Below are positions 1 through 64,000 of a stretch of DNA of 64,000 nucleotides, one piece after another; within the stretch, counting starts at the first letter, position 1; every line of letters starts with the position of its first letter. Source of the DNA: a virus (lineage: Duplodnaviria > Caudoviricetes). The stretch lies in IMG/VR virus record IMGVR_UViG_3300046460_000097. One strand, given 5' to 3'. The position numbers and the translations under genes are program-made. The notes beneath the pieces were generated by a model. That model was given only the letters and a program-made list of their open reading frames with translations. It did no database searches and was not told where the DNA came from.

Positions 1-1
1 A

Positions 2-79
2 CTGACCATGGATTACTCTGGCAAGTTGTTGAAAGCGGTCAACGAAGAAACCAATAGCACTTACTACTTCTGCTTGTAA
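2..79 (+). CDS. 3' end of a gene entering from the left edge
   Basis: Open frame from base 2 (LTMDYSGKLLKAVNEETNSTYYFCL*) ending at TAA 77-79. Confidence 0.45.
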   Translation: MTMDYSGKLLKAVNEETNSTYYFCL

Positions 80-134
80 GCGCTATTGGCGGCATGTTAC
101 GGACAAAACACAAAACAACATTAGGAGTTTGTAG

Positions 135-611
135 ATGAATATCAAGAAGATTGGTTTTGGTCTGATCACAATGATTGTGATCTTGTTTGTTGTTTCTCCG
201 ATGTTCGCAGCCGCGAATACAAATGTAACCAGTCCCAACTATGACGTCAACTCGAAAGAGCGGACGTACAAGTGCGAGGCTTTCACCAAGAATTCCGTGC
301 AGTCTGATGGTAAACTCACGGATAACAAACCGAAGTACTCAATTACTACGGTGCGGGAAGATAGCAAAGGTTTCACGATTGAAGCCGGGGGTGCCTTCAA
401 AGAGAAGATGTTCCTCAGTAGCGAGCTGACAGGTCCGTTCAACAACTTCGGCTCTGATAGCAGAACTATCCTGTCTCTGCGTAACGATGTACCGGGTGCG
501 CTCTATTTCACGATCTACACTTTTGCTGATGAGCAAGACCCGGAAGACCGTCCGCGTAATGCGCCTATCGAGAACCTCACCGTTCTGGGTCAGTGCCGCC
601 GTACGCAATAA
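135..611 (+). CDS. Secreted/periplasmic protein (signal peptide, two Cys)
   Basis: AGGAG RBS; MNIKKIG + hydrophobic core + AAA cleavage-like site; Cys near each end of the mature part. Confidence 0.8.
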   Translation: MNIKKIGFGLITMIVILFVVSPMFAAANTNVTSPNYDVNSKERTYKCEAFTKNSVQSDGKLTDNKPKYSITTVREDSKGFTIEAGGAFKEKMFLSSELTGPFNNFGSDSRTILSLRNDVPGALYFTIYTFADEQDPEDRPRNAPIENLTVLGQCRRTQ

Positions 612-624
612 CTGCAAGTAGATT

Positions 625-662
625 CCTAACCCACAGGAGCCTTAGGGTTCTTGTGGGTTAGG
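625..662 (+). terminator. Stem-loop after ORF 135-611
   Basis: CCTAACCCACAGGAGCC...GGTTCTTGTGGGTTAGG inverted repeat. Confidence 0.6.
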
Positions 663-759
663 GTCTATTATGCTTTCTAATTTGTAACTGCACCGCCTAT
701 TTATTACTAACAGCCCGGACGTTTATGCATCTGGGCTGTTATGTTCGGCTGACAGGTTA

Positions 760-1254
760 ATGGAGTTGTACATGAAACTGAAGACACCTGTTATAATGCG
801 GAAGTTTAAAGCGGACACGATGGTAGATCCTGAACGAGCTATCGTCGCTAACCTGTACGAAAGTCTGATTCGTTTTGAAGCAGACCTTGCCAAAGAACAT
901 GTCAATCTCACTGACACTCAAATGAAGGGGTTGGTGGAAGAGTTTGTTAACACAACACTAGACTACGGGCTGGTAGCTTTTAATGCCTTCAAGGAGCCGG
1001 TTGGGCTGTTGTTTGTAGACAAGGGCCAGCCTTACGAGATAGCGGGGTTGTACGTGTCTCCTGAGGTCCGCTCAAGTGGCGTGGGAGAAAGACTCATCAG
1101 GGTGTTCCAAGTTAACCTTGGTAACATACCTGTTCAAGTTCAGTGCTTTGTCGGTAACCTTCGAGCTATGGAGTTCTACAAACGAGTAGGCTTCGAGTTT
1201 GAACTCGGCAGTATGTTCAATAAAGGTACGCTGCCTAGCCGCACTGCGATTTAA
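760..1254 (+). CDS. GNAT-family N-acetyltransferase
   Basis: Motif A IAGLYVSPEVRSSGVGERLI and motif B GNLRAMEFYKRVGF. Confidence 0.85.
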   Translation: MELYMKLKTPVIMRKFKADTMVDPERAIVANLYESLIRFEADLAKEHVNLTDTQMKGLVEEFVNTTLDYGLVAFNAFKEPVGLLFVDKGQPYEIAGLYVSPEVRSSGVGERLIRVFQVNLGNIPVQVQCFVGNLRAMEFYKRVGFEFELGSMFNKGTLPSRTAI

Positions 1255-1272
1255 GATACATTGGATCTTAGA

Positions 1273-1294
1273 CCTATATTACTTGGGTAGAATA
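1273..1294 (+). promoter_or_regulatory. Putative phage early promoter (CTATATTAC motif)
   Basis: CCTATATTACTTGGGTAG, intergenic; recurs at 31353, 32830, 46132; phiKZ early promoters carry TATTAC. Confidence 0.6.
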
Positions 1295-1316
1295 GTAATA
1301 GCACTAATTCATAAGG

Positions 1317-1559
1317 ATGAAATTTGACATGTGGGCAGCAATAAGCGCTTTACCGATGATTTTCGCAGTTCTTGGATTGGGTGTGTTTGCAAACGCCCCT
1401 TACAGTTTTGCCAAGGGCTGGGTTAAATCTCAAGCAGTTTGGGAATGGGTACTCTTGCTGGCTGTACTGTTGAACGTAGGTTTGTTCATCAAGCAAGTTC
1501 CAACAATTGTTTTCGTCGATTCTACTCTCGTTTCACTACACAAGGAAGCACGTCAATGA
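1317..1559 (+). CDS. Small membrane protein (2 TM)
   Basis: AAGG RBS; two hydrophobic segments; stop overlaps the next start. Confidence 0.7.
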   Translation: MKFDMWAAISALPMIFAVLGLGVFANAPYSFAKGWVKSQAVWEWVLLLAVLLNVGLFIKQVPTIVFVDSTLVSLHKEARQ

Positions 1560-3238
1560 GTAACGATAAGAAGTTTGTAGCAGCACCGTCCATGGAGTGG
1601 CTGGTTAAAGGTGAGAAGGATTCCTTCGCTCACTACCTGCAACGGCCGCGTGAAGATTTGCCTTGCTCCGACATGAGCGATGACACGCTGGCCAACTATG
1701 CGTTCATGTACTACAACCGTCCCCTCGGTGAAGAACACGACATTCTGCTGGGCAGGGCTGAAGGTCACCATCCAAAGATTGCTTTCATGACTGCAACCAA
1801 AGAACGTATGCGCTGGTTGGCTCGTCGTGTGGCGGTGCTGGAAGGCAACTATCCTGAGGTCGACATTCCTTACGACATCGCTGCCAAGGTCGCCAAGCAG
1901 GAACGTCGTCTGATGACCGAGTACGAAAACCTGTTCAGCGGGTTGTGCACTGCGATGGGTACTGACAAAGGCTTTACCAGCAACGTCGGGGCTCGCAAAG
2001 CCGGCAAGGAACTGGCAAAGCTGGGTGTTGATGAGCGTCTGATCCACAAGGGTCTGTGTGTTTACATGCATCTGGGTAACTACACACTTACCGAGTGGTC
2101 CCAGACTTACACGGAAGCGATGAGTAATCTGCGTGAGCTCGTAGCAGCTTACGAGAAGTTGTCGGGGGTGACAGTTGTTCCTACTCAACGCTACATCCTG
2201 ACCGACATGCACGGTGCCCGCGGTGTGGTCTGTGAAGTCATTCCTGATGACCAAATGCCAGAACCGGGTGCTTACGACAAACCGGTGGCGGAAATCATTC
2301 ACCTCGGTCGTCGTGCTGCTGAAGTGACGTACACCGACACTGGTGGCAATAAAGTCTCGTCCCATCCGTTCGTGGTGGAAGCAAACCGTTCACTCGACGC
2401 GGCCAAGGCGACATTCGATAAGGCGGGGATTTCAATTCCTTTCCATGTTTCGAAAGAAGAAGGTCTGGTGTTCTTCAACGTCAACGGTCACCTGACTGCT
2501 GAAGAACTCGAAGCACTGGTGTACTTGGCCAGAAACTCCGAGTTGAAAGGTGACTCAGGTTCGCTGTGGACTTCGGATCACGTGATTGTTCCGAATGAAC
2601 GACGTGCCCTGAGTCGTCTGAACCAGTTTGCTACTGGGGACGAGTATGAACAGCGCAGAGCTCATTTGCGTTGGTCGCAAGACGTATTGGGTATCTACAT
2701 GGCACTCGGTCTGGAACACGCCAAGGTTACTCAACGTTTCGTGGTCGACAAGATCGCCTGCATTGTTAAAGTGCCTGAAGATGATATTCGTACGGCACTG
2801 GGTTTCGACAACGGGACAGATATGGTTAAACGACTGGCTGTGTTTACCGAACTCTGTAAGCACCTGACTGCGGCTGGCAAAGTTATTCCGACTCGTGAGC
2901 ATTACGACATCGGTGTACCATTCTTCGCCACTGGTGGGCGTAGCAAGGTAACCCCGTCGTCGCCCTCTCCATTCCTTCAGGAAGGTATGTTCAACAGTAC
3001 GCACGACATTCTCGGCAATCCGTTGCCGGTGTTCCTTGCTTCCGAACAAAATGGTGCTGGTGGCGTTGCACAGAAGAACCTTTCTGTGCTGCGTGATCTG
3101 AATGACCGCGAGTTCAGTGAGTTGTTTACTCGTGTCATGCAGCGCAATATCACCGGTGAAGAAGCAAAGCTGTACGGTCACTTCTCTACCGCTGATTTCT
3201 GTAACGTTGCAAGCGATCGCCTTAACCGCGAATCGTAA
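1556..3238 (+). CDS. Hypothetical protein (~560 aa; start re-called at MSNDKK)
   Basis: Long ORF with typical codon use; AAGGA RBS before ATG 1556. Confidence 0.8.
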   Translation: MSNDKKFVAAPSMEWLVKGEKDSFAHYLQRPREDLPCSDMSDDTLANYAFMYYNRPLGEEHDILLGRAEGHHPKIAFMTATKERMRWLARRVAVLEGNYPEVDIPYDIAAKVAKQERRLMTEYENLFSGLCTAMGTDKGFTSNVGARKAGKELAKLGVDERLIHKGLCVYMHLGNYTLTEWSQTYTEAMSNLRELVAAYEKLSGVTVVPTQRYILTDMHGARGVVCEVIPDDQMPEPGAYDKPVAEIIHLGRRAAEVTYTDTGGNKVSSHPFVVEANRSLDAAKATFDKAGISIPFHVSKEEGLVFFNVNGHLTAEELEALVYLARNSELKGDSGSLWTSDHVIVPNERRALSRLNQFATGDEYEQRRAHLRWSQDVLGIYMALGLEHAKVTQRFVVDKIACIVKVPEDDIRTALGFDNGTDMVKRLAVFTELCKHLTAAGKVIPTREHYDIGVPFFATGGRSKVTPSSPSPFLQEGMFNSTHDILGNPLPVFLASEQNGAGGVAQKNLSVLRDLNDREFSELFTRVMQRNITGEEAKLYGHFSTADFCNVASDRLNRES

Positions 3239-3272
3239 CACTTTCAACCGCTTCAATTAGAGGAGTTTCGGC

Positions 3273-3581
3273 ATGCCTTCAAAAGAACACGGTCCGGTGA
3301 TTACTATTACTGGACTTGATAAAGAGCTTGGACAACACATCTTCAAGTTGGTTGCTAACGCTCTTGCAGATAACAATGTTCGAGGTCTGGTTCGTGTTGA
3401 ACATGCTGAACGTCCTCACTTCCTGTTTGCTTCGGCATCGCAGGTAGATGAAGCGGTTGGCATCCGGGTTGGTATTGGTGGGGAACATTCTGTCGTACTC
3501 AACCCGGGCATCATGCTTGACGGGCACTTCACTCTCGAAGAGCTCGATGGTATCTCGTACAAGTTGCGCGGCGGGGTCTAA
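3273..3581 (+). CDS. Hypothetical protein
   Basis: GAGGAG RBS, operon context. Confidence 0.7.
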   Translation: MPSKEHGPVITITGLDKELGQHIFKLVANALADNNVRGLVRVEHAERPHFLFASASQVDEAVGIRVGIGGEHSVVLNPGIMLDGHFTLEELDGISYKLRGGV

Positions 3582-3643
3582 CTTCGCCTTCTTGTTGTAA
3601 ACCACTTACCGGGGAACACTCGATTCCCCGAATTACTGGAGTA

Positions 3644-4204
3644 ATGATCATGGCTAGTCTTTTTCGTAATCGTACACTGTCCAATGCCTTTCCTCAACGT
3701 AACGTAGTTATTGAGTCGACTGGTGTCCGCAGTAAGAATGATGACATCCTCTTCCGCTGCTCGATTGACTTCGGCTACAGCGGTAAGTTGCTGCGCGGTA
3801 TCAGCATCAAGGCTGTTGGCAACACGTTCAAGAACATTACCAAGGATCTGCGTGAATACCAAGAAAGTATTGGTGAGATCGTTTCGATCATGACTGCCTT
3901 GAAAACTTGGGCAGCCGATGTGCGTCACAGTAATGGTGACCTTGCAGCACCTGACGATATCTTCAATCAGGTACTGTGCGAAGAACACCCGCTGATGTTT
4001 CATGCGGTGCGTAACAGTAAGGGTATTTCCTTCAAGATCTTTGGTGAAGGCCTGCACGACTTGGAAATTGCAATGGACTACAAACAGGCCGTCGCATTCC
4101 GTTCGTTTAACATCAAGATTGATTCCATCATCAATGCGTTTAACGCGCACCTGGCGGACATCAAGAACACCTCTCTCGCCACCATTCTGCAAGGAGCAGC
4201 TTAA
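3644..4204 (+). CDS. Hypothetical protein
   Basis: GGAG RBS, operon context. Confidence 0.75.
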   Translation: MIMASLFRNRTLSNAFPQRNVVIESTGVRSKNDDILFRCSIDFGYSGKLLRGISIKAVGNTFKNITKDLREYQESIGEIVSIMTALKTWAADVRHSNGDLAAPDDIFNQVLCEEHPLMFHAVRNSKGISFKIFGEGLHDLEIAMDYKQAVAFRSFNIKIDSIINAFNAHLADIKNTSLATILQGAA

Positions 4205-4672
4205 ATGCGTAAGTTTGTGATGTTGTTGCTGTTGTCTCTGGTATCGTTGTCTGCTATGGCTAAAACCATGCAGTGTACCGAGTTCGGTCATACCGATCTT
4301 AGCGCAGACGGTCAGCCAATGAAGATGACCAAACGTGTAACCTCGTTTAACATCGAAGATGATAAAGTCATTGTCGGTGCTGATGTTTACGTCATGGGTG
4401 ATCCTAGTAAGGTTGACCTAGAAGGTTTGGCGATCACTTACTTCCAGCAAGATGATGACAAGGTCCTGTACCTCTACATCAACGAGCAGGATCAGGAAGA
4501 GATCGGTATCAGTCGTCTGCGCCACGACAGTGACGACATGTTCGAAGATAAGTCTGTTTTCTCTGGGTGTTCTTTTGAAGTACCCGCCACGAAACAGATG
4601 AAGGTACGTGATACAAGCCGAGCTGTAGATGTCAGAAGGGTGAACAACACTCTTCCAGTTTACAGCTTCTAA
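4205..4672 (+). CDS. Secreted/periplasmic protein (signal peptide, two Cys)
   Basis: MRKFVMLLLLSLVSLSAMA-K classic Sec signal; AGGAG RBS. Confidence 0.8.
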   Translation: MRKFVMLLLLSLVSLSAMAKTMQCTEFGHTDLSADGQPMKMTKRVTSFNIEDDKVIVGADVYVMGDPSKVDLEGLAITYFQQDDDKVLYLYINEQDQEEIGISRLRHDSDDMFEDKSVFSGCSFEVPATKQMKVRDTSRAVDVRRVNNTLPVYSF

Positions 4673-4700
4673 CTACGTTATTGTCTTTGAGGAAACTGTT

Positions 4701-5153
4701 ATGCAGAAGTCACCCGCTGAAATGCAAGAAGCTGTTGATGCAGAGATTGCCGCTGTACTGAAAGAAATCGATGCACTGGGCAAGTTGATTCTGGAGCCCA
4801 TCCTCGCTAACCATCGCACTGACCACGCACTGTGCATGGAGATTATCAAAGCGGTGCGTGAGCAGAAGCCATTCCAGCGAGAAGAAGTAGATAACCCCAT
4901 TGGTGTGTTCATAATGGGTGCTTTGGGTGATGCGCTTGAACGTCACCCAGAACGCAGAGGCGATATTCTGCAGGCGCTGATGGAAGAGACCCCTGTTGCG
5001 AAGACCTACCCTACCGGTGTGTCTTTGTCTACCACCATGCACCCAATGCGACGGCGGAGTGTTGATGACATCGGTTCCCTCGGTGTCATCAGTCCAATGA
5101 GCAGTGCCCCTGTCAAGAAGCCAACTCACCCTGCGCCGGAGCGTCTGCAATGA
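4701..5153 (+). CDS. Hypothetical protein
   Basis: GAGG RBS; ATGA overlap with the next gene. Confidence 0.7.
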   Translation: MQKSPAEMQEAVDAEIAAVLKEIDALGKLILEPILANHRTDHALCMEIIKAVREQKPFQREEVDNPIGVFIMGALGDALERHPERRGDILQALMEETPVAKTYPTGVSLSTTMHPMRRRSVDDIGSLGVISPMSSAPVKKPTHPAPERLQ

Positions 5154-5572
5154 GCCAACAAACTGTGTTCTTGTTTCTCCAGAAGCTGCAACTGGAAGAA
5201 CGCCTTGTACCTGGCATCATCATGGTCAAGAACAGCAATGGGTTCGGTGACAGTCTTGCCAGTAAGTTTGTTTCGGTGGACGACGAGACTGAAGCAGAGA
5301 TCAATGCTTACTCTAAAACCCTGAATGACGATGAGCAGAAGTTTCTGGTTCGTGTGGTGGGTAAGCGAGCTGATCTGTTTAAGCCTTCGCCTGAAGATTT
5401 GATTCCTCAGGTGCCGGAGATGGAGGTGGGTGGTTATAAGAACAACCCGCTTAAGTCGTCGAGTGATGTTACTAGTCACCCGTCTGGTACAGTTACACGG
5501 GCGTGGGCGCGGTTGTTTGGAAGGACCAAGGCTTACTTCGGTAAAACTCCAAAGGGTAAAGGGGGTGCGTGA
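5150..5572 (+). CDS. Hypothetical protein
   Basis: Translationally coupled to both neighbours. Confidence 0.65.
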   Translation: MSQQTVFLFLQKLQLEERLVPGIIMVKNSNGFGDSLASKFVSVDDETEAEINAYSKTLNDDEQKFLVRVVGKRADLFKPSPEDLIPQVPEMEVGGYKNNPLKSSSDVTSHPSGTVTRAWARLFGRTKAYFGKTPKGKGGA

Positions 5573-5757
5573 TGGGATGGCTTCGTACTGTTAATGTGCA
5601 TGGGGATCACAAGGTCAAGATTGTGCCTCAGTGTGTTTACCAGCGTGGCAACTACGATCTGCAAGAGTTTGGTTTCGTCGATCGTTATTCCAAGACCATT
5701 CAAATGATTTGCGTACATGGTCGTAACGACCCTCTTTTATCGCACCGGGGTAAGTAA
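5569..5757 (+). CDS. Small hypothetical protein
   Basis: Fills the operon gap; start overlaps the previous stop. Confidence 0.55.
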   Translation: MMGWLRTVNVHGDHKVKIVPQCVYQRGNYDLQEFGFVDRYSKTIQMICVHGRNDPLLSHRGK

Positions 5758-5758
5758 T

Positions 5759-6406
5759 ATGAATTGGTTTGTGCATGGTACAACTTCTAAGCACGTCGGC
5801 TTTATTCGCGATGGTAATGCTTGTGAAGGCGGTAACTGCGAACACTTGACGGATGGTGACCAAGCTTACGGTCAGTCGTCTGAGTGCGATAGCTTCGGTA
5901 GCGAAGTTTATCTGATGTGCAAAGAGTGCTACGAGAAGTTCCTCGTAGATCGTGTAACTGAGCTGGTCGATTGCGATGACTGCGGGATGGACTTACCCCG
6001 CAATGAAACGAGAAGTTATATTCCTTATTCGGTGGACGAACTCCCTCGGATAAAGTTTCAAAAGACCATCTGCAACACGTGCTGGGAAATGCCTCAGCAT
6101 CAAAGGAGATTGGAAGTCGACAAGGAAGATCGTGCAGCAGATGAGCGCGAGTTGGCTGAGAACAATGATGAGTTCTGGGACGGCGACGACATCGATGATG
6201 ATGACTTCGACGATCTGGAAGATGAAGATCGTATCCCGGACGATCAGGACATGGATTCTTTACTGTGTGTGTACGATACAGGACACCCAGTGAAGCGTGA
6301 GATCTTTAACCGGGAATTTAACGGGGACGTTCATTTATTGCACGTCTACTCGAAAACCATTCAACGTATCGTTGTCGGTCCTAAGGGGGAAGTGAATCAT
6401 GGCTAA
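5759..6406 (+). CDS. Cys-rich putative zinc-binding protein with acidic tract
   Basis: CEGGNCEH, CKEC, CDDC, CNTC motifs; DGDDIDDDDFDDLEDED tract; start re-called at MNWF. Confidence 0.7.
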   Translation: MNWFVHGTTSKHVGFIRDGNACEGGNCEHLTDGDQAYGQSSECDSFGSEVYLMCKECYEKFLVDRVTELVDCDDCGMDLPRNETRSYIPYSVDELPRIKFQKTICNTCWEMPQHQRRLEVDKEDRAADERELAENNDEFWDGDDIDDDDFDDLEDEDRIPDDQDMDSLLCVYDTGHPVKREIFNREFNGDVHLLHVYSKTIQRIVVGPKGEVNHG

Positions 6407-7217
6407 TAAACACACTGCTGCAAGTGATGCCGAGTTTCTTAAGCAGATGGAGGCCGACGGTCTTCCCCCTGACTATTACACGGTACGCGCCAAGCCCGGC
6501 ACTATCGAAGCAATCTTCGGAGAGCTTCCGTACTCTACTGCCACTGATCTTCGTCAAGCGGCGATGGACGCTGTTAACTGTACTGGTCGGGATCTGTTTG
6601 ATCCTAACCATGCATTTAACATTCGTCAACGTCGTGAAGCGGCTGTGGCTGCTGGTCACCTCAATGCGGACTTCGATGGTGATGATCCTATCCCGTCACC
6701 TTTCCGCGGTGTAACACTGGCTCGCTGCGAGTTCAAGGGCGAGCCTTATCGTTTGACGCTGGACGTTGGTAAACCGTTGTTGATCTTCTACCGTGGCGAG
6801 TCGGCAGAACTGGATAAACGATTCTCGTCGAATATCCGTTCTATCGTTGTGCGTAAGCGACGGTCTGCACTGGAAGAGTTGATGATTGGCATCTGTCAGC
6901 AACATCTCTGTGGGAAAGTCGAGCAGAGTGTTATCGACGCGATGAGCAAACACTTCATCGATGTTCCTCCGATGTGGGAAGGTGGGATAACGAGGCACCT
7001 TCTTCCACCAGCAGAAGCAAAACGTCGTGTTCCTATCGTCGACGACATCAGCATCAACTTCCTTGATGTGTACGTCGGTCCATCTCGCGGCGGTGTCGGT
7101 GGTCATGTAGATCCTGGGGTGGGTGATATCCACATCAACCTCAAGGACTACACTGTACGACCACTTCGTGTAGAACATCGTTTCAAACCTCTGGCCGAAC
7201 TGCGTAAGGATAAGTGA
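6399..7217 (+). CDS. Hypothetical protein
   Basis: Long ORF, operon context. Confidence 0.75.
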   Translation: MANKHTAASDAEFLKQMEADGLPPDYYTVRAKPGTIEAIFGELPYSTATDLRQAAMDAVNCTGRDLFDPNHAFNIRQRREAAVAAGHLNADFDGDDPIPSPFRGVTLARCEFKGEPYRLTLDVGKPLLIFYRGESAELDKRFSSNIRSIVVRKRRSALEELMIGICQQHLCGKVEQSVIDAMSKHFIDVPPMWEGGITRHLLPPAEAKRRVPIVDDISINFLDVYVGPSRGGVGGHVDPGVGDIHINLKDYTVRPLRVEHRFKPLAELRKDK

Positions 7218-7218
7218 C

Positions 7219-7446
7219 ATGCCGGCATGGGCTTATGTAATCGAAATACTCATCGCGGTGTTGGCGGGTGGTTATTGTCACATTTATACCGTGGTGTCTA
7301 CTGAAATGAAACCTTCCGGTAAAGAAGCATTCAAAGCGGCCGCTCTCGCGTGGTTCTTCTTTGTTGTTCTCGTTACCATCATTCTGCACATGGGCTGGGT
7401 GTTGAGAACAATCACACTCGGCTTCATCTCCTACGACTTCTATTAA
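7219..7446 (+). CDS. Small membrane protein
   Basis: AAGGA RBS; 2-3 hydrophobic segments. Confidence 0.65.
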   Translation: MPAWAYVIEILIAVLAGGYCHIYTVVSTEMKPSGKEAFKAAALAWFFFVVLVTIILHMGWVLRTITLGFISYDFY

Positions 7447-7464
7447 CACAGGGAAAAATAACAA

Positions 7465-7740
7465 ATGGCAAAGGTAATGATCCAACAGAAGCTGGGTCTG
7501 GATAGCTTCCGTAAACTCACCGACCAGATCAAGGCGGAAGGTGTTCATGTGGTAATCTCGGATGGTCGAGATATGAGCACTCGCGCAGTACTTCAGCCAG
7601 ACGTTATCTGCAAGGTGCAGAGCGCGTTTAACCTCGGCAAGAAGATCGATGTACTGTTCGACCGCCAAGATGTCTTGACGAAAGGCTACGAATTCCACTT
7701 CACGAAGTTCAACGATGTGTTTTACCTCGTTCGGAAGTAA
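7465..7740 (+). CDS. Hypothetical protein
   Basis: ORF followed by a hairpin. Confidence 0.7.
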   Translation: MAKVMIQQKLGLDSFRKLTDQIKAEGVHVVISDGRDMSTRAVLQPDVICKVQSAFNLGKKIDVLFDRQDVLTKGYEFHFTKFNDVFYLVRK

Positions 7741-7751
7741 CTGAGCAACAT

Positions 7752-7790
7752 CCTCTCCCTTAAGTCGGGCCAACAGGCTTGAGGGAGAGG
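7752..7790 (+). terminator. Stem-loop terminator
   Basis: CCTCTCCCTTAAGTC...GGCTTGAGGGAGAGG then T-rich tract. Confidence 0.6.
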
Positions 7791-7832
7791 TTTACTACTT
7801 TAATTTTTTGCTACTGCTAGGAGTAAAAGGGA

Positions 7833-8474
7833 ATGTCTAAATACACAAAGGGAACGGTTAACTTTGATCCACTTATTGTGCTGGGTAAAGACTTCCTGCA
7901 CGGTCCTTACAAGAGTGCTACGACCGCGTTTGAGTACGCGTTCGAAGTCAAGCCATTCCTGTCTAAGGCTAAGCAGAAGAAAGGCGAGCCAGAGAAGTAC
8001 GACTACACGTGGTCCGGTCATTTCAACCTGATCATGAACTCGATCCGCATTCACCTCCATCAGCCGTCTGACGATCACGGTCTGGTGGATCAAGAGCAGA
8101 AGCTCAACATGGCCAAAGAGAAGCTTGACTTCTTCCTCAAGGAGATCAAGACTCGTTACAAGACACCGGCCAAGGGCTCTATGCAAGAACGTCACTGGTT
8201 GAACAAGCTGGACTCCGGTTACACGGGTTACGTGGCGTTGAACATCGATGAGAACGGTGGGGGTACCTTCTCTATTGCTGATTGCCACAAGACCATCATC
8301 TACTGGTGCGATGTGTGGCTGGATCCTCTCGGTAAACCGATGAAGAGTGATGATGCTCGTACCAACACCATCAAGAGCCTCGAAGGTTTGTCCAAAGGTT
8401 TGGGGCGTGCTATCAAGGCCATTCAGGAACTGCGTAAGTTCTTTGAACGTGAGCTGGAAAGTACTTCGGACTAA
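7833..8474 (+). CDS. Hypothetical protein
   Basis: RBS and typical codon use. Confidence 0.75.
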   Translation: MSKYTKGTVNFDPLIVLGKDFLHGPYKSATTAFEYAFEVKPFLSKAKQKKGEPEKYDYTWSGHFNLIMNSIRIHLHQPSDDHGLVDQEQKLNMAKEKLDFFLKEIKTRYKTPAKGSMQERHWLNKLDSGYTGYVALNIDENGGGTFSIADCHKTIIYWCDVWLDPLGKPMKSDDARTNTIKSLEGLSKGLGRAIKAIQELRKFFERELESTSD

Positions 8475-8542
8475 AAGAATTCAAGCCTACATTATTAGAC
8501 TGTAAACACTATTGTTATACGTCCACTCAGGAGATTTATTAC

Positions 8543-10198
8543 ATGCAGCGATTCATGAAAATTACCGATACCCAAGACATGGTAGAAGACGTTATGATGG
8601 ACGTCGCCAAGGCTGTGGTATCCACCATGGGTCCTAATGGCAGGCTGGCACTCATCTCCGTCGGTACCAACAAGAAAGTAACCAAAGATGGTGTAACGGT
8701 TGCTCGGTCTATCAAGTTCGAAGACCCCTTCAAAGAACTGATCAACAAAGTCATCACTGAACCAGCGGTCAAGACTGACGTTGAATGTGGTGATGGTACT
8801 ACCACTACCATCCTGCTGACGGCTGAGCTGTATAGCCTGTTCAGTCAGTTCCCGGGTTACCGTGAGCAGAAGTTCATCGAGCGTCTGGGTGGTCTTCTGA
8901 TCGACGAGCTGCAGCGTATGGCTCGTGTTGTAACGGTCGGTAGCCCAGAGCTGTACCAGATGGCCCTCACGTCCTCTAACGGCGACGTAGAGCTATCCAA
9001 GGTCATCACTGACATCTATGCTCAAGCGAATGGCAAGTTCCCTGAGATCGAACTCAAGGAAGGTGTGACTCGTGCTGACAAGGTTGTACACAGTGACGGC
9101 CTGCCGGTCAAGATGGAATTCTCCAATCCATCGTTCAGCGCAACTGGTAACGGTGCCGATACTGACTTCGAACGTTATGTTCCGTTGGTAATCGACGACA
9201 ACCTGCGTTCCATGCAGCCAGATCAGGCGGTGGAGTTCTTCCGTAAGCTGTTCGACAAGTACAACTTCGGCAAGGACATTGAAGGTGTGGTCATTCCTGT
9301 ACTGCTGATTGCTCGTTCGATCGACAACAGTCTGAACAGTCTGATCATGCAGATCAACAACGTTTCGCCGAAGGTGAAGTTCATCGGCGTTCAAACCAAC
9401 TTCGGCGGTTCGGTTGGTACGTTGCTGATGCAGGACATCGCCATCATGTTGGGTGTTCCGTTCTTCAAGACGCTGGCAGATACACTGCACCAAGATGTTA
9501 AGGCGTGCACTGTTCCTCTGACTGTAGGCTCTCGTCGTTCGGTGATCCGTCCGAATGATCCGGTAACCAAGACACGTATCACTGATCGTGCCAAGGAAAT
9601 CGAAACCGAGCTGGGTACTTATGAAGCGGGCGATCGTTTCAGTATGCGTGCGAAGTTCAACGAACAACGTATGCGTAGTCTGCTTGGCGAACTGGTCACT
9701 GTGTTTGTTGGCGGTGAAACTCAGTCGGAAGTGAAAGAACGTCTGGACCGTTTCGAAGACGTGGGCAAGGCAGTTAAGTCGGCGTTGATTAACGGCATCC
9801 TGCCAGGCGTCGGTTCTGCAATGATTACTGCCGGTCAGTTCGTCTTCGGCGCACTGGATGAGCAGGAGCTGTTGGACTACCCTCCATTTCAGAAGATCGT
9901 TGACGTTATGGAGAAGATCACTTTCGCTCAATTCTTCTTGTTGATGAAGGGGATTGTTTCGGAAGACCAGATGCTCAACATCAAAGCAAATGTCATCGAC
10001 ATGGACTGCCCAGAGCCGATCCGTGTGCTGAACTTGGCAACTGGTGAATGGGGTACTCCGGCGGCGCTGGGTATCTACGATACTGCTTATGCGTCGATCA
10101 CTGCGCTGAAGGGTGGTCTGCAAACGGCCAAGATCTTGGCTAACTTGGATAGTGTTCTGCTTGGCGATAAATCGTCCGCAGTACAAATCCAGGACTAA
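8543..10198 (+). CDS. groEL: Phage GroEL-like chaperonin
   Basis: 551 aa; STMGPNGR, TKDGVTVARSI, GDGTTT nucleotide-binding motif, VFVGGETQSEVKERLDRFED, GILPGVG. Confidence 0.95.
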   Translation: MQRFMKITDTQDMVEDVMMDVAKAVVSTMGPNGRLALISVGTNKKVTKDGVTVARSIKFEDPFKELINKVITEPAVKTDVECGDGTTTTILLTAELYSLFSQFPGYREQKFIERLGGLLIDELQRMARVVTVGSPELYQMALTSSNGDVELSKVITDIYAQANGKFPEIELKEGVTRADKVVHSDGLPVKMEFSNPSFSATGNGADTDFERYVPLVIDDNLRSMQPDQAVEFFRKLFDKYNFGKDIEGVVIPVLLIARSIDNSLNSLIMQINNVSPKVKFIGVQTNFGGSVGTLLMQDIAIMLGVPFFKTLADTLHQDVKACTVPLTVGSRRSVIRPNDPVTKTRITDRAKEIETELGTYEAGDRFSMRAKFNEQRMRSLLGELVTVFVGGETQSEVKERLDRFEDVGKAVKSALINGILPGVGSAMITAGQFVFGALDEQELLDYPPFQKIVDVMEKITFAQFFLLMKGIVSEDQMLNIKANVIDMDCPEPIRVLNLATGEWGTPAALGIYDTAYASITALKGGLQTAKILANLDSVLLGDKSSAVQIQD

Positions 10199-10217
10199 CC
10201 ACGAAACTGTAGTGAAT

Positions 10218-10245
10218 GGGGGTCTTCGGATCCCCTTTCTTTTTT
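10218..10245 (+). terminator. Rho-independent terminator after the chaperonin
   Basis: GGGGGTC-TTCG-GATCCCC followed by a T run. Confidence 0.75.
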
Positions 10246-10263
10246 GCAATACAAGAGGTTGTT

Positions 10264-10485
10264 ATGACAAAGGAAATGGTTGAACTGCTTAAACCGTTTA
10301 GCTGTCTGTTCATTCTTATTTTGATTGCCGCTGGTGTTGGGTCGGGTAAAGATAGTTATTATCTGGCGGTGGCGTTCTACTGCTGGTACATACTTCGTAG
10401 CGGTAATGGTGTGGGTCCTGCCATTATGCGGACATTGTTGATCGTTGGTGTTGTAGCGTTACTCGAATGGGTCTTTGGTATCTAG
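10264..10485 (+). CDS. Small membrane protein (3 hydrophobic segments)
   Basis: GAGG RBS before ATG 10264. Confidence 0.65.
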   Translation: MTKEMVELLKPFSCLFILILIAAGVGSGKDSYYLAVAFYCWYILRSGNGVGPAIMRTLLIVGVVALLEWVFGI

Positions 10486-10546
10486 TCTTTAGGGCGGATT
10501 CTATGCAGGGTTTATTCCAACCTTGTGAATTCCTCGGAGAACTCCA

Positions 10547-11128
10547 ATGGCTGGTAAAACGCACATTGCGCTTTTCGTTGAACGTTTCGTCAAGTTCAAC
10601 TTGAACCGCTACGCCGGAGATCCGGAAATGTTGCCCCTATTTCAGGGACTGACTGAGTCGGATCTTCAAATCAGTGATATTGCGACACAGCCCAACGGCC
10701 GTCGTAGTGCCACGATTGTTTCTGCATCGCGTAACTTTCGCGGTAATCCGCTTCAAACTTGGACGCCTGCGCCTGCGGCGACCACGCTGGGCTTATACTT
10801 GCTCAGAAACAGTACTCCTCTGGTTGACATCAACGCATTAGAAATCCAGACCATGCCAGGTTTGTATTCCTACCTCGACGCTGGTGTGCCAAAGGTAGGT
10901 GTTGTTATTGCTTCCTCTGTTGCTGCTGGCGCTGAGAAAGCTGCGATTGAAAGCGTAGTCCGTGCTAATTTGGCCTACGATATCCCAACCATCGTTACTG
11001 TCGGTAACGACACCTTTACCCAGCTTATCGGCGACACTTTCTACGGTAATCTGGAATGGGTGAAAGGCATCGTACCAATCAAGGTGATTCCACCTACTGA
11101 CTATGGTGTCCTGACCAACCCCACGTAA
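10547..11128 (+). CDS. Probable virion protein, paralog of 30685-31275
   Basis: GGAG RBS; LFVERFVKFNLNRY matches LFLDRFIAYNQERY of the tail-cluster gene. Confidence 0.7.
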   Translation: MAGKTHIALFVERFVKFNLNRYAGDPEMLPLFQGLTESDLQISDIATQPNGRRSATIVSASRNFRGNPLQTWTPAPAATTLGLYLLRNSTPLVDINALEIQTMPGLYSYLDAGVPKVGVVIASSVAAGAEKAAIESVVRANLAYDIPTIVTVGNDTFTQLIGDTFYGNLEWVKGIVPIKVIPPTDYGVLTNPT

Positions 11129-11140
11129 CCGCTGTACTAA

Positions 11141-11172
11141 ATCCACCACTGGGGTCAAACCTAGTGGTGGAT
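11141..11172 (+). terminator. Stem-loop terminator
   Basis: ATCCACCACTGGG...CCTAGTGGTGGAT. Confidence 0.6.
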
Positions 11173-11259
11173 TTATATGGCCGGTACACGAATATTTAAT
11201 GTAACTATGATGACTATTGTTTACACCAGAAAAAAGGTCATCATTAATAAGGAACTACC

Positions 11260-11820
11260 ATGACCGTACAAATAAAAGCAGATTTCACTACCGCGGTTGA
11301 GGTAGAGGACGAGTTCGCGTCGACTATGCGTGCTCTGGATCCAAAGTTCGCAGCATTGTTCTTAGATAAGAAAGTCGCCAAAAATACGCTGCGTGAACTG
11401 GTGTACTGCGTTGACCATCTGTACGAACTGATGGAGATCAAAGGCTGTCCGGTAAGTACGACTCTGATGAGCCCCGACACCGAGACATTCAAGATCGAAG
11501 CCTTCTTCCTGTTTAATGAATTGTTCCGCATGACGAACAACCATTCCTGGAAGATGTCTGTGGTCAACAACGAAGTAAAGGCATCTCTGCGCGATTTCTT
11601 TGCACAGGGTTACCTGACTACCATTGGGTTCTTAATGGACACACTGGGGGTGGATGAGTTCGAGTTCACGATCGACAGACGGCTGTGCTCGTTGGTACTT
11701 AACGAGATTGTCCCCGATTCGAAACTCAACGTCTTGGAGTTCTACGACTTCGAGGAAAAGATAGGGCTCAAGATTCCGTTTGCAAGGAGCCGCGCCGGTC
11801 ACTCTTTAAAGGTGAAATGA
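11260..11820 (+). CDS. Hypothetical protein
   Basis: AAGGA RBS. Confidence 0.75.
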   Translation: MTVQIKADFTTAVEVEDEFASTMRALDPKFAALFLDKKVAKNTLRELVYCVDHLYELMEIKGCPVSTTLMSPDTETFKIEAFFLFNELFRMTNNHSWKMSVVNNEVKASLRDFFAQGYLTTIGFLMDTLGVDEFEFTIDRRLCSLVLNEIVPDSKLNVLEFYDFEEKIGLKIPFARSRAGHSLKVK

Positions 11821-11996
11821 TCATGATAGATCCAAGAGACCTGCTAGACGAAGAAGGTGAATTTAAAACAGGCATCATTGACAAGATTTATCAGCAACAA
11901 CGTAGGCGTCGTATCCGGGTATTTAGTTTGATCGCTGTTTTGTGCGTTATTGCCTTAGTAGTAGGCGCGGTGATCGGCTTTAAGGTTGGTGTTTAA
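11817..11996 (+). CDS. 59-aa membrane protein missing from the ORF track
   Basis: ATGA overlap with the upstream stop; MIMIDPRDLLDEEGEF...QQQRRRRIRVFSLIAVLCVIALVVGAVIGFKVGV*. Confidence 0.65.
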   Translation: MIMIDPRDLLDEEGEFKTGIIDKIYQQQRRRRIRVFSLIAVLCVIALVVGAVIGFKVGV

Positions 11997-12089
11997 GATA
12001 AGGACATCTTCAGACCTACATTACCTAGGGGTAGCAAAGACGCTCGTTTAATTGTGGTATTTTCCACGTTAGGTAAAAAGGGATCGAAT

Positions 12090-12644
12090 ATGTTAGAAGC
12101 ACTGAGAAGGACGGAGGATCACGATGGACTGATAACTAATAATACCGAGAGCAAAAGACTTAAGTATTTCAAGTACGTAATGAACGACGAGTTTGTGAAT
12201 GCTTTCATGGCTTCCATGGGTGACATCCACAAACTGCAAGAGTTCGTCTACGCTATCGATGTCTTGGTAGAAATTAGCAGAAGTCGTGACTTCCCTTCAG
12301 GCCGTTTGCTGAACAACGTCGACATCACTCAGAAGGCAGCATTCACACTCGGACAGCTGGCCCGGTGGACACGCGACAAATCGTTGTTCGGTTGCCAAGT
12401 AACACCCGACACAGCCGAACTCGTCGACGAATTTTTCAGTTATAACTATCCCGAGTTATTCGGTGAGTTTTTCAACAAGACCAAGTTCCCGTTTGCAGCA
12501 TTTACATTAGACGGAGTTTGGTACCAGTTGATGATCGTCAGAGAGTTCTCCGCCCTGCGCGAGTACGCAGCAGTGAAACTCATAAGCAGTCAGTCAGATA
12601 TCGCCGTCTACATTCCGTTCCTTAAATCCCGGCTAGGGCTTTGA
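12090..12644 (+). CDS. Hypothetical protein
   Basis: AGGGA RBS before ATG 12090. Confidence 0.7.
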   Translation: MLEALRRTEDHDGLITNNTESKRLKYFKYVMNDEFVNAFMASMGDIHKLQEFVYAIDVLVEISRSRDFPSGRLLNNVDITQKAAFTLGQLARWTRDKSLFGCQVTPDTAELVDEFFSYNYPELFGEFFNKTKFPFAAFTLDGVWYQLMIVREFSALREYAAVKLISSQSDIAVYIPFLKSRLGL

Positions 12645-12651
12645 GTGAGAC

Positions 12652-12688
12652 TATTACCCTTACTAGCACGGTGCTAGTAAGGGTAATA
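12652..12688. terminator. Perfect 18-bp inverted repeat, 1-nt centre
   Basis: TATTACCCTTACTAGCAC-G-GTGCTAGTAAGGGTAATA then T-rich tract. Confidence 0.7.
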
Positions 12689-12747
12689 TATTTCTTTTTT
12701 ACACCGCTGTAACTTTGTAACGCACTACCAACAAGGAGTTTTACCCA

Positions 12748-13686
12748 ATGACAATCCAAGAACAGGCGCCACAGGTTATCACCGAAGAGGAAATGCTTAA
12801 GCTTGCTCCGAATGCCAGTAAAGAGACAGTTAATCTTGCCTCAAACGGAGATGCTTACGTCTGGCATGAAGGCAAGGAGGGTTACCAAAACCTTGGGCAC
12901 GTTTCTACCTTGAGACCAACTATTAGCGACGGGGCTCATACCAACGAGATTCCGGTCTCTGACGTTTTGCCTGAAGCATCGTACCATTCAACACCTGCTC
13001 ATATTCCTTCTGCGGAAGAGCAGCGTGAGGCAAAGATCGTTAACAAAGCACATCCTTCACTGGATGATGTGTCTACATTGCTGGAAGGGGCCTTGCAGAA
13101 GCTTGAGGGCGAAGAAAGTGATGCTGCTTTCAAAGCACTCGATGCCTTGAAGAAGGTAAGGGTTGATCTGCGTCGTAAGCGTCGTAATACCTGGCTGCGT
13201 TGGTTGCTCTTCTGGGCGATCGTGGGTGGTGTGGTTTACGGTCTGTATAAGTGGATACCTACTCAGGTGGTGTCCGGTCGTTATACCGTACCAAAGGTAT
13301 GTTCCGCTCCTTTCGGTCCCGGGTTGATTCAAGGTATGCGCTACTACAACTATACCTACAAATCGTTGTTCGGCGTTCACTTTACTCTGGAAAGCACTGT
13401 ACGGGAAGAGACCGACGTCACCAAGAACGGGCAGGAGTTCACTATCTTTGGCTTGTCTCCTCGTAATGAGGCTGCAACCGAGGAAGAGATGGCGCTGGCT
13501 GACAAGGTATTGAAAGCTGCCGAGGTAGAAGTGGAAGGTGTTCCTAAACCACCTAAAGGTAAATGGTGGCGTATAAACGTTTGGTCGAGTGACAAAGGTA
13601 CTCAGTGGATGAAACCAGCCGAGCTGTATTTGTTCGCGTCTGAGAAGTACACCACGTTGGTTGCGTACAAAGACTTCTGCAAATGA
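12748..13686 (+). CDS. Bitopic membrane protein
   Basis: AAGGAG RBS; RRKRR followed by WLRWLLFWAIVGGVVYGLYKWI. Confidence 0.8.
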   Translation: MTIQEQAPQVITEEEMLKLAPNASKETVNLASNGDAYVWHEGKEGYQNLGHVSTLRPTISDGAHTNEIPVSDVLPEASYHSTPAHIPSAEEQREAKIVNKAHPSLDDVSTLLEGALQKLEGEESDAAFKALDALKKVRVDLRRKRRNTWLRWLLFWAIVGGVVYGLYKWIPTQVVSGRYTVPKVCSAPFGPGLIQGMRYYNYTYKSLFGVHFTLESTVREETDVTKNGQEFTIFGLSPRNEAATEEEMALADKVLKAAEVEVEGVPKPPKGKWWRINVWSSDKGTQWMKPAELYLFASEKYTTLVAYKDFCK

Positions 13687-14204
13687 AGGGCATCCAACTT
13701 TACGATGGTAAAAATGTCCGTATGCTGGCGTATACGGGACGGGTTAATTACAAAGAGGCTTATGAGATGAACAATCGTTATCCTAACGTCGGTACGATCG
13801 GTCATGTTGATCACAGTCGTCACACGTATTCGATTCTGCCGGAACTGGTGGACTGGAACAACGGGCTGGTTCGTGTGGGTGGTCGTATCATTCATGATCT
13901 CCGTGTTAAGGAAGAAGTTCAGCCTGAACACATGATCATCAACCCACGCACAGTTTCTGTGATGAACGAGCTCTATATGCAGTCGGCCCACACCGATATC
14001 GGCAAGAGTGTGTTCTTCCAAGACCAACGGTTGCTGGAAGATCGTCGTTCGGTGATTCCTACCAAGCAACAGATCGCCATCGACATCATCTACAACCGTC
14101 GCCTGAAACAAATGCAGGCAATGCGTAACGCGGTCGTTGTGAAGTACGACGAAGAACAAATCCAGGAGCTGTTGAATGGACAAGGTATTAAAGACGGTAC
14201 GTAG
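13683..14204 (+). CDS. Hypothetical protein carrying an EF-Tu G1-like decapeptide (alternative start 13767)
   Basis: NVGTIGHVDH at 13785-13814; no other GTPase motifs seen. Confidence 0.7.
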   Translation: MKGIQLYDGKNVRMLAYTGRVNYKEAYEMNNRYPNVGTIGHVDHSRHTYSILPELVDWNNGLVRVGGRIIHDLRVKEEVQPEHMIINPRTVSVMNELYMQSAHTDIGKSVFFQDQRLLEDRRSVIPTKQQIAIDIIYNRRLKQMQAMRNAVVVKYDEEQIQELLNGQGIKDGT

Positions 14205-14703
14205 TCGACTGCTTACAACGGGCCAACTATTCCACATCAGTTTCAACGGGGCTCTAGCGGGCCTGTGGACACCGGGTACTCAAGCAGGCTTCGATGTACC
14301 GGGTGAACACGAGGACAGCTCCTGGGCTTATCCAGAGCCTCCTATGGCTGCAATTGCGGTAGCGCCTAAGGTGGAAGACTGTTTCCGTGGTGTCTTCCCC
14401 AATGTGGCGAAGTTCTTTGAGGTCGAGAAATATCCTCATATGAACTTCTACGTTTATCGTCCTGTGTTCGAGGGTGATGAACGAGTGGTTACCCCACAAG
14501 TCCTTACTAAGGATCGGTGGGTTTGGGACGCTCATGTTACTCATGAGCATCGCATCATTGATCCCGTGGAGATGGAACTGGTGGGCGAGGTAGAGATTAT
14601 GAACTGTAACTCCTCACCTACCATGCAAACTCATCCCTACGGATACATTGGTTATCCAAAGGAGTCTGTTGGTCCTACGACCATCAAGTACCGTTGGCTT
14701 TAG
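14176..14703 (+). CDS. Hypothetical protein, possible ADP-ribosyltransferase-like fold
   Basis: LFHIS ... AIAVAP..EDC ... FYVY ... VWDAHVTHEH pattern (inference). Confidence 0.55.
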   Translation: MDKVLKTVRSRLLTTGQLFHISFNGALAGLWTPGTQAGFDVPGEHEDSSWAYPEPPMAAIAVAPKVEDCFRGVFPNVAKFFEVEKYPHMNFYVYRPVFEGDERVVTPQVLTKDRWVWDAHVTHEHRIIDPVEMELVGEVEIMNCNSSPTMQTHPYGYIGYPKESVGPTTIKYRWL

Positions 14704-14711
14704 GAGGTACC

Positions 14712-14960
14712 ATGAGTACAACTGCAGCGATTCTCACAAAGGTAAGCGACAAGTTGGAAGCAGCGTTTAACAAAGGCGCTGATGGTGGTACTTACGCTTC
14801 ATTCGAGGAACTGCGTTCCGCGTTCCTTGCTGAACTCGTCAATGACCTGCCCCAAGACAAAGCACCTACCTTTGTTGACCGTGCACTTATGCACATTGAG
14901 CACATGACTGTTCGGTTCTCCACCGCCCCTAAGCGGAGGGTAACCAATGAAGGACAATAA
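14712..14960 (+). CDS. Hypothetical protein
   Basis: AGGAGG RBS before ATG 14712. Confidence 0.7.
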   Translation: MSTTAAILTKVSDKLEAAFNKGADGGTYASFEELRSAFLAELVNDLPQDKAPTFVDRALMHIEHMTVRFSTAPKRRVTNEGQ

Positions 14961-15480
14961 CAATCCGGATCAGGTCGTCATTGCTCGTGAGTTGTACGAC
15001 GAGCTAACGCGGTACGCTGATAGTTTTGCCTACATGCAGAAGGAAGGTGCGTTAACGGTAGTTGAGGGGAACGCTACACTGAAACGTATGTCGCGTATCA
15101 AGTGGCACGCGCGTAAGTTCAACAAGCAACTCCGAGTTGAGCGCAAGGTAAACCTAGCCTTGGAATTGGATCGGGTTCGTCAGAGCAAGAAGGCGTTGTT
15201 TGCCTTACTGACGGTGTGTACCGGGAAGCAAGTGTGGCTGCAAGTGCATCCGATTCCAACTGGCGAGACCGTTTACATTCCGGTCACGTTACTGGGTCGA
15301 GGGGTGCGGTACAAAGAGTTCGCACTTATAAAGATGAAAGGTGGTGAAAAGGTTGAGAAACCAATTCACATGTTACTCCCCGAATTACCGGAAGGGTTTC
15401 ATTACCACACGTTGGGTCGCTATCACGGTTTGGCCATTAAACAACCACTGTTTAGCGGTGCCGTTGGCGAACTAAAATAA
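14947..15480 (+). CDS. Hypothetical basic protein
   Basis: GGAGG RBS, operon context. Confidence 0.7.
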   Translation: MKDNNNPDQVVIARELYDELTRYADSFAYMQKEGALTVVEGNATLKRMSRIKWHARKFNKQLRVERKVNLALELDRVRQSKKALFALLTVCTGKQVWLQVHPIPTGETVYIPVTLLGRGVRYKEFALIKMKGGEKVEKPIHMLLPELPEGFHYHTLGRYHGLAIKQPLFSGAVGELK

Positions 15481-15510
15481 TCTGTCTAACAAGACTAAGC
15501 AGGTAACAGC

Positions 15511-16101
15511 ATGATCTCCAAAGGCATTTGCTTTGATATGGATAGCTTCCCAATGCACACCGCAGGGGAAAGGCAGTTCCGGGTATCAGCTCAAACGGGT
15601 GAACTCTTTAAGGGCAGGATTCCATTTGCCCGCTTTGGTCATCCGGCACCGTTGATTCGTCATGGGCTTAACCACCCTATCGAGTTCTACTGTGTAACTC
15701 TATCGGAACCTGGGATCCTGATAGCACTAAGTGATGACCGGCAAACACGGTATTATTGGATCACTCCAAGCGGTCGTCGTTATCCCTACGTTGTAGATTC
15801 GCCCTCGCACAGCTTTGAACAGGCGTGGGATAGTTTGTTTGTGAATCTCCTGCTGGATGATCGGCAATATGCGATTGGGTTGTACAATCGTATTAGTCAC
15901 ATTTTCATCGAGTACATCAAGGAGAAAGAGAAACCCGTACAAGTGGCTGTTGACGGTCACTGGAATCGTGAGCGTGTTATGGCCGTACTGGAGTGGGATG
16001 AAAGCATGGGGGATCGTGCTGTACAAGTCACCCTGTCTGATCGTGCTCCAGTTCAAGTTCCCTTGGCAGATCACCCTTTGGCTGCCTTGCTTCGCAAATA
16101 A
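15511..16101 (+). CDS. Hypothetical protein, tandem paralog of 16128-16679
   Basis: Shared HSxExA..LF..L..DDR..A...Y and HPL motifs. Confidence 0.7.
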   Translation: MISKGICFDMDSFPMHTAGERQFRVSAQTGELFKGRIPFARFGHPAPLIRHGLNHPIEFYCVTLSEPGILIALSDDRQTRYYWITPSGRRYPYVVDSPSHSFEQAWDSLFVNLLLDDRQYAIGLYNRISHIFIEYIKEKEKPVQVAVDGHWNRERVMAVLEWDESMGDRAVQVTLSDRAPVQVPLADHPLAALLRK

Positions 16102-16127
16102 ACCATTAGTTACTTGAGGATACTGTT

Positions 16128-16679
16128 ATGAACAATCAATACGCCAACTTCCCTGTTTCCGCTGCTCGCCAAGAAATGTTTGCAGCTCAGTTCGAACAGA
16201 GTAAAAAGGCATTGGCCGCCGCTAGTAATTACTTCGGTGGGCTTACCGGTCGCAAGATGATGATGTCTGGCTGGGAATACGAGCTGCCTAGCGGTCTGCA
16301 GTTGCGCGTTAACCGTCTCCGTGGTCATACCTCCTTTATTGTATCTGAGGGCGGTGGCGGTACCATGTACCTCGTTAACGGCGAGTTCCACTCGTACGAA
16401 GAGGCGGTGTTGGGTCTGTTCAAGAAGCTGATGATTGACGACCGTGAACACGCTGTTAATTACTACGGTCTAGTAAAAGATTTCTTCATCTCCTATTTTA
16501 AGAAGGTGGAGAATAATTCCCTGTCCATGACCCTCACCGGAAAATGGAAGGGGCAGTTTGTACATCTGGATCTCGAAACCGTAACGGGCATGGGCGGGTC
16601 TCTTATCTCCATGCAAGTCGGCGGCAAGGAATTGATGGTGTCTCTCCACACTCACCCGTTGGTAGACCACCTGGGCTAA
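16128..16679 (+). CDS. Hypothetical protein, tandem paralog of 15511-16101
   Basis: GAGG RBS; motifs shared with the upstream gene. Confidence 0.75.
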   Translation: MNNQYANFPVSAARQEMFAAQFEQSKKALAAASNYFGGLTGRKMMMSGWEYELPSGLQLRVNRLRGHTSFIVSEGGGGTMYLVNGEFHSYEEAVLGLFKKLMIDDREHAVNYYGLVKDFFISYFKKVENNSLSMTLTGKWKGQFVHLDLETVTGMGGSLISMQVGGKELMVSLHTHPLVDHLG

Positions 16680-16694
16680 TTAGCCTGTAATTGG

Positions 16695-17477
16695 ATGATT
16701 GACATAAGGAAGCTGTTGATGAAAAATGCTAAAGCAACAAAAGCGATGACGCCAGCACCGGTTAACAATGTCCTGTCTCTGGTTCTGGACACTGGTGTTG
16801 ATTCGTCAAAACTGTTGGCCGTTGGTTTTACCGAGGAGTTCATCAATAGCTACGATGAACGTGTTATTCAGTTCCATAAGGCTACTCTCGATCCGTCGAC
16901 TATCGCCGGCAAGAACGAGATCCCTTTGACCATCACCGGGCGTTTCATCGGCATGGGTCAACTGAAGAACTCCACGGGTGAGTTGGCAGTGACTGTGGTG
17001 TATGCGACCAATCGCACCTACTACCTGGTCAAGAAGCAGCGTGCGGTATTCACCTTCGTGGTGGACGCTACTTCGCTGGGTATGAAGGACGCTATGCGGG
17101 AGATGTTGCGTTCCAACTTGCTGAAAGGTCCTCGTATCTTCGGCATGTCGGCGAACATTGTTGAAGGGTTCTGGGTAAAGGCCTTCCAGGCTGTCTGTGA
17201 TCGCGCTGAGATCATGGAAATCGAATTGAAGTCCAAGGATGGCTTGCCTGTCCCGTCGCGTCTCTACTTCGATCCTAAGCGCCCTGATAACAGTACGCTG
17301 TCTGTTGGTGGCTGGTGCTATCCGTTCAATCTGGTCGACTTCCCGAAGAAGGCCATTGCGGACGGCACCAAGCTGTGGATCAAGGATCAGGCCAAGAAGG
17401 TAGAACCCCAAGAAGCTCCACGGGGTAACCGCATCGTGCCGAAGCCTACCAACAAACGCATTGCTGAAGCAGCATAA
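16695..17477 (+). CDS. Hypothetical protein
   Basis: Long ORF, typical codon use. Confidence 0.75.
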   Translation: MIDIRKLLMKNAKATKAMTPAPVNNVLSLVLDTGVDSSKLLAVGFTEEFINSYDERVIQFHKATLDPSTIAGKNEIPLTITGRFIGMGQLKNSTGELAVTVVYATNRTYYLVKKQRAVFTFVVDATSLGMKDAMREMLRSNLLKGPRIFGMSANIVEGFWVKAFQAVCDRAEIMEIELKSKDGLPVPSRLYFDPKRPDNSTLSVGGWCYPFNLVDFPKKAIADGTKLWIKDQAKKVEPQEAPRGNRIVPKPTNKRIAEAA

Positions 17478-17489
17478 AGGAGTGTTCCC

Positions 17490-17684
17490 ATGCCAGTAGT
17501 TAATCAATCCCTCGAAGATCGTCTCAACGAACTCGCCAAGCGTTGTTCTCTGGACCACACCTCCATCATTCTGGAATTCGATCCAGTGGGTGAGAAGTGG
17601 ATCGGTAGTGTGGACGAAGAGCAAGACTTTGAAGGTGACTTGAACGAAGTCGTGGAAGCACTCGAAGCAGAGCTGGACATTTAG
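17490..17684 (+). CDS. Small acidic protein
   Basis: AAGGAG RBS; about 18 D/E versus 4 K/R in 64 aa. Confidence 0.75.
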   Translation: MPVVNQSLEDRLNELAKRCSLDHTSIILEFDPVGEKWIGSVDEEQDFEGDLNEVVEALEAELDI

Positions 17685-17693
17685 TAAATCAGC

Positions 17694-17731
17694 TATAACT
17701 CTCCTACCCCGCAAAGGGTAGGAGAGTTATA
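17694..17731. terminator. Bidirectional terminator-like hairpin (TATAAC family) between convergent units
   Basis: TATAACTCTCCTACCC-cgcaaa-GGGTAGGAGAGTTATA. Confidence 0.75.
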
Positions 17732-17757
17732 TGTTTCTTTCTTTTTTTGCTTCGTGT

Positions 17758-18660
17758 TTATCCGGCGTCAAATACCCACATGTCATTCTGGACGGTGCCG
17801 TTCCAACCACCTGCGACGTAGATCTCGTTAGTCGAAGGTAGAGACGCCATGAAGAGTTCTTGTCGTCCGACACTAGCAAGTGCTAACTGGGTCCATGTTG
17901 CCTCAACTGGGTCGTAGCACCACATCATCCTGCTGTAACCGGCAACAAGTCGACCACCATGAAGGTAGAGTTTCCCATCCAATACAGCCGTCCGGCATCC
18001 AATTAACCCACCAATGGGTTGATCAGGTAACTGAGTCCATGTATCAGTCGCAATGTCATAAACCCAGAAATCCGAAAGATACTGGGCCGTGCTACTGTAA
18101 CCACCGACGAGGTAGAGTTTTCCGTCAATTGCGGCAAGCGTTGTTTTAGTACGACCTGCTCCCGGATAAGGAGACAACGTACTCCATGTATTCGTGGCGA
18201 TGTCGTAGCAACGTAAATCGGCGGCAGCGGTGTTAGTCCAACCACTACTTACATACAACTTACCGTTCCACGATGCCATGGCCCCACTGTAACGTGTGGT
18301 GCCGGCAAGCTTCGACGTCCAAGTATTAGCTGTAGGGTCATAGACCCATAGGTCGCCTATTTGGGCACTAGACGACCTACCAGAGTGCACCCAAATTTTA
18401 CCATCGGCTTCACACATGCATAACTGTGTACGGGCTACCGGCCCAGTGGCTTTAACCGTCCATGACCCGGCGACGGGATCATAATACTTAAAGTCTGCTA
18501 CCGGAGAGTTTACGTTGTTGTTACTACCGCCGAATGCGTAGATCAACCCACCCATCTCGACAAACATGCCGTCCATACGCTGAGCCGACAAGTTGGCTAG
18601 CTTCGTCCATATACCCCGTGGTGCGAGTCCAGCTAGTCCACCTATTAATGCTTCAAGCAT
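17758..18660 (-). CDS. Kelch-repeat beta-propeller protein (tail accessory)
   Basis: Six repeats of G-K-[IL]-Y-x-x-G-G ... Y-D-P-x-x-x-x-W. Confidence 0.9.
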   Translation of the reverse strand: MLEALIGGLAGLAPRGIWTKLANLSAQRMDGMFVEMGGLIYAFGGSNNNVNSPVADFKYYDPVAGSWTVKATGPVARTQLCMCEADGKIWVHSGRSSSAQIGDLWVYDPTANTWTSKLAGTTRYSGAMASWNGKLYVSSGWTNTAAADLRCYDIATNTWSTLSPYPGAGRTKTTLAAIDGKLYLVGGYSSTAQYLSDFWVYDIATDTWTQLPDQPIGGLIGCRTAVLDGKLYLHGGRLVAGYSRMMWCYDPVEATWTQLALASVGRQELFMASLPSTNEIYVAGGWNGTVQNDMWVFDAG

Positions 18661-18680
18661 GATCAGCTCTCCATAGTCAA

Positions 18681-18700
18681 AAGCCTCCCCGAAGGGAGGC
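18681..18700 (-). terminator. UUCG-loop terminator, identical core to 20956-20974
   Basis: Minus strand GCCTCCC-TTCG-GGGAGGC-TTTT. Confidence 0.75.
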
Positions 18701-18722
18701 TGTTATTATCGACCCATCCTTG

Positions 18723-20927
18723 TTACGGCTTGTACGTCCAGAAGTCAGACAACACACCAACGCCAGGATAATAACCGCCGCCTACGTAAATGCGGCCGTC
18801 GCCTGGAGCTACCATGAACGGAGTAGTCCTGCCATTAGTGGTTAGTATATCCGCCAGTTGAGTCCACGTGTTACCAACAGGATCGTAGGTCCACAGCTTC
18901 TTGACAACCGTCCCACCGACGTTACCGCCGAAGAAGTAGATCTTCCCATCCACTACCGTGGACCTGTGTTGAGCGATGTTACCCATTGGGTGGTCAGCCA
19001 TCTTTGTCCAGACATCAGTAGCAATGTCGTAAGACCAGAATTCGGTACCACCCACGTTACCGCCCGACATATACAGCTTGCCGTTTACAGCGTTGAGGGT
19101 CATGTGTCGACGCCCACCTACAAAACTCGCTTTAACACTCCATGTGTTGGTAGCGATGTCGTAGCAACGCAGGTCGTTCGCGTAGGTGTTGGTATAACCA
19201 CCAACAACGTACAACTTGCCACCGTAAGACGTCATAACACCGTCGTACCGGTCGATACCACTAGCCTTTTGCGCCCACGTGTTAGCCACCGGGTCATAAG
19301 CCCACAGATCACTAAAGACACCACTTGAGCTGTAGCCGGCGTGCACGTAGACTTTACCATCAGTCCCTTCACACATACAGTGCCAGGTTCGAACAGCAGG
19401 CCCTACTGCTTTAGCGGTCCATGTTGCCAGTACAGGATCATAAACACTGAAGGCGCCCGTGGGGTTACTGCCGTCGTTCGCATCACCACCGAAGGTATAA
19501 ATCTTCCCGCTAACCGAGGCCGAACCAATGTTCATCCTTGCAGCAGGAAGGTTGCCCACCCTTGACCAAGCGTTTGACAGATCGGTCAACTCTTCGATCT
19601 GCGGGCGCCACCCTGCGTACTGCTGAGTACCACCGTTAGCGACGTACCAACCCGCCAGTATCTGTCGGTTACCGACGTTGTCAGCATCGTTGTAGCCGCG
19701 CAGTAAGTGGTTATTCCCACCGGTAATGACTTCTTTACACCAGGTCAGTGTACCAAGCCCTCCGGAAGCTGCGGCTTTGTTTGTTGCGAAGCCCAAGTCG
19801 GCGTCCGTAAACGCAGCCCAACGAGGATACGCCAGAACTTCAGGTTGTCCGCTAGCTGCTCCGCCGTAAACCGGGTAAATCAGGTCGTTGAAAGACCCAG
19901 CCGTTGCAATAGACCCGTAGCTAGGAGTAGGATCAACATCAGCACCCGTCGGAAGAGTCAACGCGTAGCGTTTACCACCAAACAGGTAAGGGATATTCCC
20001 TTTAACGACACCAACTGCGTCCATTTGTTCCCAAGTCATTGCGTGTCTCAGGGGTTTCTTCGCGAGGTACGTGGTCTTGCCTTTATAGCGGTACTTCAGC
20101 CAATTGGACGAGGCGTTGGTTACGGTGCCGGCCGCCGCCAAGTTCACCACAGCGGCAAGCGCGCTCGGAGTGATGAAATCCGCGTCGGCAATTTCACCGT
20201 AGTACAGATCTTCAGGAGGAGCCACACCGATGAATTCCAACAGAGGCCGGAAGCCATAGACGTCCAGACTAGCTGTACCGTTACCCTCGTTGACGTTAGC
20301 ATCGTTGATCACGGTGCGCCGGTCGATAGGGTTAACCCCCGTCCCACCAGAGTAGTCCCAACCGCGAGCAGCCAAAGCAGTAGTGATGGTGTTGTGCTGA
20401 TCTTTGGTGACTGTGATCCAGCCCTTCTGTCCATTGAGGCTATCGTTGAGCGCGAGTCCGAGATCAGCCGCCGTGTAATACGACCACACAGCCGCTGTAG
20501 GACGGTTAGCCGCTGCAAAGATCGGGTACAAGTACTGGTTCCACTCTCCGCCGCCGGCAATACCGATGATGGAGTTGAACGGATCAGCAGCCATACCGGA
20601 CATCAAACGAACCTTGTAGATGTCCCCGCGGATGCTGACTTGTTTACCAGCCAACAGTGCGGCTGCTTTATAAGCAGCAACTGTAGTTCCGTAACGAAGC
20701 GGCTTCCTTGCGATGTAGAACGTTTTGCCAGCATCGATGTATTTCAGCCAGCCTGCCTTGTTGTTGATCGAAGTACCCGAAGTCAACGCAAGTAAAGAAG
20801 ACAGAGCAGTACCGTCGATCAGATCGTCAGAACTGACGAATCCTTGAAACGGGTTGCCTGGCTCTACAGCAGGCGGTACGAATGGTATTTCTACCTGACT
20901 CCCTGTCGAGATTAATTGTTCAATCAT
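18723..20927 (-). CDS. Tail accessory protein: two repeated domains plus C-terminal Kelch propeller (start MIEQLIS)
   Basis: Two WLK...Y.A.KPLR...[WF]RP..E domains, then six Kelch blades paralogous to 17758-18660. Confidence 0.85.
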   Translation of the reverse strand: MIEQLISTGSQVEIPFVPPAVEPGNPFQGFVSSDDLIDGTALSSLLALTSGTSINNKAGWLKYIDAGKTFYIARKPLRYGTTVAAYKAAALLAGKQVSIRGDIYKVRLMSGMAADPFNSIIGIAGGGEWNQYLYPIFAAANRPTAAVWSYYTAADLGLALNDSLNGQKGWITVTKDQHNTITTALAARGWDYSGGTGVNPIDRRTVINDANVNEGNGTASLDVYGFRPLLEFIGVAPPEDLYYGEIADADFITPSALAAVVNLAAAGTVTNASSNWLKYRYKGKTTYLAKKPLRHAMTWEQMDAVGVVKGNIPYLFGGKRYALTLPTGADVDPTPSYGSIATAGSFNDLIYPVYGGAASGQPEVLAYPRWAAFTDADLGFATNKAAASGGLGTLTWCKEVITGGNNHLLRGYNDADNVGNRQILAGWYVANGGTQQYAGWRPQIEELTDLSNAWSRVGNLPAARMNIGSASVSGKIYTFGGDANDGSNPTGAFSVYDPVLATWTAKAVGPAVRTWHCMCEGTDGKVYVHAGYSSSGVFSDLWAYDPVANTWAQKASGIDRYDGVMTSYGGKLYVVGGYTNTYANDLRCYDIATNTWSVKASFVGGRRHMTLNAVNGKLYMSGGNVGGTEFWSYDIATDVWTKMADHPMGNIAQHRSTVVDGKIYFFGGNVGGTVVKKLWTYDPVGNTWTQLADILTTNGRTTPFMVAPGDGRIYVGGGYYPGVGVLSDFWTYKP

Positions 20928-20955
20928 GGTCTTCCCCGTAGAGAAATGGGTAGAG

Positions 20956-20974
20956 AAGCCTCCCCGAAGGGAGG
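20956..20974 (-). terminator. UUCG-loop terminator
   Basis: AAGCCTCCCCGAAGGGAGG, identical to 18681-18699. Confidence 0.7.
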
Positions 20975-20987
20975 TCAATCATTTAAC

Positions 20988-22178
20988 TTATACCTTTTCC
21001 AGCAATGGGCGCCAGTTGAAGAACGGGTGTTCTTGGTTGGCGGAGACATACCAAATATCATTGATACCTGGATAACCCGCGCCCGAGTGGGCTCCTGTTT
21101 CGTTAGCAGACGCTTCCTGCAAAATACTAATGTTGATCCCGTCGTTACCCACACCTGCCCAAGCTGCTGTTTGAGAGTCGTACGTCCCATCAGTCAGACC
21201 AACAATGTACTTCTTCCATTCCCGCGCCGCTAAACCACCGCCAGCGATACCTGGGTCTTGTTCACATCCTGTCATGAGGCGAACCTTGAACGTTTGGCCA
21301 CCAATGACAATGGTTCGGTTGCCCGTGATCAAGTTTCTAGCACTCAATTGTTCCCAACTGATGGTGTGTCGAATACCCATGCGTGGGATATAAACTTCTT
21401 TACCCTCTTCGGCGAAGTGCAGCCACTCCACTGTGCCGTTGCTCGGTGTGCCTTCGGTAACCCCCAGCTCTGTAGCCAGTGCTGCAAACGTGATAAAGTT
21501 ATCTTGGTTCACCAGTCCTTTGTAAGCCGATACCGGTAGACTAGACTTCTTAATCAGCAGGGGGCGCCAGCCATGGTACAGTTGAGGAGTGAGGTTGTCT
21601 TGGTACCATACAGACGCAAAATTAGGATAACCACGCGTCAGCCAGCCCCCTCCATATGCTTCCGCACACATGGTTTGAGAACCAGGCTGGGAGTAGTCTG
21701 GTTCGTTGTTACCCATCATGAGTGGTGTGTAGTAACCCCATGTTGGGACCACCGGGTCCGTTGGGTAGGAGTTCCGTTTTGGTGGATCAATCAATGGCAG
21801 CATGTAACGCTGGTAAGCGAACTTAGTGGCGGCTTCATTGCCGTTAATAAATCTGACGATGTAAACTTCGCCACCAATTGTAACTTCTTTGCTGTTACCT
21901 GCTTGTGCCGCGTCAATCGACTGATACGTCAGACCATACCGCAGGGTCTTTTTCGAGATGTAAAGCTCAGTGCCGTCGGCCTCAATGAAATGCAACCAAC
22001 CTGCTGCGTCGTTGTGCTGCATGCCGTCTGTCAGACCGATGGCTTGTGCTAGGGCTCCGCCCGTAATAAAGTTAGCAGATTTGACGATGCCCTTGTAAAT
22101 CGTTCCTCCTGGAAATACCAAATCAGAGTCGTCATCAGCCCCAGCCGGCTTTGTAATAGTTATAAGAGATTCGAACAC
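20988..22178 (-). CDS. Tail accessory protein with two copies of the repeated domain
   Basis: GTG start after GGAGAG; GWLHF...YISKKTLRY...GWRPLL and WLHF...YIPRMGIRH...NWRPLLE. Confidence 0.85.
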   Translation of the reverse strand: MFESLITITKPAGADDDSDLVFPGGTIYKGIVKSANFITGGALAQAIGLTDGMQHNDAAGWLHFIEADGTELYISKKTLRYGLTYQSIDAAQAGNSKEVTIGGEVYIVRFINGNEAATKFAYQRYMLPLIDPPKRNSYPTDPVVPTWGYYTPLMMGNNEPDYSQPGSQTMCAEAYGGGWLTRGYPNFASVWYQDNLTPQLYHGWRPLLIKKSSLPVSAYKGLVNQDNFITFAALATELGVTEGTPSNGTVEWLHFAEEGKEVYIPRMGIRHTISWEQLSARNLITGNRTIVIGGQTFKVRLMTGCEQDPGIAGGGLAAREWKKYIVGLTDGTYDSQTAAWAGVGNDGINISILQEASANETGAHSGAGYPGINDIWYVSANQEHPFFNWRPLLEKV

Positions 22179-22204
22179 GATGTGCTCTCCCCAAAGGAAT
22201 GTTG

Positions 22205-22663
22205 TTATTCAGCGAGAACGAGTCCTTTGGGTTTAGTGGGATTAGCCACAGCCCGGTAACCTTCAACGCCGCAATTAATCAGGAAGCGTTTCCAAGCCGC
22301 TACCTCGAGCACTTCCATTGCTTCGCGCAAGATCCCGTCAATTTCCTTACGGGTTACAGCTACCTCAGTTTCAACGCCATCGATGAGTTCGATGATCTTG
22401 TAAGTTCTGCACAGGAAATCATGCAGAGTTGTTGCTTGACTGTATTCGTCCAACGGAGGAAGCAACCACCACAAGAAACGTGGAATGGTAGCACCGTCAG
22501 TTAGGAAACCAGTCGGTACGTCAATGTAACGATTAGAACCTTTGAAGCCGATGTAGTAGCGATACCCAGCAGCCACCCTCCAATAGGCTTTGCCATAGAG
22601 CCGACTCGCAGCCTGATCATAGCCCAAAGACTCAACCGCACTGAACCTCGTAAAGTCGCTCAT
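22205..22663 (-). CDS. DUF1353-like protein
   Basis: GFLTDGATIPRFLWW..PP...Y..A..LHDFL signature. Confidence 0.8.
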   Translation of the reverse strand: MSDFTRFSAVESLGYDQAASRLYGKAYWRVAAGYRYYIGFKGSNRYIDVPTGFLTDGATIPRFLWWLLPPLDEYSQATTLHDFLCRTYKIIELIDGVETEVAVTRKEIDGILREAMEVLEVAAWKRFLINCGVEGYRAVANPTKPKGLVLAE

Positions 22664-22715
22664 AGTTTAAACTCCATGTGTTTAAATCCTCCCTCCTAAG
22701 AGGGAGGGTCGTTGA

Positions 22716-23372
22716 TTACAGAGTGAAGAATACCCCCGGAGGAGTTGGCAACTCTTCCATGGTGGTGGCGAGATCGATAGCTTTCTTGTAAGCCCAGATC
22801 ACCTTGTAGCCAGCGATTACTTGAACCAAGGCTCGATCTGCCAGCGCAACCATTTCAGCTGCGGTGAGAACGACCTCGACGTTTTCCAGTACGCGGAACT
22901 CGAAGGTCATATCACCGCTGGCAGCGATTACTTCTTTGGCGATGCAGCGCAGGTCGGAGATATTGCCACGGTCGCCGGTACGCACTTGTACGTGGTAAAC
23001 GTTTTCGCCGAACTGGTACGGGAAGCCAGTAGCGAACGCAGCGACGCGCAGATCTTCGGCGCTCGACTGGAGCTCTTCCTTACGACGTGCAAGCTTGTTA
23101 GCGACCTCGATTTCGGTGAAGCTACGGACGGTCCAGGTTTGGTACCATTCGCCCTCACGGAGCTCTGGGGCACCTTCAGTGACGACATCACCTTCTGGCT
23201 GAGCAACGCTGTGTACAACCTCGATACCGAAGTCGATCAGACAGTCAGAATCGACCGTCGCTGGGAATACAGTATTAGGTGCGAAGCGAGCCATATCCGC
23301 CAAGAAGATCGGATAGGTCATGGTGTCGGATTCGATCAAGCGGGTAGTGCGGTCAACAATGGACATAGTCAT
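22716..23372 (-). CDS. Tail-fibre assembly protein, DUF4376-like C-terminus
   Basis: GEWYQTWTVR; RKEEL...LRVAAFATGFPY...QVR..DR.NI; ENVEVVLTAAEMVAL. Confidence 0.7.
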   Translation of the reverse strand: MTMSIVDRTTRLIESDTMTYPIFLADMARFAPNTVFPATVDSDCLIDFGIEVVHSVAQPEGDVVTEGAPELREGEWYQTWTVRSFTEIEVANKLARRKEELQSSAEDLRVAAFATGFPYQFGENVYHVQVRTGDRGNISDLRCIAKEVIAASGDMTFEFRVLENVEVVLTAAEMVALADRALVQVIAGYKVIWAYKKAIDLATTMEELPTPPGVFFTL

Positions 23373-23393
23373 TTCCTTAAAGGAAGGGTTGTG

Positions 23394-24290
23394 TTAAAGA
23401 ACGAGTTCGAGGATGAGACGTTGCGAAAGCACGGTGGCTCGCGGTGCAGAACCTCCTGGCGCGAAGATCTGACCGGGCTGACTGCCGTATTGACATGCGG
23501 CGTTAACACCGGTGAATTCAGCAAACACAGCGTTAACACCACCAGACTGAGTGAAATACGTGGAATCCACATAACTCGCAACATCGTTGCAAGGGAACGG
23601 ACTACCTTGGTTAAACATGCTGACGAAGCAGTGGAACCACTCGCTGTCGTAGTCCTTTGCAACACCGGTGTTGTAGACGTAATCAGCAGACGTTTGGCAG
23701 CGGGGCGTCCTGATAATGAAATCATGCTCCCCTTTGCTGAGGATTTTGAGTTGGTCTACCCCCGTCAAACCATGACCAGTTGCAGGACCGTTACCGGCAA
23801 CTCCATACATACACCCAGCGCTGTACAACTGGTTCCAGCTGATACCCAGGATATGGCGAAGAGGGGCAAACAGGATTTTACCCTTCAGGATAAACTTACC
23901 CCATTCACCTTGAGTGGCGTTAACGTTCCCGACACCGATCAACGCGTAGATCTCTTGGGTAAGCGCGACATCGGCGGCCTGCATCATCCCGAAGAACCCA
24001 CGTTCCCATGTACCGGATTGCAAGGTAGACGGGCCGGGGCCGGTGTAAGGCATATTGATCGCCACCTGTTGAGGGGTGTAAACGACCTCAGTACCTTTCT
24101 TCACCGCAATCACGTAGTAGTAGTACTTGTTCTGAATAGCTGTGGTGTCTTCGTATTGAAGCGAGCCGTCGGTGACCGTGCCGATCTTGTTGGTAGGGAT
24201 TTCACCATTAGCCAACTTGGTGTCTGAACGAAAGACTTGAACTTCATCGAACGTAGTGTTCGGATTAGCCCACTTGATTGTGATACTCAT
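23394..24290 (-). CDS. Tail accessory protein: FN3/Ig-like N-domain plus repeated domain
   Basis: ITIKW..P...VQVFRS...YED...YYYVI; GPGP..L..G...GFFG; SWNQLY.AG.MYG. Confidence 0.8.
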   Translation of the reverse strand: MSITIKWANPNTTFDEVQVFRSDTKLANGEIPTNKIGTVTDGSLQYEDTTAIQNKYYYYVIAVKKGTEVVYTPQQVAINMPYTGPGPSTLQSGTWERGFFGMMQAADVALTQEIYALIGVGNVNATQGEWGKFILKGKILFAPLRHILGISWNQLYSAGCMYGVAGNGPATGHGLTGVDQLKILSKGEHDFIIRTPRCQTSADYVYNTGVAKDYDSEWFHCFVSMFNQGSPFPCNDVASYVDSTYFTQSGGVNAVFAEFTGVNAACQYGSQPGQIFAPGGSAPRATVLSQRLILELVL

Positions 24291-25246
24291 ACAACCACCT
24301 CAATACCCTTGTCAGGGATCATTTCCAGTACAGGTAGCCAAGAACAGGTAGTGTTCCACGGTTGAAGAACAAGCTTCTCCATGTCAGCCCCACTGGTTGG
24401 GGCCGTCGATGCCAGCGCACGGGCAAAACCAGTAGTCCCTTGCCTGGTGGAAGACGCAATTTCCCGACCGGAGTTCATTGCACTGTAGCCTATTGCGTGA
24501 GGGAGCTTAGGACACCGTGCACTAGGCGCAACATAGTTACTGATCATCGGGTGAATAAAGTCAGACACCTCACTGAAGCGGCGCAAACTATCCGCTGGTG
24601 AAGCTACGATAGTGTCGGTCGGATTGGCACGGTCATCAGCGCCCGTGGGAAGACGAACAATGAATTGATCGAAGCCCTTGGTAATGATCTTCCGCTGGTT
24701 GACCGGGGTGGTCGTAGTGGTGGGCATCCAAGGACCGTTATCATCCGTACCGAAATGCACGCCCGACTTGTAGAACACATCGTAAAGAACAGCGATGTGG
24801 ATAGGGGCGTTGGGGACGTAACAAATCTTCCCTCTCCGGATCCACTTGTTCCAAGTCGGGAGTGGGTTAGAAGTGTACGGCGACGGGGCGATCGTTAACA
24901 ACGCCATGAGGTCAGCCGGGAAAATGAAGTCTGTCGAGTTAACAGTCCCGAAGAACCCTAACTGGGTATCACCCCAAACCAGATCACGCGGCCCTGGGCC
25001 GTTGTTGTAATCGGCAACTACCTTAATCGGGTTAGAGTAAGCACTCTGTCCGCCGTTGACGGTTTCAAGGGTGTAGTAGTACGTGTTACGACGAACAACA
25101 GTTTCATCGGTCCACGTGGTGATCGCGCCATCGAGGGTTGCCAGTGCCGTCCCGAGCTGGTCGTTAGGCTTTTGTGTATCATTTCGATAAATCTTGGTGG
25201 TCACCGGAATCTGGTTACGGTTCAACCACTTGAGTTTAACGTACAT
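24287..25246 (-). CDS. Tail accessory protein: FN3/Ig-like N-domain plus repeated domain
   Basis: VKLKW...KIYR...WTD...YYYTL; GPGPRDL..G...GFFG; WLPVLE. Confidence 0.8.
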   Translation of the reverse strand: MYVKLKWLNRNQIPVTTKIYRNDTQKPNDQLGTALATLDGAITTWTDETVVRRNTYYYTLETVNGGQSAYSNPIKVVADYNNGPGPRDLVWGDTQLGFFGTVNSTDFIFPADLMALLTIAPSPYTSNPLPTWNKWIRRGKICYVPNAPIHIAVLYDVFYKSGVHFGTDDNGPWMPTTTTTPVNQRKIITKGFDQFIVRLPTGADDRANPTDTIVASPADSLRRFSEVSDFIHPMISNYVAPSARCPKLPHAIGYSAMNSGREIASSTRQGTTGFARALASTAPTSGADMEKLVLQPWNTTCSWLPVLEMIPDKGIEVVV

Positions 25247-25256
25247 TAGTTATACC

Positions 25257-26228
25257 TCATGTGTACACGATGTCGGTTACCACTAGCTGGTTTAGTAGAC
25301 CAGTTTCTAGCTGTACTTCGGTCCGTTTAATTTTCAGTACCTGACTTGGGTACGTAACGTCAGTAACGACTGCTGGTTCATGAATGACGACCGTTGTAGT
25401 AGTCCCACGGTACTTGGCCAGTCCTACACTCTGGATGACGTCAGTGATTGATGCGGGTTGTAGCGGATCAAGCTGCGCTGCCAAATCGATATACGGCAAC
25501 AGCGGTAGTTCGTTCCCAGGAATCAACTCAAGTGCGGGAAGCCAATAGTTAAGCTCCGTCTTAGGTGAGGAATACGTATACGTGTTATCGACGTGTTGTG
25601 CGTATGACGGGCCGGCGACGTAGGTACGTTGTGTAGGAACCTTTCGGCCACCCCAAGCAAAGGAGCTAGCGGAGAAGATACCCCACTTAGGTCCGCTATA
25701 AGCAGCAGGAGCACCTTGTACCAGCGCGTAGATCAACTGCACGAATTCAGAGCCACTAATGTTAGCCCCAGCACCGGTTAACAATTGCTGCGAGCCTGAA
25801 CTGGTAGGGTCTGGGTTTGAATCGGCGGCAAACAAACGAACTTTTAGAACATCGGTTCCGACGTTCAAGATTTTAAACTGATTCGTCGGAGTAGCGGTTG
25901 GATAATTACCGTTGCTGTCCACACCGTAAACTAGACCGGCGTTGTACAACTGGTTCCAGCTGAGGTTGTAAGCAAGGGTGTTGGTTGGAAAATAAAGGAC
26001 CTTGCCTTTGTAGAACATCTTTACCCAGGTGTACGGTGCACCCTCGTCATTCCCGTTAAAGAAGTTAAACAAACTTCTTAGTTTTCCTAAGGTGACAAGT
26101 TCAGCTGGGGTAAGCGTTCCGAAGTAACCTAATTGTTCGTTGCCGTAAAGAAGGTTCTTCGAGCCAGGTCCGGAGTTAGGAAAATTCGTCTGACCTCTTG
26201 AACCTAACCCTACGAGTGCTTCAAACAT
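25257..26228 (-). CDS. Tail accessory protein with the repeated domain
   Basis: GAGGAG RBS; GPGSKNLLYG...GYFG; SWNQLYNAGLVYG; WLPALE. Confidence 0.8.
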   Translation of the reverse strand: MFEALVGLGSRGQTNFPNSGPGSKNLLYGNEQLGYFGTLTPAELVTLGKLRSLFNFFNGNDEGAPYTWVKMFYKGKVLYFPTNTLAYNLSWNQLYNAGLVYGVDSNGNYPTATPTNQFKILNVGTDVLKVRLFAADSNPDPTSSGSQQLLTGAGANISGSEFVQLIYALVQGAPAAYSGPKWGIFSASSFAWGGRKVPTQRTYVAGPSYAQHVDNTYTYSSPKTELNYWLPALELIPGNELPLLPYIDLAAQLDPLQPASITDVIQSVGLAKYRGTTTTVVIHEPAVVTDVTYPSQVLKIKRTEVQLETGLLNQLVVTDIVYT

Positions 26229-26297
26229 GATGCGACTCCTCTAAAATAAACACACGAGAACCTCCCCCGTTAAAGGGAGGCTCTGTGCGCTAATGGG

Positions 26298-29200
26298 TTA
26301 AGGCACTACTGCGCCTGCTGCACCCACCCACTCAACACCATCCCAGGTGAAGGTAAGGTAAGTGCGGCTACCGGTCAGAGCAGGAGGAGACCCCGTGTTC
26401 CAGACCAGAGCGGTAGCCCCAGTAGGAGCGAAGGTAATGACACCTGCAGCACCGTTGACTTTCACTACCACAACCAACGCACGAGCACCGTTTGGACTAG
26501 CAGTCTTCGGACCGTCCGCCAGCGTGATGGTTTTGGCAGTTGCACCGGAGTTATCGATCCGGCAGAACAGGTTAACGTTCGGGTCGATGCCACCAGTCGC
26601 AGACAGGGCCAGAATCGGCACGTCGTAACGGTCGAAGGAGACCCAGCCAGTGCCTTTGTAGACGTATTGCTTACCGTCGTTCGCAGGCGCTGCGATACCT
26701 TGAGCTGGCAGAACCACCCAAGTCTTGTCGCCCTTACGGACATACAAGTTGCTGTCCGTTGGGACGTCAGCGAAGCCAGGTACGAATGCAGTGATCTGCG
26801 CCTGGATTTTGCCGAAGGCCGTGAGGACCGTGTCAGCAGCAGTGATAGCACCACCAGTACCGAAGGAGACACCAGCCAGCGTAACTGCACGCACACGAGC
26901 AGGGGTGTGGTAGAGGTTAGTCGTACCTTCAGCTACGGCGTCTGTAGTTCCAGGCGAAGCTACCAGTCCAATGTAAACAGAACCAGTCCAGCGGAACTGT
27001 GCGTTGGTTGCGAGGGAGATGTAGATCTTCCCTGTTTCACCCGTTGCAGGGAATGCCGCTTGGTTAGCAAACTCCAGAACGTCATCGACGTAGCTAGGCA
27101 ACTGACCTGCTGGGATCTTGCCAGCAACCAGAGTCGGAACACTAACACCCAACTCAGCAACCGGAACACCACCCAAGCTGGTAATCGTAGGAACGTTATA
27201 CTGCAGCCAAGTGTGGTCACCTTTACGCAGGTAGGTGTTGCTGTCCGTAGGAACGTCAGCGAACCCTGGGAATGGCAGTTCAACCCACTCACCTTCGTTG
27301 TCGGTGTTACCATCCTTGAGAGAACGGACGTACATCTTGCCCGGTTCCATGTCTGGCACTTCGTCAACCGGCAGTACGATCCACTCGTTGCCCAGACGTA
27401 CAGCCTTACCGAAGGACAGCAGCGGCGAGTTAACATCACCCGCAACCAGTTGACCCCAGTACTGCCAGCCGCCTACAGCAGACTTGTAGTAGACCTTGAA
27501 GGTATCCGACACAGCCCAGTCACCGATGTTACCGGTGAAACCTGCACCCGGTTCATCAACACCAGCAGGCAGAGTAATCCAGACGGAGCCTTTATCACCC
27601 TTGTCGCCTTTCTTGCCGATACCGATAGGGCCTTGAACACCTTGAACACCCTGAGGACCACGAACCAGACCGATGTCGATCCACTTGCCGCCTTCAGCAG
27701 TAGTCCAGATAGCCAGGTTGTTACCAACCAGATAGCCATCGCCCAGTGTACCGGTCGGATGAGCAGCAGCCAGATCACCGATGGTGTTGTACGCACCCAA
27801 GATCTGGATGGACGTACCTGGATCGCCCTTCTCACCGTTTTCACCTGGAGGACCCTCTGGACCGGTGATGTCGAATGGACCTTCCCACTCGCCTTCAGTC
27901 AGAACGTAGAGTTCCTTGGTGCTGACGATGAACCAGCCGTCACCATTCTGAGCACCCTGTTGGATGCTAGGCAGGTATTGAGGACCAGCCACGTAACCAC
28001 GCAGGTTGATACCGGTACCTTGGTCACCTTTAGGGCCAGGAGCGCCCACAGGACCACAGTCAACCCACACACCGCCCAAGGAGATGAACAGGATGTTGTT
28101 CAGGTCGACGTAAGCCTTACCTGGGTTGGTCACTGGATCTGGAACTTCTTCGTTACCAGGAGTCAGGATCTTGATGATCGTGATCGAGGAGCCGTTAGCA
28201 CCAGGAGAACCGTTCTCACCGTCAGCGCCTTTGAAGGAACCCAGCGCTACCCAGTTACCGCCGATCTGAGCATACAGGGTGTTGGTGTCACGTACAGCCC
28301 ATACATCTTGTTCCGCTGGAGAAGCCGGCAGTGCGGTGTAAGTAGCAACCGAACCCTTAACGATGATGTTGGTACCGTTGGTACCGTTGGTGCCTTTCAG
28401 CGAAGCCAAGAACTCAGCCGACGAACCGGTGAAGCCCTGAGACAGCCACAGTTGGTAAGTAGACTGCCCGCGGAAAGGACCAACGTCTACCCAGTTACCG
28501 CCGGTGAGAACATGCAGGTGACCGTCGTCATCGGTAACGTAACCATCCTGCTCTACCGGGTTAACGATGTTACCCAGTTGAGGAGCGTTGGCGACAGTGC
28601 CTTTAACGTTCAGGTTCTGACCGCGTGGACCTTCTGGACCCGGAACAACAGAGTGCAACGAAGTCAACCACTGTTGCAGTGTGCCGCCGTAACCGTCAGT
28701 GACAGCGAGATCGTAAGCAGACAGACCGCCTACAGAACCCAAGTCGACATATTCGCCCGGATCAGTTACCCAGACGTACAGGTGGCTACCAACGTACCAA
28801 GCCTCGGTTGGAGTACCCGGAGTTGGCAGAGCTGCTTCGTTAACCTTGGAGCCCTTAACTTCGAACGGGGCACGAGCAGGACCTTCAGGACCTTCAGGAC
28901 CTGGAGTGATCGAAACCAGACTGGCGAGGAATGCGTCTTCGTCACCAACACCACCTCGGTCTTTCCAGATCTGGTAAGCGGACTTACCAATCAGAGTCGC
29001 CAGCCATTGAGGCTTGGTACCCACGAAACCTGTTTCAACAGCCGTGTCATAGGCACTTTGACCTTCAGGGCCTTCCAGACCGATGGAGTTCCAAACTGGA
29101 TCCAGGTCAGGATCGCTGCCGTCACCACCCGGGATCAGCAACCACAGGTCGCTCTTCCAGATGTAGGCATCACCGATGGTCGAAGACTGCCACGCAGGAA

Positions 29201-30674
29201 GCGCAGAGCCATCAGGCCATGTACCCAGCAGGGTAACACCGCGTTGACCCAGCAGAGAACCAGAGCTTGGCCAGTCAGTGCCGTTCCAGATACGCAGAGC
29301 ACCTTGAACGAAGTACGCAGTACCGATAGCCAAGCCCGCAGTTGGGATGGCGTCCAGCGCTGCTTCGTTGTCCAGTGTACCCACGAGGGTAATAGCGCCA
29401 GCATCACCTTTAACACCTTTCAGGCTGGCGATGAACTGTGCTTCGGTACCGCTGTTGCCCAGATCTTTCCAGGACTGGTACGCCGACTTGCCGATCAGGC
29501 TGGTCAGGTACTCAGACTGAGTGCCAGGGAAGCCAGCAGCTTTCGCGAGGTCATACGCGGACAGCCCGTCATCACCTTTAAGACCGATGGTTACCCAACC
29601 TTCAACAGGGATGAGCATCCAGATGTCTTTCTTCCAGTAGTACGCATCGCCAATCTCGTTGGCATCTACGGCAGGAAGAGGAACAGCGTCAGGCCATTGA
29701 CCCAGAACAGTGATACCACGTTTGCCCAACAGCGAGTTGGAATGGATCCACTCGTCGCCGTTCCACACGGACATACCGGCAGCAACGAAGTACGCATCAC
29801 CAACCGACAGACCGGCTGTAGGGATCGCGTCGAGGTCTTCGAAGTTGTTCAGCGTACCCAACAGCAGGATGGAGCCGGATTCGCCATTAGTGCCCTTCAG
29901 GGACTCTAGGAACTCGGCTTCGGTGCCAGCAGGGTGACCGTTGTCTTTCCACGTTTGATACGCGGACTTACCAACGAGGGTCAGGAGCCATTCGGCTTCA
30001 GTGCCGCTGTTGCCTTGACCGAGCCAGATTTGGTAAGCAGTCTTGCCAACCAAGCTGGCAGCGAACTCTGCTTCAGTGCCAGTGTTGCCTTGGTCTTTCC
30101 AAGACTGGTAAGCACTCTTACCTACGAGGCTAACAAGCCACTGTGGTTTGGTGCCAGAGAAGCCACCTGCAACAGCGATGTCGTAAGCACTGTCACCGGT
30201 GTCGCCTTTCAGACCGATAGTGACCCAGTCATCCGGTTCAGGGATAAGGAGCCAGATGTCGCTCTTCCAGATGTAGGCGTCGCCCACTTCGTTGTTGTCG
30301 CGGGTAGGCAGCGCCAAACCATCTGGCCAGCGACCCAGCAGGGTGATACCGCGCGGACCGAGCAGGGAACCGGAGTCTACCCATTCGATCATGTTCCAGA
30401 CGCAGAGAGACGACTCAACAAAGTAAGCATCACCTTTCTTGAGGTCTTCGGTTGGAATGGCGTCCAGATCCGCGTGAGTGTTCAGCGTACCGATGACGTT
30501 GAGGCCACCAACGATCAGCGCAGCGAGCTGGGCTTTCAGGTAGTCGGTACGCGCAGCCAACGCGACGGCCTGTTTGTTAGAAGGAGCGGCCTCGTCGCCG
30601 CCCTTTACGTCTTCTCCCTCCGCCAAAAGCGGTACGGCGGGAAAAGTGTCGGGTTTTTCCGTGATGTCAGTCAT
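26298..30674 (-). CDS. Long tail fibre with collagen-like repeats and foldon-like motifs
   Basis: Gly-X-Y runs (GPEGPEGP, GKKGDKGDKG); GKSAYQxW repeats; three foldon-like motifs; followed by assembly and accessory genes. Confidence 0.85.
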   Translation of the reverse strand: MTDITEKPDTFPAVPLLAEGEDVKGGDEAAPSNKQAVALAARTDYLKAQLAALIVGGLNVIGTLNTHADLDAIPTEDLKKGDAYFVESSLCVWNMIEWVDSGSLLGPRGITLLGRWPDGLALPTRDNNEVGDAYIWKSDIWLLIPEPDDWVTIGLKGDTGDSAYDIAVAGGFSGTKPQWLVSLVGKSAYQSWKDQGNTGTEAEFAASLVGKTAYQIWLGQGNSGTEAEWLLTLVGKSAYQTWKDNGHPAGTEAEFLESLKGTNGESGSILLLGTLNNFEDLDAIPTAGLSVGDAYFVAAGMSVWNGDEWIHSNSLLGKRGITVLGQWPDAVPLPAVDANEIGDAYYWKKDIWMLIPVEGWVTIGLKGDDGLSAYDLAKAAGFPGTQSEYLTSLIGKSAYQSWKDLGNSGTEAQFIASLKGVKGDAGAITLVGTLDNEAALDAIPTAGLAIGTAYFVQGALRIWNGTDWPSSGSLLGQRGVTLLGTWPDGSALPAWQSSTIGDAYIWKSDLWLLIPGGDGSDPDLDPVWNSIGLEGPEGQSAYDTAVETGFVGTKPQWLATLIGKSAYQIWKDRGGVGDEDAFLASLVSITPGPEGPEGPARAPFEVKGSKVNEAALPTPGTPTEAWYVGSHLYVWVTDPGEYVDLGSVGGLSAYDLAVTDGYGGTLQQWLTSLHSVVPGPEGPRGQNLNVKGTVANAPQLGNIVNPVEQDGYVTDDDGHLHVLTGGNWVDVGPFRGQSTYQLWLSQGFTGSSAEFLASLKGTNGTNGTNIIVKGSVATYTALPASPAEQDVWAVRDTNTLYAQIGGNWVALGSFKGADGENGSPGANGSSITIIKILTPGNEEVPDPVTNPGKAYVDLNNILFISLGGVWVDCGPVGAPGPKGDQGTGINLRGYVAGPQYLPSIQQGAQNGDGWFIVSTKELYVLTEGEWEGPFDITGPEGPPGENGEKGDPGTSIQILGAYNTIGDLAAAHPTGTLGDGYLVGNNLAIWTTAEGGKWIDIGLVRGPQGVQGVQGPIGIGKKGDKGDKGSVWITLPAGVDEPGAGFTGNIGDWAVSDTFKVYYKSAVGGWQYWGQLVAGDVNSPLLSFGKAVRLGNEWIVLPVDEVPDMEPGKMYVRSLKDGNTDNEGEWVELPFPGFADVPTDSNTYLRKGDHTWLQYNVPTITSLGGVPVAELGVSVPTLVAGKIPAGQLPSYVDDVLEFANQAAFPATGETGKIYISLATNAQFRWTGSVYIGLVASPGTTDAVAEGTTNLYHTPARVRAVTLAGVSFGTGGAITAADTVLTAFGKIQAQITAFVPGFADVPTDSNLYVRKGDKTWVVLPAQGIAAPANDGKQYVYKGTGWVSFDRYDVPILALSATGGIDPNVNLFCRIDNSGATAKTITLADGPKTASPNGARALVVVVKVNGAAGVITFAPTGATALVWNTGSPPALTGSRTYLTFTWDGVEWVGAAGAVVP

Positions 30675-30684
30675 AACTCAACCT

Positions 30685-31275
30685 TTAATAAGTGATAGTA
30701 CCGTCGTGTTTGTAAGTACCGTCGTATTTCTTGGCGCCTGTTGGATTAGCTTCGACGATGGTAAGCGTCCCTACCACGGTATGTGAATCGATGGTCGCCG
30801 TAGTGACATCGAAGTCAACAGTGATTTCCGTATCGAGCAAAGCGTACTGACAACTGTTCTTGATGATCGACTTAACCATCACAGGAGACAGATCCCCATT
30901 GCTAACAAGAATTGCTCCTGTCGTGCTACCGCCCTCTCCTGACAAGAGGTAAAAGCCCTGCATGCCTTTTGTCTTTAGAACCTCGAGGGTGAGAGGTCCC
31001 GGCTCGATCGGGTTTGCAATACCGTCATCGCTATACGTAGCGGGGGTATATTTCTGGTCTACACCAGTGAAAAGATTTGGGGAATCGACGTCCACCAAAT
31101 AACTGATAATGCCTGCATTCACCGCTTTCCGAAAGTTGGTGAACGCTACAGTGCCGAGTGTCAGGGTTGAGAGTGCATTTACGAAGTCGTGTTCATCCTT
31201 ATATCGTTCCTGGTTATAAGCGATGAACCTGTCCAAAAACAGTTGATCATTTGGAAAGGCCATATTAAATTCCAC
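30685..31275 (-). CDS. Tail/virion protein
   Basis: Directly upstream of the fibre; C-terminal YDGTYKHDGTITY motif. Confidence 0.7.
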   Translation of the reverse strand: MEFNMAFPNDQLFLDRFIAYNQERYKDEHDFVNALSTLTLGTVAFTNFRKAVNAGIISYLVDVDSPNLFTGVDQKYTPATYSDDGIANPIEPGPLTLEVLKTKGMQGFYLLSGEGGSTTGAILVSNGDLSPVMVKSIIKNSCQYALLDTEITVDFDVTTATIDSHTVVGTLTIVEANPTGAKKYDGTYKHDGTITY

Positions 31276-31352
31276 GGTAATGTCAGGGGTGGTAGATCAT
31301 AAAATTGGGAAATAGAATAATGGTGTTAAATTACTTTATAACCGTTTTCACA

Positions 31353-31374
31353 ACTATATTACTAGGGTAGATAA
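31353..31374 (+). promoter_or_regulatory. Putative early promoter (CTATATTAC)
   Basis: ACTATATTACTAGGGTAG at the head of the small-gene block. Confidence 0.6.
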
Positions 31375-31411
31375 CAGAAATTCGATTCTCTCCTCAAAAA
31401 GGAATATCTGC

Positions 31412-31915
31412 ATGCTGACTCCATCGCAAGAACTATTGGCTATTCTTCCTTACTACCCAATCGAGATTGACAATCGGGTTTACTTCCCGACTCATGTTGG
31501 TCACCCAGCGGGTACCTTCCGAGTGGGTAAACTCGGCGACGCTGTATGGTACGTGGACATCCGTTCGCGTAAACCTTACTACCGTTCGTTGGCCGAACTG
31601 CAACATCGGGCGTTCCCTGTTGATCGTGAGAAGCTTCAGGAGGAACTGGACTTCCTAGCACGCGACGAGTACAAGGCGGTTCCTATTCACTTCCATGGTG
31701 AGTTGCATCCTGTGGTGTTGGTAACACGGGCTAGTCGTGGTGTGGTTGATGGGTTAACCAATCCTGAGATCACCACCATCGGGGTGACTACCAAGGGTGT
31801 TCCTCTGGACGCTGCTGCGGGGTCTGTCAAGGTAGCTGCTGCATTGGTACAGAACAAGTGGTTCAAGGGATTCCTCCGACTACCACTCATTTTGGAAGAA
31901 ACTATTTATAAATAA
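31412..31915 (+). CDS. Hypothetical protein
   Basis: AAGGA RBS. Confidence 0.75.
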   Translation: MLTPSQELLAILPYYPIEIDNRVYFPTHVGHPAGTFRVGKLGDAVWYVDIRSRKPYYRSLAELQHRAFPVDREKLQEELDFLARDEYKAVPIHFHGELHPVVLVTRASRGVVDGLTNPEITTIGVTTKGVPLDAAAGSVKVAAALVQNKWFKGFLRLPLILEETIYK

Positions 31916-31924
31916 GGGGGCGTC

Positions 31925-32191
31925 ATGGGCGAAGTAGTTCAATACGCTGAGATGGTTAAACGTCGTGCCAATAAACAAGGTGGGCGTGACTTTACTCCGG
32001 CAGCGGCGGTACGAAAAGAGAAACGACGCAATGAGATTACTGCACGGTTGAGAGAGATCAACAATGAAGTCGTGCAGCAAGAAGAAATCATTTACGTCGG
32101 GGGTACCGTTCTTCTGCGTGAAGGTGCTGCAATTAAACGGTTAGCTCTCCTGATGGAAGCAGCCAAGTTACGCGATGAGTACATGGAGTAA
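31925..32191 (+). CDS. Small hypothetical protein
   Basis: Operon context. Confidence 0.7.
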   Translation: MGEVVQYAEMVKRRANKQGGRDFTPAAAVRKEKRRNEITARLREINNEVVQQEEIIYVGGTVLLREGAAIKRLALLMEAAKLRDEYME

Positions 32192-32193
32192 AC

Positions 32194-32406
32194 ATGGAAA
32201 ACGATGAAGAAGTAAAACCACCACTGCGATTCAGTGCTTCTTGCGGTACGGGTTCAGCGCTAGCCGCTCTTTTGTTTCTGGTGTGCTGGGTTGTTGGCTG
32301 GGTATTGGCCAAGGGGTTCTGGAGCACCCTCATTTCGGTGTGTCTTCCTCCGTGGGGTTGGTACCTCATCGTAGAGAAAATCATGTTGGCATACGGACTG
32401 GTCTAA
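32194..32406 (+). CDS. Small membrane protein
   Basis: GGAG RBS; hydrophobic, Trp-rich segments. Confidence 0.65.
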   Translation: MENDEEVKPPLRFSASCGTGSALAALLFLVCWVVGWVLAKGFWSTLISVCLPPWGWYLIVEKIMLAYGLV

Positions 32407-32460
32407 CATTTTAGGGGAGGGGAGGCCTCCTCTAATGCCAACTTGTATAGGGAACATGTA

Positions 32461-32745
32461 ATGCAATCAACGATCGTTGAACAGGGCGTAGTCCCTACAT
32501 CGAACAAAACTGTCATCCTTGGTAAAGTGCTTTTCAACGCAGCGCACGGGGAAGAAGAAGTTTATTCGGTTTACCACGAAGACGAAGGCCCAGCAAGTGG
32601 TGTGTTCTATATCACCCGGACCTGTGCCCGTATCGACTTCAACCTGGAAGTTGCAGGTGACGAAGATTACGAGCGATTGTCTCGTGAAGCTGGCGGTTTG
32701 TGCGGTAAGACGTACAACGAAATGAAAGCGTTTCTTGAGCGGTAA
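32461..32745 (+). CDS. Hypothetical protein
   Basis: AGGGA RBS before ATG 32461. Confidence 0.65.
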   Translation: MQSTIVEQGVVPTSNKTVILGKVLFNAAHGEEEVYSVYHEDEGPASGVFYITRTCARIDFNLEVAGDEDYERLSREAGGLCGKTYNEMKAFLER

Positions 32746-32773
32746 ATAACGCGAATTAATTATAACCACTAGG

Positions 32774-32802
32774 CCATCCTATCCCTACTCGGGATGGGAT
32801 GG
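32774..32802 (+). terminator. Stem-loop terminator
   Basis: CCATCCTATCCC-tactc-GGGATGGGATGG then T-rich tract. Confidence 0.6.
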
Positions 32803-32829
32803 TTTATTTAAGATACATTTGTTTTTGGG

Positions 32830-32850
32830 CCTATATTACTAGTAGGATAA
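32830..32850 (+). promoter_or_regulatory. Putative early promoter (CTATATTAC)
   Basis: CCTATATTACTAGTAGGATAA. Confidence 0.6.
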
Positions 32851-32891
32851 AGGTAATCAATACCTTTCAATTGGTCTTCGAGGATACTGTT

Positions 32892-33317
32892 ATGGAAAGT
32901 AATAAACTGCAACCTCAGGTTCTGATCCGCAAGGGTGAGGAAGGTTTCGAACTCAACTATGGCAAACAAGTCATGGGTGAGTTGGATGGCATTAAGTTCT
33001 GTGCCGAGCAGTGGTACATGGAGCTGTTTCAGCTCCCGTACACTGTGGTGGAAGAAGTTCCGGTGTTCTTGCTGGACTTCCATGTGGACGTAGAGATGGG
33101 TAACGACCGGAAGATCTTCCATGCATTTGCAAAGGAAGACTTGCGACCTCTGGCCATCGCGTTCTCCAAGCTTAATGGCGGTCGTTGGGCTGGGGTTAGC
33201 CACAAGGTCCGTTGGCTGGAGACCTATCGTAACGGTCATGTGGAGAACGCTCATCAGACCATCGATGAGTTCTACCTCGACATGACTCCAGAGCAGATCG
33301 AACATTCCAAGTTCTGA
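32892..33317 (+). CDS. Hypothetical protein (start MESNKL)
   Basis: GAGG RBS within the AGGATACTGTTATG leader. Confidence 0.7.
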   Translation: MESNKLQPQVLIRKGEEGFELNYGKQVMGELDGIKFCAEQWYMELFQLPYTVVEEVPVFLLDFHVDVEMGNDRKIFHAFAKEDLRPLAIAFSKLNGGRWAGVSHKVRWLETYRNGHVENAHQTIDEFYLDMTPEQIEHSKF

Positions 33318-33363
33318 TCTGCTTCTCCACCACAACACCCTCTCTTTGTACAAGGATACTGTT

Positions 33364-33663
33364 ATGAGCAATGAAGTTAACGTTACCGGTCGTCGTCGTG
33401 TTGTCGCTACCATGATGCGTGGTAAGAGTAAAGAAGTGATCATGGCGCGTCGCTATGCTTACTTCGATACCGCTATGCCCAGGATGTTGCAACTGGCGAT
33501 GACCTATTGTAACGAGGGCGATTTCATTGAGATCACCAGCGATGAATTTGGTTTTCAGCTGGGTGTTCTGCACGTCCGTAAGGGCGGTCGCTTCGAGGTG
33601 GACATGAGTCCATTGGTTAAATCCAGTCCATCCCTGCTCAAGCTCATGAGCGAAAAGGAGTAA
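33364..33663 (+). CDS. Hypothetical protein (start MSNEVN)
   Basis: AGGATACTGTTATG leader. Confidence 0.7.
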   Translation: MSNEVNVTGRRRVVATMMRGKSKEVIMARRYAYFDTAMPRMLQLAMTYCNEGDFIEITSDEFGFQLGVLHVRKGGRFEVDMSPLVKSSPSLLKLMSEKE

Positions 33664-33667
33664 CACC

Positions 33668-33934
33668 ATGGGTCAAGTTCTTCAGTTGTTCAACAACGAC
33701 AAAGGTGCCAAGTACGTTCGGTCTCCTAAGGCAATCGCCTTGGCAGATAGGCTGAACCTGGGTCGCGCTATCGAGACTCAACAGAACCTCGTGGATGTTT
33801 ATTCCGACCTCGTGCATTCTTCGGTCGATCCTCGTGATTCTTTTGTTGCTCGTCAGTTTGCCAAAGAAGCACAGCTTGATCTCGATAAGCTGGTTGCTGA
33901 ATACGCCGGCAAGTACGGTGTCCTGATACTGTAA
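33668..33934 (+). CDS. Hypothetical protein
   Basis: AAGGAG RBS. Confidence 0.7.
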   Translation: MGQVLQLFNNDKGAKYVRSPKAIALADRLNLGRAIETQQNLVDVYSDLVHSSVDPRDSFVARQFAKEAQLDLDKLVAEYAGKYGVLIL

Positions 33935-33944
33935 GGGGGTAAAG

Positions 33945-34265
33945 ATGTTCATCAGAATACTTAGTCCAAAGGAATACGAGGACAGTCTTCAGCGGATGGT
34001 CAGTACCTTAACGGAACTGGAGAGTGAAATTATTCTTCTGCGACGTAAGGCACGGACCATACACATCCTGGACATCTACAGTTACAAGACATACGCTCAG
34101 TTGAACGAAGCAGCCGATCGTCTTAGCGATTCTGCTAGAAAGCTGAATGAAGAAATCAGTCGCACGCAGAAACGTGGTTACATGTTAGCGTTCACTAAAC
34201 CGGCGTGGGTAGACAAGTTTCAAGAGCTGGTTAGAAAACTTCCCGATACATTAAGAAACCGTTAG
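33945..34265 (+). CDS. Hypothetical helical protein
   Basis: Operon context. Confidence 0.6.
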   Translation: MFIRILSPKEYEDSLQRMVSTLTELESEIILLRRKARTIHILDIYSYKTYAQLNEAADRLSDSARKLNEEISRTQKRGYMLAFTKPAWVDKFQELVRKLPDTLRNR

Positions 34266-34278
34266 CAGGAGATTCACC

Positions 34279-34521
34279 ATGGACCGTACTACCATTCGTC
34301 AACAGATCAAGAAGCTGAACGAAGAAGCACAAACTTACAAAGGCTGCAAGCACCAAATCCTCTCCGCCGGTTATAACCTGCGAGTGGGCGTGTTCCGTAG
34401 TGCGGTGAATGTACGGGTGATGGACCAGATGAAAGCTGTCGGTCGTGCCCTCCGCGAAGAAGTCAAGAAACTTCGCCAAGAAGAGACTGCCATTATCGGT
34501 AGCAACTCGGTAATGCTCTAA
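34279..34521 (+). CDS. Hypothetical basic protein
   Basis: AGGAG RBS. Confidence 0.7.
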   Translation: MDRTTIRQQIKKLNEEAQTYKGCKHQILSAGYNLRVGVFRSAVNVRVMDQMKAVGRALREEVKKLRQEETAIIGSNSVML

Positions 34522-34534
34522 ACTAAAGATTCCT

Positions 34535-34573
34535 TATAACCCTCCTATCCCTTGATGGGGTAGGAGGGTTATA
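34535..34573. terminator. Bidirectional hairpin (TATAAC family)
   Basis: TATAACCCTCCTATCCC-ttgat-GGGGTAGGAGGGTTATA between convergent genes. Confidence 0.75.
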
Positions 34574-34594
34574 GTTGTGGTTTCTTTTTTTGTC

Positions 34595-35428
34595 TCAGGA
34601 GAAACTATTATGTGTAACGACCCAGTCGTCTATGATGTACAAGCTGTCTTCGCTGTCAATGCTGATGCAAGCTGTTCCCATGGGTTTGAGTTGTTCAAAG
34701 GAAACAATCTTGAGTTTGACGTCTTCGTACAGACTCAAGTCAATGATAGAACCCAGGCTGTCACCCAGTAACCCGTCTACGAGCCCCACGATGTCCCTGT
34801 GCTTGAATTCAACCCGATACAGTGATTCATACGGGTCTAGCGTAGCGACGCCCCCAAGGCTCCACATGAGCTCCTTGAAGTTAGCAGCTCCTGTCTGGTT
34901 TTCCATCAGGACACTAACACCCCTCTCCGATATATGAACACTGGATAGTTCGATCATACGTTCTGCAAGTGCGTAGCGGTCTCCATATGAGAGTTCCATC
35001 ACTGGGCTGTCTATAACTATACCAGATGAAACAAGAGAAGCCGCCAGCTGATGGAGGTCACGGTCGAGGCCCACCGTAGCTATGCTAGTCCCCCCTACCT
35101 CCCCCACTACCGGCAAGTAGTAACAGAACTGATCGAAGTGCCCGACAATATCTTGGGTGGTCGTAACGTACCCCTGTGCACTCGGCTCGGCTTCGTGTAC
35201 TTGCCAAAGATGTAGTGGGTGAGAATCAGCTGTGCGGCCATCCTCTAAGGTAAACCGAAAGCATTCAGTAACACCCTGAGGGAAACAGTTAGTGATGTTC
35301 GCTACGTTCCCCTTAGGCCCGATCACTTGGTCGCCTATCTTAAGGTCGCCAAGTCTTGTCCAGCCCCCTGGTGTCTTTACCAGGGTATGAAGTGGCATAG
35401 CTTTGCCACTAGCGAAGATGTTTACCAT
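34595..35428 (-). CDS. Stand-alone intein/Hint protein (class-3 signature) with vestigial exteins
   Basis: Block A K|AMPLHTLVKTPGGW..LGDL.IGD.V; block B DG...HLWQV; block F TACISID; block G VVTHN|S; AAGG RBS before ATG 35428. Confidence 0.85.
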   Translation of the reverse strand: MVNIFASGKAMPLHTLVKTPGGWTRLGDLKIGDQVIGPKGNVANITNCFPQGVTECFRFTLEDGRTADSHPLHLWQVHEAEPSAQGYVTTTQDIVGHFDQFCYYLPVVGEVGGTSIATVGLDRDLHQLAASLVSSGIVIDSPVMELSYGDRYALAERMIELSSVHISERGVSVLMENQTGAANFKELMWSLGGVATLDPYESLYRVEFKHRDIVGLVDGLLGDSLGSIIDLSLYEDVKLKIVSFEQLKPMGTACISIDSEDSLYIIDDWVVTHNSFS

Positions 35429-35457
35429 AAACCTTGTCCTTAAAAGGGAAACCAATA

Positions 35458-36651
35458 ATGTTCAAATTGTGGACAGTGGCAGAAGCAGAAGCACGCGGTA
35501 AAACCTTGTCGGATGACGCGTTCAACGAAATCAATGCACTGCGGAATTTCTTCTACCGCATGTACCCGGAGTTTGGCTTTGGTCACATGCCAGACATCTA
35601 TACCTACCAAGGGTTGGCTGACACTGTCGAAGTCAAGTTCATTCGTTTTGAATGGGCTGGCAAGTCTTACACCTTCGTTATCCAGGACTCTCTGTACGAT
35701 TACTTCATTACCAGTTGGGAAGATGAGAGCCCGCATAAAGAGTGGTGTGACCGTCCTAACCAGTGCGTCGAGATGGTTCGTAAGCACTGGAAGCGCACTG
35801 TCACCAAGATGCCTATAGAGTTGCCTATGGACATCCTCACCAGCGTCCAGAATCAGGTCTACGGCTGGGAACACTTGACCGATGGTGACTTCACTCAGGT
35901 TTACTCTGTATGCGCCCGTATGGCCGCTGAGATGCGTGAGAAGTGTGCGTACGTTACACACCTCGCCGACAAGCTGGGTCACATCATCAAGCAGAAAGAC
36001 CACGACCTGTACCTGAGCTTCAAGGGTGTCGACTTCTTCCAGAAAATGAACATCGGTCTAGACCGTGTTTATCCGAAACTGCCTGAAAGTGGTGAAGTGT
36101 CTCTGGGTGATTCGGTCATCGATCTCGACGACTGGTACATGTACAACAAGATCGTCCAGGTCAACGTCAAACGTATCGGCCATGCGTCGAACCAGATCAA
36201 CCGCATGATCAAGCGTTACCGCGGAATGATCTCCACCGACGTAGTCATCCAAGACATCTTCGATGCTGAACTGAAGATCCAGTTGATGGCAGCCAGTCAC
36301 TTCCTCAAGCGCATCTACGGCTACAGCGCTGAGCACGGTATGGAAATCATGGAAGGCGTCGCCAACGACGTTATCGCTCGTCTGACCAAGCACGGTGGCA
36401 ACATCGGTCTCGACTTGAACGAGTGGGTGGTTTACCAGTACCACGACGACAACTCGATGCCAACAGCTATCAACGACGTTGCCGAGCTGGACTTCAAGAA
36501 CGGACTGTACAACCGCTACACCCAGTCCTTCGTAGAAGCGCTGTACGCGTATCTGCTGGACACTCCGAACCCGTACATCAAACCTTATACTTGGCGTCAA
36601 GTAGTAGAAGGTGATGACGGTATCGCGATTGGTTCTATCCGTCAGGTGTAA
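35458..36651 (+). CDS. Hypothetical protein (~397 aa)
   Basis: Long ORF with strong phage codon bias; start re-called at MFKLW. Confidence 0.8.
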   Translation: MFKLWTVAEAEARGKTLSDDAFNEINALRNFFYRMYPEFGFGHMPDIYTYQGLADTVEVKFIRFEWAGKSYTFVIQDSLYDYFITSWEDESPHKEWCDRPNQCVEMVRKHWKRTVTKMPIELPMDILTSVQNQVYGWEHLTDGDFTQVYSVCARMAAEMREKCAYVTHLADKLGHIIKQKDHDLYLSFKGVDFFQKMNIGLDRVYPKLPESGEVSLGDSVIDLDDWYMYNKIVQVNVKRIGHASNQINRMIKRYRGMISTDVVIQDIFDAELKIQLMAASHFLKRIYGYSAEHGMEIMEGVANDVIARLTKHGGNIGLDLNEWVVYQYHDDNSMPTAINDVAELDFKNGLYNRYTQSFVEALYAYLLDTPNPYIKPYTWRQVVEGDDGIAIGSIRQV

Positions 36652-36665
36652 CGAACAACCCAGTA

Positions 36666-36696
36666 CCCCTAGCAGCCCTTAACAGGCTGCTAGGGG
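36666..36696. terminator. Hairpin between convergent genes
   Basis: CCCCTAGCAGCC-cttaaca-GGCTGCTAGGGG. Confidence 0.7.
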
Positions 36697-36736
36697 CGCT
36701 ATGGCTGCAATTGCGTATCAATGGAAGGCTACACCA

Positions 36737-37378
36737 TTAAGGTGCTGTAGCGGCAGCCAAGGCTGCTTCCAACTCAAGGTTGTATGCTTGAGCTGCGGCC
36801 AGCTGAGCAGTCAGGGCATTTACCTTGGCTACATCATTACTGGCGTCAGTGATCTTACCCTTGCGGGTATTCTCGTAGGCGTCTGCTTGCGCTTGGCTGG
36901 TGTAACCAACAGTCGGGATCGTACCCAATGTAACGCGGGCGGTAATACCAACAGTTGTCAGCAGGTAGTTGGCCATGTGGTCCATTGCCTGTTGCAGGGT
37001 TTGTTGCATGCTCGGAGGAACGGCGCCCACGTCAGCCACAATGCACATACGTTCATACGACACACCATCGACCAGAGGAAACGAGGTCAGGTAAGTAGTA
37101 GGAACGTAAACAGGAATCCCGTTACGGTCCATCAAGGAAACGATGATCGCGTCTGCTGCTTTGGCACGAGCCAGCACAGTAGGGTAATCCTCGGCGACAA
37201 CACCCACCGGTGCGAACACCAGCGTGTACAGGTCGAGCTTAGCCTGTTCCATCTCGAAGATGGTACGGGTCGCTTCAACGGTGTAGTACTTGCTCTGATC
37301 GACAATGGTGTTAAACGGAGCAGATGCTTCAAATCGTCCCGCAGCATGAATCGCGGGGATGATGTTTTTGTCAGCCAT
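36737..37378 (-). CDS. Probable virion structural protein (phiKZ-like core)
   Basis: Co-oriented with 37381-38724 in the core block; C-terminal coiled coil. Confidence 0.65.
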   Translation of the reverse strand: MADKNIIPAIHAAGRFEASAPFNTIVDQSKYYTVEATRTIFEMEQAKLDLYTLVFAPVGVVAEDYPTVLARAKAADAIIVSLMDRNGIPVYVPTTYLTSFPLVDGVSYERMCIVADVGAVPPSMQQTLQQAMDHMANYLLTTVGITARVTLGTIPTVGYTSQAQADAYENTRKGKITDASNDVAKVNALTAQLAAAQAYNLELEAALAAATAP

Positions 37379-37380
37379 GG

Positions 37381-38724
37381 TTATTCACTCACAACGCCGT
37401 CTTGCAGCATTTGGTAGCGGGTCATTACCAGGATCTTTACCTTCCCGATACGACGAGCCACATAGACCTGACCGAAACGCATAACCCGGGTAACGCCAGT
37501 TGGAGGCAAGCTGGTAGGGGTAACTACCTCAGCTGCAGCCAACAGGTTTTCCATCTGACGAATGAACTCCATGGTGGCGCTATTCATCAGGTCGAAGTCT
37601 GGGTCAGTCGACTCGATCAACGAGTAATCAGGGAACAAGGCAGTGATCTTTTCCATCCCCGGGCGGTTGTTCAGCTTGGCCACGAAGGCACAGCTAAGCG
37701 ACTTATAGAGGACAGGAACGACTTGCATGGATTTTATGACGTGAGCCGGCGTCATGTTCGGGGTCAAGTACTTATCGACCAAGACCTGCATCGTTTCACG
37801 ATCAGCAATTGGGGAAAAGTTCTTCGCACCGTTGGTCTTGTTGGTAAGGCCGTACCGATCGAACGACGGAATCACGTAGAACTCAAGCGGGTTGAAAAGG
37901 TCAGGGATCTTCTCTTCCCAACGAGGACGACCGAACTGAGAGTTGTCCAGGATCTCTTTCTGGATCTGCTCGAAGAGCTGGTCTTCCGCGTCAGAGCTGT
38001 TGCCCCACGCTACGAAGCGCCAATACCCCATATTGTAATTAGGGGTGTTGATCAGGTCCAAGATCTGGAAGCCAAGAACCTTACGCTCTGTATAAGGCCA
38101 GGCCGCTTGGTTGGTCAGAGCATGGGTCCGATCTTCAATTACATCGGGCGTTTCGAGATCAAAGCGGGCTTCGATCTGCTTGTAGTTCGCGTTCATCAGG
38201 AAGTCCATCTCGCCGATTGGGAGAGGGTGGCAAACTGTGAACTTTACAACAGGGTACTGATCCTGGAAATAGGCGTCAGCGAACCACAGGTAGAACTCGT
38301 GTTTAGCGGCGCCAACAGTGTGAGTACCGTGGATGAAACTTGGGAACCAGATGGTGTTGTCGGTTACCATCTCGCCGATATCGGTAATTTCGATATTGTT
38401 CGAAAAGGTCGCTTGCAACAGTGCTAGGGTGCCAGGACGGCTGCTAGTAATGTTACCCTGCTTTGCTTGGGCATACAGCCAGTCGCCGATATTGATTTGA
38501 ACAAGAGCCAAGTTGGCCGGCATCTTGATATCGACGTTGTTGTTTTGGCTCAAGAAGTTGAAGAGCTCTGTAACACTGGCAGCGTTGTCATTGGCGAAAA
38601 CCCCCGGGTCTCTTGCATAGGTCCGGGATTTGTTGGAAAGTTCACCAATAGGTGACAAACTTTCTAGTGCGTTATTGTAGAGTGGTGATATACTGCCAAA
38701 CGATAAATAAACTACAGTGCTCAT
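37381..38724 (-). CDS. Probable virion structural protein (start MSTVVY)
   Basis: GAGG RBS before ATG 38724; position next to the RNase H-like gene as recalled for phiKZ-like phages. Confidence 0.65.
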   Translation of the reverse strand: MSTVVYLSFGSISPLYNNALESLSPIGELSNKSRTYARDPGVFANDNAASVTELFNFLSQNNNVDIKMPANLALVQINIGDWLYAQAKQGNITSSRPGTLALLQATFSNNIEITDIGEMVTDNTIWFPSFIHGTHTVGAAKHEFYLWFADAYFQDQYPVVKFTVCHPLPIGEMDFLMNANYKQIEARFDLETPDVIEDRTHALTNQAAWPYTERKVLGFQILDLINTPNYNMGYWRFVAWGNSSDAEDQLFEQIQKEILDNSQFGRPRWEEKIPDLFNPLEFYVIPSFDRYGLTNKTNGAKNFSPIADRETMQVLVDKYLTPNMTPAHVIKSMQVVPVLYKSLSCAFVAKLNNRPGMEKITALFPDYSLIESTDPDFDLMNSATMEFIRQMENLLAAAEVVTPTSLPPTGVTRVMRFGQVYVARRIGKVKILVMTRYQMLQDGVVSE

Positions 38725-38755
38725 AACTCTCACCTCTTCGTGTAAGGATAGTCCC

Positions 38756-39241
38756 ATGTTAGCGGTCTTTAAAGAGCTAACCAACAGATTCATAGAATTT
38801 GTCCTAGCGTTAACAAAGGGTGCGACACTTGAAGAGCAGTTAACGTCAGCGCTAAAAACTTCTATTTTCCTGGTCTCTGTTCTACTGGTTGTGGTCACTA
38901 GCCTTGCGGTTGCTAACCTTAATCTGCGGATGGAAGTGTCAGACATGGAGGTGGGTATTTCTAAAGTGAATCTCTTGTTCGATGGGGATAGTGGAGGGCC
39001 CATCAAGGGATTCATTCGTATTAACGAGGTGCTCTCCGAGCAAAACTCGACGATAAAGCAAGAAAATATCCTGTTGCTCAAGAACACGGCTCATCTGGAT
39101 GAAGAGAACCATTGGCTCAGGCTACACTTGGTACAGGTCCTCGATGAGAATCAGTTGTTACGGGTGAACAATAAGGCACTGACAGATATGGCTCTCAGTC
39201 TCGGTAAATCGCCTAAAGCTAAAAGTTCACCGCAGCACTAA
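38756..39241 (+). CDS. Membrane-anchored coiled-coil protein
   Basis: AAGGA RBS; TM SIFLVSVLLVVVTSLAVA; heptad-like C-terminus. Confidence 0.7.
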   Translation: MLAVFKELTNRFIEFVLALTKGATLEEQLTSALKTSIFLVSVLLVVVTSLAVANLNLRMEVSDMEVGISKVNLLFDGDSGGPIKGFIRINEVLSEQNSTIKQENILLLKNTAHLDEENHWLRLHLVQVLDENQLLRVNNKALTDMALSLGKSPKAKSSPQH

Positions 39242-39277
39242 TTAATGTGTATCAACACCTCTTAAGGACTGCCTGCG

Positions 39278-40789
39278 ATGGACGAAATCACTCCGACAAT
39301 AAACATGGTTGTTTATTTGATTGCAAATGCTTTGGAAGCAGCAGAGGGAAAACATAAACGATTTCATTACTTGGGCGGTCATGGCTACACCTATGACATC
39401 GCTCAAGAGGGTAAGAAGAAGCTGGCCAAGGATGTAGCGACTTCTACAGGGTATTACACCGGCAACAAGCAGAAGCCTAACACAGTGGTGGTCGTTAATG
39501 ACATCATCAGTTTGACGGTTTGCGGTTCTGCTAGTGTCATCGAAAGTATGCTGTCTGGGTTCAAGGCTGTACTCGAACCGTTTGTTGTTAATCAGTCAGT
39601 GTACAAGAACCTGTGCGTCATTACTCCTCATCGTGAATTGGAAGTACTCAGCCGCCTCAAACCAGCTCAGCTGGATAAGGAAGGGGTTAAGCTGGGCACT
39701 CACGTGTTGTCTGCTTCTGAAATTGACCTGGCCAAGGAATGTCTAGCCTTGGTGACTGCTATTGCTACAGATGGGAAGGATCGCAAGGTTATCTTCGATC
39801 TAGCGGGTGCGGCAGAAGGCGGTTTGGGCAATCGTCTCGCGCACAAGCAATTGGAGTTGGCGGAAGTCGGTACTGTTATCGGTCACCTGAAAGGCATTAG
39901 CCTCTCGATCATGACTCGTAAAGAGTATGAAAATCCTGAATCGGATTTCAACAAGATCGTCAGTGCAACACGCTGGTACTTTCAGACCGGTAATGCTGTT
40001 GACTTCTACAAGCTGCTCAATGGTTTCCGCGTGTATGGCTTCGGTAAAGTGGAGCCGGACAAGAACTACTACGGAAAGATCACACCGGACGTGACCTACT
40101 CCAAACTGTATACCCTGAAACCGATTCAGTTGCTGGACAAGTTGTTTGAGTTCACTTCCAAGAAGATCGCTAACCCTGATGGGTATCTGTCTGCTGGGAC
40201 ATTGAACAACCTGACCGGCAAAGATGTAGCGCGCATGATCGACACCATTCCGGCTGTTCCGCAAAATACGGATCTGGTCTCTCCGGTTACTAAAGGTAAC
40301 GGTAAGCCAGTCCTGATCGAGCTGATCAAACCGGTAATGATGTCGTACCGTGTACGCGAGTTCTTGGATGTCATGGACTTCCAGTTGGAATCGTTCTTGA
40401 AGAAGGATGAGAACAACCAGTTCGGACACACCAAGTTCTACAACATCACCGATCAAGTGTACGTCAAGGAAGAAAACGGCAAGGGCGTAGTGAAGCTTAA
40501 ACTGCATCCTGAATTTACACAGTTGAAGACATCATTCAAGGTACTGGTCGACCACCCTAAAGCGGTTAAGCCTGTGCCTATCATGTTGTCGGTTGGGTAT
40601 GACATTCCAGAACGCAATGCTTTCAACTCGGTAGAAGATCCAGATGTAGAGGTGTGGGTTGCTGTGGATACTCGTAACGCTACGGGGCTCCGTTACAACA
40701 CGTTGGTGAAGACAAATGAATTCATCTACATCCATACCAGTGCAGCGGCTAATCTGCGTGTGCTGAACAAGGCAGAGCTGGGGCAATAA
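39278..40789 (+). CDS. RNase H-like protein (phiKZ-like family), possibly degenerate
   Basis: GGHGYTY and GGLGNRLAH resemble the G.HGY and GH.GNE.AD motifs; size and synteny with the RecA-like gene. Confidence 0.55.
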   Translation: MDEITPTINMVVYLIANALEAAEGKHKRFHYLGGHGYTYDIAQEGKKKLAKDVATSTGYYTGNKQKPNTVVVVNDIISLTVCGSASVIESMLSGFKAVLEPFVVNQSVYKNLCVITPHRELEVLSRLKPAQLDKEGVKLGTHVLSASEIDLAKECLALVTAIATDGKDRKVIFDLAGAAEGGLGNRLAHKQLELAEVGTVIGHLKGISLSIMTRKEYENPESDFNKIVSATRWYFQTGNAVDFYKLLNGFRVYGFGKVEPDKNYYGKITPDVTYSKLYTLKPIQLLDKLFEFTSKKIANPDGYLSAGTLNNLTGKDVARMIDTIPAVPQNTDLVSPVTKGNGKPVLIELIKPVMMSYRVREFLDVMDFQLESFLKKDENNQFGHTKFYNITDQVYVKEENGKGVVKLKLHPEFTQLKTSFKVLVDHPKAVKPVPIMLSVGYDIPERNAFNSVEDPDVEVWVAVDTRNATGLRYNTLVKTNEFIYIHTSAAANLRVLNKAELGQ

Positions 40790-40801
40790 CCCTGTATCAG
40801 C

Positions 40802-40841
40802 TATAACTCCCCTACCCCGTAAAAAGGGTAGGGGAGTTATA
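40802..40841. terminator. Bidirectional hairpin (TATAAC family)
   Basis: TATAACTCCCCTACCC-cgtaaaaa-GGGTAGGGGAGTTATA. Confidence 0.75.
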
Positions 40842-40857
40842 GTGCTTTATGGCTGCT

Positions 40858-41664
40858 TTACTTGAGTTCGGCGATGGTCTTCGCTTGCTCGTTGAATACA
40901 GCGGTCAGATCGTTCAGAAGCACCAGCAGAGCGCCTGCAAGGTTGGTCAGAGACACGAACTTGTTGACGATGGCCTCTACGTCGGCAATGCCCTGCTCGC
41001 TTACCAGCAGCTCGTTAGCCTTGATCTTCTTGACCATCAGCGTACCGAGTTCGTGAACGTTGGTCAGCTCTTTAGCCAACAGTTCGATGTCACGCCCACC
41101 GAGAGTGCTCACGCCGTGGTTGAAGGTGATCATGCAGGCGAAGAACTCGTCGAAGTTGAAGTACACTTGGCCGAGGTTGAACTTCAGACGGCGGCTGTTG
41201 TCAGGGAGGTTCTTGACGAAGTTTTCAGCCTTGTTAAGGGCGGTGTCGAAGTCCTTGATAGTCCAGCCGAAGGACTTGTCAACGCGACCATTCTTGATGA
41301 TTTGTTTCAACCAATCATATAGTCTCGCCGCCTCGGTCTTCAGACTGCACACGATGTACACACCGTCTACAACGGCCTTGGTGTGTGCCATCATATTACC
41401 CATACCGGCTTGGAAACCTTCGGGGGTGATCATCTCAACGCCGGTGTTCTTGACGTACAAGATCTTGTTAGCTTCGATGTTGCGCTTGGCAGCCGAGTAG
41501 TCAACCTGATGGATCGATTTGCTCAGCGCAGCCATGCGACGATCGATGGAGGTGGAGAACTCTTTGAAGAACAGGTCGAAGTTCTCGCCCAAGCTCATTG
41601 CTTCCATACCTTGTACGGAAAGCAACGTATCTGGGTTCTTAACCAGCGCGATATAATTTTCCAT
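40858..41664 (-). CDS. Probable virion protein (phiKZ-like core)
   Basis: GAGG RBS; lies between RNase H-like and RecA-like genes. Confidence 0.65.
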   Translation of the reverse strand: MENYIALVKNPDTLLSVQGMEAMSLGENFDLFFKEFSTSIDRRMAALSKSIHQVDYSAAKRNIEANKILYVKNTGVEMITPEGFQAGMGNMMAHTKAVVDGVYIVCSLKTEAARLYDWLKQIIKNGRVDKSFGWTIKDFDTALNKAENFVKNLPDNSRRLKFNLGQVYFNFDEFFACMITFNHGVSTLGGRDIELLAKELTNVHELGTLMVKKIKANELLVSEQGIADVEAIVNKFVSLTNLAGALLVLLNDLTAVFNEQAKTIAELK

Positions 41665-41772
41665 TACTGACCTCTATATCAATATAGTTTAGGGGAGGGC
41701 AGTTTGCCCAAAGTGACCGGGGCAGAGTGGCCCTTGGATTGAAATTCATAAAATACCAGGAAGTTAAGAAAT

Positions 41773-43218
41773 ATGGCATCTCCGCACAGTTTTGTTAAAG
41801 CAATGAAGTCGTCCGATACTGTTATCCCGACTCTTCAGTTCTCGCCAATGATGGACATGATCAACGGTGAGTTCTTAGTGGGTCCGGATCAGGTCACCTA
41901 CATGAATGGTGGACTGTGCCGCAACAACGCTGTAACCGGTGGTAACAACACGCAGAAGACCGGCCAAACTGTATTGATGATGGCCAACGCGTTGTATCGT
42001 TATCACACGCTGATCGTGGCCTTCAAGGATATCGAGGCTACCTTTAACGTAGGTCGTCTGGCTGACATCGTGGACGAACTGTTCGGTATTCCGGGCTACT
42101 TCTACGCCGAGATTCTGGACAAGCGTTTCTTCTACTTCAGCCGTAACGACATCGAGAACCCTTGTGACGGTAACTTCGTTCACCAGTGGTTCAAAGACCG
42201 CCATGCTGATGTAAAGCAGGCGATCAAAGAAAAGCAGAACATCTACATCAATACTCCTTACCCGGGTAACGATGGTAACGCGGTCAAGATCATTTCGCCG
42301 ATCATGACTGTAGTCGACTCGATCTCTGAAATGCACTTCGCCAAGACCTCGGCCCACTTCCAAGAAGGTGAAGTCGACGAAGGCGGCGCGCAGAAGACTC
42401 GAGATCTGGTAATCGGTAACCAGCGTCGTATCGTCTATGAAGACTGTGACGTACTGGGTGGCGAATTCGGCGCTTATCAAGTGTGGACTGCTCAGGTAAC
42501 TGACATCGTCAACATGACTGGTCAGCCGCTGGAAAAAGAATCCGTCTTCATTCGTCAAGGGAAGAAACTGAAAGGGCCTAAGTCCCTCCTGCGTATCCCA
42601 CAAATCGGTTATGAAATCATCCGGGGTAGTGCACTTAAATCTGGCCAGGAATGGATGTACCCCAATCCGTTCGGCAGCGACGTGGTAATTGGTAAAGATG
42701 CAAAAGAAAACCCTGATCTGCTTTTCTACACAACTAACATTTATCGTAACAAGAGTGGCTCTAGTGGTAGCAGCCTGTTCTTTATTGGTTCCCAATCTCT
42801 AGGGATTCAAGAAGGGCTGTCGATGTACCACGCTATCAAGACGTCCGACATGTTCGGTCTTGAAGGCAGTGCTATCAGCCACGCTTGTGTGTTGTACCCT
42901 GAGTGCAAGGTTGGTCGTACCACCGTCTGGAAGAAGTCTATTGAAGACAAGAAGTTCTACCGGGCGCTGGGCATCTGCTACCAAATGTGGTTCATGCAAA
43001 CGTTCTGGTTGACTCTGGAGCACAAGTACCGCATGACCCCGCAGGAAATGTACAACAAGATCAAAGAGCAAGGTTACGACTGGAATGACATCCTCGAGAA
43101 CACCGTGGACTACTGGTTTACCAACCCGCTGATCACCAAGCACACCGTCTCCACGCTTGAACTGTTGAAGATCGCTCTGGGCGAGCGCAAGCCTTACTGG
43201 CTTGATAAGAAAAAGTAA
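41773..43218 (+). CDS. RecA/UvsX-like recombinase ATPase
   Basis: GGL...AVTGGNNTQKTG (Walker A-like), IMTVVDSISE (Walker B); jumbo-phage synteny. Confidence 0.7.
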   Translation: MASPHSFVKAMKSSDTVIPTLQFSPMMDMINGEFLVGPDQVTYMNGGLCRNNAVTGGNNTQKTGQTVLMMANALYRYHTLIVAFKDIEATFNVGRLADIVDELFGIPGYFYAEILDKRFFYFSRNDIENPCDGNFVHQWFKDRHADVKQAIKEKQNIYINTPYPGNDGNAVKIISPIMTVVDSISEMHFAKTSAHFQEGEVDEGGAQKTRDLVIGNQRRIVYEDCDVLGGEFGAYQVWTAQVTDIVNMTGQPLEKESVFIRQGKKLKGPKSLLRIPQIGYEIIRGSALKSGQEWMYPNPFGSDVVIGKDAKENPDLLFYTTNIYRNKSGSSGSSLFFIGSQSLGIQEGLSMYHAIKTSDMFGLEGSAISHACVLYPECKVGRTTVWKKSIEDKKFYRALGICYQMWFMQTFWLTLEHKYRMTPQEMYNKIKEQGYDWNDILENTVDYWFTNPLITKHTVSTLELLKIALGERKPYWLDKKK

Positions 43219-43282
43219 TTTGCATATGTATAGGGGATCCAAGCCATCGGGTCCCCATTCACTTTTAGGGGAATGGAAGCAA

Positions 43283-43645
43283 ATGGAAAGCTCTAACATC
43301 GTGCTGGTAGTATCTGACAGCAACTTCATGAACCTCTGTAAAGATCCGTTCGAATACATTACTCAGTTGAAAACTCGTTTGGCCGAACGCGCTAAGGGCG
43401 CCATTACCCTGTTCACTGTTTCGGGTAAGTACGGCCTCAGCAACATCGATTCCACGCTTCCTGTTATCCCGGTTGACGACAAGAACAAAACACTGTTCGG
43501 TCAGACGCTGGAAAACGCGACCATGATGTTCGACGAACTGTTGACCATCACTGTTTCACAAAACGATCCGTTCCTCTCGACGGCTTGTGAGGTGGTTACT
43601 AACGCCAACAAGACCATCACGAAGTACGGCTACCAGAGGAAGTAA
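43283..43645 (+). CDS. Hypothetical protein
   Basis: Start re-called at MESSN; operon context. Confidence 0.65.
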   Translation: MESSNIVLVVSDSNFMNLCKDPFEYITQLKTRLAERAKGAITLFTVSGKYGLSNIDSTLPVIPVDDKNKTLFGQTLENATMMFDELLTITVSQNDPFLSTACEVVTNANKTITKYGYQRK

Positions 43646-43647
43646 TC

Positions 43648-44334
43648 ATGGCCAAGGGCAACCGTAAGGAGGCCGAGGAGTTTGTACTCGGCTTCATGGG
43701 TGAGCTGACAGAGGGCGGTGGTAACCGGGTCATTTACTCTCGTTTGTTCGAGGCAATGAATGATGCTCAGTTTGGTGACTTTGTTGATAAGGTCGAACAA
43801 CTGGGCTCTCTGTCAATCTGGGGTAGCAACTATAACCCCAAGGAAATGATCCACTACGAAAACCTCTTGCGTATCAGCAAGAAGTACGGGGTGGAGATCG
43901 AACAGCAGTTGATCGTGTTCGATGAAGAAACCGGCATCAAGTCCATGACTCCCTACAAGGCAATCGTGGGCACTGGCGAACTGCGTAAGCAACGTCAGAT
44001 GTGGGTGAAGAAGTTCTCCGCTGCAAAGGACGACCACTCCATCGACGACCTCACCGGGCAGGTAATGGGCGACTCTCGTTCCACTGGTATCAGTCAGCCT
44101 GAAATCACGGTGTTGCGTAACCTCGGTTTGACCATCATGGCCAACGAGCTGTACAACGTGAAGGGCGGTGACCTGCAAGCATTGCGTTCCTACAAGAACG
44201 ACCTGCTGACTACCGGTAAGACCAACACCAATGCCAGCCTGCAAAAGGGTGACATTGCCAAGTCGTTGAAGACTGCTCACTACCTGTTACGGGCTCGTGG
44301 TATCGACAACAACATGAACAAGCGTTACGGGTGA
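43648..44334 (+). CDS. rpoB: Virion RNA polymerase beta subunit, C-terminal fragment (phiKZ gp149-like)
   Basis: SIDDLTGQVMGDSRSTGISQPEITVLRNLGLTIMANELYNVKGGD aligns to RpoB YSLVTQQPLGG...[27 protein letters not shown]. Confidence 0.8.
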   Translation: MAKGNRKEAEEFVLGFMGELTEGGGNRVIYSRLFEAMNDAQFGDFVDKVEQLGSLSIWGSNYNPKEMIHYENLLRISKKYGVEIEQQLIVFDEETGIKSMTPYKAIVGTGELRKQRQMWVKKFSAAKDDHSIDDLTGQVMGDSRSTGISQPEITVLRNLGLTIMANELYNVKGGDLQALRSYKNDLLTTGKTNTNASLQKGDIAKSLKTAHYLLRARGIDNNMNKRYG

Positions 44335-44337
44335 TCT

Positions 44338-44754
44338 ATGGATGACATGCTGCACATTAAGTTGGTGGTTAACAACGCGATTGTTGACATGCAAGCCGAT
44401 CCCCGGCCGGAACTGAAGCTGCCGTTGTCGAACCTGTTCATCAAGCCCCTTGCCAACTTCGGGCCTGGTTACGACGTGTTCATCGCTTCCATTGGTTCCG
44501 ATGCAGCCGCGTATGACCGCTGGTTGAACCTTCAGATGAAACTGGTGACAGACTTCGGTCCTCAGCGGGAAAAGCTGATGGAAGAGTTCATGCAGGTGTT
44601 CAAGGACGTTATCTCCCAGACACCGGGTGGCGAGTCTCATACCACTCACGATGATGTCAACTCCATCAGTTTCCAGTTGGCGTTGATGCTGCGTGTGTAC
44701 GGTGATTCCATTTCCTTGGAAACTCCGCCAGCAACAGCAGGTAAACAGAAATGA
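44338..44754 (+). CDS. Hypothetical protein
   Basis: Operon context. Confidence 0.7.
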   Translation: MDDMLHIKLVVNNAIVDMQADPRPELKLPLSNLFIKPLANFGPGYDVFIASIGSDAAAYDRWLNLQMKLVTDFGPQREKLMEEFMQVFKDVISQTPGGESHTTHDDVNSISFQLALMLRVYGDSISLETPPATAGKQK

Positions 44755-45488
44755 ATCGGGTGTTGAAGGTTTACACCGAACTTGATTCGCTCTATGACTA
44801 TCGTCGTGGGCTGTTGCAACTGTTGATGACTCCGAACATTTCTGACGACGCGCAACGCAAGTCAACGGGTGATACCCTGTGGCTGATGCATGTCGAAAAG
44901 AACTACAAGGAGCGTCGTTACGACACGTTCGAACATGCGTTCTTCAATATCAACCGTGAGAAGTTTGACGAGTTGTATGAGAAGCGCACGATCTCCGACT
45001 GGTTGATGTATTACCCGTCGAACTTTCAGCGAGACTTCGTCAAGACACTTATTGACTTGGAAAAGTTGGGCGACAAGCCTATCAACATTCAGACCGTGGA
45101 GTTGTACGTTAACTGCAACCCTTACGTACTGGATGATGAACTGAAAGACATGTTTGTTAAGCACTGCACTGCCGCGTTTAAAGGGCTTGTGAGCGTGAAG
45201 TTGGTTGAGTCGGATCCTTCGACCCATGACGCCAACTACTACAAGCAGTTCAACTACGTGTTCAAGTACGACGCAATCATCGGGAAAGGTTCCAAGGCTC
45301 TGATGGATTCCATTAAGGGCAACCCTATTCCTGATACAGCCTTTGTCATTCCTGATATCTTGGCTAACAAGACTGATGAGTTTACAGGTAGCAACACGGA
45401 CCTGATCTTCAGTATGTCGGTTACACTGGGTACCGTGATTAAACTGGTTCCCATCAAGCATCAGTTCTACGACTATGGCGCGGAATAA
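44751..45488 (+). CDS. Hypothetical protein (possible degenerate HAD-like fold)
   Basis: N-terminal VYTELDSLYD motif; ATGA overlap. Confidence 0.65.
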   Translation: MNRVLKVYTELDSLYDYRRGLLQLLMTPNISDDAQRKSTGDTLWLMHVEKNYKERRYDTFEHAFFNINREKFDELYEKRTISDWLMYYPSNFQRDFVKTLIDLEKLGDKPINIQTVELYVNCNPYVLDDELKDMFVKHCTAAFKGLVSVKLVESDPSTHDANYYKQFNYVFKYDAIIGKGSKALMDSIKGNPIPDTAFVIPDILANKTDEFTGSNTDLIFSMSVTLGTVIKLVPIKHQFYDYGAE

Positions 45489-45496
45489 TGAACCTA

Positions 45497-45525
45497 CTAG
45501 AGTAGAGGCAATGCCTCTACTCTAG
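45497..45525. terminator. Perfect 14-bp inverted repeat, 1-nt centre
   Basis: CTAGAGTAGAGGCA-A-TGCCTCTACTCTAG then TTTT. Confidence 0.7.
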
Positions 45526-45547
45526 CTTTTATCTATGGGGATTGTTT

Positions 45548-46120
45548 TTACACGGCTTTACCATCGATATCGACGATCTGGATACCTTGTGTCAATTCGT
45601 CAGGTTTGATAGGTGCAATGTTGTCGTTATCGCCCAGCAGAGACTTGCTAGGGTCGAGCAGGAACGTACCGATCTCGAACACAGGCACGGCGATGGCACC
45701 AGAGGAGATACTCTTCATGGCTTCCAGCATCTGGTTGAAAGCAACGACGTTGTGTTCGCCTTCTTTCTTCTTGGCCTTTTCTTTACGGTTATCGCGGACA
45801 ACCTTTTCCATGTGGCCGAGCAGAGACGTTACACCTTCCAGCAACGAAGCACTACCCGGTTTAGCCAGATACTGTTGCATGGCGTATTTCAACAGCAAGG
45901 CACGGTTGGCCTGAATAGCGTCAACCAATTTATTTTGGTCTTCGTCTTCCAGATCCATCTGGAGTGACTTTTGTAATAGCAACAACACGCTTTCTACTTC
46001 AGCGTCTTCGATGCGATGTTTCGCGTCAACCATTGGAGTGTCGGCAAAAGGACTTGGCTCTTTGATCGGTAGCGGGGTTACATTGATCGGGGTGTCAGCT
46101 GTATTAATTGGGGTGTCCAT
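45548..46120 (-). CDS. Hypothetical helical protein
   Basis: 190-aa ORF convergent with 44751-45488. Confidence 0.7.
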   Translation of the reverse strand: MDTPINTADTPINVTPLPIKEPSPFADTPMVDAKHRIEDAEVESVLLLLQKSLQMDLEDEDQNKLVDAIQANRALLLKYAMQQYLAKPGSASLLEGVTSLLGHMEKVVRDNRKEKAKKKEGEHNVVAFNQMLEAMKSISSGAIAVPVFEIGTFLLDPSKSLLGDNDNIAPIKPDELTQGIQIVDIDGKAV

Positions 46121-46131
46121 GATTTTTCAAA

Positions 46132-46153
46132 CCTATATTACTAGTGGGACATA
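46132..46153 (+). promoter_or_regulatory. Putative early promoter (CTATATTAC)
   Basis: CCTATATTACTAGTGGG upstream of 46169. Confidence 0.55.
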
Positions 46154-46168
46154 TGTTGGGGATATTAA

Positions 46169-46807
46169 ATGGAGCTGACTAAACAGTCTGTGCTCAAGCT
46201 TTTGAGTCGAGTTCCTTTTGTTGGGAACTGGGCACAGCTTGAACACTGTAAATGGTTGCTTACGCAATTCGATCAAGTAGAGCGAGGATTCAACTCTCCT
46301 TCGATCAGATTTGCCGATGCATTAAAGCTTCTATACGATAATCTGCTGGAGACCTCTCAGCTGCATTTTGAGGAGGACTTCAAGTGGTTTAATACCATTG
46401 AGCTAAACACCTTTACAAAAACGTCTGGTGAGGCTCACAGGTTGTTAGAGGCGTTGCACAAAGGAAGAACGGTAGACGTCGAAGACTTTTATCGTAGTCA
46501 TGAAGTCAGGAAGAGTGTGGGCTTCATGCAATGGTACAGTAGTAGTTACACGTTGGATCTTTTCTTCGCTAATGGGGTTAGCACGATTGGGATGTATTGC
46601 GAGACGAATGCCGAACAGGTATCCGTTGAACAAGCGCTCGTCGCTAAGAAGAGACCGTGGAATCCACCGCTTGACGCATTCCTTGCGAGCAGATATTTCA
46701 AAATGATGGTGGAAGATCTGATCACCGTTGCTCGCATTGTAGTGCATTCACAAATAAGGGTGCTAAATGGAGAAGTCCAGAAAGCCACTAAAGGGAAGTC
46801 AGCTTAA
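46169..46807 (+). CDS. Hypothetical protein
   Basis: Downstream of the promoter motif. Confidence 0.65.
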   Translation: MELTKQSVLKLLSRVPFVGNWAQLEHCKWLLTQFDQVERGFNSPSIRFADALKLLYDNLLETSQLHFEEDFKWFNTIELNTFTKTSGEAHRLLEALHKGRTVDVEDFYRSHEVRKSVGFMQWYSSSYTLDLFFANGVSTIGMYCETNAEQVSVEQALVAKKRPWNPPLDAFLASRYFKMMVEDLITVARIVVHSQIRVLNGEVQKATKGKSA

Positions 46808-47210
46808 CAGTATTTCGCAGAAGTATGTGGAAGATGACCAACTACAGGACATTCCTGCACGCTTGTTTCGAAAGCTGTTAAAGAAGATGGACATGAATCC
46901 TCGCAAGTGGGTCAACTACCTGCGGGACTATCTTGACTGGGTGATTACAACGAAGGACCCTGACAAGGCGAAGGCGGATCGCATCACACGTACTGGTAAC
47001 ATCAAGGACACTTACTTCCAGAAGCCCACGTTGACGTTTAACAAGCTGTTGGAAGGGGTGTCAATTTTACGTATGGAGTCGTGTGAGATCACAATCACCG
47101 TCAGGGACACTGAGGGCAACGAATATGTGGTGTCCGAAGTAACGCGTATCGTTGGTAAAGATCGTAAAGACCAGCCGGTTTATAAAGACGATCAGCCACC
47201 CGATCAGTAA
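46767..47210 (+). CDS. Hypothetical basic protein
   Basis: Overlaps the previous gene by 41 nt; typical codon use. Confidence 0.7.
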   Translation: MEKSRKPLKGSQLNSISQKYVEDDQLQDIPARLFRKLLKKMDMNPRKWVNYLRDYLDWVITTKDPDKAKADRITRTGNIKDTYFQKPTLTFNKLLEGVSILRMESCEITITVRDTEGNEYVVSEVTRIVGKDRKDQPVYKDDQPPDQ

Positions 47211-47282
47211 CGGGGTTATAGGGCAGGGGGTTATTCCCCTGCCTAAACTCTCTTTATTTTTTTGTTTAAAGAGGAACTTCCC

Positions 47283-48386
47283 ATGGATCTATTTCAGGGA
47301 CTGAGTTTAGACAAGTCGGTCAGCTCGTTCCAAAACAGTACCAACTCTGCCATGAAGGGGGTCAAGGAAAACAACCTGACGCCGGCAGACGTTACCACTA
47401 CCAACATGAAGCAAGGGACTGCACTCAAGACCGCTCGTGATACGGGCGTGACGGGTACTATCACTGGCTATCGTTCTGCCGTGGTAGAGCAACTCGACGG
47501 TATCATTGGTGCTCTGTCTGGTGGCTTCCTGAACACCAAGGCGATTACCAAGAGTATCAAGGTAGGACGTGACGGGGTAACCTTCAGCGATGATGCTCTG
47601 TTTAAGGCTGTAGGCGGTGCTGCGGGTGTTAACGTTAGCAGCCAAGGCGGTGCCATGCGTAAGCTGCAACAAGAGCTGGCACAAGAGTTCAAGGCTATCA
47701 CAGGCCTGAACATGGGTAGTCTCATTACCAACGATGGTAAGAAGTTCCGCGTCAGTCCTAACTGGCGTAGTTCCATTGGCCAACAAACCATTCGTATGTT
47801 TGGTAAAGCGGCTGGTGTGGACGACCTGTTGGACGTGAGCGCTAAGGGCGCCTTCTACAACGCGGTATTCAAAAGTTCCGTTTACATGGGGATGACTGAC
47901 AGTTATCCGAAGATGTGGAACTCTTATCCGAAAGGGTTTGAGTTGATTCGTCGGGATGCTGCGCTGGAGGCCATGCGTACGGTTATCACGAATGGTGATA
48001 TCGAGAGTTTCGATGCCATGCTCAAGTTGTTCGATACCAACACCAAGACGGTATTGTTGAGCAAGTATCCGACCTTCGTGACTATCCTGTTCAGTAACTT
48101 TCGTTTCGACCGGGACGTTATCCCAGAAGACTACGCGATCTTGCGTGGTAAGTTGCTGACCATTCTGGAAGACCTCATTGGTCCAGAGTGGTGGCTGAAG
48201 CAAACTTACTTCGGTAAGGTACTCGACCTTGGTTTGGTTAACAAGGCAAGTCCTGACATGATCAAGTTGCTGCAGCCGGTAGACGATTTGGCAGTGTTGC
48301 TGTGTACCGCCAATAAGTTCAGTGACGGCAGTGCGTTGGCACAGTTGAAACGTGACTTCCCAGGCGCACCGAAGTACGCGTTCTAA
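47283..48386 (+). CDS. Probable virion structural protein
   Basis: GAGGA RBS before ATG 47283; adjacent to tail genes. Confidence 0.65.
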   Translation: MDLFQGLSLDKSVSSFQNSTNSAMKGVKENNLTPADVTTTNMKQGTALKTARDTGVTGTITGYRSAVVEQLDGIIGALSGGFLNTKAITKSIKVGRDGVTFSDDALFKAVGGAAGVNVSSQGGAMRKLQQELAQEFKAITGLNMGSLITNDGKKFRVSPNWRSSIGQQTIRMFGKAAGVDDLLDVSAKGAFYNAVFKSSVYMGMTDSYPKMWNSYPKGFELIRRDAALEAMRTVITNGDIESFDAMLKLFDTNTKTVLLSKYPTFVTILFSNFRFDRDVIPEDYAILRGKLLTILEDLIGPEWWLKQTYFGKVLDLGLVNKASPDMIKLLQPVDDLAVLLCTANKFSDGSALAQLKRDFPGAPKYAF

Positions 48387-48394
48387 TAACAAGT

Positions 48395-48434
48395 TATAAC
48401 CCCTCCCACTCCTTTCGGGGTGGGAGGGGTTATA
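48395..48434. terminator. Bidirectional hairpin (TATAAC family)
   Basis: TATAACCCCTCCCACTCC-tttc-GGGGTGGGAGGGGTTATA. Confidence 0.75.
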
Positions 48435-48450
48435 GTTGCTTCTTGCTTTT

Positions 48451-50628
48451 TTATCGGGAGATTGGTTTGGTGAAGATGTGGGCGAGGTCGCCGATGATAC
48501 TGTCCGATACCTTGGAGGCGATGTTGTCAGCACGGATACTTTGTTTCATATCCAATGCCAAGCCAGTCAGGTTACGGTTCAACCTGGCATACTTCATCAC
48601 GGTGTCGAGGTAGTTAATACCAGTGATACGTGAGAGGTAGTTGTTGTAGGCGGTGTCGTCGTTGAAGATACGGTTGGCCACCTGAGACGGACTGGTCAGA
48701 TCGAGCAGGCTCATGGAACGGTCGATAGGCACCGATACCAGCGGCTCCAAGTCAACGATGGTGAAATCGATCTTCAGGTTCAATGGCTTACGGTCAATCG
48801 TCCAGCCGGCATCACCCTGACCAAAGGTAAAGGTGCAACTTTCGATCATGCCGGTACGGATAACGGAACGACCTTGGCAGAAGGCTTTAACCATGAACGG
48901 CGAGGTGTAGGAAGAACCACCCGCACTGAACGCGGCTACCAACGGCAGGAACAAAGCGAACGGAACCCAGATCTTCATGATCTGTTCATACGGGTGAGCG
49001 TAGTTACAAGTCGAGAAGATGGAGTAGCTTTCTTTGTGCAGGTTGGAAGTCGAACCGTCCCAGTGATCAGGAATCTTCACGTAGGAGTTGTTCGCCATTG
49101 CCAACGGGATGTTCCCGATAACAGTACCCGACAGAGCACCGATACCTGCGTCCTTGATGACGTTAACCACACCGTCAATAATACCAATACCCGTAGCACC
49201 ACCAGCGATGTCGAACTTGAAGTCGTTCGCCGCTTTAACGATGGAGTTGAACTTCTCGGCCATGGGCGAAGGGGTATGGGAGTTGGAGAAGCTATCCGTT
49301 GTAGGACCTTGTGCCCCATCTACACGCCAAGTCACTGCGTCTAAGCCGCCAGCAAAGGCGGTCTGTACCAAGTCCAGTACGTCACCAGCCCAAGTACGGT
49401 CGTTAGGGTTGTCGTCGTAGTTGATCTTCTCGCCGTTGGCGAATGCGTTCTCTCTTCCGTTAGCCGACGCAGGTTGGGCGCGCTGTCCCGCTTCATTTGG
49501 ATTGAGAGAAGGAGTTCCGCCAGTATTGGCTTCACTCATGGTCTGCATCCCAGTTACCTGAGGACCGGCACCCCCAGTACTAGCGCCACCTTTTTCGAAA
49601 GAAGCCAGACCGGCGCCTTCAGTAGAGACGTTGGCGTATGCGTCTTCGTTGATGTAGGCGCTGTCTTGCTCGACGTGACTACCTTCCGTTTCACTACGGT
49701 ACTTACTGACCGAGTTCATCTCAGCTTCGATGAAGTCTTGTGTTGGGTTACCTGCATACACGGTGTCATCGAAAGTGATCTCTTCCATCACCTGTTGCGC
49801 ACGGGTGAGTTTCTCGGCAGGTGTGTTCAACACCTCGTTATCGAGCTTCGCCAACTTCTGCAACATGACCCGGTGCTTACGAACACCCTTCATGATCAGT
49901 CGCATCAAGTCGATCGTACCGTCGGCGTTAATAACGTCGGGGAACAACAGACTCAGGTCAGAGACCGCCTTGGTGTTGTTGTAAGCGTCGTTGTCAGGCT
50001 TGAACCCGTACATCGGGTCCGTTTGTTCTTGGTTGCGCTTAGGCAACACAGGATCGATGTAGCCCAACTTAACCATGAGATCGTTGAGCACACCAGTCGC
50101 CGCCATGGTGTACGCACCCATCGCAGGCTTAACAGTGTAGAAGTTGTTCTTAGGCGAGTCCGTCAAGAATGCCAAGAACTGGATACTCACACTCACCAAC
50201 TGCATAGGCCAGAAAGCGATAGCGCCAGCCGCTTGACCCATGTAGTAAGCCAGACCTGGAGCACGACCTTTGTTCGCAATGATCGCCGCAGTAGGACTGA
50301 ACATGTTGGTAATGAAACTCAACAGGCCAGCAAACTGCGCAACACCCGGGGTAAGTGTCAACAGAGTAACGTTGTTCTCGTAGACCTCTTTGTACATGCT
50401 ACCCATGCCGCCATCACGCGATTCCATGAAACGACTGTAACGCGGATCGGTAGCGGGACTGGACTGGGGAATAGGGTTGATGTAACGGTTGTCGCCTGTC
50501 GCGCTGCTGAACACGTTGAAGTAGCGATCCCAGTCCAACTGTTGCAGAAGGTCACTGGGAGGAACACCACGAGTTAGCAGACGGAACGATTTGGTAATAA
50601 TGTCTTTATCACGTGCACTGACTGCCAT
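48451..50628 (-). CDS. Virion structural protein (baseplate/tail; phiKZ gp182-like by position)
   Basis: 725 aa, directly downstream of the tail lysin gene. Confidence 0.65.
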   Translation of the reverse strand: MAVSARDKDIITKSFRLLTRGVPPSDLLQQLDWDRYFNVFSSATGDNRYINPIPQSSPATDPRYSRFMESRDGGMGSMYKEVYENNVTLLTLTPGVAQFAGLLSFITNMFSPTAAIIANKGRAPGLAYYMGQAAGAIAFWPMQLVSVSIQFLAFLTDSPKNNFYTVKPAMGAYTMAATGVLNDLMVKLGYIDPVLPKRNQEQTDPMYGFKPDNDAYNNTKAVSDLSLLFPDVINADGTIDLMRLIMKGVRKHRVMLQKLAKLDNEVLNTPAEKLTRAQQVMEEITFDDTVYAGNPTQDFIEAEMNSVSKYRSETEGSHVEQDSAYINEDAYANVSTEGAGLASFEKGGASTGGAGPQVTGMQTMSEANTGGTPSLNPNEAGQRAQPASANGRENAFANGEKINYDDNPNDRTWAGDVLDLVQTAFAGGLDAVTWRVDGAQGPTTDSFSNSHTPSPMAEKFNSIVKAANDFKFDIAGGATGIGIIDGVVNVIKDAGIGALSGTVIGNIPLAMANNSYVKIPDHWDGSTSNLHKESYSIFSTCNYAHPYEQIMKIWVPFALFLPLVAAFSAGGSSYTSPFMVKAFCQGRSVIRTGMIESCTFTFGQGDAGWTIDRKPLNLKIDFTIVDLEPLVSVPIDRSMSLLDLTSPSQVANRIFNDDTAYNNYLSRITGINYLDTVMKYARLNRNLTGLALDMKQSIRADNIASKVSDSIIGDLAHIFTKPISR

Positions 50629-50661
50629 TTAAAAAATCTCGCATTGGGTAAAGAAAAGAAA

Positions 50662-50685
50662 AGGTCGGGAGTTTCCCCCCGACCT
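50662..50685 (-). terminator. Terminator after the tail lysin gene
   Basis: AGGTCGGG...CCCGACCT, with a T-rich tail on the minus strand. Confidence 0.65.
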
Positions 50686-50689
50686 GAGT

Positions 50690-53600
50690 TTACACAGTCA
50701 CAGATGGACCAGTTGGCTTACCGTTGCTGTTGATCTGGAGCAGTTGCTCGTGGATCGCTTTCAGCAAGGCGTTCTGTTGTTCACCGAGCGGTTGCATTAC
50801 TGCCGCAACTGCTTCACCCACTGGCTGCTGTTCCACTACAGGGGATTCCTTATAGCTCGGACCAGGCAGAGGCAGAGGTGTTTGATTAGGCTGAGTAACC
50901 TGATCGTAGGTTTTAGGCGCACCAGGCGACTTACCGTATCCTTCTGGCATCGGTTGTTGCTGAGGCGCTCTAGGAGCACCACCGTTAGGCAGAGGAAGAC
51001 CAGTGTAGCCATCAATCGATGCAACAGCGTTACCATTCACCAGCGGTTGCTTGGCATTCTCAGCAGCAGCCTTAATCATTTCTGGCGTAGCTACTGTCGA
51101 GGTGTCAGGTGGAGCAGAAGGCATGCCACTTGGAGCGGCTTCTGCCTGAGGTTCTGCACCTGTGCCACCTGGTAGTGTGTCTTGCCCGTTCTCTTGGTTT
51201 GCACCCGCCGCTGCAGCATACTTATCCGCTGCCTCTTTGGACTTAAACCCAACGTGCACGTGACCACCAGTAGCACCCGCTGAAGCTTTACGGTATTCGT
51301 TGATGATCAAGAAGTCAGCAGGCACCATACCGGCAGAACGAAGGATCTCGTTTACCACACCTACCGCTTGGTCACTTCCGTTAATACCGTTGGTCAGTGT
51401 GAAGTCCAACGCCAAGCCTACAGCATGCTTAGAGTTAGGCTTCTTGTTACGGTGATAAGCGTCGTTCAAAGCAGTGAACTGCTTGAAGTTCTGCACACGC
51501 GATTGAATGATGCTCGCCAAACGAGTGATAGCCGGATGAGACGGACCACCAGCAATGGTTTCAGACGACTTAAGCCGTAGACCGCCGTTGTTAATCCCTA
51601 CACCACCACCTACCAGTGAAGTACCTTCACCACCACCGCCACCATAACTACCGCCATCTGGATTACCACCCGGAGCGATCATGCTTGGGGGAGTTCCGTA
51701 AGCACTGCTGTTACGCAGGCCACCGCCAGGGGCTGCACCCATAGAAGGTGTGTTACCACCGATCATAGGGGCCGAACCACCACCCGCACTGCTACCGCCA
51801 CCACTTGGAGCCCCGCCACCGTACATCGATCCAGCTGTCTGAGAAGCCGACGCGTTGGTACCCGCCGCACTTTCTTCATCCGCCTTCAACGAACCACTCT
51901 GAAGTTGCTTCAGGTAGTCGGTGTAGAGCGCAAAGCGTTTAGGCATGCCAGGCAGTTGGTTACCACCGTTCAAGCCTGTAGCCGCAGTACCGAAGTCACC
52001 GGACTGTGTAATGCTTTGCAACAGCTTACTGTTCTTGTAGAAGTTGACAGCAATAGCCGCCATTACGTTTGGATCGTTGGAAGCAAGCTCTGGTTTGTTC
52101 TCCAGATCAATGCCCAGCTGCTGACCGATCTTCGCATACTTCTCGCGACCTGTCAGTTGAACGAATCCTCGACCACGATACTTCCAGCCATCGCCGGGAG
52201 CTTTGTTACCGAGAGACTGCCCTTTACCACCGCCATAGACCGTGTTCGCAATAGCCACTTCGCCAGCCTGAATCAACTGACGAGCCTGATCAATGTTGGT
52301 GACTTCCTTAAAGGTCTTCACCAAGTTCTCAGGGCTAGTGTACTTCATGTTTTCAACAGTTTTGCTGTAACCACCTGTTTCGTAGTTGGTCAGCGCCAGC
52401 ATCTCAGCGATTGCACGAGGGTCAGTGAAGCCTTGTTTCAACATCTCGCGAATGATCAACTGTTCTGCTAGATTCTTCGGAACCTTCACGCCGTGGTCAT
52501 CACCACCGTCAGCAGGGCGAACCCCGCTCAAGTCCAAGTGACTAGTATCGCTACTGCCAGTCAGAGGTTTGTACCCGTACTTGTTCTCAGGCGTCTGATA
52601 AGCACCCAGTTGGTTATAGGTGTTACCAGTACCCGCACCACGAGTAGTGTTGGTCCCGTACATGCCGCCCAGCGCCACATCACGAGTGCTCTTCGCCTGA
52701 TCTGCAGTTTGGGTGTTAGCCTGCTTCTCAGTGAAACCACCGCCCGTCTTGTGAGGGGAGATCGTGTTAGCCCACGCTTGTGTACTGGTTTTACCCGCTT
52801 CGCCTTCAGGGTCTTTCATCTTCGCAGTAACGGAAGCTTCACCCAGCAGATTCAACATCCGTTCGACCTTAGCCGACTTGTCTGGGGAAGTACCGTCTTT
52901 AAACGGAGACGCACGCACGTTCCAGATAGAGGTAGAAGTGTTAGAGAACCACCCCGAGATCTCTACCTGAGTTTCGATCAACTTACGAGCGATTTCATAA
53001 CGAGCGGTTACCGACAGGGTCTTCCAAACTGCGCCCGGCAAACCTTTACGGTAGGCTTGCATTGCACTGATGTAACTAGACATGACAGGAATGAAACGAT
53101 CACGGAACCAGAGGCACCAGTCGTCTGCATCACCCTTGTCCAGTCGGAAGGACTCTTTGAACAAACCAAAGATGTCACCCACCAAACCCTTGAACTCGAT
53201 CTTGTCACCAGAGATGACGAACAGGGATTCGCAATAACGCTCAAGCTTCAGCACCGCCTCAACACGCCAGAGCAGATCTTGGTCGTTACCGTAGCACGCC
53301 AACCGGATACCCGTCAGCAGGTCAACAGGACGATCATCAGGGAGCATGTCCTTAATGAACACTTGAGCAACCGCAGGAGCCACTTTGTAGGTGGTGTTCA
53401 GCTGTTGCAATTGTCCGTCGATAGCTGCCAAACGTTTCTTGGCTTCTAGACGTGCGCCACCCGGATCTTCCTCGTTAGCAAACGCTTTACGAGGATCGGC
53501 GAGTTGTGCTTCGAGCTTGGCCTTCTCTGCCTGCAATGCACCAGCACCCATGGCGGTGACTACAGTACCCTTATCCTCACCTTCAGTTTTGCGGTCAATG

Positions 53601-56600
53601 TAAACGCGCAATTCTTCCAGCAAGTTGTTGACTTTGATGACGGTGATCTTCTCGCCCATGATAGGCGTATCAATGTCGATCTTGGCAACGATAGAGTAAG
53701 GATAGGGCATTACCCCTGCCAACGTCTGGTGAGTCTGCTTGGCAACCTTCAGCACGTCCTGTGTCTTCGCGTCGTCGTAGTCCTTCAGGTTCTTGATCTT
53801 CACCACATCCAAACAGGCCATGTAGGTGAGGAACACCGGCTTGAAACGACCGTTGAACCATGAGTAGATGTCGCCCATTTGTTTCTTGTTACCGGGCTCC
53901 GTCACGAACATTTGAAGAACTTTATCCAGAGGAGCGCTCTTCGACAACGATGCACGAGCATTACCGATGACCACATGGTCAGTCAGCATTTCCTCGATTT
54001 GCAGGATCTTCTTGGCCAGATCAGAATCAGGATCACTGATACCGTATTGCGCCATCCGGATTTCGTACTGCTTACCCGAACCACGCGTAACGTAGCGATA
54101 GATCCCGTAGCCAGCCGCGGCGATACCCAGCGCAGCCAAGGTGTAAGGGTTGAACAACAGAGGAGCCAGCATACCGGCACCTGCGGTTAATCCACCCCAA
54201 GCCATCCCTGCACCAGTAACGGCAACAGCACCTAGATCGACACCCACCACACCCGCAACAGCAGCAGCTGTTTGATAGGCACCGTAAGCTGTAGCAGCAT
54301 CTCCAGCGAACCCTGCTACCTTATCGATAGCTCCGCCTTCATCGATGACACCCGAGCTTGCCAGCGCATCTGTGGCCATGCCTACGGCCATACCAGCACC
54401 GAGCCACTTACCGCCACGCATCACACGACCGCCAGGAGTCTTGCGCTCAGCCGAACGAGCAGCCTTCTCTTCCTTGGTACGCTTCTTCTTCCGCAGGGTA
54501 TCTGTAAAGTCACCCATGCCCTCACCCAGACTCCGTGTCTTCAGTAAGGTAAAGATCCCCTTGGCCACAGCTGTAATGCCTGTAGCGATCATTGGGAGCG
54601 TTCTGATACCGATGGTGCTGAACCGACCCAGACTTTTCCACCACGACTTGGCAAAGAACTTCGTGAGGAAGGAAGTGACACTGAAGAGACCACCGGTGAT
54701 AGCAGCGATACCGCTACCAATCAAACCAAAAAGACCCATGCCGGCTTTCTTCTTGGCTTCTTTACCCGGACCACCAGCACCCAATGCACCTGCGATGTTG
54801 ATGATGGACTCGTCACGCTTCGTAGCCAGTGCTTCCTTAGCCTGAAGTGCCAAGTCTGCAGCCGAGTTGAGACGGAGACCTTCATGGCCTTCACCTTTAC
54901 CCATACCTGCCGCGCGCTGGTCAGCGAGTTTGGAGAACTCACGGAAAGTACCCGGACCGTTCTTGAAGCCACGGTCTTCTTCCTCACGGCGAGCGATCTC
55001 CTCTGGCGGAACCTCGTTAGGAGGAGTTACCGGCATAGGTGGAACGACAGGCGCTACCACCGTAGGAGCAGAAGCTTCAGGAGGCGACGTAGGAAGGCCC
55101 TTAGGGCGGAACACCAACGGAGGTGTAGGCTTGGATGCAGCCACTGGTTTAGGTACCGGAGCCGAGGCTACAGTTGCTTCTACCGGTGGAGTCACAGCCG
55201 ACGGAGTAACAGGCGCTACAGGCGCAGTAGCTGCAGTCGATTCAACTGGAGGAGGTGGTGCCAGTTCCTCATGGGCATAACCCCAGTGCTTCAAGAGCAG
55301 GTGATAGATACGATCCACCGAGTTCACGATAGGAGAGTAGTCAGCCTTGAAAGCGCCAGCCACTTTGTCCTTAGCACCCGCCATGTGAGGAGCGGCCTTC
55401 GCCTTAACCTTCGCCATGAAGTCCATGCTGAGTTTGCCAAACCGACGAGAAGCTTCGCCCAGCTTGTTAACACTCACACCCATGGAAGTCTTCAGACCAC
55501 GATCATAGTCTTCCTGAGTAATCAGTACTTGACCATCTTTATCGTAAACAGGCCCGTCGATCTCGTTCCAACCGTTGATCTGTACCGCGTAGCCGTCTTC
55601 CCCACGCTTCCAGTATTCACCCAATGCAAACTTGGTGCCTGCCAGAATTGGAGACTCGTCCCCTTCCTTGTACACGTCCATCTGGTAGAAGCGGGTGACC
55701 AGCTTATTCTTCAGCGCAATAGCTCGACCGAATGGATCGATGAACTTAAACGCCTTGATAGCCAGATCTCGTACTTTACTCAGCCCATTGAGGAACACTT
55801 CCTTGTTCTCTTTGGTGAAGAGTTTAGCCGCTAAACGACGAGCGCCGATAAAGACTTTGGTAGCGTTATCCCACACACTGCCGCTGATCTCTTTCCAAGA
55901 GGTAATGATCGTGCTCTTGGTAGCGTCGTAGTAATCCTTACGCTGCAGCTTCCATGCCTCCAGAATCGGTTGGTCGGCACCTTCTTCATAAAGGTCTTCC
56001 GAGTCCTCTGCTGCACGGGCATTCGCCATACTGCGGATCTTGCCGTAAGCCAGAGCTGCCGCGGCACCACCACCGATCAGCGCTGCCGCTTTAGGGTTGT
56101 GGAACGCCATGGTAGCCAAGCCACCCAACAAGCCGCCCAAGATCAGAGGTTCGTGGTCCAGGAGTTTGTCGACCCCATTGTTGAACATGTCCTTAAAGTT
56201 GGTTTCACGCAGACGATCGATGATGCCACGTTTTGTAGCGTTAACTTCTTTCTCTTCCTGACTCGATTCCCGCTTGCCGGGTTGGTTGTTGAGCATGCGA
56301 GTCAGGATATCGTTGCGAGTACCTGCCAGCGTGATCAGTTCGGCCACACGCTCGTTGAGGTCGGACACACCTTTGCTCAGAGGAGCCATGTCCATCGCTT
56401 GGTTCATCGGGTGGTTTTGACCCAACCCAGCGATAGCAGCCTTCAGATCACCAATACTGCCTAGCGATTCTGTCAGCTTGTCCATCCCTTGCACTTTGAT
56501 GCCATCAGGACCGACCTGAGAGTCGTCAGACGCTCTTTTAGGATCCGTGATAGGGCTCAGGCTCGGGTTGTGGTTACCGCCGAATGCACGCGACCTCAGA

Positions 56601-58807
56601 GGCACCAAGTCTTCTTCAACAATAGCAGGACGGTATTCGGGATTAGCGATGAAGTTGCTCATCGTGTTCCAGAACAGATCCATGTTGACATCATCGCGAC
56701 CGAACTCGTCAGTAGTGATCAGACCAGCTTCCTTCAAAGCGTCGTAGCTGCCGTTGCTTTTCAGCAGGTCCATCCGTTTGGTCATGTCAGGAACAATGTT
56801 CCCCAGACTACGGTTAGCATCCGCTACACCCACAACTTTTGCACGGGCCTTCTCGGTAGGCAACATGCCAGCCATGCCGATACGGTCGAGGTCAGTACCG
56901 TCCCTGAACTGGGTAATGTGGTCGTCGGTGATGTCGAACTCAGCCTTCATTGCACGGCGGATCTCGGCAGCAATCTTCGGAGAGGTGATTCCCTTCTCAT
57001 CCAAGTTCATGAAGCGATAAGGAACGAACGCCTTGTTCTGGTCAGCGTCCTTAATCAACTGGAGCGACAGAACCTTCTTGGCCTCAGGGCTCAAACCGCT
57101 GTTACCCGCGATGCTATCTGCAAGGTTGTTAGCTGCTTGGGCGGCTGGCGCGAACTGGTTGTGGTCCAACACCAAGTTAGTAGCACGGGCTACCTTCTGT
57201 TGATGGGTATTGAAACGGCTTCGGGTATAGTCGTAAGACCACGCCTTCATTCCGTCATCACCAGTACGGAACTTCTCGATCGACAAGTGAATCTGACTCA
57301 GCCATTGCGGCAGGATCTCGTTCAGTGTGCGGTCGCTGCGACGAGTCCACAGTTGCTGCTCGTGCATGTCCTCCAGTGTACGCCCTTCCAGCGAGTAGCG
57401 AGAACCGCTGCTGTTCCAGGTGTTGCTGTAAACGTGACCCAGTCCTTTGTTAGCTGTGCTCTTCAGGGTCTTGAGGATGTTCCACTCAATCTTGCTGATT
57501 GGCTTCTTACCGGCCGGCAGGGTTGCGAGGTATTCATCATAGTCCACGACTTCGTTGTATTCGAAGCCGCCGTTGTAGAACTCGGACAAGCTGTTGGCTA
57601 AGCCTTCAGCGTTACCCGTTGCATAGGACGCAACGTTACCCAAGTCTTCCAAACGTTTGTAAGCGTCTTCAGCCCACTTGGCAAAAGCAGGGAATTGCTT
57701 CTTGAACTTGCCGAGGTATTCTTGACCTTTGTTCGACTTGAACATACGCGGCAGGTTGTTGAGGAAGATCCCCGCTGCTGCGTTACCCAGCATGTCGCCC
57801 ATGTTGATAGGCGCGCCTTCGGTCATCTCAGAAGCCATGCGCAGACTGCTGGCTACGTCAGCAATACCACCTACCGCACCTTCGCGAGCATCCTTACCGA
57901 AACGCTCGTTAATGAAGTCAGAGATACCACCGAACTTGCTCTTGACCGTACTGAACACTTCATCACGCAAAGCTTTACGAACAGCCTGACTGTGAGAGGT
58001 CTTCTCGTAGTCGGACATCTTCGAGAACTTGCTGATGTCTTTCAATTCAGCGATGAGACGGTGCTGTGCAGCTTCCTGGAACTTGAAGTACTTAGCCTGA
58101 GTCAGGTAGGTACGAGTCGCCACGTTCAAATGCATGGCATCTGTACGAGCCTGCACACGACGCTGATGATCGAGCAACTGTTCCAACAACTGGTTACTGC
58201 GAACGACCGTACGGCTGATGGCGCCGATACCAGCGATCTGGCGACCACCAATCTCGTTCATCATGCCAATCGTACGATCGGCCACCATGGTCATCGTATC
58301 GCGTTCGAGCAGGGAGTTAGCGTCTTCGTTCTGAAGTTGTGCTGCTACCTCTTCCTGACTAACGTCGCCACCCATGGAGGGAGCATCAGGACCACTCGAA
58401 TAATCGCGCTTTTCCCAGTCACTGAAGTCGTGTTCTGAGAACTTATATAGCCCATCGGAGATTTTATTAGGGGTGCCTTTAGCTAACTTGTCCGCACCAC
58501 GTTTTGCCAGGTACTGGAGATCCTGTACAGTTTGATAACTGTCCCCTTTAATTTCCTCCATGACCTCTTTGCGACGATCATTGAGTTGCTGCACGTTACT
58601 GAAGGCACTCAGCCAGGTGTTAGGCAGTGCCATCTTGAGTGTGTTGATTTTGGCGTCAGTGTCGCCGACGGATTTGCTGACGATACCGGACAAGAAACCG
58701 GTAGTGAAGCTACGGATAAACCCTTTCTTAGGCTTATCGAAATCGTCATCAAAGTCTAGATCGCCACCGAAGGGATCATCATCCCATTTGAAATCATCAT
58801 CGGCCAT
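50690..58807 (-). CDS. Giant tail (tape-measure-like) protein with GH19 lysozyme and M15-type peptidase domains (phiKZ gp181-like)
   Basis: 2705 aa; ETGG..EN.KY, GDGWKYRGRGFVQLTGREKY (GH19); SKHAVGLALDF...GGHVHV (M15); head-to-head with RNAP beta'. Confidence 0.85.
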   Translation of the reverse strand: MADDDFKWDDDPFGGDLDFDDDFDKPKKGFIRSFTTGFLSGIVSKSVGDTDAKINTLKMALPNTWLSAFSNVQQLNDRRKEVMEEIKGDSYQTVQDLQYLAKRGADKLAKGTPNKISDGLYKFSEHDFSDWEKRDYSSGPDAPSMGGDVSQEEVAAQLQNEDANSLLERDTMTMVADRTIGMMNEIGGRQIAGIGAISRTVVRSNQLLEQLLDHQRRVQARTDAMHLNVATRTYLTQAKYFKFQEAAQHRLIAELKDISKFSKMSDYEKTSHSQAVRKALRDEVFSTVKSKFGGISDFINERFGKDAREGAVGGIADVASSLRMASEMTEGAPINMGDMLGNAAAGIFLNNLPRMFKSNKGQEYLGKFKKQFPAFAKWAEDAYKRLEDLGNVASYATGNAEGLANSLSEFYNGGFEYNEVVDYDEYLATLPAGKKPISKIEWNILKTLKSTANKGLGHVYSNTWNSSGSRYSLEGRTLEDMHEQQLWTRRSDRTLNEILPQWLSQIHLSIEKFRTGDDGMKAWSYDYTRSRFNTHQQKVARATNLVLDHNQFAPAAQAANNLADSIAGNSGLSPEAKKVLSLQLIKDADQNKAFVPYRFMNLDEKGITSPKIAAEIRRAMKAEFDITDDHITQFRDGTDLDRIGMAGMLPTEKARAKVVGVADANRSLGNIVPDMTKRMDLLKSNGSYDALKEAGLITTDEFGRDDVNMDLFWNTMSNFIANPEYRPAIVEEDLVPLRSRAFGGNHNPSLSPITDPKRASDDSQVGPDGIKVQGMDKLTESLGSIGDLKAAIAGLGQNHPMNQAMDMAPLSKGVSDLNERVAELITLAGTRNDILTRMLNNQPGKRESSQEEKEVNATKRGIIDRLRETNFKDMFNNGVDKLLDHEPLILGGLLGGLATMAFHNPKAAALIGGGAAAALAYGKIRSMANARAAEDSEDLYEEGADQPILEAWKLQRKDYYDATKSTIITSWKEISGSVWDNATKVFIGARRLAAKLFTKENKEVFLNGLSKVRDLAIKAFKFIDPFGRAIALKNKLVTRFYQMDVYKEGDESPILAGTKFALGEYWKRGEDGYAVQINGWNEIDGPVYDKDGQVLITQEDYDRGLKTSMGVSVNKLGEASRRFGKLSMDFMAKVKAKAAPHMAGAKDKVAGAFKADYSPIVNSVDRIYHLLLKHWGYAHEELAPPPPVESTAATAPVAPVTPSAVTPPVEATVASAPVPKPVAASKPTPPLVFRPKGLPTSPPEASAPTVVAPVVPPMPVTPPNEVPPEEIARREEEDRGFKNGPGTFREFSKLADQRAAGMGKGEGHEGLRLNSAADLALQAKEALATKRDESIINIAGALGAGGPGKEAKKKAGMGLFGLIGSGIAAITGGLFSVTSFLTKFFAKSWWKSLGRFSTIGIRTLPMIATGITAVAKGIFTLLKTRSLGEGMGDFTDTLRKKKRTKEEKAARSAERKTPGGRVMRGGKWLGAGMAVGMATDALASSGVIDEGGAIDKVAGFAGDAATAYGAYQTAAAVAGVVGVDLGAVAVTGAGMAWGGLTAGAGMLAPLLFNPYTLAALGIAAAGYGIYRYVTRGSGKQYEIRMAQYGISDPDSDLAKKILQIEEMLTDHVVIGNARASLSKSAPLDKVLQMFVTEPGNKKQMGDIYSWFNGRFKPVFLTYMACLDVVKIKNLKDYDDAKTQDVLKVAKQTHQTLAGVMPYPYSIVAKIDIDTPIMGEKITVIKVNNLLEELRVYIDRKTEGEDKGTVVTAMGAGALQAEKAKLEAQLADPRKAFANEEDPGGARLEAKKRLAAIDGQLQQLNTTYKVAPAVAQVFIKDMLPDDRPVDLLTGIRLACYGNDQDLLWRVEAVLKLERYCESLFVISGDKIEFKGLVGDIFGLFKESFRLDKGDADDWCLWFRDRFIPVMSSYISAMQAYRKGLPGAVWKTLSVTARYEIARKLIETQVEISGWFSNTSTSIWNVRASPFKDGTSPDKSAKVERMLNLLGEASVTAKMKDPEGEAGKTSTQAWANTISPHKTGGGFTEKQANTQTADQAKSTRDVALGGMYGTNTTRGAGTGNTYNQLGAYQTPENKYGYKPLTGSSDTSHLDLSGVRPADGGDDHGVKVPKNLAEQLIIREMLKQGFTDPRAIAEMLALTNYETGGYSKTVENMKYTSPENLVKTFKEVTNIDQARQLIQAGEVAIANTVYGGGKGQSLGNKAPGDGWKYRGRGFVQLTGREKYAKIGQQLGIDLENKPELASNDPNVMAAIAVNFYKNSKLLQSITQSGDFGTAATGLNGGNQLPGMPKRFALYTDYLKQLQSGSLKADEESAAGTNASASQTAGSMYGGGAPSGGGSSAGGGSAPMIGGNTPSMGAAPGGGLRNSSAYGTPPSMIAPGGNPDGGSYGGGGGEGTSLVGGGVGINNGGLRLKSSETIAGGPSHPAITRLASIIQSRVQNFKQFTALNDAYHRNKKPNSKHAVGLALDFTLTNGINGSDQAVGVVNEILRSAGMVPADFLIINEYRKASAGATGGHVHVGFKSKEAADKYAAAAGANQENGQDTLPGGTGAEPQAEAAPSGMPSAPPDTSTVATPEMIKAAAENAKQPLVNGNAVASIDGYTGLPLPNGGAPRAPQQQPMPEGYGKSPGAPKTYDQVTQPNQTPLPLPGPSYKESPVVEQQPVGEAVAAVMQPLGEQQNALLKAIHEQLLQINSNGKPTGPSVTV

Positions 58808-58833
58808 CTTTAACTCCTAAGGGAAAAATTGTA

Positions 58834-60453
58834 ATGAAACCCACGAACCTTACGTTACTGGACTTTAACAAGATTGTACCGGGTGTTTATAAACCCGTTA
58901 CGTCCACTGACGCGTTTGAAGGCATGACCCAGAACCTCAACGACGAGGGGCTGTATTCCATCGAGATCTTTGGTAAGTTGGGCAGCAAAGAGCGCGACGA
59001 AACCGAAGCGTACATTGATACCAAGTTGGATATTTTCAACCCGACGTACTTCGGGGCACTGGCTCAAGTTAAGGGTCTCTACCTCGGAATTCTCAAAGGG
59101 ACGGAATACGCGGTATGGGATCCGGAGACCAAGGATTTCATAAAATCCAACCTGCTGGAAGGCGAGACTGGGTTCAGTTTCTTTATTAAGCACTTTAACA
59201 AGTTGACACCGTCTACCACCGATTCCTATAAACGGAAACAACGGGTAGCCTTGATCAGCCGTTTCAAGCCAGTGGCGCTGGCGCCTAAGGTATTGGTGCC
59301 GCCTGCTGGCCTGCGCGACATCGAGTTCCAGCCTAACGGGGTTCCTGTTGAGCCTGAGATCACCGAACTCTACCGCAAGCTGTTGTTCCGTACTCGCGTA
59401 GTATCGTTGAGCAGCAACGGTGAAGATTCTGAGAACCCTCTGTACGATACTGTGCGTTGGGGTTTGCAGAACTCTTATAACGAAATCGACCAGTACATCT
59501 TCAGCCTGCTGGACGGCAAGGGAGGTCTGATGCAACGCCGGGTTTCTACTCGTGGCGTGGTGTCTGGTACCCGTAACGTTATTACCGCGCGTAAGGTCTC
59601 CAGACCGAATCTGTTCCAGACCAACGGGGTTGACCCTAACACGACCGACATCGGGCTGTATCAGGCTCTCCTGAACTTCCAGTACGTCTGTATCCATGCA
59701 CTCCTCACTCGCTACCTGGAAAACATCTTCACTCCGGGTTCACAAAGTGTGAAGTTGGTGAATACTAAAACGCTGGAGTATGAATATGTTGAGGTGGCAC
59801 CTGCTGTCGTCGAGAAATGGTCAACGGCTACGGGCCTGACCAAACTCTTCAACGGGTTCGGTAACAGCCGTCTGCGTTCCAAGCCTATTATGATCAGCGG
59901 CCACTATCTGGCACTGGTTTACGATGATGGCACTGACGTTTGTGTCCTCAACGACATCAACGACCTGCCAGAAGGTAAGGACAAGAAACTGGTTACTCCT
60001 ATCACGTATATGGAGTTGTTCTACCTGTCCTGTCACAAGACCATCATGGAACAAGTGACACAGCAGACTCGTTACCCCGTAATTGGTATCGGTTCGATTG
60101 TACCGGCTAAGGTTAACCTTCTGACTATTGAAGGCGCCAGCACTCGGAACATTCGTACCACTGATTGGGATATCAAGGAAACCTGCACTCGCTACCCGCA
60201 CAAGACTGACAGTCCTGATTACTTCGACGCCATGTCGGTTGACCCTACTCGTGAAGCCGGTTACGACTCCGACCACGACGGTGACCAACTGAACAGCAAC
60301 AGCGTCTGCGGTGAAGACAGCAAGGCCCAAGTACATGACCTGCTGGGCAAGCGCGAATACTACATCAGTGGTAGCGGTCGTTTCCTGTATGACCCTGTCA
60401 ACGAACCCATTTTGTTTATGCTGAAGGCCGCCACCAGCGGTATGGAGGAATAA
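58834..60453 (+). CDS. rpoC: Virion RNA polymerase beta' subunit, N-terminal/catalytic part (phiKZ gp180-like)
   Basis: EGLYSIEIFG, VLVPPAGLRD, GKGG..R, R.VI motifs; catalytic DxDGD as DSDHDGD. Confidence 0.9.
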   Translation: MKPTNLTLLDFNKIVPGVYKPVTSTDAFEGMTQNLNDEGLYSIEIFGKLGSKERDETEAYIDTKLDIFNPTYFGALAQVKGLYLGILKGTEYAVWDPETKDFIKSNLLEGETGFSFFIKHFNKLTPSTTDSYKRKQRVALISRFKPVALAPKVLVPPAGLRDIEFQPNGVPVEPEITELYRKLLFRTRVVSLSSNGEDSENPLYDTVRWGLQNSYNEIDQYIFSLLDGKGGLMQRRVSTRGVVSGTRNVITARKVSRPNLFQTNGVDPNTTDIGLYQALLNFQYVCIHALLTRYLENIFTPGSQSVKLVNTKTLEYEYVEVAPAVVEKWSTATGLTKLFNGFGNSRLRSKPIMISGHYLALVYDDGTDVCVLNDINDLPEGKDKKLVTPITYMELFYLSCHKTIMEQVTQQTRYPVIGIGSIVPAKVNLLTIEGASTRNIRTTDWDIKETCTRYPHKTDSPDYFDAMSVDPTREAGYDSDHDGDQLNSNSVCGEDSKAQVHDLLGKREYYISGSGRFLYDPVNEPILFMLKAATSGMEE

Positions 60454-60457
60454 CGGT

Positions 60458-63400
60458 ATGCAGCAACCTATTGAACTGAGAGGTTTCTTGCAGTCTGTAG
60501 CCGGGTTGGAGTGGTTAGACCAACCCTTGGGCGTTGCTTGCCCTCTGGCTGCTGTGACTGGCAGTGAAGCACTGGCTCAGTACGCAATGTTCTACAAAGC
60601 GTTTGTACAACGCAAGAAGCAAGAGTTGGTATCGCCTAACTTCATTGGCATCGGTGAGATCATTCTCCCACGGGCTTCGTTGGTTCATTACTTCCCGGCT
60701 AACCCTCTGGAAGTAGGTCCTACCACTTCTGAAGCATTCATCAGTAACTATCCTGATGATGTGTTCGTCGAGTTCCCTACACACTTCACTCCGGTAATTG
60801 GTAGTGGGCGTGCGGTGGCCATTGAAGTCCGTAAGGTTATCCAGGGATATCGTGCGAGTCATTACACGTATAACTGGACCAAGGACATCGGTACCGTTTA
60901 CAATAAAGACAAAGTGTTGATCGTCAAGACTTACGGTCTGATCGACAAGATGTGGGTTGCTCGTCCTTCGATGTTCATTAACTTCGAGCGACACTACAAC
61001 CGTTATTCGATGCTGATGGATAGCATCAACGCAGAAGCTGTTAAGGGTAAGCGTAAGCAGTTCTTCCGTATTGACCTGCCGTTGCACCTGCCTAGCTTCA
61101 GTGAACTGTTGATCGATTACGATCACTACATCGAAAGCTTTAAAGACGGCATTCCACATGCCAGTAACAAAACCGTTCGCTTGACCAAAGCAGAAAGCTC
61201 GTATTGGTTGATGGACTGGATGGCCTACCTCTTCGGGGATACCGAGTACAGCTTGTTCGGCAAGTTGACTCCTGAAGCCATCGACAGCATGCACCTGATC
61301 TTTGCTTTCAACAGTCGTTCCTTGGTGCTGCATCTGGGTACGCTGAAAGGCTGGTTGGACGAACTGCTGGAAAGCAAGTACGCACCAAAGGAAGGTAAAG
61401 GTCCCGAGAGTCATCGTGCAGGGCATCCAAAGCGTCTGAACGTGTCTAAGCGGGTTTACCTCGCATTGTTGAACCTCACTCGTGGTGGCATTAGTGAAGG
61501 AGAAGTTGTAAAGGAGGAGGAAAATGTCAGAGAAGGAGAAGAGGCCGAAGCGTCTGGCTCTGTGGCTGCAGCAGCGAAGGGATCTGAGAAAGGAAAAGGA
61601 CGAGCATCCAGCGAAGGAGGAGGGGGCAAAGTTTCTGGCAAGATTGACACTGCCCCAACTGTTTCTGGTGGTGGCTCTATCCTTGATGTTCTCGATCCTG
61701 TTCAAAGAGTGGACAGCGGAGATGCTGAAGGGACCGGACAAGAGGGAGACGCAAGCGATCCTGAGAGCGTTGAGGAATGGACATCCCATGTAGATGACAC
61801 TCTACTGGAACAAGAGTCCACTGTTACCGAAACCTCTACCGCCAAGGATCCGTTCCCTAAGCTGGAGAGTGGTATCTCCGCAGCTCTTGAAGAACGTGCA
61901 CGTGATGGCGTCCTGACGGTTGCTGAGCAACAGTTCTTCATGCGTAAGGGTACCCAAGTCTACAAGATCAAGATGGAGAACGGCCAGACGCTGGCTGAGT
62001 TCATTGAGATCGACGACAAGGAACTGAAGACCCTCAGCAGTGACGCCAAGATCGAAGGTAACTTCCCCACTATTCTCGATGAGAGTATGTTGGTGAGTCG
62101 TGCCAAGGTATTGAAGCAGGGCTATGTGGATAAGTTCCTCCACAAAGATACTGCTCGTATGGTTGTCAGTATTCAGAACGCTGGCTTTGCTCTCAACGAT
62201 TTCAAACACACCATTGTTTCCGGTGTTGAAGGTTCCTATGACGTCTATGGGTTCCAAGTTCATCATGTTGATGGCGAACAATCGACTCACCAGATCCGCA
62301 TGCCTCGCGTGGGCAAGGATGGTGCGTTCATGGTCGACGGCGTTAAGACCCACCTCCAACTGCAACGGATGGAGCTGGTGGTTCGCAAGATTGGTAAAGA
62401 CAAGGTTGCACTGACCACCCACTACGACCGTAAGCTGATGATCTCTCGCAGCAAGAAGGTAGTAGACGACCTAGGTCTGTGGATGGTCAAGCAAGTCCTC
62501 CTGAAGGCCTCTGTGGCTGCGAACGGGATTACCTTGAGCCGTGGTAGCGGTTACAACAAAGACTTGGTCAGTCCGCGTATCTACAGCCTCTTTGCCACCA
62601 AGTTCCAATGGATCGCCAAAGGTGACATTACCTTGGACTTCCGCATCGACAAGTTGCTGGAAGAGTACCCTCAGTTCAAGAAGTACACCAAGCAGGACAT
62701 GTTCCTTATTGGCGTGAAGGACAAGAAGCCGTTGACCATCGACAGTTACGGTAACCTGTACCTGGACGAGAAAGAGTTCAACACCATTGAAGGTCTGCTG
62801 GATATCCATGGCGCCAAGACTCCTAGCGAGTACGCCGTGATCAACATCAGCGGTTACCCGTTCCCGATGGGTGTTGTGCTCTGCTACTACTTTGGTATTG
62901 ATGAGCTGTTAAAGGTTATCAAAGCGGAAACTCGCTCGGTGCCTATGGGTACCCGTCCGAAGTTGGGGCCTGACGAATATTCCATCCAGTTTAACGACGA
63001 GTATCTGATCTTTAACCGTCGTGAGAAGCTGACCACCTTGATCTTCGGTGGCATGCCTAAGTTGACCAACATCAGTAACTTCAGTCGAAGTGACCTGAAC
63101 AACAAAGGCATTTGGGGTCCTTTGATGGGGGATCCGAAAGTCCGTCCACAACAGTTCTTGGAAATGAAGAACCTCTACGACATGTTCATCGACCCGATCT
63201 CCAAAGATCAGTTGAAGCGCATGGGGTACTCCACTTCCTTCCACCACCTGCTGATTGACGCTACGAAGCTGCTGGAGACCGATTACACTCGACACGGTGT
63301 AGAGATCGAGGAACAACGGGTCGTTGGCTACGAGCGCTTTGCGGGGCACATGTACCGTGAGCTGGTGAGCTCTGTTCGTAAGTTCCGCAGTAAGGGCAAG

Positions 63401-64000
63401 GGTCGTAAGCAGAAACTCGACATTAACCCTGAAGCGGTGATTGTGAACATCCTCAAGGACACCTCGGTGAACTTGGTAGAGGAAGTTAACCCGATTCACC
63501 AATGTAAGGATCAGGAAGAGCTGACCTTCGGTGGTACGGGTGGTCGTAGTGGTATCACCGTCGTTAAGCGTGACCGTGTTCAGTTGGACAGTTACCGGGG
63601 CATTGTGTCTGAGGCGAACAAGGACAGCGGGCAAGTAGGTTTCGTTACCTACCTGACTTCTGACCCTCGCATCGAAGACTACCGGGGCAACATCAACCTC
63701 AAGGAGAAACCTTCCTTGACGGGTATTAACTCGGTAACGGGTAACTTGGCTTTTGGTATGTCTAAGGACGACCCTAAGCGGGGGATGTTTACCAGCACAC
63801 AGGCTAGCCAAGCGGTCAGCGCACAGAACTACAGCCCGAACATCAGTCGTACCGGTTATGACAACATCATCGCACACCGTACTTCCGAGTTGTACAGTAA
63901 GGTGGCGAGCGATGACGGTAAGGTGACTCAGGTTACCGACGACATGCTGGAAGTGACGTATGCGGATGGGACTGTCGACAAATACCCTCTGGGTCTGGAG
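60458..64000 (+). CDS. rpoB: Virion RNA polymerase beta subunit, large N-terminal part (phiKZ gp178-like), runs off the right edge
   Basis: ATG 60458 after GGAGG; frame read open at the start, the 61.4-61.9 kb insert and the end; EVNPIH..KDQEELTFGGTGGR, YRGIVSEANKDSGQVG match RpoB. Confidence 0.9.
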   Translation, partial: MQQPIELRGFLQSVAGLEWLDQPLGVACPLAAVTGSEALAQYAMFYKAFVQRKKQELVSPNFIGIGEIILPRASLVHYFPANPLEVGPTTSEAFISNYPDDVFVEFPTHFTPVIGSGRAVAIEVRKVIQGYRASHYTYNWTKDIGTVYNKDKVLIVKTYGLIDKMWVARPSMFINFERHYNRYSMLMDSINAEAVKGKRKQFFRIDLPLHLPSFSELLIDYDHYIESFKDGIPHASNKTVRLTKAESSYWLMDWMAYLFGDTEYSLFGKLTPEAIDSMHLIFAFNSRSLVLHLGTLKGWLDELLESKYAPKEGKGPESHRAGHPKRLNVSKRVYLALLNLTRGGISEGEVVKEEENVREGEEAEASGSVAAAAKGSEKGKGRASSEGGGGKVSGKIDTAPTVSGGGSILDVLDPVQRVDSGDAEGTGQEGDASDPESVEEWTSHVDDTLLEQESTVTETSTAKDPFPKLESGISAALEERARDGVLTVAEQQFFMRKGTQVYKIKMENGQTLAEFIEIDDKELKTLSSDAKIEGNFPTILDESMLVSRAKVLKQGYVDKFLHKDTARMVVSIQNAGFALNDFKHTIVSGVEGSYDVYGFQVHHVDGEQSTHQIRMPRVGKDGAFMVDGVKTHLQLQRMELVVRKIGKDKVALTTHYDRKLMISRSKKVVDDLGLWMVKQVLLKASVAANGITLSRGSGYNKDLVSPRIYSLFATKFQWIAKGDITLDFRIDKLLEEYPQFKKYTKQDMFLIGVKDKKPLTIDSYGNLYLDEKEFNTIEGLLDIHGAKTPSEYAVINISGYPFPMGVVLCYYFGIDELLKVIKAETRSVPMGTRPKLGPDEYSIQFNDEYLIFNRREKLTTLIFGGMPKLTNISNFSRSDLNNKGIWGPLMGDPKVRPQQFLEMKNLYDMFIDPISKDQLKRMGYSTSFHHLLIDATKLLETDYTRHGVEIEEQRVVGYERFAGHMYRELVSSVRKFRSKGKGRKQKLDINPEAVIVNILKDTSVNLVEEVNPIHQCKDQEELTFGGTGGRSGITVVKRDRVQLDSYRGIVSEANKDSGQVGFVTYLTSDPRIEDYRGNINLKEKPSLTGINSVTGNLAFGMSKDDPKRGMFTSTQASQAVSAQNYSPNISRTGYDNIIAHRTSELYSKVASDDGKVTQVTDDMLEVTYADGTVDKYPLGLE
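61524..61793 (+). CDS. Candidate overprinted 89-aa single-TM membrane protein inside the RNAP beta gene (+1 frame)
   Basis: AAGGAGGAGG SD before ATG; TM LTLPQLFLVVALSLMFSILF; anomalous codon use in the host frame. Confidence 0.45.
   Translation: MSEKEKRPKRLALWLQQRRDLRKEKDEHPAKEEGAKFLARLTLPQLFLVVALSLMFSILFKEWTAEMLKGPDKRETQAILRALRNGHPM

Follow-up and report, generated by a model that had tools for sequence, protein, structure and literature searches.

An EF-Tu-derived peptide conserved on a phage accessory protein that lacks a GTPase domain

We analysed a stretch of viral DNA of 64,000 nucleotides (hereafter the window), in which PHROG matches revealed virion proteins, a long tail-fibre protein, a GroEL-like chaperonin and a split RNA polymerase beta subunit (58834-60453). 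The latter shares 69.6% identity with its counterpart in Pseudomonas phage EL and 62% with those in the Erwinia phages Joad and RisingSun. Copies of P0001, the accessory protein studied here, that are identical or nearly so were found on contigs of 164-218 kb, and soil and rhizosphere metagenome contigs from several studies contained the window stretch at 95-99% identity. Taken together, the PHROG matches, the EL-like polymerase, the contig sizes and the soil and rhizosphere contigs assign the window, as judged from its sequence, to an uncultured EL-like jumbo phage of soil and rhizosphere, the host of which is probably a soil gammaproteobacterium. A megablast search with 4 kb against GenBank phages returned no match, and there was no RNA dataset among the listed holders of the stretch. 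The largest open reading frame in the window (50690-58807, minus strand) spans 2705 amino acids.

The gene for P0001 lies in an island of four small genes. As phage EL runs from gp149 straight to gp150, the segment of the window between the homologues of these two genes, with the gp150 homologue at 15511-16101, has no counterpart at this place in EL (Table 1). The family to which P0001 belongs shows a shared gene order, being located downstream of the phage GroEL gene and directly after the EL gp149 homologue in the window as well as at the loci L005, L007 and L104; in L007, Cpn60 was found upstream of the P0001 homologue. A hydrophobic stretch in the EL gp149 homologue looks like a membrane helix. 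The sister phage L104 is ~92% identical to the window at the DNA level up to the ATG at 13683 (L104:2980) and unalignable beyond it, and its version of the P0001 gene is only 27% identical, against the 91% of the protein encoded just upstream. We read this abrupt break as a cassette swap at a hot spot, of the kind typical for arms-race genes. At the junction after the gene (14176-14184), about 290 extra bases encoding a 108-aa protein occur in a related 81-kb soil contig (X2) and in P0004-P0006, which suggests that the 3' end of the gene is an insertion hot spot as well, with last residues that vary between variants. Further upstream, 12054-12644 (plus strand) encodes a 196-aa protein that is the likely counterpart of EL gp148, given the gene order and a shared C-terminal ending. 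At E 0.009, which does not reach the cut-off, its residues 166-188 weakly match the S-A-L-R...Y-I-P segment conserved in ribosomal protein S12 (PF00164), and EL gp148 has no such segment. This match is probably due to chance; otherwise, it would constitute a second look-alike of a translation protein, 1 kb from the EF-Tu motif described below.

Table 1. Features of the accessory-gene locus and its surroundings, in coordinates of the window.
Feature	Position	Strand	Remarks
Phage GroEL-like chaperonin	8543..10198	+	phrog_5725, E 2e-122; 43% identical to EL gp146; synteny anchor for the family
EL gp149 homologue, left border of the island	12748..13686	+	35% identity to gp149, E 6e-30; 91% over 221 aa to L104
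Variable four-gene island	13683..15480	+	missing from phage EL, where gp150 directly follows gp149
Accessory gene, P0001	13683..14204	+	start overlaps the upstream stop (ATGA); 23 family members
Family motif R-x-L-x-Y-T-G-R-x-x-Y, aa 13-23	13719..13751	+	alignments A1, A2, A4
EF-Tu-like stretch, aa 24-50	13752..13832	+	aligns with EF-Tu 3-29 (N-terminal arm, strand beta-1, G1 loop) by BLASTP, phmmer and profile versus PDB
Exact EF-Tu decapeptide N-V-G-T-I-G-H-V-D-H, aa 35-44	13785..13814	+	followed by Ser-Arg in place of the Walker Gly-Lys
Beta-meander P-E-x-[IV]-x-W-x-x-G-L-x-x-V-G-G-R-[IV]-[IV]-H, aa 53-71	13839..13895	+	conserved; forms the core of the domain specific to the family
D-R-R-x-V-I-P-[ST]-[KR]-x-x-I, aa 120-131	14040..14075	+	conserved; inside the C-terminal helical part

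The accessory gene encodes a protein of 173 aa. We place its start at the ATG at 13683, because this codon overlaps the upstream stop, because the M-K-G/S-I N-terminus that is kept across the P0001 family and the motif R-M-L-A-Y-T-G-R-V-N-Y both lie upstream of 13767, and because homology with the sister phage breaks at 13683. The preliminary description had the gene begin at 13767, which corresponds to Met29 of P0001 and is 84 nt too far downstream. P0001 carries all four family motifs, namely L-x-Y-T-G-R, N-V-G-T-x-G-H-x-D, P-E-W-I-Y-W..G-G-R-I-I-H and D-R-R-x-V-I-P (alignment A4), and the invariant blocks of the last two define a family-specific C-terminal domain. Within the beta-meander, G61, V65, G67 and R68 are invariant (alignment A4); H71, D120 and R121 add, along with R68, to the invariant polar residues of the family.

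We found the decapeptide of P0001 to be identical at 10 of 10 positions to residues 14-23 of bacterial EF-Tu (tufA/tufB), and to be followed by S-R-H-T where EF-Tu has G-K-T-T, as the preliminary description had stated. In a BLASTP comparison with Salmonella EF-Tu (sequence taken from a database record), 14 of the 27 residues of the wider stretch were identical (pairwise E 1e-6) and nothing else aligned. Searching the PDB with phmmer, we obtained 44 matches to P0001, of which 43 were EF-Tu chains (E 0.003-1.4), and a profile of the family matched EF-Tu chains only (E 1e-5 to 3e-3, profile positions 3-35), followed by eIF2-gamma at 0.095. A tblastn search with P0001 likewise matched the EF-Tu-like stretch only. 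Hence, BLASTP, phmmer and profile comparison all trace this segment of P0001 to the N-terminus of EF-Tu, in line with the earlier suggestion of a tuf-derived fragment. A chance origin, already deemed unlikely at that stage, is ruled out by a probability of ~3.6e-13 per position (a rough figure from assumed residue frequencies) and by a control search of IMG/VR, where the reversed peptide gave 0 matches versus 45 non-EF-Tu matches for the peptide itself.

The earlier designation of P0001 as a non-GTPase likewise held. The Walker A pattern G-x4-G-K-[ST] is replaced by G-H-V-D-H-S-R-H, with Ser-Arg-His standing for the Gly-Lys-Thr of EF-Tu. Neither G3 (D-x-x-G) nor G4 (N-K-x-D) occurs in the 173 aa, which, unlike EF-Tu, comprise none of the G2-G5 motifs, no domains II and III, and an unrelated C-terminal domain. 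No Pfam domain was found in P0001 at E<=10, GTP_EFTU (PF00009) included, and the best PF00009 score among the 23 family members was E 0.12. The string AHTDIGKS (aa 102-109) fits the PROSITE pattern [AG]x4GK[ST] and was considered as a second P-loop, yet it is not kept in the homologues and is attributed to chance. It is extremely improbable that P0001 is a translational GTPase, degenerate or split, that retains GTP binding either by itself or together with the product of another phage gene. Such an enzyme would account for the G1-like sequence, and a relative in Vibrio phage 150E35-1 (P0089) does keep G-K-S and E-R-G-I-T-I; the Walker Lys and Thr are nevertheless absent from P0001, along with G3 and G4, and we found no PF00009 match in four sister genomes (93-100% complete, each with one copy of the motif) or in the nearest record, indicating that no G domain is supplied in trans.

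Structure prediction provided weak models. The mean AlphaFold2 pLDDT for P0001 was 42 with 9 sequences and 55 with 23. In the weak model obtained with 23 sequences, residues 31-55, including the motif, scored below 50, the strands at 56-72 reached 53-65, and the C-terminal helices at 94-164 reached 54-78, mostly above 70. The low values at the motif are compatible with a flexible arm and no proof of one. A search of the ESM Atlas by features gave no usable match.

Homologue searches showed that the peptide is kept throughout the family. An exhaustive HMMER search, which covered 1.84 billion representatives with no word index, recovered five true relatives of P0001, all with N-V-G-T-V-G-H-[VI]-D-H; two further matches, P0007 and P0011, are long repeat proteins and were judged to be false positives upon inspection. 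A profile search yielded 23 family members, 24-40% identical to P0001. All 22 full-length members keep N-V-G-T-[IV]-G-H-x-D (alignment A4), and conservation of the motif columns is 96% across the 23 rows, excepting two I/V positions and the last His, which is replaced by Y, W or I in four members. Since the family consensus has Val at the position of EF-Tu Ile17, exact identity with EF-Tu is not needed. At the position of the Walker Lys, the family has R, L, T or K, and at the preceding Gly position S, E or G. The EF-Tu motif stands before or after L-x-Y-T-G-R-x-x-Y, with the order swapped between subfamilies, and one subgroup that does not have the L-x-Y-T-G-R motif still has the EF-Tu peptide. 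In a divergent relative from a 232-kb phage (L102:2956-3468, plus strand), L-R-Y-T-G-R-V-N-Y and N-V-G-T-I-G-H-V-D-W-G-R are kept and the C-terminal part is different, suggesting that the N-terminal module is separable from the rest. As the profile and pattern searches were seeded partly on the motif, they are biased towards motif carriers, a bias that is limited by the exhaustive search and by a second seed pattern, G-G-R-I-I-H, which recovered divergent members.

Codon usage pointed to selection at the protein level. Across nine DNA copies, 2-4 synonymous codons are used at each of the ten motif codons. Upon comparing 360 motif codon pairs among these copies, we counted 181 synonymous and 26 non-synonymous differences, all 26 of them I/V, and silent sites in the motif are thus saturated. 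Their free variation indicates that selection acts on the peptide and rules out selection on the DNA or RNA. Overall, these alignments show that the EF-Tu segment is kept by purifying selection on the protein, with the decapeptide conserved amid diverging flanks, the pattern for which the preliminary description had proposed to look.

The same peptide recurs on other phage proteins. Using a degenerate DNA pattern for the decapeptide, we found 88 loci in IMG/VR, of which 33 are EF-Tu genes of full length, 10 are EF-Tu genes that are truncated or frameshifted, and the remaining 45 are other ORFs. With the motif masked, these 45 formed 22 clusters, or ~20 families when two likely frameshifted EF-Tu singletons are subtracted, and the peptide lay at their N-termini, in the middle or at the extreme C-terminus. 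As a control, the equally conserved G3 decapeptide of EF-Tu gave 65 loci in IMG/VR, all of them real or broken EF-Tu and 0 in other ORFs. Among 185,579 species genomes, we found the form in which Arg follows the motif 6 times, mostly in EF-Tu paralogues, and this form, the one tested, is nearly confined to phages. The peptide is thus portable, shifting its position within the P0001 family and sitting on ~20 unrelated phage families, and this presence, combined with the selection on it, means that the peptide very probably has a job.

Two of the proteins containing the motif belong to PHROG families of 'unknown function': phrog_12626, represented in Erwinia Machinavirus phages by a protein of 109 aa (e.g., QVW55748.1), and phrog_27465, with ORF27 of Aggregatibacter phage Aaphi23 (YP_003955.1, 59 aa). 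P0001 matches the former over 27 residues (E 3e-4) and the latter over 23 (E 4e-3), within aa 24-50 in both cases; true members match these profiles end to end, which P0001 does not. All three hence share the EF-Tu beta-1/G1 peptide on unrelated scaffolds, and in the two PHROG families, unlike in P0001, the loop is still followed by an alpha-1-like helix. The motif ORFs of temperate phages are placed within nin, replication or head modules, one of them being fused to a YbcO/HNH-like domain, and we found no neighbour gene common to the motif families beyond lambdoid synteny genes. In two lambdoid-type viral contigs (L038:3050-3634, minus strand; L020:1198-1723, plus strand), a copy of the EF-Tu N-terminus occurs between NinB and RusA, either joined to a YbcO/HNH-like protein (phrog_131) or encoded immediately before it. 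Another frame, of 82 codons (L073:6238-6486, minus strand; ~73 aa from the first Met), combines the EF-Tu peptide with a C-terminal SEC-C-type zinc motif (C-P-C-x-S-G-K-K-F-K-K-C-H-G) and adjoins the gene for a head maturation protease. The protein of Vibrio phage 150E35-1 mentioned above (CAH9016584.1, L146:2504-3223, 239 aa) starts with H-V-N-V-G-T-I-G-H-V-G-H-G-K-S and has its E-R-G-I-T-I string, which resembles switch I, downstream of a long insertion; the protein seems to stand midway between a true G domain and the peptide alone. A match in Moraxella phage Mcat7 was set aside as a genuine host fusA-tuf stretch inside a prophage record.

These data bear on the idea that the peptide is a neutral relic, i.e., a scar left by recombination, the 5' end of a tuf gene captured recently, or a gene-restoring att arm inside tuf. 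It is true that tufB adjoins tRNA genes that phages use for integration, and that the N-terminal arm of EF-Tu has been retained in full by some versions from temperate phages. A relic is nonetheless very improbable in view of the invariance of the motif among such distant homologues with saturated silent sites, and of the G3 control, which uncovered no such relics. To our knowledge, EL-like jumbo phages are strictly lytic, and the motif ORFs of temperate phages are located away from integrases, with none found beside them; an att-site arm that restores a split tuf was therefore rejected, both for the window, as that of an EL-like jumbo phage, and for the temperate phages. The preliminary description had left a choice between a mimic or decoy and a recombination scar. 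The first half of this choice stands insofar as a selected, EF-Tu-derived copy is present in 22 of 22 full-length homologues, and the invariant motif with its saturated silent sites removes the second.

What the family keeps is strand beta-1 and G-H-x-D-H, and what it has lost is the nucleotide-binding Lys/Thr. In ribosome-bound EF-Tu, Asp21 of the G1 loop sits in a pocket that the 23S rRNA forms with G2655, C2658 and G2659, and the Rhs toxin TreTu ADP-ribosylates this same P-loop residue (PMC9825190). Together, these points favour the reading of the segment as a portable linear copy of EF-Tu. Tentatively, and at a little under an even chance, we propose that P0001 is a non-GTPase accessory protein with an arm that displays a selected EF-Tu copy, acting as a short linear mimic towards a reader. 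The N-terminal arm, probably flexible, would present strand beta-1 together with the first half of the G1 loop, and its outward-facing residues (the equivalents of EF-Tu His19, Asp21 and His22) would be offered to a partner that normally reads that part of EF-Tu. Candidates for this partner would be the sarcin-ricin loop of the ribosome or an EF-Tu-directed protein of the host or of a defence system. The mimic would occupy, divert or exploit such a partner, while the conserved C-terminal domain would supply the family's own activity. From the sequence features, we infer a decoy function in this broad sense. Among EF-Tu-targeting factors, Lit, which the preliminary description had named as a candidate, fits poorly as the reader, because its cut site G59-I60 is outside the motif. 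Similarly, we rejected the type IV Thoeris caspase, which cuts EF-Tu after R45/R59 and thus also outside the motif. TreTu was rejected as a reader since it needs folded EF-Tu and helix D, being specific for the folded, GTP-bound form and modelled to contact that helix (PMC9825190). EF-Tu makes up 6-10% of the proteome (PMC13581612), such that a simple competitive decoy would be swamped.

The main rival to a linear mimic, which we consider rather unlikely, is that an exapted fragment serves an intrinsic role in the fold or chemistry of these proteins with no imitation of EF-Tu, for example as a His-x-Asp-His metal or anion site together with Arg68, His71, Asp120 and Arg121. These four residues belong to the many other invariant polar residues in the family, which would suit such a site, and in several phage families G-K-[ST] and the helix behind it have been retained, forming a continuum with real P-loop modules. 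Furthermore, N-V-G-T-I-G is a buried strand in native EF-Tu and hence invisible to a reader of the folded protein, and the conservation of these beta-1 residues suggests packing. Burial is no less compatible with a reader that recognises EF-Tu while unfolded or nascent, or with an intrinsic structural role. One fold-specific role is, however, hard to reconcile with the presence of the same decapeptide on ~20 unrelated scaffolds at N-terminal, middle and C-terminal places, a portability that argues against an intrinsic role. The swapped order relative to the neighbouring family motif, the unpacked state of the motif in the (weak) AlphaFold2 model, and the fact that the phosphate-binding residues are the very ones lost point in the same direction.

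A special case of mimicry would be a ribosome-directed tag, in which G-H-x-D-H docks on the sarcin-ricin loop in the manner of G1 of translational GTPases and thereby brings the protein to the GTPase centre or shields the site. The conserved residues do form the His-x-Asp signature that is specific to translational GTPases and includes the Asp21 of the rRNA pocket, the nucleotide-binding residues are dispensable in the family, and the motif is fused to varied cargo, including the YbcO/HNH-like domain and the SEC-C zinc motif. We regard such docking as improbable all the same, for a disordered 10-mer would have to act without the remaining GTPase surface that positions G1 on the ribosome, and blockage of the site would also harm translation of the phage.

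Returning to the reading of a linear mimic, we consider it possible, well short of an even chance, that it extends beyond P0001, with a portable 'EF-Tu tag' of ~10-14 residues occurring in many phage lineages. This tag would consist of the outward half of the G1 loop and its leading strand, would not bind nucleotide, and would serve as a bait or address for one conserved host reader, i.e., an EF-Tu-directed immune or modifying factor or the sarcin-ricin loop. If true, it would represent a previously unrecognised class of host-peptide mimicry in the conflict between phages and bacteria. A selected, phage-specific G1 copy on ~20 unrelated proteins would imply a factor that reads the peptide, and the identity of this reader could reveal a new axis of defence or counter-defence or a novel means by which proteins are directed to the translation machinery. 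Because the motif is short, testable as a peptide and present in cultured phages (Aaphi23 and Erwinia phage pEa_SNUABM_9), the question is open to experiment now. Full-text searches of the literature found no description of the phage motif, nor any phage example of a copied host translation factor peptide.

EF-Tu recurs as a point of contention between phages and bacteria, as seen for Lit, type IV Thoeris, Avs7, TreTu and Q-beta replicase. In the exclusion system of phage T4, Gol, a segment of the capsid protein, binds domains II-III of EF-Tu and Lit cuts EF-Tu at G59-I60 (cited in PMC13581612). Similar to the case described here, this conflict between phage and host is centred on EF-Tu and a short phage peptide is the active element of the Gol system; by contrast, the P0001 peptide copies EF-Tu itself, and a region other than the Gol and Lit sites. 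TreTu is comparable in that the exact loop copied by the phage is a target in bacterial conflicts, with Asp21 exposed (PMC9825190). It differs in being a T6SS effector that is not known as a phage defence, and we found no link between TreTu and the phage of the window. Lastly, eukaryotic viruses mimic short linear motifs of their hosts, and mimic proteins of phages include Ocr. The P0001 family would resemble these cases in that a host recognition element has been copied onto an unrelated viral protein.

Follow-up and report, generated by a model that had tools for sequence, protein, structure and literature searches.

Inteins are generally viewed as selfish passengers that persist in important host proteins by clean splicing. 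To our knowledge, the only described intein with tiny exteins is Arth_1007 of Arthrobacter sp. FB24, a phage-derived class 3 intein. Its exteins, of 52 and 14 amino acids, match no host protein; it is devoid of His B:10 and Cys F:4, is dead in vitro and lies, as a single case, in a prophage remnant; its authors regarded it as a decayed intein, the first such pseudogene known to them (Tori & Perler 2011, PMC3196547). Yeast HO and WHO are stand-alone, intein-derived genes in which Hint and LAGLIDADG domains are combined without exteins and which have been kept for a non-splicing function. They are eukaryotic, encode active nucleases with a C-terminal zinc finger and without motif G, and go back to mis-homing or fusion (Coughlan et al. 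2020, PMC7282813).

The gene presented here resides in the window, i.e., the entire stretch of 64,000 nucleotides that was analyzed, which belongs to an EL-like jumbo phage from soil; its product is designated P0001. With the intein embedded in the P-loop of the helicase known as gp166 in phage EL and gp203 in phage phiKZ it shares homology over the full length, remnants of the insertion site, the class 3 signature, a single degenerate LAGLIDADG domain and the locus. Unlike the EL gp166 intein, it is not surrounded by a helicase and is flanked by exteins of 9 and 3 residues only. Very short exteins on a phage-derived class 3 intein recall Arth_1007, but here the splicing residues are intact, the layout is found in many lineages, and omega is about 0.09. 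Like HO and WHO, the gene lacks a host protein around it, yet it does not belong to their type: motif G is present, there is neither a zinc finger nor any other added domain, the catalytic Asp is absent, and the gene arose through in-situ deletion of its host gene. The absence of the catalytic acidic residue from the middle domain is shared with WhiA and the LAGLIDADG maturases, and WhiA matches this domain as well as I-DmoI does (Z 6.8 each); WhiA, however, combines two LAGLIDADG domains with a helix-turn-helix, whereas P0001 has a single acidic half-domain set into a Hint fold. The Hint fold is also shared by bacterial intein-like (BIL) and Hedgehog Hog domains (structural Z 15-17), which use it for autoprocessing without extein ligation, but they process a large functional flanking protein, whereas P0001 is flanked only by a short, unconserved leader and tail.

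Phrase searches of the literature for free-standing, orphan or stand-alone inteins retrieved no paper on such a phage gene, and term searches of a survey from 2025, which covers about 800 inteins of actinophages and deals with non-canonical architectures, found no extein-less intein genes. The genes described below would constitute a domesticated extein-less intein family of jumbo phages. P0001 is probably an exapted self-trimming intein protein that was left by in-frame deletions of the helicase gene and has been retained as a functional gene, its role being neither splicing nor canonical homing.

Gene layout and intein signature

The features of the locus are compiled in Table 1. Direct re-reading of the DNA reproduced the open reading frame, its translation and all motifs quoted in an earlier note on this stretch, which had been made from the letters alone; its assignment of a ribosome-binding site and a terminator to the gene agrees with the Shine-Dalgarno-like motif and the hairpin listed there.

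Table 1. Features of the extein-less intein gene and its surroundings (positions in the window)
Feature	Position	Strand	Description and basis
Whole gene	34595..35428	-	Protein P0001, 277 codons + TGA stop; start ATG at 35428, stop at 34595-34597; direct translation
N-extein remnant	35402..35428	-	9 codons, MVNIF + ASGK; comparison with embedded helicases
Intein proper	34607..35401	-	265 aa, Ala10-Asn274; identity to EL gp166 intein, structural match to PI-SceI
Hint N-lobe, blocks A + B	35138..35401	-	His73 (B:10) and Trp75 (B:12) in ...SHPLHLW; alignment with 6bs8/gp41-1
Single degenerate LAGLIDADG-like half-domain	34724..35077	-	Residues ~118-235; secondary structure, structural matches, motifs of relatives
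Hint C-lobe, blocks F + G	34607..34723	-	Cys254 (F:4), then Thr272-His273-Asn274; alignments
C-extein remnant SFS	34598..34606	-	+1 Ser; TFT/TLT/TVT in sister helicases
Shine-Dalgarno-like AAGGA	35437..35441	-	8 nt before ATG; read off the sequence
Terminator-like hairpin	34534..34574	.	18-bp stem, between convergent genes
Divergent neighbour, EL gp167 homologue	35434..36651	+	405 aa; BLASTP E 4e-42; marks the conserved helicase locus
DUF7194 gene	36737-37378		Pfam DUF7194; marks the helicase locus together with the gp167-like and gp169-like genes

The same open reading frame is present with 98% identity in the nearest IMG/VR record, which is 46% complete, and another soil study contributed a 15.5-kb contig that covers the entire locus and differs by 15 substitutions and 0 indels; an assembly error is thereby ruled out. 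Between the window and the nearest record, divergence amounts to ~1.8% in the open reading frame and to 1.06% locus-wide. Local hypermutation or recent gene conversion was considered and dropped, because divergence is not unusually concentrated in the open reading frame, its value lying inside the spread of the other 500-bp bins. A megablast search of the locus against phage records gave no match.

In Pfam, no match for P0001 was found, and the only PHROGs matches were to intein-bearing terminase, primase and helicase-loader families, in each case via the Hint N-lobe. Among solved inteins, the sequence matches gp41-1 (E 6e-9) and the class 3 DnaB intein of M. smegmatis, 6bs8 (E 2e-6). These alignments place His73 and Trp75 in block B and Cys254 together with Thr272-His273-Asn274 in blocks F and G, while Ala10, which follows ...SGK, aligns with residue 1 of the EL intein and of the class 3 DnaB inteins. 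Class 3 inteins are defined by the WCT triplet Trp B:12, Cys F:4 and Thr G:5 (PMC3196547). In P0001 these positions are taken by Trp75, Cys254 and Thr272, which align with their counterparts in 6bs8; all three are invariant in the family alignment A1, as is His73. Also present are His B:10 itself, the C-terminal His273-Asn274 and a +1 nucleophile, Ser275. What is missing is a host protein to be ligated, the exteins amounting to 9 and 3 amino acids. Structure prediction points in the same direction. The AF2 model, computed from a 32-sequence alignment (pLDDT 89.6, pTM 0.88), superimposes on PI-SceI with Z 20.7 over 260 residues and on mini-inteins with Z 15-19. P0001 is thus, as judged from alignments and model, a complete class 3-type intein into which a LAGLIDADG-like domain is inserted and whose exteins are almost gone. 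Both the class 3 assignment from Ala1 and the W-C-T triplet and the description of intact splicing residues between exteins of 9 and 3 residues, as put forward in the earlier note, are borne out by the translation, by the matches to 6bs8 and the EL intein and by the invariance in A1.

Derivation from the gp203-type helicase and recurrence of the layout

In tblastn searches against phage genomes, P0001 has its best full-length matches (41% identity over 98% of the query) within a protein annotated as "DNA helicase" in Pseudomonas phage EL and relatives of that phage. The intein is 42% identical to that of EL gp166 over the full length, including the junctions SGK-A and HN-(S/T)F(S/T) (a hyphen following SGK, GSGK or HN marks the splice point), and 60-62% identical to embedded inteins of uncultured EL-like phages. 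EL gp166 comprises 940 amino acids and has its intein between ...PGSGK and TFTSLAW, i.e., in the Walker-A loop; likewise, the sister EL-like jumbo phages carry the intein in the helicase P-loop, with GSGK-A...HN-T. The short exteins of P0001 can be read against this arrangement. Its leader starts with MVNIF, which corresponds to helicase codons 1-5 (sister helicases begin MFNLF, MFNLFSVAVKQTG...), and continues with ASGK, the last four N-extein residues, from GSGK; the SFS tail corresponds to TFT. The suggestion that ASGK-S is what is left of a Walker-A motif therefore holds, since it corresponds to GSGK-T, the Walker-A insertion site in the helicase of phage EL. Synteny with EL extends to the upstream neighbours, a gp167-like gene (E 4e-42) being followed by DUF7194 and a gp169-like structural gene. 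Taken together, these comparisons show the gene to be an in-situ remnant of a gp203-type helicase gene, derived from its P-loop intein.

The helicase concerned is the orthologue of EL gp166 and phiKZ gp203 and is annotated in some records as a virion-associated SNF2-domain helicase. Proteins of the gp203 type were found in 204 jumbo-phage records, where they are mostly intein-free and of ~680 amino acids. Phage RAY possesses one core and one accessory helicase of the SWI/SNF family; its SWI/SNF helicase gp131 is located in the capsid and has been compared with phiKZ gp203 (Prichard et al., 10.1101/2023.02.24.529968).

Neither the window nor two related, essentially complete genomes contain the helicase. 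When EL gp166 was compared with the 64-kb window, the match was limited to residues 149-416, i.e., the intein, and no helicase extein was found; at the locus, the flanking genes are syntenic and the helicase is reduced to codons 1-5, ASGK and SFS. In the free-form genomes G003 (100% complete) and G004 (96%), neither the N-extein nor the C-extein gave a match at E<=1, whereas the embedded-type genomes G005 and G006 gave strong matches in the same search. The earlier note had supposed that the splicing residues survived a loss of the host gene, and these searches find the exteins of the SNF2 helicase to be missing.

The extein-less gene is not a peculiarity of the window. It is found at the same locus in at least seven lineages, the proteins being 26-59% identical and 248-309 amino acids long; relatives with this layout, which the earlier note had proposed to look for, thus exist, and they are diverged and differ in their junctions. 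A length-restricted protein search retrieved free homologues of 44-59% identity, several of them on contigs of 219-239 kb, and an exhaustive profile-free search added P0015, P0016 and P0084 at 28-41% identity (26-39% in alignment A2). Wherever context exists, the free gene is divergent from the gp167-like gene and adjoins DUF7194 and the gp169-like gene. A scan of IMG/VR yielded 11 loci, four of them free-standing and seven embedded, the latter in helicases of ~940 amino acids (stop-to-stop frames of 948-1025 amino acids).

The deletions that led to this layout differ among lineages. Expressed as the number of helicase start codons kept, followed by that of the last N-extein codons kept, the N-terminal junction is 5/4 in the window, 6/11 in P0010, 4/13 in the L003/L005 group, ~15/11 in the L004/L012 group, 17/7 in L019 and 4/10 in P0016. 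The C-terminal tails vary as well (SFS, SFT, TFLKPW, LCID, GDC, THS-stop, and VVTR-stop with the stop replacing His-Asn). The most recent case, L019, is explicit in a DNA alignment with the embedded L013: the upstream gene, helicase start, intein and downstream gp165-like gene are all ~80% identical, and two blocks have been cleanly deleted, one comprising codons ~18-140 of the N-extein, the other reaching from +2 of the C-extein to the stop of the helicase. In the intein tree, the free forms are polyphyletic, with P0006/L019 nested within the embedded clade, and well-supported branches force at least three changes. A tree of the four flanking genes (1634 columns) places the free forms in two separate groups, and their union in one clade is rejected by the AU test (p = 0.0013). 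One ancient deletion followed by vertical descent only is rejected because of the differing junctions, the intein tree and the AU test. The layout is thus shown to have arisen or been trimmed several times. All N-side deletions are in frame with the old start codon, and each time the extein DNA has been fully removed and the intein spared; we infer that in-frame deletion throughout by chance would be unlikely over five or six events, at ~(1/3)^5.

The middle domain and purifying selection

The domain inserted into the Hint fold has the LAGLIDADG fold according to comparisons of the AF2 model. Residues 118-233 match I-DmoI, WhiA, I-Tsp061I (Z 5.1) and I-CreI (Z 5.0), and the predicted secondary structure has the order of a half-domain, alpha-beta-beta-alpha-beta-beta-alpha. 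P0001 contains one such half-domain per chain. At position 8 of the motif, where the catalytic Asp or Glu would be expected, P0001 has Ser162. A few distant embedded relatives retain the canonical ...GLLDTDG..., but in the whole EL clade, embedded and free copies alike, the motif reads M-I/L-E-x-S-G or another non-acidic variant, so that the catalytic Asp is gone across this clade; no other conserved acidic residue was found on the LAGLIDADG motif helix within it. The protein itself is acidic (pI 4.6, net charge of the middle domain -12), as are all family members (pI 4.6-5.4). From a LAGLIDADG scaffold one would expect binding to nucleic acid, with which this acidity is hard to reconcile. The eroded LAGLIDADG remnants reported in the earlier note are confirmed insofar as a degenerate half-domain without catalytic Asp is present; ELMWSLGG, given there as part of these remnants, is in our reading no second motif. 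From the alpha-beta-beta-alpha-beta-beta-alpha layout and the general features of the fold, we take it for the structural Lxx(L)GG helix of the single half-domain.

These properties bear on the idea that the gene encodes a homing endonuclease standing by itself or a weapon in competition, which would cut the intein-less gp203-type helicase genes of co-infecting relatives by means of a non-canonical active site or as a dimer. An intron-encoded endonuclease reportedly acts in competition between phiKZ-like phages, and a phage whose genome has lost the helicase would not be attacked by the nuclease it encodes. The overall fold is that of endonuclease-bearing inteins, as the match to PI-SceI illustrates, the middle domain is constrained in embedded copies, too (omega 0.05-0.14), and potential targets exist in the intein-free orthologues common in other jumbo phages. 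Moreover, HO and WHO demonstrate that extein-less inteins can persist as nucleases (PMC7282813). Against this stand the non-acidic motif throughout the EL clade, the want of any substitute acidic residue on the helix, the single half-domain and the acidity of the protein. In addition, near relatives offer no empty sites, because the search brought up no helicase that lacks an intein and is closer than ~52% identity; this finding fits with an intein that became fixed in the EL-like helicases and a nuclease that was retired. Such a nuclease role is therefore considered unlikely.

The intein polypeptide is under purifying selection in all three of its sub-domains. In a maximum-likelihood codon model, omega is 0.093 for the free copies (n=9) and 0.092 for the embedded ones (n=8), the former value including deep branches that pass through ancestors which were probably still embedded, so that only within-clade pairs are clean in this respect. 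The cleanest pair, L004/L012, in which both members are free and share the junction and a non-nucleophilic +1 Leu, has an omega of 0.09 at a dS of ~2, with 0.11 for Hint-N, 0.09 for the middle domain and 0.06 for Hint-C. Population variants of the window from other metagenomes, a small window-clade sample of 15, comprise 10 synonymous and 5 non-synonymous changes, where neutrality would give 77% non-synonymous (P = 0.0004). In L019, about 10 of the 24 residues of the extein remnant have changed, compared with 12% in the intein, and the remnant thus serves as an internal control of relaxed versus constrained sequence. The test for purifying selection suggested in the earlier note hence comes out positive, with the free copies at the level of the embedded ones. 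A cis-acting role of the DNA or RNA, or an antisense reading frame, was rejected as the reason for retention, because it is the amino acids encoded in the intein frame that are constrained, whereas synonymous sites are saturated.

With this in hand, the second unlikely reading can be judged, in which the helicase died and the gene is a decaying relic or pseudogene awaiting deletion. It can draw on Arth_1007 as a precedent, an inactive class 3 intein with exteins of 52 and 14 amino acids (PMC3196547), on the loss of C-terminal splice residues in several lineages and of catalytic residues in P0084, and on two substitutions at conserved positions in the window allele. A decayed pseudogene would have lost its catalytic residues and show no constraint, but in P0001 the residues are intact and omega is 0.09-0.16. 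The open reading frame is intact in at least seven lineages diverged to synonymous saturation, omega equals that of the embedded copies, the population variants depart from neutrality, and the N-side deletions are all in frame, with the intein spared whenever the extein DNA went. A decaying relic is accordingly quite improbable, a shade more so than a nuclease weapon. The "recent relic" offered as one alternative in the earlier note is contradicted by the number of diverged lineages and by a constraint equal to that of embedded copies. The note had also envisaged orthologues in a full-length ATPase alongside a unique decaying truncation or an assembly error; such orthologues do exist, but the copy in the window is neither unique, nor decaying, nor an artefact.

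Splice residues and a probable role of the excised intein

Across the free lineages, the C-terminal junction has been kept less faithfully than the other splice residues. Ala1, ...SHPLHLW, Cys F:4 and Thr G:5 are retained in all of them but P0084, a deep branch with an intact 270-amino acid open reading frame at the locus, in which the block-B His and block-F Cys are lost; a search for relatives of P0084 returned P0084 itself only. The +1 residue is Leu in L004/L012 and Gly in P0015; His-Asn is replaced by Arg-stop in P0007, P0009 and P0011, and Asn by Ser-stop in P0016. In about half of the lineages, either the +1 nucleophile or the terminal Asn is thus missing, so that extein ligation cannot be the common selected function, which argues that full splicing, and hence a 12-residue product, would not be what is selected. 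A leader with Gly at position -2 is kept in every lineage and none begins directly at Ala1; leaders range from 9 to 26 amino acids and are unconserved in sequence and length past the first four residues.

It is very unlikely that the chemistry itself is the function, P0001 being an autoprocessing Hint enzyme whose Cys254 thioester releases or transfers the leader (by a Hedgehog-like transfer, as a spliced 12-mer or as a redox- or metal-gated switch), for although Ala1, the block-B His and Trp and the block-F Cys persist in all but one free lineage and a leader is always retained, the leaders are unconserved beyond their start, a ligated peptide cannot be the common product, and P0084 is without the nucleophile altogether. 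The P0084 protein keeps the middle-domain motifs EL.[YF].DR, L.WSLGG and KH. Invariant positions that are presumably exposed on the surface are E145, Y148, R151 and H210-R211-D212.

The reading preferred here, an exapted intein protein retained for a role of its own, can be outlined as follows. In an EL-like jumbo phage, in-frame deletions hugging the intein removed the exteins of the SNF2 helicase. A short pro-protein would be translated from the old helicase start codon and its ribosome-binding site. Judging from the residues alone, the leader would be removed by attack of Cys254 on the Lys9-Ala10 bond, aided by His73 and Trp75, and the 3-amino acid tail by cyclization of Asn274, the latter step taking place in those lineages where the Asn persists. 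The product would be the same mature intein of ~265 amino acids that sister phages release from the helicase precursor. It is the folded body of Hint and nuclease-dead LAGLIDADG-like domain that would carry the selected activity, most likely binding or service as an adaptor, for which the excised intein may already have been used before the helicase was lost. Since selection has preserved the intein intact in several lineages of phages, it is probably useful on its own. Domestication, the other alternative of the earlier note, fits with the recurrence at different junctions and with purifying selection equal to that on embedded copies. We lean, with some reserve, towards the wider statement that the excised intein of the gp203-type helicase is such an exapted protein, which has repeatedly outlived its host gene via independent in-frame trimming.

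If true, no domesticated family of extein-less inteins would have been known before from a virus or prokaryotic system, and there would be direct evidence of an intein earning its keep by more than staying unobtrusive. The deletions differ by lineage and never took the intein, and the strength of selection is unchanged, which makes a function of the excised intein in its own right amenable to testing. Because the embedded form occurs in a cultured phage, EL, the intein could be removed precisely or supplied in trans. P0001, in turn, represents a compact, naturally minimal class 3 precursor that could aid the study and engineering of class 3 cleavage chemistry. The allele in the window differs at positions 251 and 163, with Gly251 and Ser163 in place of the Glu and Gly, respectively, of the nearest record and nearly all homologues; as conserved residues are replaced in both instances, this particular copy may be slightly impaired.

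Boundaries of the free-standing intein gene

In EL, in L013 (the embedded locus closest to L019) and in the free-standing loci L004 and L019, a gp165-like gene follows the helicase or intein position. The window and several further free-standing loci (e.g., L003, L005, L022, and L023) lack this gene 3' of the intein, and there small genes on the opposite strand directly adjoin the intein instead; in G004, an essentially complete genome with the free-standing intein, only a distant gp165-like paralogue is found, elsewhere in the genome. From the missing gene a larger 3' deletion is therefore deduced for these lineages, and even there the deletion ends no more than 3-6 codons from the intein.

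On the other side, the divergent gp167-like gene is separated from the intein gene by only ~5-30 nt, depending on the start assigned to the gp167-like gene, and the gap is equally short in all related loci, be the intein embedded or free. Since so little space is available, the putative promoters of both genes must overlap coding sequence.

Conserved and altered residues

Compared with the homologous codons of the helicase, the N-extein remnant of L019 shows heavy divergence (VKQTGVF to RRRTESS, GSGK to ASGN), whereas the intein next to it retains 88% identity. The locus represents a natural control, showing relaxed sequence, the extein remnant, beside constrained sequence, the intein.

Comparison with homologues assigned position 251 to the Glu of block F (E-T-x-C), which is Gly in the window allele. 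Glu at 251 and Gly at 163 are present in the nearest record as well as in a soil contig of independent origin. Judged from its two substitutions, the window copy may be slightly impaired, or it may contain sequencing errors.

One free-standing sub-clade has gained four cysteines in the middle domain, two of them in a C-H-V-C stretch on the first strand and a single Cys on each of the two strands that follow; neither the window copy nor the embedded copies have them. These cysteines could constitute a metal site.

Coordinates of the features discussed
Feature	Location	Remark
Codon 251	window 34676-34678	Gly251; Glu in nearly all homologues
Codon 163	window 34940-34942	Ser163, at normal site of LAGLIDADG-motif Gly
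Four-Cys middle domain	L003 10001-10882; L005 10001-10747	proteins P0007-P0009, P0011
Second full-length related intein	G005:C1:124647-125417	in ~800-826-aa ORF
Second full-length related intein	G006:C1:27869-28648	in ~800-826-aa ORF
N-extein remnant, 24 codons	L019 954-1025	most recent free-standing copy
Gap to divergent gp167-like gene	window 35429-35457	
Regions compared downstream of intein	window 33945-34521 (+) vs L004 10865-11944, L019 1859-2275	

Further inteins and occurrence

G005 and G006, the genomes with the embedded helicase intein, contain a second, related intein of 30% identity; no such copy was found in the two complete genomes that have the free-standing intein. Common to all four is a more distant intein, located in an ORF of ~1080-1210 aa.

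The window derives from an EL-like jumbo phage that is uncultured. Soil and rhizosphere metagenomes of several separate studies contain near-identical sequence, and wetland and sediment runs contain part of it; assemblies from other sample types, among them a food metagenome (L003), yielded related phages that also carry the free-standing intein.

Follow-up and report, generated by a model that had tools for sequence, protein, structure and literature searches.

Genes at the Locus

The stretch of DNA analyzed here (the window, 64,000 nucleotides) belongs to an EL-like jumbo phage from soil. At its 3' end lies the gene for the beta subunit of the virion RNA polymerase (RNAP), a homologue of phiKZ gp178 and EL gp186-187. 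By tblastn, which matched 301 phage records overall, its protein is 58% identical to the RNAP beta of EL. The gene continues beyond the window; in contig L001, near-identical to the window, it comprises 1490 codons stop-to-stop, or ~1479 aa from the ATG equivalent to 60458. Over an acidic linker of this host gene lies a second ORF in the +1 frame, which is in all probability a real, translated overprinted gene, judging from the comparisons given below. The features considered are the following:

60458..64000, + strand: virion RNAP beta subunit gene (host gene), continuing past the window end
61511..61520, + strand: Shine-Dalgarno sequence, AAGGAGGAGG, separated by a 3-nt spacer from the internal ATG
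61524..61793, + strand: putative overprinted gene, 89 aa plus TAG, in the +1 frame relative to the beta start at 60458
61524..61643, + strand: basic N-terminal domain, residues 1-40, net charge +5, predicted cytoplasmic (alignments, AlphaFold2 helices)
61644..61703, + strand: predicted transmembrane (TM) helix, residues 41-60 (hydropathy, alignment; AlphaFold2 helix 43-68)
61704..61790, + strand: charged amphipathic C-terminal tail, residues 61-89, predicted periplasmic (alignments, AlphaFold2)

The initial annotation had described a Shine-Dalgarno (SD) sequence followed by an ATG at 61524 that opens an 89-aa frame in +1, and each of these elements was found where it had been placed, with a TAG stop at 61791-61793. 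Across the 64-kb window only 21 ATGs are preceded by a strong SD, and these are mostly true gene starts. The unusual codon usage claimed for the insert was likewise borne out by counting: GGA makes up 9 of its 17 Gly codons (2/81 in the remaining beta gene) and AGA two of its three Arg codons (1/54 elsewhere). This aberrant usage is consistent with the resampling described below, in which an open frame together with a TM stretch is rare by chance.

The gene order is tail lysin (minus strand), beta' N, beta, and endolysin. The tail lysin, upstream of beta, carries a GH19 domain, and the downstream muralytic gene is the endolysin, whose ATG overlaps the beta stop codon (ATGA). The adjacency of endolysin and beta gene that had been proposed for EL is correct: gp188 lies immediately 3' of the EL beta gene, and EL188 is the published endolysin of phage EL (PMC3352856). 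Its homologue in the window phage combines PG_binding_1 and lysozyme domains. An endolysin-like gene also follows beta in RisingSun, Miami, BUCTxx100, phiKT1019, N1M2, FishSpeaker, pEt-SU, Aeromonas D6, and L001, the last being the only soil contig included in this tally; in AhC3_1 a longer hypothetical gene occupies the position. The overprinted ORF shares an operon with the endolysin, lying 3.6 kb upstream of it and not adjacent. A long ORF on the minus strand (60515..61789, 424 aa) was also considered and rejected. It is a codon-register mirror of the beta gene that owes its openness to the rarity of TTA, CTA, and TCA, and stops break it in 11 of the 16 relatives.

Predicted Product

The product is very likely a single-pass membrane protein, with the charged N-terminus, single TM segment, and amphipathic tail that had been proposed for it. 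Residues 1-40 hold 13 K/R against 8 D/E and include the motif P-x-W-L-x-(E/Q)-R-R, in which the Trp is invariant; at the nucleotides encoding this motif the RNAP frame is variable. The hydrophobic stretch LTLPQLFLVVALSLMFSILF at residues 41-60 reaches a Kyte-Doolittle 17-residue mean of 2.25. Hydropathy of the segment is 2.0-2.75 in 14/16 tabulated relatives, the other two being L012 (1.55) and Aeromonas D6 (1.88), and the segment overlaps a short conserved motif of the RNAP frame, (S/P)-[IL]-L-D-[VA]-F. The tail follows the consensus K-G-P-D-K-R-E-x-E-x-I-L-K-x-L-K-x-G, with 10 of its 29 residues charged, and the final ~8 codons of the ORF lie under a region dominated by the RNAP frame (EEWTSHV). 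The AlphaFold2 model is all-helical (helices 9-27, 32-39, 43-68, and 71-84) with a mean pLDDT of 67, a structure of too little complexity to make a fold search informative. Product length varies between 84 and 97 aa in ten tabulated clade lineages, with FishSpeaker (80 aa) and Aeromonas D6 (108 aa) outside that range. The N-terminus would stay in the cytoplasm and the tail would be exposed to the periplasm.

Distribution and Origin

Relatives were obtained solely through the host RNAP beta protein; querying the phage collection by megablast and blastn with the gene or insert sequence gave no match, nor did tblastn with the 89-aa product. In the beta tree, the ORF is found in 16/16 sampled members of one clade (support 100/100). 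The clade unites EL, RisingSun, FishSpeaker, Miami, phiKT1019, N1M2, pEt-SU, two Aeromonas phages, and soil contigs; ten such contigs, Miami/BUCTxx100, AhC3_1, and Aeromonas D6 are carriers, as are EL, RisingSun, phiKT1019, N1M2, FishSpeaker, and pEt-SU. In the EL record the internal ATG is located near position 197,725, within gp186. Five further variants occur as database fragments. The ORF is absent from seven outgroup phages, phiKZ included; the sister phage Desertfox lacks it. Every copy combines an ATG and a purine-rich ribosome site with a basic N-terminus, one TM helix, and a stop at the homologous place. Conservation in orthologous beta genes had been put forward as a check on the ORF, and in all 16 clade members the +1 frame is open, a purine-rich SD-like sequence precedes the ATG, and the TM segment is kept; +1 is, moreover, the sole alternative frame open in 16/16. 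The gene most likely has a single origin, in the ancestor shared by the EL / RisingSun / Miami / Vibrio / Aeromonas branch of nucleus-forming jumbo phages, with no loss among the sampled descendants.

The region upstream of the ATG also bears on how the frame might be reached. Programmed +1 frameshifting out of the polymerase frame would join a shortened beta N-terminal domain to a membrane anchor, in place of a free 89-aa protein. SD-like elements are known to stimulate frameshifting in prfB, a strong one lies just upstream here, and some relatives are open in +1 for 16-21 codons before the ATG. Nonetheless, in most close relatives a +1 stop comes 4-5 codons before the ATG, so that a shift would have hardly any space; no slippery or hungry codon is conserved, and the ATG is present in every relative at a constant distance from the W-L motif. 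We consider such a fusion highly improbable. Translation would instead start independently, at the ORF's own SD and ATG, and the protein would be made late in infection from the beta-endolysin mRNA.

Selection on the +1 Frame

An open +1 frame is by itself cheap in this part of the gene, and the cautions voiced in the initial annotation, that K/E codons create SD-like strings and T-ending codons create hydrophobicity, are justified. Since +1 stops require NTA or NTG codons, the +1 frame is open by default where the linker contains little L/I/V/M. When synonymous RNAP codons were resampled according to the codon usage of the beta gene, leaving the RNAP protein unchanged, the +1 frame stayed open in 7-91% of trials. 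An open frame together with a hydrophobic stretch of TM grade was, however, obtained in only 0.05-6.5% of resamplings in 15/16 lineages, N1M2 being the exception (29%).

In the beta gene outside the overlap, rates at codon positions 1/2/3 are 0.086/0.050/0.293; within the overlap they are 0.250/0.147/0.105 in the same RNAP register. The reversal is confined to 61520-61760, and the most extreme 90-codon window begins at 61520. Among close pairs, the ORF's own codon positions change in the order 3 > 1 > 2 in 4/4 independent pairs. Differences silent in +1 but replacing in RNAP number 731 against 352 of the reverse class, where ~1:1 is expected, although such pairwise comparisons lack phylogenetic independence and the signal of periodicity is saturated between distant pairs. 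At the strain level, 42 of 45 SNPs outside the ORF are RNAP-synonymous; inside, one of four is RNAP-synonymous and three are silent in +1 (Fisher p=0.004 vs outside). The dual-coding constraint first suspected from codon usage is therefore visible in slowed RNAP-synonymous sites, in +1 periodicity, and in the 2:1 excess of +1-silent changes. In the overlapping region the overprinted protein is under stronger selection than the polymerase linker.

The RNAP frame itself dictates some of the +1 conservation, as in the last ~8 codons under EEWTSHV and in the M/L-F-S motif of the TM segment under the RNAP motif LDVF. It could accordingly be argued that the ORF is untranslated and its conservation a by-product, arising from demands on the RNAP linker (composition, a short linear motif, or mRNA features) or by chance in low-complexity sequence. 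Resampled frames that stay open with probabilities of up to 0.91, the ready origin of SD-like strings and hydrophobic +1 residues from K/E and T-ending codons, and the partial overlap of TM and C-terminus with conserved RNAP residues are all in keeping with this. Yet a by-product would not account for RNAP-synonymous sites that evolve three times slower, and first positions three times faster, only within the bounds of the ORF; it also leaves unexplained the 2:1 excess and the strain SNPs that replace RNAP residues while remaining silent in +1, as well as ATG, TM segment, and stop kept in 16/16 lineages despite an RNAP linker only 28% identical among them. We thus regard an untranslated ORF as very unlikely. 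Given the flip in periodicity, the excess of +1-silent changes, the bias of strain SNPs, and retention throughout the clade, a real overprinted gene is the better reading, and a genuine, unannotated gene for a membrane protein in the +1 frame of the disordered acidic linker is strongly favored by these comparisons.

Lysis or Another Role?

The initial annotation had proposed a hidden gene of the holin, antiholin, or spanin kind. Its core, a genuine overprinted membrane-protein gene, is strongly supported; the spanin part is not, and the holin part is weakened by a gene with two transmembrane domains (TMDs) located beside the spanins. A spanin is rejected because the topology is wrong (the TMD is central, the periplasmic tail ~28 aa long, and there is no lipobox) and because a canonical i-/o-spanin pair is present elsewhere in EL and Miami. 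The 2-TMD gene, of the EL gp109 family and holin-like, is conserved next to the spanins wherever it was looked for in the clade (EL, RisingSun, Miami, and seven soil contigs), at a locus distant from the beta/endolysin operon; homologues of EL gp108-112 were not found within the 64-kb window. The small ORF after the endolysin (EL gp189-like) was also tried as a holin and set aside: it has no TMD and matches phiKZ gp177.1, which in phiKZ comes after gp178 without any endolysin between.

A lysis-related role of any kind is possible rather than probable, being made plausible by the endolysin that comes later in the same operon. The most likely role would be that of an inner-membrane modulator of lysis, for example an antiholin, a holin partner, or a second holin, a proposal based on protein shape, the late operon, and the endolysin downstream in it. 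An antiholin or lysis-accessory role would be plausible. A more doubtful proposition is that the EL branch evolved the protein de novo to time lysis, whether as its missing holin or as an antiholin.

Still less probable is that the overprinted protein is the principal holin of the clade, that is, a class III-like, single-TMD, N-in/C-out protein that would build up in the inner membrane, trigger release of the downstream endolysin, and be the functional analogue of phiKZ gp142. Small size, one TMD, and a charged hydrophilic C-terminus are typical of holins and are all found here, and the gross topology resembles that of gp142, an experimentally proven holin of class III(B) (PMC12894885). The ORF and the endolysin share an operon, EL, RisingSun, and Miami have no detectable gp142 homologue, and the curated annotation of Miami names the spanins and gives the neighboring 2-TMD gene no holin label. 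The absence of gp142 is nevertheless uninformative, since phages lacking the ORF are also without a detectable gp142; the homologue search matched only phiKZ and PS119XW (one cluster). Homology between gp142 and the overprinted protein is undetected as well (hhalign probability 0.6%). Also against a principal holin, the ORF is not adjacent to the endolysin, and the gp109-like gene lies beside the spanins in all examined clade genomes and occurs in Desertfox, which has an endolysin after beta and manages without the ORF. With a separate spanin pair beside a two-helix holin-like gene in the clade, an accessory or regulatory role is likelier than that of "the holin."

A real membrane protein with a function outside lysis is a serious possibility, short of being probable. 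It might act in superinfection exclusion (like T4 Imm or Sp), in membrane remodelling or anchoring in the course of nucleus-forming infection, or in self-protection from the phage's wall-degrading enzymes. The gene appears real and its product a membrane protein; gp109-like protein, spanins, and endolysin may already cover the canonical lysis functions, and the host region of the ORF sits between two muralytic genes, the GH19 tail lysin and the endolysin. On the other hand, no homology or motif backs any specific alternative, the periplasmic tail is only ~28 aa, and nesting in a gene for a virion protein, a late gene, makes an early activity such as exclusion less credible. No match with a functional hint came from Pfam, PHROGs, or the ESM Atlas.

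Comparison with Known Systems

Several known systems share features with the overprinted protein. Phage phiKZ, of the same family, has gp142, which is likewise small and in which a single TMD separates a cytoplasmic N-terminal domain from a short periplasmic tail, in a late lysis context with a transglycosylase endolysin; it is, however, free-standing in a five-gene lysis cassette, and its 80-aa N-terminal domain binds the regulator gp143 (PMC12894885). The protein described here is instead nested in an RNAP gene, has a 40-aa basic N-terminus, and is a predicted membrane protein.

Overprinting itself has precedents in small phages. The E gene of phiX174 (within D) and the L gene of MS2 (over coat and replicase) are +1-frame lysis genes. 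Like the ORF, they arose de novo inside an essential gene and encode ~75-90 aa with a single hydrophobic helix, and MS2 L shows a similar basic N-terminal half followed by a hydrophobic segment. They differ in achieving single-gene lysis in tiny genomes without an endolysin and have no sequence similarity to the overprinted protein, whereas the window phage exceeds 200 kb, has endolysin and spanins, and any lysis activity of the ORF is hypothetical. In lambda, Rz1 (the o-spanin) is nested in Rz (the i-spanin); it is comparable as a same-strand gene contained wholly within another frame, with its own SD and start, that encodes an envelope protein. Rz1 is, in contrast, a lipoprotein paired functionally with its host gene, while the overprinted protein has no lipobox and its host gene, an RNAP subunit, is unrelated in function. 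T4 RI and RIII are small accessory proteins (~80-100 aa) that tune holin triggering, RI being membrane-tethered; RI differs in working via a periplasmic domain that leaves the membrane, and RIII in being cytoplasmic.

Annotation Status and Implications

The ORF is annotated in no record and we found no description of it in the literature; among public runs, no RNA data set is listed as containing the stretch. Profile searches across 5.8 and 1.8 billion proteins recovered nothing but this ORF on short fragments and two spurious repeat proteins, which match the basic N-terminus of the product. Gene callers systematically miss it, with only five fragmentary calls among the 5.8 billion database proteins. 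If real, the gene adds a conserved, unannotated membrane protein to phages that are studied or used, such as Pseudomonas phage EL and jumbo phages of Erwinia, Klebsiella, Vibrio, and Aeromonas that have been suggested as biocontrol agents. For lysis control in these phages outside phiKZ, the overprinted gene offers a concrete candidate. Birth inside the virion RNAP gene would couple the protein's synthesis mechanically to the translation of both a virion component and the endolysin downstream; were the reading as a lysis-timing factor true, particle assembly and the lysis clock would have an inbuilt connection. Jumbo phages have ample coding space, so that genome compression does not explain an overprinted gene kept for so long. 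The locus would represent a clear natural case of a new protein born in the disordered linker of an essential enzyme, with the new frame now dominating selection. It is also genetically testable, because the ORF can be knocked out with the polymerase protein unchanged.

Results

The window derives from an uncultured jumbo phage of soil or rhizosphere. DNA near-identical to it was found in about 19 studies (soil, rhizosphere, wetland), and the IMG/VR contig 3300028597_000009 (L001) differs from it by 0.6% of nucleotides. The order tail lysin (minus strand), beta' N-terminal subunit, beta, endolysin, small ORF is conserved. The 2705-aa tail-lysin/tape-measure-like protein (50690-58807, minus strand) is the homologue of phiKZ gp181; Pfam places a chitinase-type GH19 domain in it (E=2.5e-6). 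Within the acidic linker of beta, the ribosome-binding site, ATG and nested reading frame proposed in the initial annotation all lie where they had been placed:

60458 to beyond 64000, plus strand: virion RNA polymerase beta subunit of a nucleus-forming (phiKZ-like) phage, 58% identity to phage EL
61511-61520, plus strand: Shine-Dalgarno AAGGAGGAGG, read in the window
61524 (ATG) to 61791-61793 (TAG), plus strand: overprinted ORF, +1 frame, 89 aa, read in the window

The reported anomaly in frame-0 codons also holds: within the insert, GGA supplies 9 of 17 Gly codons and AGA 2 of 3 Arg codons, versus 2 of 81 and 1 of 54 respectively in the remaining beta.

By itself, openness of the +1 frame is no more than chance expectation, since any +1 stop needs a polymerase codon NTA or NTG and the linker has few Leu, Ile, Val or Met. 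When synonymous codons were resampled per lineage from beta's own codon usage, lineages differed widely, the frame surviving in 7-91% of trials; the combination of an open frame with a TM-grade hydrophobic stretch came up in 0.05-6.5% of trials for 15 of the 16 lineages carrying the ORF, and in 29% for N1M2. No alternative frame other than +1 sense is open throughout the 16 carriers. An antisense ORF (60515..61789, minus strand, 424 aa) was rejected as an artefact: it mirrors beta codon for codon, owes its openness solely to the scarcity of TTA, CTA and TCA codons, and contains stops in 11 of 16 relatives.

Inside the ORF, polymerase codon positions 1/2/3 have substitution rates of 0.250/0.147/0.105, versus 0.086/0.050/0.293 in the remaining beta, as in a gene read in +1; polymerase-synonymous sites evolve there at a third of their normal pace. 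The inversion of periodicity is limited to 61520-61760, and of 293 90-codon windows the most extreme has its start at 61520, 4 nt short of the ATG. All four independent close pairs show position 3 > 1 > 2 in the frame of the ORF, distant pairs being saturated. Differences silent in +1 and replacing in the polymerase number 731 versus 352 of the reverse class (about 1:1 expected); pairwise statistics are not fully independent. In a comparison of near-identical natural strains, the polymerase sequence is left unchanged by 42 of 45 SNPs outside the ORF, as against one of four inside; the other three alter the polymerase but not the +1 product (Fisher p=0.004). The single polymerase-silent SNP inside the ORF makes a conservative R-to-K change in +1. 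Periodicity, substitution classes, strain SNPs and conservation in 16/16 carriers bear out the dual coding first suspected from codon usage. We regard these comparative data as decisive, and the ORF is very probably a real protein-coding gene.

The ATG, purine-rich ribosome site, basic N-terminus, single hydrophobic helix and same-place stop recur in nine further distinct soil contigs (56-72% identical in beta) and in the cultured phages EL, RisingSun, Miami/BUCTxx100, phiKT1019, AhC3_1, N1M2, FishSpeaker, pEt-SU and Aeromonas D6; none of these records annotates the ORF. In the beta-protein tree the 16 carriers form a single clade (support 100/100), and the ORF is absent from the sister phage Desertfox and from RP12, MJ359, Yaphecito, SPN3US, PS119XW and phiKZ. 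One origin, followed by retention in all sampled descendants, is the simplest reading. EL, FishSpeaker and Yaphecito each have beta divided between two ORFs some 400 bp apart, and in EL and FishSpeaker an HNH endonuclease gene lies immediately upstream of beta. This points to introns or homing elements inserted at a recurrent site that lies downstream of the overprinted gene.

The predicted product measures 84-97 aa in ten tabulated clade lineages (80 in FishSpeaker, 108 in Aeromonas D6). A basic N-terminal domain with an invariant Trp (P-x-W-L-x-E/Q-R-R...) leads to F-L-A-K/R immediately ahead of a TM helix of about 20 residues, and to a conserved tail, K-G-P-D-K-R-E-x-E-x-I-L-K-x-L-K-x-G. 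The long charged N-terminus (net charge +5) points to an N-in/C-out topology; AlphaFold2 predicts four helices, with a modest pLDDT of 67. Part of this conservation is forced by the polymerase frame, whose conserved EEWTSHV covers the last ~8 codons and whose short motif (S/P)-[IL]-L-D-[VA]-F overlaps M/L-F-S of the TM. At the invariant Trp, polymerase residues are variable. The short motif (61660-61700) sits mid-linker, exactly beneath the TM helix, in an otherwise unconserved acidic linker, and may be a linear interaction motif of the polymerase or a mere shadow of +1 constraint.

Discussion

Overprinted phage genes for small envelope proteins are classical (phiX174 E, MS2 L, lambda Rz1 within Rz), and the present gene resembles them in this respect. 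What is new is the instance, an orphan family nested in an RNA polymerase subunit linker, of which we found no description in the literature searched. In genomes of more than 200 kb compression is no motive for overprinting, and the new frame dominates selection in the overlap. The product would most likely be made by internal initiation on a late mRNA also encoding beta and endolysin; its Shine-Dalgarno is stronger than those of most window genes, and strong-SD ATGs, rare in the window, are mostly true starts. A +1 frameshift fusion to the N-terminal part of the polymerase is unlikely, because most close relatives have +1 stops 4-5 codons upstream of the ATG.

Family, profile and language-model searches found no relative of the product, and its function would be read from context only. 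That context suggests lysis. As the initial annotation had it for EL/OBP, an endolysin follows beta: it is of the modular EL188 type (PG_binding_1 plus lysozyme domain), its ATG overlaps the beta stop, and an endolysin-like gene holds this place in EL and all other carriers examined but AhC3_1, which has a longer hypothetical gene. Six of seven non-carriers lack one there, Desertfox being the exception. Two further loci bear on the label of holin, antiholin or spanin originally proposed (L052, phage EL):

L052:3948-4632 (EL record 115947-116631), minus strand: i-/o-spanin region, both genes 'hypothetical' in RefSeq
L052:3515-3886, convergent to the spanin pair: EL gp109, two-TMD protein, with homologues in L054-L057 and L064-L069

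EL gp111 and gp110, the latter extended upstream to include a lipobox (LVG|C), form an i-/o-spanin pair, as their Miami counterparts are annotated, and a spanin reading of the overprinted product is rejected. Gp111 (minus strand) is i-spanin-like in having an N-terminal TMD plus a periplasmic domain that is helical. The o-spanin proper appears to begin upstream of gp110 as annotated, inside the 3' half of gp111, and to carry the lipoprotein signal ...LILVG|C. The adjoining gp109 family, with two TMDs and an invariant G-W-P-S-E loop, occurs in EL, RisingSun, Miami, seven soil contigs and Desertfox, and is an unannotated class-II-holin-like candidate for this clade, a more conventional holin candidate than the overprinted product. 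The product shares its gross topology with gp142, the recently proven holin of phiKZ (PMC12894885), but profile comparison gives no homology (0.6%). Given the spanin pair and the gp109 family elsewhere, the latter also in Desertfox, we consider a role as main holin improbable. Some lysis-related role, most likely as regulator or antiholin, is quite possible, and another membrane function is about equally so.

A soluble protein of about 55 aa (L001:8396-8570 region; EL gp189, RisingSun gp232, Miami gp235, phiKZ gp177.1; motif ...ANVTE-VK-T--K-GL-(Y/F)--PLD...) directly follows the endolysin, or beta where the endolysin is absent, family-wide including phiKZ. Having no TMD, it is ruled out as a holin; one record lists it as a virion protein.
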